From the NCBI GenBank assembly GCA_030587475.2, contig JAUQYZ020000060.1, forward strand, positions 1 to 18,241: a DNA stretch of 18,241 bases, read 5' to 3'. The position numbers were made by a program, and so were the translations under genes. Shown in pieces: positions 1 to 18,241 of this stretch (positions are counted from its first letter, which is position 1; every line of letters starts with the position of its first letter). This stretch comes from Candidatus Sigynarchaeum calidifontis. GTDB taxonomy: Archaea > Asgardarchaeota > Lokiarchaeia > Sigyniarchaeales > Sigyniarchaeaceae. The notes beneath the pieces were generated by a model. The model did no database searches. It saw only the letters and a program-made list of their open reading frames with translations, and was not told the origin of the DNA.

Positions 1-53
1 CGAAAGTAAAAAAAGGCTCTAAATAGAGAGAGCAAGACCTCTAATTGGCACGC

Positions 54-150
54 GAGGCCCGTTCACTTGGGCGGGTCAAACATTAGGATCGCGACTAGGA
101 AGAAGTCGTAACAAGGTAGCCGTAGCGGAAGCTGCGGCTGGATCACCTCC
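54..150 (+). rRNA. 16S (SSU) rRNA 3'-terminal segment (helix 44 tip and 3' strand, helix 45, anti-SD); partial
   Basis: Universal AAGTCGTAACAAGGTAGCCGTA at 103-124. Helix 45 is TAGCCGTAGC-GGAA-GCTGCGGCTG (117-140) and the anti-SD GATCACCTCC is at 141-150. The h44 tip GGCCCGTTC/GGGCGGGTC (56-64/69-77) follows the archaeal GAGGCC...GGTC layout. Bases 1-53 do not match a normal h44 5' strand. Confidence 0.85.
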
Positions 151-274
151 ATGCAGGCTCGCCGCAGGCGGGCCAGGGGGGCCGCGATTGGCATCGGCGG
201 CCGCCAAGAACGCGTGGTGGCTGTGCTATCTCGCTCGCCGTCCCAGCCCGAAAGGTAAAATAGGCGATGCTTGC

Positions 275-616
275 ATGTATTACCTGGTCATCGTCGAGAT
301 CCCGGTGGCCCCGCTGGTTGCTGCTGGCGGCGAGGCGTGCCGGGCCGCGGTCGGTGACGAGGCGATGCGCTTGGCAGACGAGATCGAGAAGAAAGTCGTG
401 GAGGAGGACGAGGTCGACGAGGGTTTTCTCGTTCCCGTGAAGAACGTGTGGATAGTGGACAAGCTGCGCGAGGAAAACAAGCAGAAGGACAAGGTCATCG
501 CCGAGAAGGATAATATCATCGCCGAGAAAGACAAGGTCATCGCCGAGAAGGACAAGGCCATGGATGCGCTCGCGCGGGAAAACGCCGAGCTTAAGAAGCG
601 CCTTGGCTTGAAATGA
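275..616 (+). CDS. Small hypothetical protein with a C-terminal coiled-coil heptad repeat (KDKVIAE)n; possibly the 3' remnant of a longer gene
   Basis: ORF from the ATG at 275 (113 aa) ending ENKQKDKVIAEKDNIIAEKDKVIAEKDKAMDALARENAELKKRLGLK. The track's 188 start lies in the rRNA trailer and is unlikely. Confidence 0.55.
   Translation: MYYLVIVEIPVAPLVAAGGEACRAAVGDEAMRLADEIEKKVVEEDEVDEGFLVPVKNVWIVDKLREENKQKDKVIAEKDNIIAEKDKVIAEKDKAMDALARENAELKKRLGLK
485..558 (+). repeat. 21-bp coding tandem repeat, about 3.5 copies
   Basis: aaggacaaggtcatcgccgag / aaggataatatcatcgccgag / aaagacaaggtcatcgccgag / aaggacaaggc, encoding KDK(V/I)IAE-type heptads. Confidence 0.9.
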
Positions 617-1049
617 ACGTGCCCGGGCGGGAATCTGCCCGCTGGCTTCTACCCCTTACCGGGCAGGCTGGCACGCTCCACTATCTTTTCATCGATCTCC
701 ACGGGAACTTTTGCCGAGACGACACGAGCAAGAAAAAAGAACCGTCCGGCACCGAGCCCTTTCCCGATAAAAGCGTCATAGCGAGAACGGGAACGGAATC
801 GCAAGCGGATCGATCGAGCGAAGAAGAGGGGGACGGGACCCCTTTTCCTGACGCTAGATGAACTCATCGGCCTGAAAGCGGCTGTCGACGCGTACGCGGA
901 TTACGGCACGAAATATGGCCAGGTCAAGCTGAGCGGCTTCCTCGTGGATCGATTGGCAAAGGCGCGTGAGGCGCAACGGAAATCGCGATTAGTCACCAAC
1001 GATAAATTGAACGTTGATGAAAATGATTCGATGAGATGGGTATGCGATA
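613..1049 (+). pseudogene. Possible frameshifted gene remnant
   Basis: A start-less open frame from 782 reads RERERNRKRIDRAKKRGTGPLFLTLDELIGLKAAVDAYADYGTKYGQVKLSGFLVDRLAKAREAQRKSR and overlaps the 613-861 ORF in another frame. No family recognised. Confidence 0.25.
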
Positions 1050-1409
1050 TCACGAATTCATTGCTGGTTTCTCCATTGCTTCGATAATTGCTTTCAATTG
1101 ACGCAGCAAAGGCGGGATGTCCTTGATGATCGTGTTCCACACTATCTCCAGGTTCACGTCGAAGTATTTATGTATCAGCCGATTTCGCATGCCTATTATC
1201 GCTTTCCAGGGAACGTCAGGATGCTTTTCTTTAAGGTCATCTGAAATTTCGCTTGCAGCTTCACCTATTATTTCGATCAAGTGCGTGGATGCAAGATGGA
1301 GCAATTCATCAATTAGGAACATTTCACGGGTTTTCCCATTCGTGATACGTGCGACTTTTTCAGCTGCATCTTTCATTTCCTTGAGCCGGATAATGTCATT
1401 GCTCGACAT
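1050..1409 (-). CDS. HepT-like HEPN ribonuclease toxin (DUF86 family)
   Basis: EIIGEAA and PW..IIGMRNRLIHKYFDVN (RX4HXY motif). Overlaps the upstream MNT gene by 14 nt. Confidence 0.93.
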   Translation of the reverse strand: MSSNDIIRLKEMKDAAEKVARITNGKTREMFLIDELLHLASTHLIEIIGEAASEISDDLKEKHPDVPWKAIIGMRNRLIHKYFDVNLEIVWNTIIKDIPPLLRQLKAIIEAMEKPAMNS

Positions 1410-1710
1410 AGATCGTCTCCGCTGTTCTTACAACTTCATCGCGAAAATATCGACTCAGGTCTTCCGCTGTCCTTAGATCTACCTTTCGACCACCGAAGAG
1501 CTGTGACAGTTCCTCTTCCATCCGAGCAATATCGAGAAGCGTAGGAAGGTGCATCGGATCGAATTTCACGAGGACGTCGATGTCGCTATCATCTCGAAAA
1601 TTTCCACGCAGTACAGAGCCGAATAGCGCAAGATTTTTGATCTTGTTCTCCTGACAAAATTTCCTCAACCGTGCCCTTGAGATCGACACGTGGTCATGGA
1701 TCTTTAACAT
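1396..1710 (-). CDS. Minimal nucleotidyltransferase (MntA-type antitoxin)
   Basis: LFGSVLRGNFRDDSDIDVLV (GSX10DXD) and RKVDL, 104 aa, directly upstream of the HEPN gene. GAGGTG RBS at 1719-1724. Confidence 0.93.
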   Translation of the reverse strand: MLKIHDHVSISRARLRKFCQENKIKNLALFGSVLRGNFRDDSDIDVLVKFDPMHLPTLLDIARMEEELSQLFGGRKVDLRTAEDLSRYFRDEVVRTAETIYVEQ

Positions 1711-1749
1711 CGCGCAACCACCTCGTGTTTGTCTTGCAGCTATCGATCA

Positions 1750-1757
1750 TTATAAAA
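1750..1757 (-). promoter_or_regulatory. TATA box of the MNT-HEPN operon
   Basis: TTTTATAA on the minus strand, about 40 nt upstream of the MNT ATG and about 25 nt upstream of its RBS. Confidence 0.55.
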
Positions 1758-1981
1758 TAGTTTATCTCATTAAGTGATTGAGTGTCTATCCAGAAATGTA
1801 CCTTTGCTTAACCTACCATGCCAGCTTACGAATAACTACATTCCTTCTATGAAGGAAAGGAAATATTTGGAAGCACATGACCGCGTGCACCTCAAGGTAC
1901 TCTGGCTGCCAGGCTTTACTTGCAAGTAATCCATCCCAACTCGATCATAAAAGGATTTTGATCTTCACGGCACGGAAAAAG

Positions 1982-2017
1982 CGTTTCCGGAATGAATTCC
2001 CGTTTCCGGAATGAATT
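1982..2017. repeat. 17-bp direct repeat (2 copies, 19-bp period), each containing the palindrome TTCCGGAA
   Basis: cgtttccggaatgaatt at 1982-1998 and 2001-2017. Confidence 0.9.
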
Positions 2018-2063
2018 TTTACGTACATTTTTCTTATTGATAAGGAAAGCTCATAATTGGTGA

Positions 2064-5000
2064 TTATCTTTTTCCCGCGCGGCATTTACTCGCCAGGTCA
2101 TGCAGGCTCATTCGTTCATAAACGCTCGCGGCAGTTTCTAGCGAATCATTACCGAGAGCGACGTTTCCTTGCTTGAAATAGAGTGGAGCAAGATCAGACA
2201 AGAATTCCGCAGCGTTCTTGAGTGCACCATTTTCCATGTACAATTCGATGGCGGCCCGTCTAAATTTAATGGCTTCATCGACATTTCCGGCCATATCGTG
2301 AGCACGGGAAATGCTTCCCAACGTCCAGGCAACATCGCATATATTCCCCAGACCTCGATTTATTTCTATTGCTTGTTCAAAGCATTGAAAAGCTAGTTCG
2401 AATTGCTTGGCATTTCGGTATGATGTGCCTAGATTCTGGTAACATCTAGCGACGTTAACCGTGTTACCGAGGGTTTTATGGATCTCTAAAGAATCTTGAA
2501 AAAATCTCGTGGAAAGATCGTAGTTTACTTTTTCATACGCAAGCAATCCTGCGGCATAGAGAACGTCGGCCTTTCTTCTTGCATTCTTCGCTTTTTCAAG
2601 AAATGATGCTTCCCGCATGAGCATATCTATCGCGCCGTTAAAATTGCCGGTTACAGACTTAATCTTCGCGAGCTCATCGCATATGTCAGCAGCCAATTGC
2701 CAGTTACTTTTTGACTCGTAAATTTCCAGGGCTTTCAAATAGAATTCCTCTGCTTTGCTAGCAAGATCAAGATTTTTCAATATGAAACCAATGTTCTTGT
2801 AATCATCGGCGATCAAATCAATGTTACCGAGTTTTTCATCTATTTCCTTTGCTTTCAGATAACAATCGACAGATTTTTCTGCATTCTTCAGAAAATAGTA
2901 GTTTTTTCCCTCGTGCTTGAGTGCATCGGAAGCCGCTTTTAAATTTCCAGTCTCTAAATGGATTTTCGAACATCGATCAAACGTGAATATTGCATCCTCG
3001 TGTTGCTTGGCTGCCTCTTGAGCTAAAGCAAGGCTTGTTTGCACTCGCGCCGCGTCTGTCATACTCCCGATTTTTTCGTATAACTCGTTAGCTCGCCGGT
3101 AATAGTCAATCGCAGCGATATAGTTGCCAGCGCGTTCCTCCACGTCACCAATATCATCTAGGGCCTCGGCGAGATTGGAGTAATTGCTTGATTTTTGTAA
3201 ATAATCGATGTTTCGCTGGGCATACACACGCGCACTTTGGATATCGTTGATACGCAGCGAGCAGGTCGTCAGATTATGCAATATGGTAGGGATATTCTTT
3301 TCATCTTTCATCTGCTCGTAAATGGATAATGCTTTGTTGAATGATTCAATGGCACGATGATAATCAGATTTTTCAAATTGCAAGATACCCATTTCGTTGT
3401 AAAGTCGTCCTTTATCAGAGATATTCCCGTGTTCAAGTAAAACATCTTGCGCGGTTGAATACATTGCAATGGCCTCATTATACCTTTTCAAGCCTCTCTT
3501 AGTGTTTCCCAGATCAATTTGAACAATTGCTGCATTCACTTTATCTCCAAGCGAGCTCCAAATCTCGAATGAACGATTGAAATGAGACAATGCATCAATT
3601 AAATCGCCGCGAGTGCTCATGATGATGCCTAAATCGCGTTCGCAGCGAGCAACACCTTTTTTATCCCCGATCTTTTCACGGATGGAAAGTGCGTGCAAAA
3701 CACACTTTTGCCCCTCGTTCAAATTGCCTTTATTAACTAGCAACATCCCTAAGTCGACAAGGCAAGTGCTGAACTCCGAAAGCCGATCCATACTCTTGAA
3801 CAACTCTAGAGCTCTGCGATACCATGCTTCGGCATCATCAAGTAAACCCCGCTTGTATTGAAGAGCAGCGATTTTCTGGTAGATATTAGCGAGTTGCTTC
3901 CCGCGCGCGATGCGTTTTTCCATTTCCAAGGCTTGCTGATACCTTTCAAATGCAATTTCATAATTACCGCGTGATTCGGCAATTCTTCCTAAATTTTGCA
4001 TGATATCGGACATGGCACGTTCATTTTTCATATCTCGCGAAATGCCGAGGGCTTCGTTCATAATCACCTCAGCTTTGTTCAGATTCCCTTCGTGCAAATA
4101 GCACAAGCCGAGATCGGCAAGGGACAGACATAATTGGCCTTTGTCACCAATCCGGCGAGCTAGGTCGATAGATTCCTCGAAAAAAGGCCGTGCAAGATCA
4201 TCTTTTTCTTGAACACGATATATTTCTCCGATAGTTGCAAGCGCGTCCACTTTACTTTTATAATTACAAAGATTATCTATTATCTTCACGCTTTGAATTG
4301 CATAATCCATTGCTTTATCATAATCCCTATTTTCCTTGTAGATATTAGCGATGACTTTCAAGACGTTTGCGTAACCAGAAAGACACCCGAGTTCTTGATA
4401 AATTGCCATGGCCCGGAACATGTGTTTCAATGCTGCGTCATTGAACCCGAGGATGCTTTCAATCATACCGATTTTACTTGTTGTAACGGCTATGCTCATC
4501 AGATCGGTTCCCGATCTTTGCTTGATCTCGAGAGATTGTTGCAAAAGACCTTTCGCATCGTTGTATCGTGCAAGATCGATATACACGTCGCCTATATTAG
4601 CAAGGATCACGGCACGAGCATCATTCTCTTCGGGAGATTTTCGCAAGGACAGCGATTTTTCTAAATATTTAAGCGCCACATCATATATTTCTTGATCCTT
4701 GAACAACAAGGCTATGTTATTCAAGATAGCCGGGATCACGTGAGATTTACCTGCCTTCTCTGCTATCTCGAGCTCTTGAAATGCGCAACGCAAGGCATCG
4801 TCTATATGCCCGGTATCTTTATATATTTTGTACGCGATATAATAACGCAAGCTTTCATCTGGGGCTTTAAGCTTCTCACGCAAATAAGAAATTGGTGAAA
4901 TAGCGAACGGAACTTTGTCGACGCTTGGGAACTCGTCTTTAACAATGTCATGTATCACCCGTGAAATGTTAACATCCACGCGATAAACGTGATCGACATT

Positions 5001-5846
5001 TCCCATCACTTTAATCTCTGCCAGTATTCGTCCTACCTTGTCAAGTGATTCGAGATCGGGATTCACATCACCGGGCACTTCCATGATCTTTGCTTTTCCC
5101 TCGTCGTCGAACACGTGATTAACCCAAGCGACCCCTGTAAGTCCTTTCAAAGCTTTTAGCGTGGGGACGACATCAAAATCATCACTTCCAGAATATCCAA
5201 TTATCACGAGCATTCGCTCATACGTGAGATTATCAATGAGTTTTTTCTTGAATGGCTCGATTGAAAACATATTTTGGCCTTCTTTGTTCGATCCGAAGGC
5301 TTGAATGGTCGCGACCAGGGATTTTCTCGTTGAATCTCCCGTTATGATGTTTTCAGTCGACCCGTGGATCTTGTACAGCACCTTCTTGCCTTGCATAACA
5401 TCTTCGACAGGATCTACGTGTTTTTCGAAGTCCGCGCGCGTTATCACCACTATAATATCATCCTTTGGCACTCCCAAGAGCAGCAATGCTCTTTCGATCA
5501 AGAAATCGAAATTGGTTGTCATTATGTAGTTTCCGGCTAATATATTACGAGCTAGAAAAAAATGTTGAGAATTGGGACGATCACACAAGGTAAAATAATC
5601 GATGACATTCAAGTCGGGATCGATGGTATCACGTAATATTTCAACAAGACCCTCGAACCGCAATTCTTTTAGGTTCTTGATCTTCTCACGTTCCTCTTCT
5701 GGAGCGACAAAATTGATCATGGCATCCATCATGGCACGGCCACTGGGTTGATTTGATGGAAGGTCAATAGAACATCCAGCACCCACGAGGAACAAGAGCT
5801 TTCTCCCACTACCAATTATATCATCAGGAAAGAACGAGATTGGCAT
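2064..5846 (-). CDS. SIR2-like (SIR2_2-type, putative NADase) domain fused to a long TPR solenoid
   Basis: N-terminal motifs LFLVGAGCS, IMTTNFD, LYKIHGS and LVIIGYSGSDDFD. From about aa 330 there are roughly 20+ repeats of ~40 aa of TPR type (e.g. NNIALLFKDQEIYDVALKYLEKSL, QNLGRIAESRGNYEIAFERYQQAL). No Walker A or STAND NTPase seen between the domains. Confidence 0.9.
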   Translation of the reverse strand: MPISFFPDDIIGSGRKLLFLVGAGCSIDLPSNQPSGRAMMDAMINFVAPEEEREKIKNLKELRFEGLVEILRDTIDPDLNVIDYFTLCDRPNSQHFFLARNILAGNYIMTTNFDFLIERALLLLGVPKDDIIVVITRADFEKHVDPVEDVMQGKKVLYKIHGSTENIITGDSTRKSLVATIQAFGSNKEGQNMFSIEPFKKKLIDNLTYERMLVIIGYSGSDDFDVVPTLKALKGLTGVAWVNHVFDDEGKAKIMEVPGDVNPDLESLDKVGRILAEIKVMGNVDHVYRVDVNISRVIHDIVKDEFPSVDKVPFAISPISYLREKLKAPDESLRYYIAYKIYKDTGHIDDALRCAFQELEIAEKAGKSHVIPAILNNIALLFKDQEIYDVALKYLEKSLSLRKSPEENDARAVILANIGDVYIDLARYNDAKGLLQQSLEIKQRSGTDLMSIAVTTSKIGMIESILGFNDAALKHMFRAMAIYQELGCLSGYANVLKVIANIYKENRDYDKAMDYAIQSVKIIDNLCNYKSKVDALATIGEIYRVQEKDDLARPFFEESIDLARRIGDKGQLCLSLADLGLCYLHEGNLNKAEVIMNEALGISRDMKNERAMSDIMQNLGRIAESRGNYEIAFERYQQALEMEKRIARGKQLANIYQKIAALQYKRGLLDDAEAWYRRALELFKSMDRLSEFSTCLVDLGMLLVNKGNLNEGQKCVLHALSIREKIGDKKGVARCERDLGIIMSTRGDLIDALSHFNRSFEIWSSLGDKVNAAIVQIDLGNTKRGLKRYNEAIAMYSTAQDVLLEHGNISDKGRLYNEMGILQFEKSDYHRAIESFNKALSIYEQMKDEKNIPTILHNLTTCSLRINDIQSARVYAQRNIDYLQKSSNYSNLAEALDDIGDVEERAGNYIAAIDYYRRANELYEKIGSMTDAARVQTSLALAQEAAKQHEDAIFTFDRCSKIHLETGNLKAASDALKHEGKNYYFLKNAEKSVDCYLKAKEIDEKLGNIDLIADDYKNIGFILKNLDLASKAEEFYLKALEIYESKSNWQLAADICDELAKIKSVTGNFNGAIDMLMREASFLEKAKNARRKADVLYAAGLLAYEKVNYDLSTRFFQDSLEIHKTLGNTVNVARCYQNLGTSYRNAKQFELAFQCFEQAIEINRGLGNICDVAWTLGSISRAHDMAGNVDEAIKFRRAAIELYMENGALKNAAEFLSDLAPLYFKQGNVALGNDSLETAASVYERMSLHDLASKCRAGKR

Positions 5847-5868
5847 GGTAGCGACTTCTGGCGAAGAA

Positions 5869-5882
5869 CATAAAAATTTTCT
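5869..5882 (-). promoter_or_regulatory. BRE/TATA promoter of SIR2-TPR (likely leaderless mRNA)
   Basis: Minus-strand AGAAAA-TTTTTATG ends 22 nt before the ATG at 5846. No RBS visible. Confidence 0.5.
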
Positions 5883-6156
5883 AATGCATTATTCCTCGAA
5901 CCCTTCCAGACCGCGTGTTAATTGGGTGAAACCGGATTCAAAAACCGAACATTATCGTCATTCTCAGCCACCAGCAACGCTGGGACACTATCACGCCTGA
6001 GATCACGCCCAATCGAGCGTTATAGCCACCTTTTACAATAAAGTCGATAGGATTGCAAGTTTTAAACGAAATGAACACCACAGACGTACGCCCCTCTTTA
6101 ATGGTTGTATCAAGATATTAAAAGAAAAAGCAGATAAAAAAGACCCCCAATGCAAA

Positions 6157-6270
6157 TTACCCAGGGATCATGCAACCCGGATCGCTCACGCCACCCATGA
6201 AAGAGGAGATACCGATAGTCACTGCCAATACCAACATGAGCATCGCAAGCAATTTTTCTAACTTGTCCAT
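6157..6270 (-). CDS. 37-aa secreted or membrane peptide, copy 1: MDKLEKLLAMLMLVLAVTIGISSFMGGVSDPGCMIPG
   Basis: GGGTG RBS upstream. 32/37 aa identical to the paralog at 7119-7232, with 9 synonymous codon changes versus 5 aa changes, no indels, and the same start and stop positions. Confidence 0.85.
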   Translation of the reverse strand: MDKLEKLLAMLMLVLAVTIGISSFMGGVSDPGCMIPG

Positions 6271-6375
6271 GGTCATGGAACACCCGATGTAGATATATGA
6301 GGCGCTCGTGCCGAATCGCATGGGAATCGTACAAGACAGCACGACGAGCAGCTTCTCACTCGAATCGCTCGAACT

Positions 6376-6383
6376 CATATAAA
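6376..6383 (-). promoter_or_regulatory. TATA box of peptide gene copy 1
   Basis: TTTATATG about 106 nt upstream of the ATG, at the same position as TTTATATA in copy 2. Confidence 0.65.
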
Positions 6384-6434
6384 CCACGATGGGAAATTAC
6401 GCGAATGGATCTCTCTATGTTGAAGCGGGTCGAA

Positions 6435-7049
6435 CTATTGGATCGAATTTACGTTTTTTTTCCACAGGAGACGCACCCGGTTGGCTGGTACATCCCCCCA
6501 CTCGCGACTGTCTGGAAGGAAATCCTCCTTGAATCCAAGCTTGCGCCCGATGGCCAGCATTGGCAGGTTATCCCTCGTGGTTTCAAAAAAAAGCTCTGTA
6601 ATGGTTGGCTGGAACATCTTGTCGAGGTTATCTTGAACGTGCTTGACAACATGATATCCGATTCCTTGCCCCCGGCAGGATTTTACCAACGCGATCCCCA
6701 TCACCTTCCGAGTTGAAGAAATAACACTTTTCGTCATGAGCAGATAACCTACTAACAAAAACTCATGATTGCTTATGCCATAAAACAACGGTTCCATTAT
6801 CGAAGGGAATACCATTTGAAACCAATGCCTGGTCCTTCTCCCTTGATATCGAACATTAGCAATCGTTTTTCCTTCAGCAGCCAAGTCCATAATTGCATGT
6901 AGTATAATATCCATAAAGATTTCGCTCGATCCATCCAATTGAGAAAGCATGAAAGAACCAGATCTATCCGGAATATCAAGTCGAGCGCGATAGCCATCCT
7001 TTTTAATGAACTCGTGAGGATTGCACGCCTTGAACGAAAGGAATACCAT
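6435..7049 (-). CDS. GNAT-family N-acetyltransferase (RimJ/RimL-like C-terminal half)
   Basis: Acetyl-CoA motif A GIALVKSCRGQGIG and motif B ETTRDNLPMLAIGRKLGF. A GAGGAG RBS favours the ATG at 7049 (MVFLSF, 204 aa) over the track's 7079. Confidence 0.85.
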   Translation of the reverse strand: MVFLSFKACNPHEFIKKDGYRARLDIPDRSGSFMLSQLDGSSEIFMDIILHAIMDLAAEGKTIANVRYQGRRTRHWFQMVFPSIMEPLFYGISNHEFLLVGYLLMTKSVISSTRKVMGIALVKSCRGQGIGYHVVKHVQDNLDKMFQPTITELFFETTRDNLPMLAIGRKLGFKEDFLPDSREWGDVPANRVRLLWKKNVNSIQ

Positions 7050-7118
7050 GGACACTCTCTCCTCAATAATTAAACTCATAATAAAAGGGAAAAAGTGAAT
7101 AAAAAAGCATTGAAAAAA

Positions 7119-7232
7119 TTAACCAGGAATTGTACAACCCGGGTCGCTCACGCCACCCATGAAGGAGGAGATACCGATGGTCACTGCCAATACCAGCACG
7201 AGGATCGCGAGCAATTTCTCTGACTTTTCCAT
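7119..7232 (-). CDS. 37-aa secreted or membrane peptide, copy 2: MEKSEKLLAILVLVLAVTIGISSFMGGVSDPGCTIPG
   Basis: AGGTG RBS 10 nt before the ATG. Mostly synonymous divergence from copy 1. An oligo-T tract follows the stop. Confidence 0.85.
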   Translation of the reverse strand: MEKSEKLLAILVLVLAVTIGISSFMGGVSDPGCTIPG

Positions 7233-7339
7233 GGTCGTGAAGCACCTTGCTGCAGTTGCATGAAGTGCTCGTGCCGAATCGCATGGTAATACATTCAAGA
7301 TGGCATAGAGAGCAGCTTCTCGCTCGAATCGTTCGAATC

Positions 7340-7347
7340 TATATAAA
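7340..7347 (-). promoter_or_regulatory. TATA box of peptide gene copy 2
   Basis: TTTATATA about 108 nt upstream of the ATG. Confidence 0.65.
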
Positions 7348-7410
7348 GCACGATGAGAAATGATGCGAGTATATCGCCTTCCATGTAGGCCGGGATGAAT
7401 TTTTTGCTTC

Positions 7411-7505
7411 CGATTGGAATGTAGTGGTACCACGATGTAGCCGCAGCGGAAGTCGCGGCTGGATCACCACAATGCAGTCTCGCACAAGGCGGGGCAAGGA
7501 GGGGG
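7411..7505 (+). repeat. Degenerate second copy of the 16S rRNA 3' end and trailer
   Basis: 7437-7483 matches 116-162 at 41/47 nt without gaps. Weaker similarity extends upstream (gtagtggtaccacg vs gaagtcgtaacaag) and downstream (aggcggggca vs aggcgggcca). Confidence 0.85.
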
Positions 7506-7520
7506 AGCTCGAGCTCCCCC
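7501..7520. repeat. Perfect 20-bp palindrome (hairpin, possible terminator or binding site)
   Basis: GGGGGAGCTCGAGCTCCCCC, about 65 nt downstream of the Rab gene stop. Confidence 0.8.
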
Positions 7521-7585
7521 GATCTTCATTTCCAATGGCACTTTTCCAACGCTGCACACCCCCGCTGCAACGCTTTGACGTCGAT

Positions 7586-8692
7586 TCAATCTTGCGCGTC
7601 TTTTATCTTGGAACGAGCATAGCCGCGAGGATTCCGCTTTCCTCGATGCTCCTGCGCCTCACGTGCCCTCAAGGCAAGATCTCGAAAAGATTCCTCCACG
7701 TGTTCGCCCGTGAACGCGGACGTGAGAAACACGCGACAAGATAATTCTTGAGACAAGTTGCGGATTTCTTCATCGCTAACAGCACGTTTTTCGGACATGT
7801 CGAGTTTATTTCCGATAACATGGCACGGGACGTTTCCAAGGACCGAAATTGCATCATCGTGCCAAGCCTTGACGTTTTTAAATGTTTCATGACTCGTTAG
7901 GTCAAAAACGATGATGATACCTTGTGCCCCCTTGTAGAAATTCTTCCGGGCTCTACTAAACTTCGATTGACCAGCGATATCCCAGAAAACGAGTTCTATT
8001 TTTTCGCATCCGATATTCAAAACTTTATCACTCAAGTTCGTTCCGATTGTAGGTAGATATGTCTGGCGAAAAGCATTATCGGTGAATCGAAGAATGAGTG
8101 ATGTTTTCCCGACCGCCGGATCGCCGATCACGATGATCTTGTACACGGAATCCATTTCTTTATTGTTACCAGCTGTGCCTGATTCATCAGGGAATTCGTC
8201 GTCACCATTTCGTCCTAATTCATGCGAACGCAGTTCCTCTAACCGGTGCGTCATGGTCCTGAAAAAAGCATCAATGAGTGGTTGTTTCACGGGATGCTTA
8301 TTTTTCTCGAGTTCAACAATTTCTTTTGCATAATCATCGAAAATTTTTTCGAAATCAATTAAATACTTGTAAAAAATAGCATCGCTTGTCTCGCCGATGA
8401 TCAACGACAGCGTCGACAATCCGCGAAAACCACGCGAACCAGGATCTTGATATGCAAGGCAACGCACGACGATTTTAGCGGCAGCGTCCGGAAGAGGCAA
8501 GATGGCAAGTTTCTCGGGCACGGAATCTGATCCAGAGATGATATTCATCGAGGTGATAGCGTATTTGTCGACTAAATCCTTCTCCAAAGACGGGTACCAA
8601 ACAGCAGGAACGGGGCCAATGCGCTGGTCAAACTTGGAATACACGGCAGCCTGGATGATTTTTGTACCCAATAGCTCGTTCATTTTTTTCAT
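7586..8692 (-). CDS. Rab-like small GTPase with an N-terminal longin/uDENN-like domain (Asgard eukaryotic-signature-type protein)
   Basis: G1 GDPAVGKT, G2 PTIG, G3 WDIAGQ, G4 NKLD and G5 TSA are in the C-terminal half. The N-terminal YSKFDQRIGPVP resembles the F-D-x(2,3)-G-P start of longin/uDENN domains. No C-terminal cysteine prenylation motif. Confidence 0.88.
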   Translation of the reverse strand: MKKMNELLGTKIIQAAVYSKFDQRIGPVPAVWYPSLEKDLVDKYAITSMNIISGSDSVPEKLAILPLPDAAAKIVVRCLAYQDPGSRGFRGLSTLSLIIGETSDAIFYKYLIDFEKIFDDYAKEIVELEKNKHPVKQPLIDAFFRTMTHRLEELRSHELGRNGDDEFPDESGTAGNNKEMDSVYKIIVIGDPAVGKTSLILRFTDNAFRQTYLPTIGTNLSDKVLNIGCEKIELVFWDIAGQSKFSRARKNFYKGAQGIIIVFDLTSHETFKNVKAWHDDAISVLGNVPCHVIGNKLDMSEKRAVSDEEIRNLSQELSCRVFLTSAFTGEHVEESFRDLALRAREAQEHRGKRNPRGYARSKIKDAQD

Positions 8693-8797
8693 CGTTCAAA
8701 TTATCGTTAAAACTCCTTAATGTTGTTTTCGGGCAACGAGGTACGTGATCCTTGCAATGATAGTGATGGTTGATGTAGTAACAACGCCACGCGCCGA

Positions 8798-9502
8798 CTA
8801 CCGGCGTGGGTTCCTTACCAACGAGTCCATAGCAGCCAGCGAGAGCCACGCGAGCACGCCGATGAGCGGCAACCATTCGAGGAACGCCATCGACCAGAAT
8901 CCCGCCGGCCGCAAGGTCGCGAGCATCTCCAGCGAATCGATGTCGGTCAATTTGAATGTGGGGGTGAAAGCGAACATGTCTATCAGGAACGCGGCGAAGC
9001 ACGCAGCGACGCCGATCCCCGCGATGCTGAGCCATTTTCCAACACGCACGTCTTGCTGGCGGGCTATCGCGAGGGAAAAGATCACGACCGTCACTGCCCC
9101 GCCGAAGAAAAACACCATGGCCGAGAGCCCGTGGGCAAGGATATTCCCGTCGGCCGGGAACACGCCCACGAGGAAGCCACCGATCCCCGACACGATGCCA
9201 AGCAGTCGAGCAAGGCCGCCAAGGCGCGAGGGCAAGTAAAACCGTGTCCCCCAGATGAAGACCATCATCAGCACCGAGCCGGCCATCAGCCCGGTGTTGA
9301 ACACCCACGCCAGCGGGGATTCGCTCGACATGCCCAGCTCCGATATCATGTGGTTCAACATGGAATAGCCCTCGTGCGCGTATCCCGTGAACCCGATCGC
9401 CGTGATCAAGCAGCTAACGCCGATGATGGCGCAGCCCGCGATCCCCATCGCCTCGAAGGGGACTTTCGTCCCCGGTGCGGATGGTCCCGTCCCGTTCGCC
9501 AT
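8798..9502 (-). CDS. DUF998-family multi-pass membrane protein
   Basis: YSMLNHMISELG, WVFNTGL, GVFP and HGLSAMVFF motifs with about 6 hydrophobic segments. Likely start is MANG at 9502 (track start 9577). Confidence 0.8.
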   Translation of the reverse strand: MANGTGPSAPGTKVPFEAMGIAGCAIIGVSCLITAIGFTGYAHEGYSMLNHMISELGMSSESPLAWVFNTGLMAGSVLMMVFIWGTRFYLPSRLGGLARLLGIVSGIGGFLVGVFPADGNILAHGLSAMVFFFGGAVTVVIFSLAIARQQDVRVGKWLSIAGIGVAACFAAFLIDMFAFTPTFKLTDIDSLEMLATLRPAGFWSMAFLEWLPLIGVLAWLSLAAMDSLVRNPRR

Positions 9503-9797
9503 GGATGATGGTATGCTGTCTAACAAAATAAAGGTGGAGGGGAGGGAATTGACCGACATGTAGGGAGTCCCCGGCATACATCGCTATTACGAAACGCAAG
9601 AAACGATGCCGGACGGGCACGTCAAGCTCATCCTGAAAGACCGCAGCTCCAGGGAGATCGTGCCGAAAATCAAGGAAAGATCCAGAGACACGCTCTGCTG
9701 AATCGTTTCTTGGAAGGTCGATGAAGATAGAGGCCATGTGCCTTCCAAGTTTCTCCTTGTACTGCATATTCTTAACACCTGGTGACCTAGTTGTTGC

Positions 9798-10649
9798 ATG
9801 GACGTCGATTTTGAAAAAGAAAAGGCCTGGTGGGATGCAAAGGCCCCGCACGAGGAATCGGACGAGCGGGATGAATGGGTCAACAGGGCCCTCCGGTGGA
9901 GGGAAATCGAAAGATCATTAGATGGCGTCGAATCGATCCTCGATATAGGTGGGGGTACCGGCGCGTTCTCCATCCCGCTTGCCGAGCGCGGGTTCGACGT
10001 GACACATCTCGACATCTCGCCCGAGATGCTCTCGAGAGCCAGAAAGAAGGCAGGAAACTTGAAGAATATCCGCTTCGTTGAGGGAAACGCGTCCGACTTG
10101 AACGGAATTCCAAGCAGCTCATTCGACCTCGTCTTGAACATGGATGGTGCCATCTCCTTCTCCGGCACGCTGTACAGGAAGGCGATAGCGGAGACGTGCC
10201 GCGTCACGAGGAAACGGGTCTTGATCACCGTATCACACCAGGCCTTGATGAGCGCCATCTGGGTTGACGGGAGCGTGCAAGAATCGGGACGGATCCTCGA
10301 TGCCGTTGGCGCGATGTTCGACAGCGGCGAGTGGCACCAGGACCAATTCGCGGACAACAAGCTATTGAGCAAAGGCTGCACGCAAGATTATTTTGGAGCA
10401 TTCAAGGCCTTCTTACCCGCCGAGTTGAAGCAATTGCTGGAGAACGAGGGAATGGTGGTGACCAAATGCAAGGGGCTGGGCACCTTGGCACTTCTATGCA
10501 GCGAGGCTGCCTTGAAGAAAGTGGCGAAGGATGCAGGGCTGAAAGTCAAATTTCTCGACTTGTGCGAGGTGTATGACGAAAATATGTTGCCAGGCGGGTT
10601 CGGGACGAGGCAGCGGGCGGGTTTGCTGGCGATCGGGACGAGACGATAA
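9798..10649 (+). CDS. Class I SAM-dependent methyltransferase
   Basis: ILDIGGGTG, VTHLDISPEML, FVEGNASDL and SSSFDLVL motifs. Confidence 0.92.
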   Translation: MDVDFEKEKAWWDAKAPHEESDERDEWVNRALRWREIERSLDGVESILDIGGGTGAFSIPLAERGFDVTHLDISPEMLSRARKKAGNLKNIRFVEGNASDLNGIPSSSFDLVLNMDGAISFSGTLYRKAIAETCRVTRKRVLITVSHQALMSAIWVDGSVQESGRILDAVGAMFDSGEWHQDQFADNKLLSKGCTQDYFGAFKAFLPAELKQLLENEGMVVTKCKGLGTLALLCSEAALKKVAKDAGLKVKFLDLCEVYDENMLPGGFGTRQRAGLLAIGTRR

Positions 10650-10700
10650 AGGATGGGAAAACCTTAAAGATGTAGGAGGGGGAATCACAAACGGAACACC

Positions 10701-11054
10701 ATGAAGCTCCAGTACAAGATCGCGCTCTTTTCGATCGCCTTTCACGTCATCTCCTTGATCATCGATTTCGACACGATATTGCTCGTCCTGGCGATCTTGT
10801 TCACGGCCTTCGCGGCGATCAGCTTGCTACCGTCAAAGTCACAAGCATTGAACTTGTTATGGCTGGTTTCGAGCTTGTTGGCCATTGCTTATGCAATTTA
10901 TTTCGCGTACGACACGATCCCGAACACGGCATTCAATTGGGTGAACATCCTCGTGAGCGCGCTGAAAATCGTGGGCGGCTTGTCCGGCGTCATCGCGGTC
11001 ACGTTCGGGCTCGAGTTGAAGCACGAGGAAAGCCTCGATACAGCACCTGCATGA
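10701..11054 (+). CDS. Hypothetical small membrane protein (about 4 TM helices)
   Basis: 117-aa hydrophobic ORF filling the gap between same-strand genes. Confidence 0.7.
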   Translation: MKLQYKIALFSIAFHVISLIIDFDTILLVLAILFTAFAAISLLPSKSQALNLLWLVSSLLAIAYAIYFAYDTIPNTAFNWVNILVSALKIVGGLSGVIAVTFGLELKHEESLDTAPA

Positions 11055-11121
11055 AAGATTCAATTACCTTCATTCTACCCAGCCGTACAGCCTTTTTAAC
11101 TCGTGGTGCCTTGAGCCACTC

Positions 11122-11787
11122 GTGAGGTACCATAGCATATTCGATGTCATCGGGCACGTGATGGTCGGCCCGAGCTCGTCGCACACGGCCGGGGCATGCC
11201 GCATTGCCTACATCGCCCGGATCCTTTTCGGCCGGAAACCAACAAGGGTCGAGATAAGCTTGCATGGCTCGTTCGCTGAAACTTACCTGGGACACGGCAC
11301 CGACGCCGCCATCTTGGCCGGCTTGCTTGGCATTCCCCCGGATGACGAGCGGATCCCGAGTTCCAAGGAATTAATCGCGAAGGAAGGCATCAGCTACGAG
11401 TTCAGGACCGTTGATCTCGGTGCTGATTATCACCCCAACACGGTTGTCCTCGAGATACAAGATGACCAAGACAAGCTCGTCGTCGTCGGGGAGTCCATCG
11501 GCGGCGGCAACGTGGTGATCAAGGAGATCAACGGCTTGGAAGCGGGGTTCACGGGGGAATTCCCGACGCTCGTGATCGTGAACCGCGATCGCGTTGGTGT
11601 CATCGCCCGAATCGCGGATACAATCTCACGTTTCAAGATCAACATCGGGACCATGAAGCTCGATCGTGACATGCACAAGAAGATAGGGATCTGCTGGATG
11701 GAGCTCGATTCAGCCGTTCCAGATGATTTAATAAAAGCAATCGAGGGACTCCAAGATATCGTGTCGGTGAGGTTCATTAATGTTTGA
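11122..11787 (+). CDS. sdaAB: L-serine ammonia-lyase, Fe-S-dependent, beta subunit (C-terminal ACT domain)
   Basis: SIFDVIGHVMVGPSSSHTAGA, LHGSFAETYLGHGTD, HPNT, SIGGG, and ACT-like DRVGVIARIA...NIGTM. Confidence 0.95.
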   Translation: MRYHSIFDVIGHVMVGPSSSHTAGACRIAYIARILFGRKPTRVEISLHGSFAETYLGHGTDAAILAGLLGIPPDDERIPSSKELIAKEGISYEFRTVDLGADYHPNTVVLEIQDDQDKLVVVGESIGGGNVVIKEINGLEAGFTGEFPTLVIVNRDRVGVIARIADTISRFKINIGTMKLDRDMHKKIGICWMELDSAVPDDLIKAIEGLQDIVSVRFINV

Positions 11788-12652
11788 GAGCATTGCACAG
11801 CTATTGAGCGAGGCCGATCGCCAGAAGCGCTTACTCCATGACGTGATCATCGACGACGAGGTCGAGTACATGGGAACATCCAGGGACGCGGTTCTCGCAC
11901 GGATGCGCCGGTCCCTCGACGTGATGAAACGCTCGCTAGTAAAGGGCTTGGAAACGGATCCCGTGCTGCCCATCAAGGAAGCCATGCACATGGCAGTGAA
12001 GATGGCCGCGCCGGCCGTGTTCCTCGGGAAGGACATGAAGGAAGCGGCGCGCTGGGCAATGGAGATTGCCGAACACAACAGCGGCATGGGCTTGATCGTT
12101 GCGGCGCCTACAGCAGGGTCGTCAGGCGTGCTGCCAGCAGCCCTCTTCAAGGCCAAGGAATTGCTTGGCAAGGATGACGAGGCCGTCTTCCACGCGATGT
12201 TCGTGGCAGCGGCAGTGGGCGCGATCATCGGCAACCGCGCCACGCTGTCGGGGAGCGAGGCGGGTTGCCAGGCAGAAGTGGGCGTCGCATCCGCGATGGC
12301 AGCGGCGGGGATCGCGTACATGGCTGGCGGGAATTCATCGCAATTGGATAACGCGATCGCGATCACGCTCACGAATATCATGGGCCTCATCTGCGACCCG
12401 ATCGCGGGGCTCGTGATCTCGCCGTGCATCAAGCGCAACGCCATGGGCGTGTTGAACGCCTTTCTCGGGGCGGAGATGGCATTGTCCGGGGTCAATTCGA
12501 TCGTGCCGGCCGACGAGGTCATCGATGCCATGATGAAGGTGGGGAAAAAACTCCCGCCAGAACTCAAGGAGACGGGTCTTGGTGGCATCGCGGATACCCC
12601 GACCGGGCGACGCATCAAGCAAGACATTTTCAAGGATGCCAGTGGCAAGTGA
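11780..12652 (+). CDS. sdaAA: L-serine ammonia-lyase, Fe-S-dependent, alpha subunit
   Basis: IVAAPTAGSSGVLP, GCQAEVG, GLICDPIAGLVISPCIKRN (three Fe-S cysteines) and LKETGLGG. Overlaps sdaAB by 8 nt. Confidence 0.95.
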   Translation: MFESIAQLLSEADRQKRLLHDVIIDDEVEYMGTSRDAVLARMRRSLDVMKRSLVKGLETDPVLPIKEAMHMAVKMAAPAVFLGKDMKEAARWAMEIAEHNSGMGLIVAAPTAGSSGVLPAALFKAKELLGKDDEAVFHAMFVAAAVGAIIGNRATLSGSEAGCQAEVGVASAMAAAGIAYMAGGNSSQLDNAIAITLTNIMGLICDPIAGLVISPCIKRNAMGVLNAFLGAEMALSGVNSIVPADEVIDAMMKVGKKLPPELKETGLGGIADTPTGRRIKQDIFKDASGK

Positions 12653-12826
12653 AGGTCCAGGAAATATCAGCGGGCGTCAGAAGTAACAGCGTCCTCATCG
12701 CGGTGCCTCAACCGCCTCGGTCAATCTTGACTTCATCATCCGCGCGTGCATGGAACATGGCCGGGAGCAGAAAACCATTTTGAGTTCCGGGTAGAAGTAG
12801 GTAACAGAACGAGCGAGTGACCCCCC

Positions 12827-13600
12827 GTGCCATCGAAAAAAGAAAAAATTATCGCTATCATCCCGGCCCGCATTGGATCCACGCGATTACCGCGAAAGGT
12901 GCTGCTTCCCATCGGCGGGAAGCCAATGATCCAGGTGATCTACGAGAATGCCCTCGGTGCCAAGCATGTGGACGAGGTATACGTGGCCACGGATTCGGAA
13001 GAGGTGAAGCGTGCCGTCGAGGCTTTCAACGGCAAGGTTAAGATGACGCCCGCTGAAGGCATCCACTCGGGAAGCGATCGCGTGGCGTTCGCGGCGCGGG
13101 GGATCCAGCACGACATCGTCGTGAACATCCAAGGTGATGAACCCTTCATGACCGGCCGGATGATCGACGAGGCAATCGAGCCGTTGTTGAAAGATGAAAA
13201 TCTCCCCGTGAGCACGCTATGCCGCGAGATCACCCGCCCGGAAGAATTTGACGAGCCCGGCGTGGTGAAGGTCGTCCGGGACCTGGAGGGGAACGGGATG
13301 TACTTTTCCAGGGCCAGGATCCCTTACCCCAGGAATACGGAAGGCATCAAATATTTCGAACACCTCGGCATTTACGTTTTCCGGAAGGATTTCCTCCAGG
13401 AGTTCGTGACATGGAAACCCACGGCCCTCGAAAAGGTCGAATCACTCGAAATGCTTCGCATCATCGAGCACGGGGTTAAATTAAAAGTTCCTGTCACGCG
13501 AGAAGACACGTTCTATTACTTGTCCGTGGACACCGCCGAGGACCTCGCGAGGGCAAATGAATACATGAAAATCCGAGCCAAGATGGGGGAAAAAAAATGA
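12827..13600 (+). CDS. kdsB: KdsB-like cytidylyltransferase (CMP-Kdo synthetase family), canonical nucleotide site
   Basis: IIPARIGSTRLPRK, VATD, SGSDR, NIQGDEP, YFSR, HLGIY and SVDTAEDL motifs. Confidence 0.88.
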   Translation: MPSKKEKIIAIIPARIGSTRLPRKVLLPIGGKPMIQVIYENALGAKHVDEVYVATDSEEVKRAVEAFNGKVKMTPAEGIHSGSDRVAFAARGIQHDIVVNIQGDEPFMTGRMIDEAIEPLLKDENLPVSTLCREITRPEEFDEPGVVKVVRDLEGNGMYFSRARIPYPRNTEGIKYFEHLGIYVFRKDFLQEFVTWKPTALEKVESLEMLRIIEHGVKLKVPVTREDTFYYLSVDTAEDLARANEYMKIRAKMGEKK

Positions 13601-14850
13601 CTAGCTCGAACATGCCAGGGACGAATAACAAGCTGCTCGACGCGATCCAGGCGGAATTACCGCCACGGACCGCGACCCTGCTTGACGAGGCCACGAAAGC
13701 CATCGTGCAAGCGAAGAAACATGGCGGGAAAGTCGTCGTAGTCACGGGCTCCGGCCCGAACATCCACGAGGGTGTCACGACCCTGGTGGCTGGACTGATC
13801 CGGCAAGAGATCGTCGACGGGGTCATCACGAGCAGCGCGGTCATCGCCCACGAGCTCGCTGGATCCCTCGACAAGGTCAAGCGGTTCCCCGGCGCGGAAC
13901 TCGGCCTCGGCTTGCAAGAGCCGATGACCTACACGAAGCCGCCGGCCGGCAAGTACTTCTTGCCAAGGGGGGAGGTGTTCGAGATCACGGAGCTCACCGA
14001 CGAGGAAATCGACACGATATCTGCCGATTTTCCCGTGGACAGGGAATTCTTGAAAAAAGCACGCGCCATCGATGGAAAGATCATCATCAAGGCAGCGGGC
14101 AACATGGCATACCCCATGGGGCCGAGAACCGAATTATTGGCATCGATGCTACTCGAAGCGTGTAATAAAGAGCGGGAGCCGCTCGAGGCTATCGCGGGCC
14201 TGGGCGCAGATCCGATGACCATGATCGGTGCAGCCAGCGCCCGTGGCGTTCCCGTGCTCGTGAGCATCCCGCAAATGGTCGGAGGCGGGAACGTGGGCAT
14301 ATGCATCGGGGATTCGATCTCGATCAAGGATCGTTGCGCGCGCATCGCGAGGTTGCTCGGCAGCGCGGCGGTGATCGTCGAATCCGCGCTGGCGCTGGCG
14401 CAAGAAATCCACGATGGCCCGTTCGAGACCTACACGGGCCACGGCATATGGGCACCGTTCACGGGAACGCCGGCCTACACGCTACGGGACAAGCATCTAG
14501 TCCGCATCGACCTCGACCCGGCGCTCCAGGCAGTCTGGGAAAAGGAACGCGCGGGCGGGGACGTGCAAAAAGCGATCGACGACGGCAAGCCCAAGACAAA
14601 GCTATTCAACGTCCCGTTCCGCATGGAGATGAGCGGCTTCGCGAGGCTCGAGAGGTCGATACCGGTCATCGGGGACATCGGCGCGATATGGCCGCTGCTC
14701 GCCCGCGGGGTCGCCGAGGGACTAGGGAAACGGCTCGATTTCACCAGCTACCCGCAAGGCACGCCGCAAGGACAGGCCATGCGGGAATGGATCGTAGAAA
14801 ACGTGTCATTCTTCGACATGGCGAGATTCAAAGCCAAGACGAGGCGATGA
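13597..14850 (+). CDS. Hypothetical protein, probable deoxyhypusine-synthase-like (DHS) NAD-binding fold
   Basis: KVVVVTGSGPNIHEGVTTLVAGLIRQEIVDGVITSSAVIAHE and AASARGVPVLV resemble the DHS-like/GSU2086-type pattern. Translationally coupled (ATGA) to the first KdsB. The fold call is by pattern recognition only. Confidence 0.6.
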   Translation: MTSSNMPGTNNKLLDAIQAELPPRTATLLDEATKAIVQAKKHGGKVVVVTGSGPNIHEGVTTLVAGLIRQEIVDGVITSSAVIAHELAGSLDKVKRFPGAELGLGLQEPMTYTKPPAGKYFLPRGEVFEITELTDEEIDTISADFPVDREFLKKARAIDGKIIIKAAGNMAYPMGPRTELLASMLLEACNKEREPLEAIAGLGADPMTMIGAASARGVPVLVSIPQMVGGGNVGICIGDSISIKDRCARIARLLGSAAVIVESALALAQEIHDGPFETYTGHGIWAPFTGTPAYTLRDKHLVRIDLDPALQAVWEKERAGGDVQKAIDDGKPKTKLFNVPFRMEMSGFARLERSIPVIGDIGAIWPLLARGVAEGLGKRLDFTSYPQGTPQGQAMREWIVENVSFFDMARFKAKTRR

Positions 14851-14856
14851 GCACAC

Positions 14857-15612
14857 GTGGTAACAAAGAATAAGGCCATCCTCGTCATGATCCCGGCGAG
14901 ATTCAATTCAGAAGAGATATTCTGCAAGACCCTTGCTGACATCGGGGGCAAACCCATGATCCAGCACGTCTACGAACGTGTCGGGATGGCCACGGGGGTC
15001 TCCAGGGTCATGGTCGCATGCGATCACGAGAAGATAAAGCAAGTCGTCGAGGGATTCGGCGGCCAAGCAATCCTCACGGGCAAGCACATCTGCGGCAGCG
15101 ACCGGATCGTCGAAGCTTACGTGAAATTGGAGGAAAAATTCGACGTGATCGTCGACGTGCAGGCAGACGAGCCATTCGTCGAACCGCGCATGATCGAGGA
15201 GGTCACCAGGCCGCTGCTCGACGACCCGGCGATCCCCATGGCGACTATCTGCTGCGAGTTCGGCAGCGATGCAGACTGGAAAAACCCGTTCAACGTGAAG
15301 GTCGTCAAGGGAATCGATGGCTTCGCGCTTTACTTCACGAGGTCGCCCGTCCCGTATCCCCGCAACAAGGAAACGGGCGCGAAGCTCTTCCAGCACGTCG
15401 GCATCTACGCGTGGCAAGGCTGGTTTCTCGAGAAATACCCGCCAAGACCCTCGCCACTAGAACTCGCCGAGTCGCTGGAACAATTACGCGTGCTGGAAAA
15501 CGGGTACAAGATCAAGGTGGTCGAGACCACGACCAGGTACAAGAAGGTCGCCGTGAACACGCCCGAGGACCTGGAACGGGCACGCCAGCTCATGGCGAGC
15601 AGCCGCGGGTGA
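14857..15612 (+). CDS. Second KdsB-like cytidylyltransferase paralog with altered catalytic motifs
   Basis: IPARFNSEEIFCK, QADEP, YFTR, HVGIY, ESLEQLR and AVNTPEDL motifs. Confidence 0.85.
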   Translation: MVTKNKAILVMIPARFNSEEIFCKTLADIGGKPMIQHVYERVGMATGVSRVMVACDHEKIKQVVEGFGGQAILTGKHICGSDRIVEAYVKLEEKFDVIVDVQADEPFVEPRMIEEVTRPLLDDPAIPMATICCEFGSDADWKNPFNVKVVKGIDGFALYFTRSPVPYPRNKETGAKLFQHVGIYAWQGWFLEKYPPRPSPLELAESLEQLRVLENGYKIKVVETTTRYKKVAVNTPEDLERARQLMASSRG

Positions 15613-15616
15613 TCGC

Positions 15617-16879
15617 GTGGCTGAAATCGTGAAACCGACAGAGGCGCAAGCCCGCTGGCAAGATGACGAGTTCGGTATCTTCGTTCATTTTGGCTTGAAC
15701 ACGTTCAACAACCGGGAATGGTCGGACGGGACTTGCAGCCTGGATACATTCAACCCGACGCGTCTCGACTGCGAGCAATGGGTCACCGTTGCCAAGGACG
15801 CCGGCGCCAAGTACATGGTGCTCGTCTGCAAGCACCACGACGGTTTCTGCTTGTGGCAGACCAGGACCACGGAATACTGCGTCCGGAACACGCCGTGGAA
15901 AGAGGGCAAGGGCGACGTCGTTGCAGAGTTCGTCGCCGCTTGCCGGAAGCACGGCATGCAGTTCGGATTTTATCTCTCGCCCTGGGATCGACACGAGCCC
16001 CGGTACAAGGACAAGGAGGCATATGACAAGTTTTACGCTGCCCAGCTCGAGGAACTGCTCACGAGCTATGCAAACCCCGGGGAGGTTTACGAGCTCTGGT
16101 TCGACGGCGCGGGCAGCACGGGCCGGGTCTATGATTGGCCCGCATTCATGGGCATCGTCAAGAAGTATCAGCCAAACGCGATGATCTTCAACATGGGCGA
16201 TCTCACGATCCGCTGGGTTGGAAACGAGAATGGGATCGCGCCGTACCCGACATGGAACGTCGTGAGGGCGGGTGACGGGGAAAATTCATCCCACGAAAAT
16301 GTAAATGCGGATGGAAAGGGTGACAAGTGGATCCCTGCCGAGTGCGACGTGCCGATCCACCACCGGCATTGGTTCCACCACACCGGAGCGTGGGGCGTGC
16401 TATACCACTTCGCGCTGTTCTCGAAAAAGAAGCTCGTCGAGATCTACGAGAAATCGGTCGGCCACGGTACCAATCTTTTGCTTAACCTGGCGCCTACCAA
16501 GGAGGGCTTGTTCAGCAATCGAGACATCGCGCGGCTCGGGGAAATGGCCAGGGAGATTCGACGCCGCTATGGCACCCCGATCGCGGAAACATCTGGCAGA
16601 GGGCATGAAATCGTGCTGGATCTAAAGGAACCAAGGAAGGTAACTGCCATCGTGCTGCAAGAAGACATCAGGCAAGGGGAGCGGGTCAGGGAATATAATC
16701 TACAAGCCATGCTCGATGATGGTTGGAAGCGACTACAGCTCCAGGAACCTGGCATCGCGATAGGGCATAAAAAGATCGACAAGCTCGTCGTGCCGGTGAA
16801 AACGAGGGCGATCAAGCTGGTCGTCACGAAATCCATCGCCGAGCCGATCATCAAATCGTTCAGCGCCTATCAGTACTGA
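15617..16879 (+). CDS. GH29 alpha-L-fucosidase with a C-terminal beta-sandwich (F5/8-like) domain
   Basis: FVHFGLNTF, KHHDGFCLW, YLSPWD, LWFDGAG (nucleophile), RWVGNE and PAECDV motifs. No signal peptide. Confidence 0.93.
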   Translation: MAEIVKPTEAQARWQDDEFGIFVHFGLNTFNNREWSDGTCSLDTFNPTRLDCEQWVTVAKDAGAKYMVLVCKHHDGFCLWQTRTTEYCVRNTPWKEGKGDVVAEFVAACRKHGMQFGFYLSPWDRHEPRYKDKEAYDKFYAAQLEELLTSYANPGEVYELWFDGAGSTGRVYDWPAFMGIVKKYQPNAMIFNMGDLTIRWVGNENGIAPYPTWNVVRAGDGENSSHENVNADGKGDKWIPAECDVPIHHRHWFHHTGAWGVLYHFALFSKKKLVEIYEKSVGHGTNLLLNLAPTKEGLFSNRDIARLGEMAREIRRRYGTPIAETSGRGHEIVLDLKEPRKVTAIVLQEDIRQGERVREYNLQAMLDDGWKRLQLQEPGIAIGHKKIDKLVVPVKTRAIKLVVTKSIAEPIIKSFSAYQY

Positions 16880-16894
16880 TACGAAGTATCAGTA
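16874..16894. terminator. Hairpin between convergent genes
   Basis: TACTGATAC-GAA-GTATCAGTA, a 9-bp perfect stem at the GH29 stop, facing the amidohydrolase stop. Confidence 0.5.
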
Positions 16895-16922
16895 TAACAA
16901 CGTTGACGCGTGGAAAGAAGCG

Positions 16923-18241
16923 TCAGCCGCGCGAAAAAAACAACCGTTTCGGGTTCGAGTAGAGGAGTTGCTCGGCGAGTTGGACCGCGTCGGCCTCGCT
17001 GGTCACGTGCCCGCGATCATGGAGATCCTCGATTGCCCGGATCACGACGTCCTTGGCCATGAGTAAAGCGCCATAGCTACCCTCCGCGGCCCGGCAGTCG
17101 CCGCCAAACACGCTTGTCCTGAACGCCGGTGTCGCATCATCCTCGCGGCCAGCCATGTGCCCGCCGACCTCGACGAGTTCCACGAGCGTCCTGACGGCTG
17201 CTGTCGGCGAGATGATAGGAAGCCAGCACAAGTCGGCATACACGTTCGGGATCTGGTGTAACATTCCAGCGAGATTGTTATACGGGAAGTTCCCGTGGAA
17301 AAGGTCGAATTTCAAGTCGGGGAACTTCTCGAACACGTGGCTCGCGTTGATCGCGTTGGAATCCCCGTACAGCATCCGTGCAAGGCCGGTATGCATTTGC
17401 ACGGGCACCCGCCAGTGCATGGCCGTCCACTCCAGGATGTAGTGAAACATGTAATCCCCGAACTTCCATAGATCTTCCTGGCTATAGCCAGGCTTGTTGT
17501 ACAAGGTCGCGACCTTGGACACGTCATCGTCAGGCTCGGGGAAGTGTAATGGCCTCGTGTATGCACACTGGTTCTTGTGGCACATGTAGTTCCCGCTAGT
17601 TTTGAAATACTCGAGCAGCTTTCTCGTCGCTTCGACGTAATCTTCGAACGTTTTGAAATCGGATGCTTGCATGTGCAAGTGGCTCGCGGCAAACTTGTAT
17701 ACCAGGCTGGACGCGGGCGTGATCGTCTTCGGCACCTGGATGCCATCCAGTATCTGGGGAAGCGGGGCAGCAGCCTTGAAGGCCGGTATCTTTTTGCTAG
17801 ACTCGACATGCTCCTCAAAGCCGATGTTGAGGATCGCGGCCTCGACGTGCATCTTGTTCTCGAAGATGTCCTTCACGTGGCCCACGGGATCGCTTGCATA
17901 CGCCTCTTTCAGCAAGGTCTCGAGCTTCTCGAGATAATCCTTTGTCATAGGTGGTTCGAGCCCGTAGAGCTCGTCGATCGCCCAGGCCATGCTTTTATAA
18001 TAACCCGTGTGCTTGTACTTGTTCATCTGCACGAGCCATTCCTTGTAAGCCCCGGGTTTTTCCACGACAGGAGACAAGTAAGATCCGTTGAAAACGTGTG
18101 GCAGCATGACTCCAGTTTTTTCGATGACCTCGGGCCACTGGTTTGGAGGCGTGATATGCTCGTGCGTGTCGATGACCTTCACGTGCTCCAGCTCGACCCA
18201 CAGCCTGTTGTAGAAAGACGAGCAACGTTCGCGCGATTTAG
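16923..18241 (-). CDS. Amidohydrolase-superfamily metalloprotein; 5' end outside the window
   Basis: IDTHEH, QMHTG, DLFHG, YADLCW and FGGD motifs. The frame stays open upstream of the track's GTG to the window edge (..KSRERCSSFYNRLWVELEH). Confidence 0.85.
   Translation of the reverse strand, partial: KSRERCSSFYNRLWVELEHVKVIDTHEHITPPNQWPEVIEKTGVMLPHVFNGSYLSPVVEKPGAYKEWLVQMNKYKHTGYYKSMAWAIDELYGLEPPMTKDYLEKLETLLKEAYASDPVGHVKDIFENKMHVEAAILNIGFEEHVESSKKIPAFKAAAPLPQILDGIQVPKTITPASSLVYKFAASHLHMQASDFKTFEDYVEATRKLLEYFKTSGNYMCHKNQCAYTRPLHFPEPDDDVSKVATLYNKPGYSQEDLWKFGDYMFHYILEWTAMHWRVPVQMHTGLARMLYGDSNAINASHVFEKFPDLKFDLFHGNFPYNNLAGMLHQIPNVYADLCWLPIISPTAAVRTLVELVEVGGHMAGREDDATPAFRTSVFGGDCRAAEGSYGALLMAKDVVIRAIEDLHDRGHVTSEADAVQLAEQLLYSNPKRLFFSRG

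Follow-up and report, generated by a model that had tools for sequence, protein, structure and literature searches.

The window analysed here is an 18,241-nt stretch of the genome of Candidatus Sigynarchaeum calidifontis (GenBank GCA_030587475.2, contig JAUQYZ020000060.1). In its central part the minus strand carries two 37-codon peptide genes and one intact gene for a GNAT acetyltransferase, arranged within a duplicated unit:

5938-6081, minus strand: truncated GNAT remnant (tblastn 61% over 33 aa, E 6e-6)
6010-6439, minus strand: duplicated unit, copy 1, with promoter, peptide, likely terminator and GNAT start (local alignment)
6117-6156, minus strand: oligo-T tract 3' of peptide 1, aligned across paralogs
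6157-6270, minus strand: peptide gene 1, 37 aa, tail ending GVSDPGCMIPG
6281-6284, minus strand: GGTG ribosome-binding site of peptide 1, 10 nt 5' of the ATG
6376-6383, minus strand: TATA-like box of unit 1, by sequence, aligning with the box of paralogous units
6435-7049, minus strand: GNAT acetyltransferase, 204 aa, single domain, RimJ/RimL-like fold (gene call P0001)
6977-7404, minus strand: duplicated unit, copy 2 (local alignment)
7080-7118, minus strand: oligo-T tract between peptide 2 and the GNAT, in the same place in all paralogs
7119-7232, minus strand: peptide gene 2, 37 aa, with a Lys in the N-terminus, a hydrophobic stretch at residues 7-21 and a tail ending GVSDPGCTIPG
7243-7246, minus strand: GGTG ribosome-binding site of peptide 2, 10 nt 5' of the ATG
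7340-7347, minus strand: TATA-like box of unit 2, by sequence, aligning with the box of paralogous units
7437-7502, plus strand: degenerate 16S rRNA 3'-end fragment just upstream of unit 2, a direct repeat of 116-181

The two copies of the unit are ~76% identical by local alignment. Each spans ~430 bp rather than the ~290 bp of the original prediction and takes in the 5' end of the GNAT gene, which explains the GNAT remnant downstream of peptide gene 1. The first ~25 codons of this remnant are homologous to the start of the GNAT, the rest is unrelated, and a stop follows at 47 codons. Instead of a peptide pair bracketing one GNAT, as first proposed, the locus is a peptide-to-GNAT cassette that has been duplicated repeatedly. 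A third copy lies on contig C173, where the GNAT is intact and 51% identical to that of the window, and sister assemblies extend this contig by one more GNAT, two more peptides and another GNAT remnant. The locus is >99.9% identical in three sister assemblies and is therefore no assembly artefact.

The block holding the cassette is enclosed by 16S rRNA 3'-end fragments in direct repeat (window 54-181 and 7437-7502). The left fragment is only ~170 nt long, and the sister assemblies L009 and L011 diverge past it. Two 16S 3'-end fragments (1198-1280 and 2945-2990) also lie beside a separate peptide-GNAT cassette in L012, and from these arrangements the 16S 3' end looks like an integration hotspot in at least two genomes. 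Elsewhere in the window are an MNT-HEPN toxin-antitoxin pair (1050-1710) and a 1,260-aa SIR2-TPR protein (2064-5846), on a stretch of 43-44% GC compared with 54% for the genome that is a candidate defence island. The window also contains a 142-aa ORF with a 7-residue tandem repeat (188-616), and a similar repeat protein adjoins another GNAT-clade gene in L200. A small Ras/Rab-like GTPase with an N-terminal extension of ~180 aa (7586-8692) appears as two gene calls in sister assembly L010.

The two ORFs differ at 15 of 114 nt, with nine synonymous and five non-synonymous codon changes and no indels, as had been counted from the letters alone. Third codon positions hold 11 of the 15 differences, and dN/dS between the two peptides is 0.14 (Fisher p=4e-4). 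This third-position bias is missing from four of the five other frames, and the frame of antisense codons shows a weak mirror of it. Across all measurable pairs among ten copies of the lineage, dN/dS ranged from 0.05 to 0.48. Purifying selection thus bears out the claim that both 37-codon ORFs are real peptide genes, and on this pattern of substitution we regard their status as practically certain. The ORF track holds them solely within longer ORFs of 76 and 104 aa, as the original prediction had noted. Gene callers skip or mis-start such ORFs, and the family is easily overlooked. The signals proposed around the genes also stood up to comparison, since the TATA-like boxes, GGTG sites and oligo-T tracts all align among paralogs. 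The distance from box to peptide ATG is 106-108 nt, and GGTG can pair with the CACC at the 3' end of 16S rRNA (window 144-150). The oligo-T tract 3' of peptide 2 is likely to act as a terminator. No Rfam family lies over either unit, and neither the peptides nor their leaders gave a Pfam or NCBIfam match above cut-off, consistent with the expectation of a new family.

The GNAT gene starts 69 nt past the stop of peptide 2. Its product matches Pfam Acetyltransf_1 above cut-off (E 8e-5), and in the predicted structure (pLDDT 82) residues 17-202 are covered by GNAT structures, with fold matches at Z 12-14 and rmsd 3-4 A. The acetyl-CoA motif A (R/QxxGxG) is conserved as RGxGIG, which places the protein in the GNAT superfamily. 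It is a single domain in which no RRE was seen, and many RiPP GNATs lack an RRE domain. Protein and N-alpha acetyltransferases come closest in sequence among solved structures, at weak scores, and MccE is among the fold matches. The fold leaves the substrate unspecified at the level of the model, and a predicted complex of the GNAT with CoA and the precursor scored 0.03, which weighs neither way. The clade comprises 13 known proteins of 41-71% identity, including one homologue labelled Ca. Sigynarchaeota, and is limited to one family.

A peptide gene adjoins all 12 GNAT-clade genes with readable flanks, directly upstream in 10 (one of these counted from a called 37-aa gene alone, unverified) and directly downstream in two. 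The spacing from upstream peptide to GNAT is 69-259 nt where measured. At loci fetched after the link had been proposed, the peptide was present in 5/5 informative cases. The tight linkage expected from the co-occurrence check was therefore found within this lineage, although it does not extend family-wide, the peptide family being mostly GNAT-free. An expected link to a TPR gene did not hold, because the SIR2-TPR gene of the window is not conserved beside other copies. The neighbourhoods of the cassettes differ (Rab-like GTPase and SIR2-TPR; TPR and Fic; pyrI and galK; a methyltransferase; UroD and a resolvase), which indicates that peptide and GNAT move together. Because the genes of the GNAT clade are related to one another, co-duplication may account for part of the linkage.

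These data bear on whether the GNAT acts on the peptide or is a regulated passenger or output gene with another substrate, riding on the strong promoter of a peptide that is itself a signal precursor. G001 and one locus of G002 have the peptide but no GNAT, and in two cases the GNAT beside an intact peptide has decayed. A generic RimJ/RimL-type fold, and an extracellular core that a cytoplasmic enzyme could not reach, would also suit a passenger. Against this, all 12 informative clade genes keep their peptide across differing neighbourhoods, peptide and GNAT have decayed jointly in L202, where a deletion removes the tail of the peptide and a stop interrupts the GNAT, and an unrelated GNAT is fused to or lies beside a ThiF gene and a gene for a ~1,200-aa protein (both described below) in G012 and G036. 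We consider a passenger GNAT rather unlikely, and hold it somewhat probable that the GNAT acts on the peptide.

The peptide family reaches well beyond this lineage. Iterated profiles (E<=0.001) found it in at least 41 of the 161 genomes of the class and nowhere among 239 other Asgard genomes; peptide gene 2 itself matches the family profile at E 2e-18. A profile of divergent members reached 58/161 genomes at E<=0.01, a few weak matches among them probably not being real. By these profile matches the family is order-wide. In family f2 no clear match came from the three genomes that are complete or in a single contig, and a profile built from the lineage alignment recovered nothing but three lineage members and a long repetitive protein. 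The sole match in the ESM Atlas (0.77) was to a 36-aa cluster without a name. An arbitrium-like phage origin found no support, as no relatives were confirmed among viral contigs.

Members are 35-40 aa long, and most are encoded by stand-alone genes that have a TTTA(A/T)ATA box as well as an oligo-T tract. Their sequences begin with a Lys-containing stretch, continue with ~15 hydrophobic residues and finish in a tail of small residues whose end is P or Px. The predicted charged N-terminus was confirmed only in part, for charges are present yet the net charge is neutral in this lineage. One group of the family carries GVSxPGC, and others are Cys-less with GGP-like tail ends. Conservation is strongest in the tail, where V, P, G and C are invariant; some positions of the helix are invariant too. 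Two cases stood apart from this general picture. In L079 (3151-3327, genome G085) the peptide gene is interrupted by two in-frame insertions of ~30 and 27 nt, which are candidate introns, insertions or assembly errors. In G019 (L062, L085), placed in another family, the peptide locus is syntenic with those of genus g16 and the genome also has a ThiF-clade gene, a candidate case of transfer or bin contamination.

The genomic contexts of the family argue against two other explanations. In one, the peptide would be a cis-acting leader whose translation governs read-through into the downstream gene; the succession of peptide, oligo-T tract and GNAT is indeed that of an attenuator, at the spacings given above. 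Across the order, however, there is no constraint on which gene follows the peptide or on how that gene is oriented, some loci have two or three peptides in tandem, and selection acts on amino acids and not on codons, which makes a leader peptide hardly credible. In the other, the cassette would serve toxin-antitoxin or defence functions, as a membrane-active peptide toxin with MccE-like self-protection by the GNAT, or as a GNAT toxin checked by the peptide. The cassette is mobile and adjoins 16S 3'-end fragments; near it the window has HEPN/MNT and SIR2-TPR genes, and L012 has genes for TPR and Fic proteins. All this would suit such a role, as would the presence of MccE among the fold matches. 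In the GNAT type II toxin-antitoxin systems AtaRT and TacAT the antitoxin is a ~90-aa RHH protein, which is absent here, a 37-aa hydrophobic peptide lying upstream instead. The tail is small and acidic rather than basic, and the peptide occurs without the GNAT and in housekeeping contexts such as pyrI-galK and signal peptidase-Alba, with signal peptidase I and Alba upstream of it in six genomes of three genera. G039 has three unlinked copies encoding an identical peptide (pS 0.5-0.7), which fits a signal better. Comparison with known small membrane toxins gave no Pfam or NCBIfam match above cut-off, in databases that cover short toxins poorly. We judge a toxin-antitoxin role very unlikely.

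In other genomes the peptide is often found beside a gene for a ~1,200-aa protein. In family f4, 118 of 135 genomes encode this protein, mostly in single copy, and 24 of 79 peptide loci in f4 lie <=1 kb from its gene where ~0.06 would be expected by chance, kin among these loci not being independent. The arrangements are divergent, tandem and convergent, with four orientations in several genera, and in G038, G039 and G077 the gene is both single-copy and peptide-adjacent. Most sampled copies of the gene have no detectable peptide nearby. Cys-less paralogs with different tails stand in tandem, divergent from the 1,200-aa gene, at L142 607-1319, L137 828-1336 and L144 3819-4169. The protein gave no Pfam hit and no PDB sequence match. 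Its model (pLDDT 86) contains NirDL/Lrp-AsnC units (Z 14.5) and an N-terminal domain that is zincin-like, with weak to middling matches (Z 7-8). This domain appears to lack HExxH, the consensus in what would be the same register being LLREAY. NirDL is an enzyme, so a regulator is the likelier but not the sole reading of the 1,200-aa protein.

The surroundings of this gene also point to the part of the peptide that would be active. Of 40 loci of the 1,200-aa gene, 29 are without a 37-aa gene, and eight of these 29 have a leaderless ORF of 8-12 codons with a ribosome-binding site and an ending in P or Px; shuffled flanks yield such ORFs at 1%. Seven of the eight are divergent from the 1,200-aa gene, and some, e.g. 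MPGCADATP, closely resemble the family tail. Since leaderless tail-like genes adjoin the 1,200-aa gene, activity probably resides in the final 8-9 residues, and with fair confidence we take the tail of the peptide to be the active ligand. The sequences fit the originally proposed layout of a precursor with a short C-terminal core. A cut after G-V-S would obey the (-3,-1) rule in 14/14 lineage sequences and 17/17 other Cys-type sequences, and two earlier cut sites fit the rule nearly as well. The core has no Lys, and its only free amine would be its new N-terminus. A lipoprotein was rejected, because the Cys is preceded by D-P-G with no lipobox and many family members have no Cys.

Residues 7-28 are uncharged, long enough for a membrane helix that is never cleaved. 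The peptide could accordingly be a single-pass membrane microprotein, with a helix at about 7-28 and a short outer Cys tail, that regulates a membrane protein or oligomerises. The ~22 uncharged residues with small-xxx-small spacing, the net neutral N-terminus in this lineage and the invariant positions within the helix would all suit this, and a conserved membrane partner in cis would be unnecessary. A tail more conserved than the rest would not be expected of such a protein, nor would leaderless genes that resemble the tail only and occupy the same place next to the 1,200-aa gene, and the linked partners resemble soluble enzymes and a soluble regulator. We therefore think an uncleaved microprotein unlikely, and return to the peptide as a precursor of a short C-terminal core.

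Other enzymes accompany the relatives of this peptide. One ThiF clade consists of 16 genes in 16 genomes, 12 of them near the peptide or the 1,200-aa gene, and the gene order is ThiF - B12-radical SAM - peptide in G076 and ThiF - peptide - 1,200-aa gene in G038. Peptide loci elsewhere also hold one B12-radical-SAM clade, one YcaO and MFS transporters. In G012 a GNAT-ThiF fusion, and in G036 a GNAT and a ThiF as two genes, stand directly before the 1,200-aa gene (L130 6139-7734; L149 4840-6435), and the peptides of these two genomes sit elsewhere, away from it. The G036 GNAT beside ThiF was examined as an orthologue of the lineage GNAT and left uncounted, membership of the same clade being undetectable (E 0.02-0.06). 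The ThiF clade is absent from all family f1 genomes (E<=1e-30), and in the genome studied here nothing closer turned up than E1/MoeB-like proteins of ~30% identity, all away from any peptide gene. In this genome, 89% complete, searches found neither the 1,200-aa protein nor a convincing match to profiles of its sub-domains, and the protein is absent from the family to which the genome belongs. AgrB (PF04647) and YcaO were likewise not found in the genome, and no agr genes lie at the locus. None of these four thus supplied a candidate receptor or cyclase in this genome.

The family shares features with several known systems. RRNPP systems (Rap-Phr, PlcR-PapR, Rgg-SHP, AimR-AimP) are the peptide quorum sensing of Bacillota. 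The present genes are like theirs in being tiny, with a hydrophobic N-terminus and a C-terminal core that is short and variable, in often lying divergent to the gene of a large soluble protein that may be a regulator, and in forming paralogous pairs bearing different cores; two family members gave sub-threshold hits to Phr_nterm (E 0.04). They differ in the archaeal host, in the modifying enzymes attached, in a core with PGC and a terminal or penultimate Pro, and in the linked protein, which models as an alpha/beta zincin-like and Lrp/AsnC protein where an RRNPP peptide would have an HTH-TPR receptor next to it. In LCP-RopB, secreted leaderless short peptides act via an intracellular receptor (PMC10518010). 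The 8-12-codon ORFs divergent from the 1,200-aa gene recall this system, but the putative receptor is unrelated to RopB and a similar core also occurs on a 28-residue hydrophobic leader.

A short precursor gene linked to a GNAT (12/12), with ThiF, B12-radical SAM and YcaO elsewhere, is what RiPP clusters in general contain. The pairing of precursor gene and GNAT resembles that of goadsporin GodH (PMC5303826), but the cassette here is without other tailoring enzyme, peptidase or exporter, its leader resembles a membrane-targeting helix, and acetylation would be its counterpart by analogy. ThiF enzymes also make thiolactone peptides, as in GrcB (PMC12596934). As in ThiF and AgrB thiolactones, an invariant Cys lies near the C-terminus, fifth from the end (itself counted) in 14/14 lineage peptides and sixth in most others, and the ThiF clade adjoins the peptide in other genera. 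Unlike in those systems, the dedicated ThiF of the GRC type has no counterpart from that clade among the hits in this genome, AgrB was not found in it, and the locus is without the AgrB and AgrC/A genes of an agr system. By analogy, then, the family would work like RRNPP systems, leaderless communication peptides and minimal RiPP clusters, and on the same comparison it falls outside RRNPP, agr and GNAT type II toxin-antitoxin systems. An archaeal RiPP survey lists YcaO, radical-SAM, lanthipeptide and lasso-peptide clusters, and the parts of it available to us do not mention this family (PMC12144867). Our literature search, from which subscription journals were mostly absent, found no published peptide signal or small-precursor system like this in Asgard archaea.

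Our preferred reading, held with little more than even confidence and built on sequence comparison, is that the locus encodes a short peptide signal precursor and a GNAT that acetylates it, with export, cleavage, acetylation and receptor binding as its putative steps. The hydrophobic N-terminal part would direct the precursor to the membrane and then be removed, probably by a cut after the conserved G-V-S, to free an active core of ~8-9 C-terminal residues, xPGCxxPx. The GNAT, expressed at a lower level behind a leaky oligo-T tract, would N-acetylate the core once it is free, as a step of maturation or, following re-uptake, as an off-switch. GodH offers a precedent, acetylating the N-terminus of its core after leader removal (PMC5303826). 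A cytoplasmic GNAT cannot reach a core released outside; it would therefore act after an intracellular or intramembrane cut, or after re-uptake, and a simple order of export then acetylation would need an extra step. An intracellular regulator would read the core, and in the large sister family this would probably be the 1,200-aa protein.

What appears to be new is the peptide family together with a lineage-specific acetyltransferase cassette, whose function we propose from their conservation and linkage. Archaeal quorum sensing has been called largely unexplored (PMC13464002). We suggest, tentatively, that Lokiarchaeia may possess a peptide communication of their own, in which a Pro-ending core of 8-9 residues, leaderless or carried on a hydrophobic leader, would be diversified by lineage-specific enzymes (the GNAT in this lineage; ThiF, B12-radical SAM and YcaO in others) and sensed by a non-TPR zincin-like/Lrp-AsnC regulator. 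If true, this would be archaeal peptide quorum sensing whose components are unrelated to those of bacteria. A peptide signal in Lokiarchaeia, which live in syntrophy and rank among the closest prokaryotic kin of eukaryotes, would bear on how such cells are coordinated.

Follow-up and report, generated by a model that had tools for sequence, protein, structure and literature searches.

A decayed second copy of the 16S rRNA 3′ end borders a low-GC gene block in Candidatus Sigynarchaeum calidifontis and may be the scar of an insertion

Results

Two 16S-like 3′ ends on one contig

We analyzed contig C10 in its entirety (18,241 nt; referred to below as the window), which belongs to a metagenome-assembled genome (MAG) of Candidatus Sigynarchaeum calidifontis comprising 269 contigs at 89% completeness and 54% GC. 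Two plus-strand stretches of the window resemble the 3′ end of a 16S rRNA gene. Copy 1 (54-181) is part of a module, here called module R, that is also present in sibling assemblies. Its intact-looking 16S part, reaching to ~151, has the helix 44 apical hairpin and 3′ strand, helix 45 and an anti-SD sequence, and the right end of the copy consists of the first ~29 nt of the trailer, including trailer hairpin 1. It scored 48 bits against the Rfam SSU model (E 6.5e-13) and is 94.5-98.5% identical to related 16S contigs. Copy 2 (7376-7502), delineated by BLAST, alignment and folding, is a degenerate 16S 3′ fragment comprising a helix-44-derived part (7376/7388-7436), helix 45 (7438-7461), a ruined anti-SD (about 7464-7473) and trailer hairpin 1 (about 7477-7495), all on the plus strand. 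The two copies enclose the toxin-antitoxin, SIR2-TPR, GNAT and small-peptide genes that an earlier note on this DNA had placed there, as borne out by Pfam matches and the small ORFs found: HepT (1050-1409), MNT (1396-1710), a SIR2-TPR gene encoding 1,260 aa (2064-5846), GNAT (6435-7079) and a small ORF (7063-7284), each on the minus strand. Beyond copy 2 lies a convergent Ras-family GTPase gene (7586-8692, minus strand; Pfam Ras E 5e-45).

Copy 2 is a diverged direct repeat of copy 1

The earlier note had reported that 41 of 47 nt are identical between 116-162 and 7437-7483, and alignment reproduced this count. Its structural details were likewise upheld: copy 2 pairs 9 of the 10 positions of its helix 45 below a GGAA loop (10 of 10 in copy 1), trailer hairpin 1 is retained, the anti-SD has changed from CACCTCC in copy 1 to CACCACA in copy 2, and the helix 44 portion of the decoding strand is eroded in copy 2. 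The homology nevertheless exceeds the extent given earlier, as 69-181 aligned with 7388-7502 at 82 of 113 positions with one 2-nt indel, a direct repeat of the 3′ part of an RNA gene. The left limit of homology in copy 2 is probably at ~7376, a fuzzy boundary with an uncertainty of ~12 nt, and the repeat is 113-128 nt long, with 73% identity overall. Identity varied along its length, from 55% (69-90) and 65% (91-110) to 83% (111-152) and 76% (153-181). Alignment found no similarity between the copies outside 69-181 and 7388-7502, and the sequence upstream of copy 2 is the promoter of the peptide gene.

The repeat is specific to this pair. BLAST against the whole 5-Mb assembly recovered 7437-7502 at 82% identity (E 6e-12), and the count of orphan copies that the earlier note had proposed returned no further full copy. 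In a comparison with all other 320-nt tiles of the contig, the local alignment score of the repeat was 47 and that of the next best tile 15. Scans of the genome and metagenome contig collections with exact degenerate patterns of the two copies gave no match. Copy 2 recurs, ungapped and at ~99.95% identity, in three further public assemblies of this species, and is therefore no assembly artefact.

Several further matches were examined and set aside. Extra or low-identity 16S-tail matches in further genomes within the order, namely G067, G098, G122 and G007, are bacterial contaminant operons or ordinary linked operons rather than orphans. A match to the trailer part in G003 was attributed to chance, the surrounding stretch reading as ordinary non-rRNA sequence; this genome of the same family, a single 3.7-Mb contig with a completeness estimate of 63%, has no SSU rRNA match. 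Among viral contigs, a search for archaeal 16S tails turned up one contig that begins within an ordinary rRNA operon and one reduced bacterial-type 16S, neither of them relevant.

We took a functional SSU rRNA 3′ end to have a CCUCC anti-SD, an intact helix 45 and the decoding strand, to be linked to a 16S body and to score at least 50 bits in Rfam. With CACCACA in place of the anti-SD, 9 of 10 helix 45 pairs, an eroded helix 44 and an Rfam SSU score of 10 bits, copy 2 falls outside this definition.

The DNA between the copies is composite

The GC content is 59% over 182-1000, 43.5% over 1001-7375 and 57% over 7376-7585, against a genome median of 54% and a 5th percentile of 46.6%. Cargo of foreign composition thus lies between the repeats (1001-7375, defined by composition and Pfam), and this low-GC block reaches precisely to the start of copy 2; the composition of 182-1000 is host-like. 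No close paralog of the HepT-MNT pair was found elsewhere in the genome. The N-terminal SIR2 region of the SIR2-TPR protein has its best matches, at 50-55% identity, in another family of the order, with 49% at most in the sister species; together with its 43% GC, these matches suggest that the gene may have been transferred from a lower-GC Asgard lineage. A paralog of the peptide-GNAT module on contig C173 has no rDNA pieces beside it, and the idea that this module travels with rDNA pieces was dropped.

A partial third copy, ~40 nt derived from the helix 44 3′ strand (6412-6452, plus strand), was recognized from alignments and repeat families D1-D3 and D7. It is nearer to real 16S than is the corresponding part of copy 2. 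The third copy arises within a duplicated 440-nt segment, of which it forms the end. The two versions of this segment (6013-6452 and 6981-7420; 72-86% identity) flank the GNAT body. Each contains the first ~30 GNAT codons and a small ORF with its TATA-like promoter region, and extends into the left end of the 16S-like fragment. Of the two GNAT starts, the left one (6013-6102) stands as an orphan piece before the SIR2-TPR gene.

Immediately right of copy 1, a 7-nt junction leads into a 5′-truncated gene of host type (182-616, plus strand; 59% GC) that still encodes the last ~140 aa of a protein of ~270 aa. Complete versions occur on contig C130 of G000 (307-1119, minus strand; 84% nt identity) and contig C420 of the sister species, G001 (86% nt identity). 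Homology to these begins at 189 and the N-terminal 132 aa are missing, which makes 181/182 a breakpoint that truncated a host-type gene. The family to which 189-616 belongs is restricted to the genus and has no Pfam domains; its coiled-coil tail is encoded by 21-nt tandem repeats (483-555 in the window). The G001 gene lies in two parts at the ends of two contigs, suggesting a repeat or strain variation inside it. We considered whether the truncated gene could be a split integrase of the SSV type, and rejected this, as it has no integrase domains and the missing N-terminal half occurs nowhere else in the window. With a truncated host-type gene, normal GC and paralogs elsewhere, the DNA directly after copy 1 is not obviously that of a mobile element, contrary to what had been supposed.

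Only copy 2 runs into the native 16S trailer

Three metagenome contigs (L048, L049 and L050) carry this organism's helix 44 sequence. L048 is an uninterrupted 16S gene, while L050 and L049 hold the 16S end plus its trailer. A common trailer plan, consisting of hairpin 1, a G/C-rich hairpin 2 and a T-rich run, was evident in L050, L049 and G002, a genome of the same family, and hairpin 1 covaries between these species. Copy 2 keeps this plan until about 7570: positions 7501-7520 form a perfect 20-nt palindromic hairpin 2, followed by a T-rich run and an arm-like stretch, and the continuation as a whole (7501-7570, plus strand) is collinear with the L050, L049 and G002 trailers. Similarity of 7503-7585 to the L050 and L049 trailers was significant in shuffle tests (p 0.001-0.002). 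No trailer similarity was detected after copy 1 (182-271; shuffle p 0.5-0.98), which departs from the plan at 181/182. The distal repeat is thus followed by native flank and the proximal repeat is not, an arrangement characteristic of islands. Since only the distal copy runs into the native trailer, we regard copy 2 as the ancestral end, now non-functional, and as very probably a dead relic of the native 16S end. It shares the helix 45 sequence derived in this lineage; helix 45 and trailer together indicate that it came from the organism's own 16S and not from a distant donor. Copy 1, judged by the same comparison of flanks, would be the newcomer.

A trailer stretch complementary to the 16S leader is present in L050 but missing from copy 1. 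On L050 (Ga0115600_1037954, 1-1106), a 16S 5′ start lies 913 nt beyond a 16S 3′ end that has its full trailer, and 14 nt of trailer (194-207) are 93% complementary to 856-869, ~180 nt upstream of the 16S start, resembling a putative processing stem. The layout of L050 represents two 16S genes in tandem or else a real gene preceded by an orphan tail.

The GTPase gene is likely the original neighbor of the 16S trailer. Its ortholog in the sister species (81% aa identity) shares neither neighbor with this locus. The gene has a GC content of 45.6% here and 48.5% in G001; since the sister species shares this low GC, the gene need not be counted as part of the island. Dozens of Ras-family GTPase genes are carried by relatives within the order. 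The N-terminal ~180 aa of the protein, previously read as longin, have no Pfam match.

Copy 1 is an orphan behind variable DNA

The match to the window starts at position 54 in three related metagenome 16S contigs and in three sibling assemblies. Positions 1-53 are A-rich, unrelated DNA standing in place of the helix 44 5′ strand; they showed no anchored similarity to authentic 16S upstream sequence (p 0.5-0.9), and the 53/54 junction was seen in this assembly only. In two near-identical siblings, L106 and L108, the 16S sequence extends 73 nt further left through a normal helix 44 and the universal CACACACCGCCCGTC stretch, and the module begins in the loop of helix 43, preceded by unrelated and mutually different DNA. 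Identity among these strains is 99.95% over 10 kb, yet the left flank of L106 has 37% GC and an unannotated 196-aa ORF, and that of L108 has 63% GC and a DEAD/ResIII helicase gene. Different DNA to the left of the module in near-identical strains is what would be expected of an active insertion hot spot. In L049, which represents another species, the junction falls at most about 13 nt from the L106/L108 position and follows a winged-helix-regulator-like gene. An 8-9-nt motif just left of the junction is common to L106, L108 and L049, and hence to two species; its bases do not pair, and it was discarded as a hairpin half-site. Searches for longer contigs extending the sibling or L049 flanks found none. 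In L108, the 250 nt to the left of the 16S module (9805-10054) are 72% identical to contig C167 of G000 (1981-2229), just upstream of a ~297-aa ORF with no Pfam family, in a region that continues without rDNA.

The right end of the module is constant, abutting the 5′-truncated gene at 181/182 after only ~29 nt of trailer in all four assemblies. The L108 and window modules differ at five positions, all within trailer hairpin 1, where a perfect stem is still formed; at least two versions of the module therefore exist in the species.

These observations do not bear out the assumption that the proximal copy is the end of an intact 16S gene: positions 1-53 are not rDNA, and the sibling module is an orphan behind unrelated DNA. 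No contig linking either copy to a 16S body was found, nor were other parts of 16S found in this assembly or in G001. The proximal repeat was accordingly not seen to complete a functional gene, although assemblies may fail to resolve a repeated module, so that such a gene may still exist. An intron or intervening sequence in helix 44 is an unlikely explanation for 1-53, given that the siblings have a normal helix 44 at this place and that the trailer side is broken too.

The helix 44 apical hairpin recurs as an exact 21-nt match (28 nt at 93%) on contig C14 of G000 (4153-4180; locus L088), in an intergenic position with no other rDNA nearby; the sole annotated gene of that contig is URO-D-like. 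This piece could be a minimal attachment-type site or a captured hairpin. Taken together, unrelated DNA meets 16S 3′ fragments at two recurrent positions, both adjoining hairpins: the helix 43 loop (L106, L108, L049) and the base of the helix 44 apical hairpin (53/54; copy 2 at ~7376 +/-12 nt; C14).

Discussion

A proposed insertion into the 16S 3′ domain

We assign a probability of about 0.55 to the interpretation that the duplication, the native flank on one copy, the compositional border, the variable left flanks and the recurrent boundaries observed here mark the scar left when DNA inserted site-specifically into the 3′ domain of 16S, at a hot spot for recurrent insertion. According to this model, copy 2 together with 7503-7570 would be the original 3′ end and native trailer of a 16S gene. 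Approximately 7.2 kb (182-7375) would have entered the 3′ minor domain of 16S at the apical hairpin of helix 44, and a replacement (54-181) for the final ~100 nt of 16S, with ~29 nt of trailer, would have come to lie on the gene-proximal side. The displaced original end, severed from the rRNA and without a function of its own, would then have decayed, losing its anti-SD, acquiring the helix 45 mismatch and suffering erosion of its helix 44 strand. The site would have been hit repeatedly, later events displacing the replacement in turn, such that the proximal module is now an orphan behind strain-variable DNA. A recombinase and a circular intermediate would have taken part, and the replacement end would once have served the ribosome. 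The hairpin-linked borders and the strain-to-strain variation fit with a site-specific recombinase.

The integration scar postulated in the earlier note is therefore sustained in part, by the trailer found only on the distal copy and by the low-GC border at copy 2. Against it, neither an integrase nor an empty site was found. That note had already remarked on the missing integrase, and we concur, as ORFs of the window and the readable flanks of sibling contigs have no recombinase domains and no integrase adjoins an attachment site. The MAG has two PF00589 matches, both on other contigs and neither near rDNA, and an integrase fragment at the start of contig C48 shares no sequence with the window or the sibling flanks. 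An empty site, in which the 16S end directly meets the GTPase gene, was not found among same-species assemblies, all of which carry the island; in the sister species the 16S end is unassembled and the GTPase gene lies in another context. Our estimate stops at the value given because no recombinase, no empty site and no link to a 16S body were found, a truncated host-type gene follows copy 1, and the trailer of copy 1 is incomplete.

A more far-reaching proposal, which we offer tentatively and consider doubtful, is that a family of mobile elements of Asgard archaea integrates inside 16S, at the helix 43 loop or the helix 44 hairpin, and brings a replacement decoding strand, helix 45 and anti-SD tail. 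Were this the case, part of a working small-subunit rRNA would be exchangeable between strains, and decayed ends would accumulate downstream as serial scars while intact modules became orphans. In a bolder variant, the well-preserved orphan modules would themselves be expressed.

Other explanations for the second 16S end

Copy 2 could instead be what is left of a tandem 16S gene, the downstream gene having been deleted or overwritten by the island until only its last ~125 nt and trailer survived, with no site-specific integration involved. The spacing in L050, where a 16S start follows a 16S end by 913 nt, is in keeping with such an arrangement, as are the 2-3 copies of 16S in relatives within the order and the completeness of the native trailer of copy 2. 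Random deletion, however, leaves unexplained both the coincidence of several independent junctions at two hairpin positions and the end of the proximal module after only ~29 nt of trailer, which all four assemblies share, and 16S-derived sequence is undetectable left of ~7376. We therefore consider the tandem origin rather unlikely.

An insertion that needed no integrase is less probable again. Either a Campbell-type single crossover via a short 16S 3′ stretch or the capture of rDNA during break repair would duplicate the shared stretch, and both would accord with the lack of an integrase nearby and with a patchwork block that starts with a truncated host-type gene. Old islands, however, commonly lack their integrase, and the recurrent hairpin-linked borders, together with the 8-9-nt motif at three junctions in two species, look more like the work of a site-specific enzyme than of chance homology.

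We find it very improbable that copy 2 is a functional element, be it the small RNA mimicking helix 45 with a disabled anti-SD that the earlier note had entertained, or a terminator or insulator built on three GC-rich hairpins between the GTPase gene and the peptide-GNAT operon. Helix 45, hairpin 1 and the palindrome at 7501-7520 can still fold (z -3.2), one pair of hairpin 1 has changed on both sides with pairing kept, the middle of the repeat is better preserved (83%) than its left part (55-65%), and a TATA-like box lies ~25-35 nt upstream of 7376. Yet the hairpins are merely those of every native trailer, the changes in the helix 45 stem include an unpaired A-C, and the TATA-like box suits the minus-strand peptide gene equally and was duplicated along with it. 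Moreover, the element was not found in the sister species, the 154 genomes of the order match it only in their own 16S ends, and it belongs to no Rfam family, in line with neither a conserved small RNA nor a cis-regulatory RNA. The mimic finds no support, given the lack of conservation outside the species, the lack of an Rfam family and a decay that looks roughly neutral.

Finally, a mis-join of rRNA reads can be discounted almost entirely. In its favor, the MAG is broken into 269 contigs, this contig opens in rDNA, and none of the sibling assemblies reproduces positions 1-53. Copy 2, however, is 18-27% diverged from the real 16S end and hence not composed of misplaced rRNA reads, and it lies mid-contig and ungapped in three other assemblies, which excludes an artefact for copy 2 and leaves only 1-53 doubtful.

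Implications

If the insertion model is correct, mobile DNA would be able to overwrite the end of 16S, the most widely used phylogenetic marker, and so give rise to mosaic 16S genes, and the 16S 3′ flank would be a hot spot for defence islands in the archaea closest to eukaryotes. It would also help to explain why 16S ends break Asgard assemblies. Orphan 16S tails can in addition mislead rRNA gene callers and estimates of copy number. Should the insertion model fail, copy 2 would be an rRNA pseudogene fragment of local interest. In a limited search of the open-access literature, we found no paper describing an insertion in the 16S 3′ domain with duplicated or replaced helix 44, helix 45 and anti-SD.

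Comparison with known systems

Islands at tRNA and tmRNA genes are textbook knowledge. Islands and proviruses that use tyrosine recombinases to enter the 3′ ends of these genes carry a copy of the gene end and leave the old end at their far border, and tandem arrays of them leave serial partial copies of the gene; the tycheposon islands of Prochlorococcus are said to be one example of islands at such 3′ ends. Like these islands, the locus described here has a direct repeat in which the 3′ part of a structural RNA gene is joined to a short flank, a distal copy that has native downstream DNA and decays, cargo of foreign composition and of defence or toxin-antitoxin type, serial fragments, and repeat borders beside hairpins. 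It differs in that the target is the 16S 3′ minor domain, from the helix 44 tip or helix 43 loop through the anti-SD, in that no integrase is present and the proximal copy was not seen joined to a gene body, and in having a long, old repeat (113-128 nt, 73% overall identity).

A second parallel comes from Asgard archaea themselves. According to Wu et al. 2022 (PMC8813620), the elements HeimM2 and HeimV2 of Candidatus Heimdallarchaeum lie directly between the single 16S gene and a tRNA-Arg gene, a homing-endonuclease-like gene is proposed to account for their targeting, and their cargo includes repeat-protein and defence-like genes. As in the model proposed here, these mobile elements of an Asgard archaeon sit immediately downstream of 16S, and two different elements use one site; the 16S flank can therefore be regarded as a known landing zone in these archaea (PMC8813620). 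Unlike HeimM2 and HeimV2, for which the text consulted reports no duplication of the 16S end (PMC8813620), the present locus has such a duplication, and neither a tRNA gene nor an endonuclease was found in it.

Copy 2 also resembles rRNA pseudogene fragments in being short and non-functional, with eroded motifs and a sub-threshold Rfam score. In contrast to such fragments, it keeps its native trailer, it borders a compositional island exactly, and its sister fragments share its boundaries, which together indicate a directed process.
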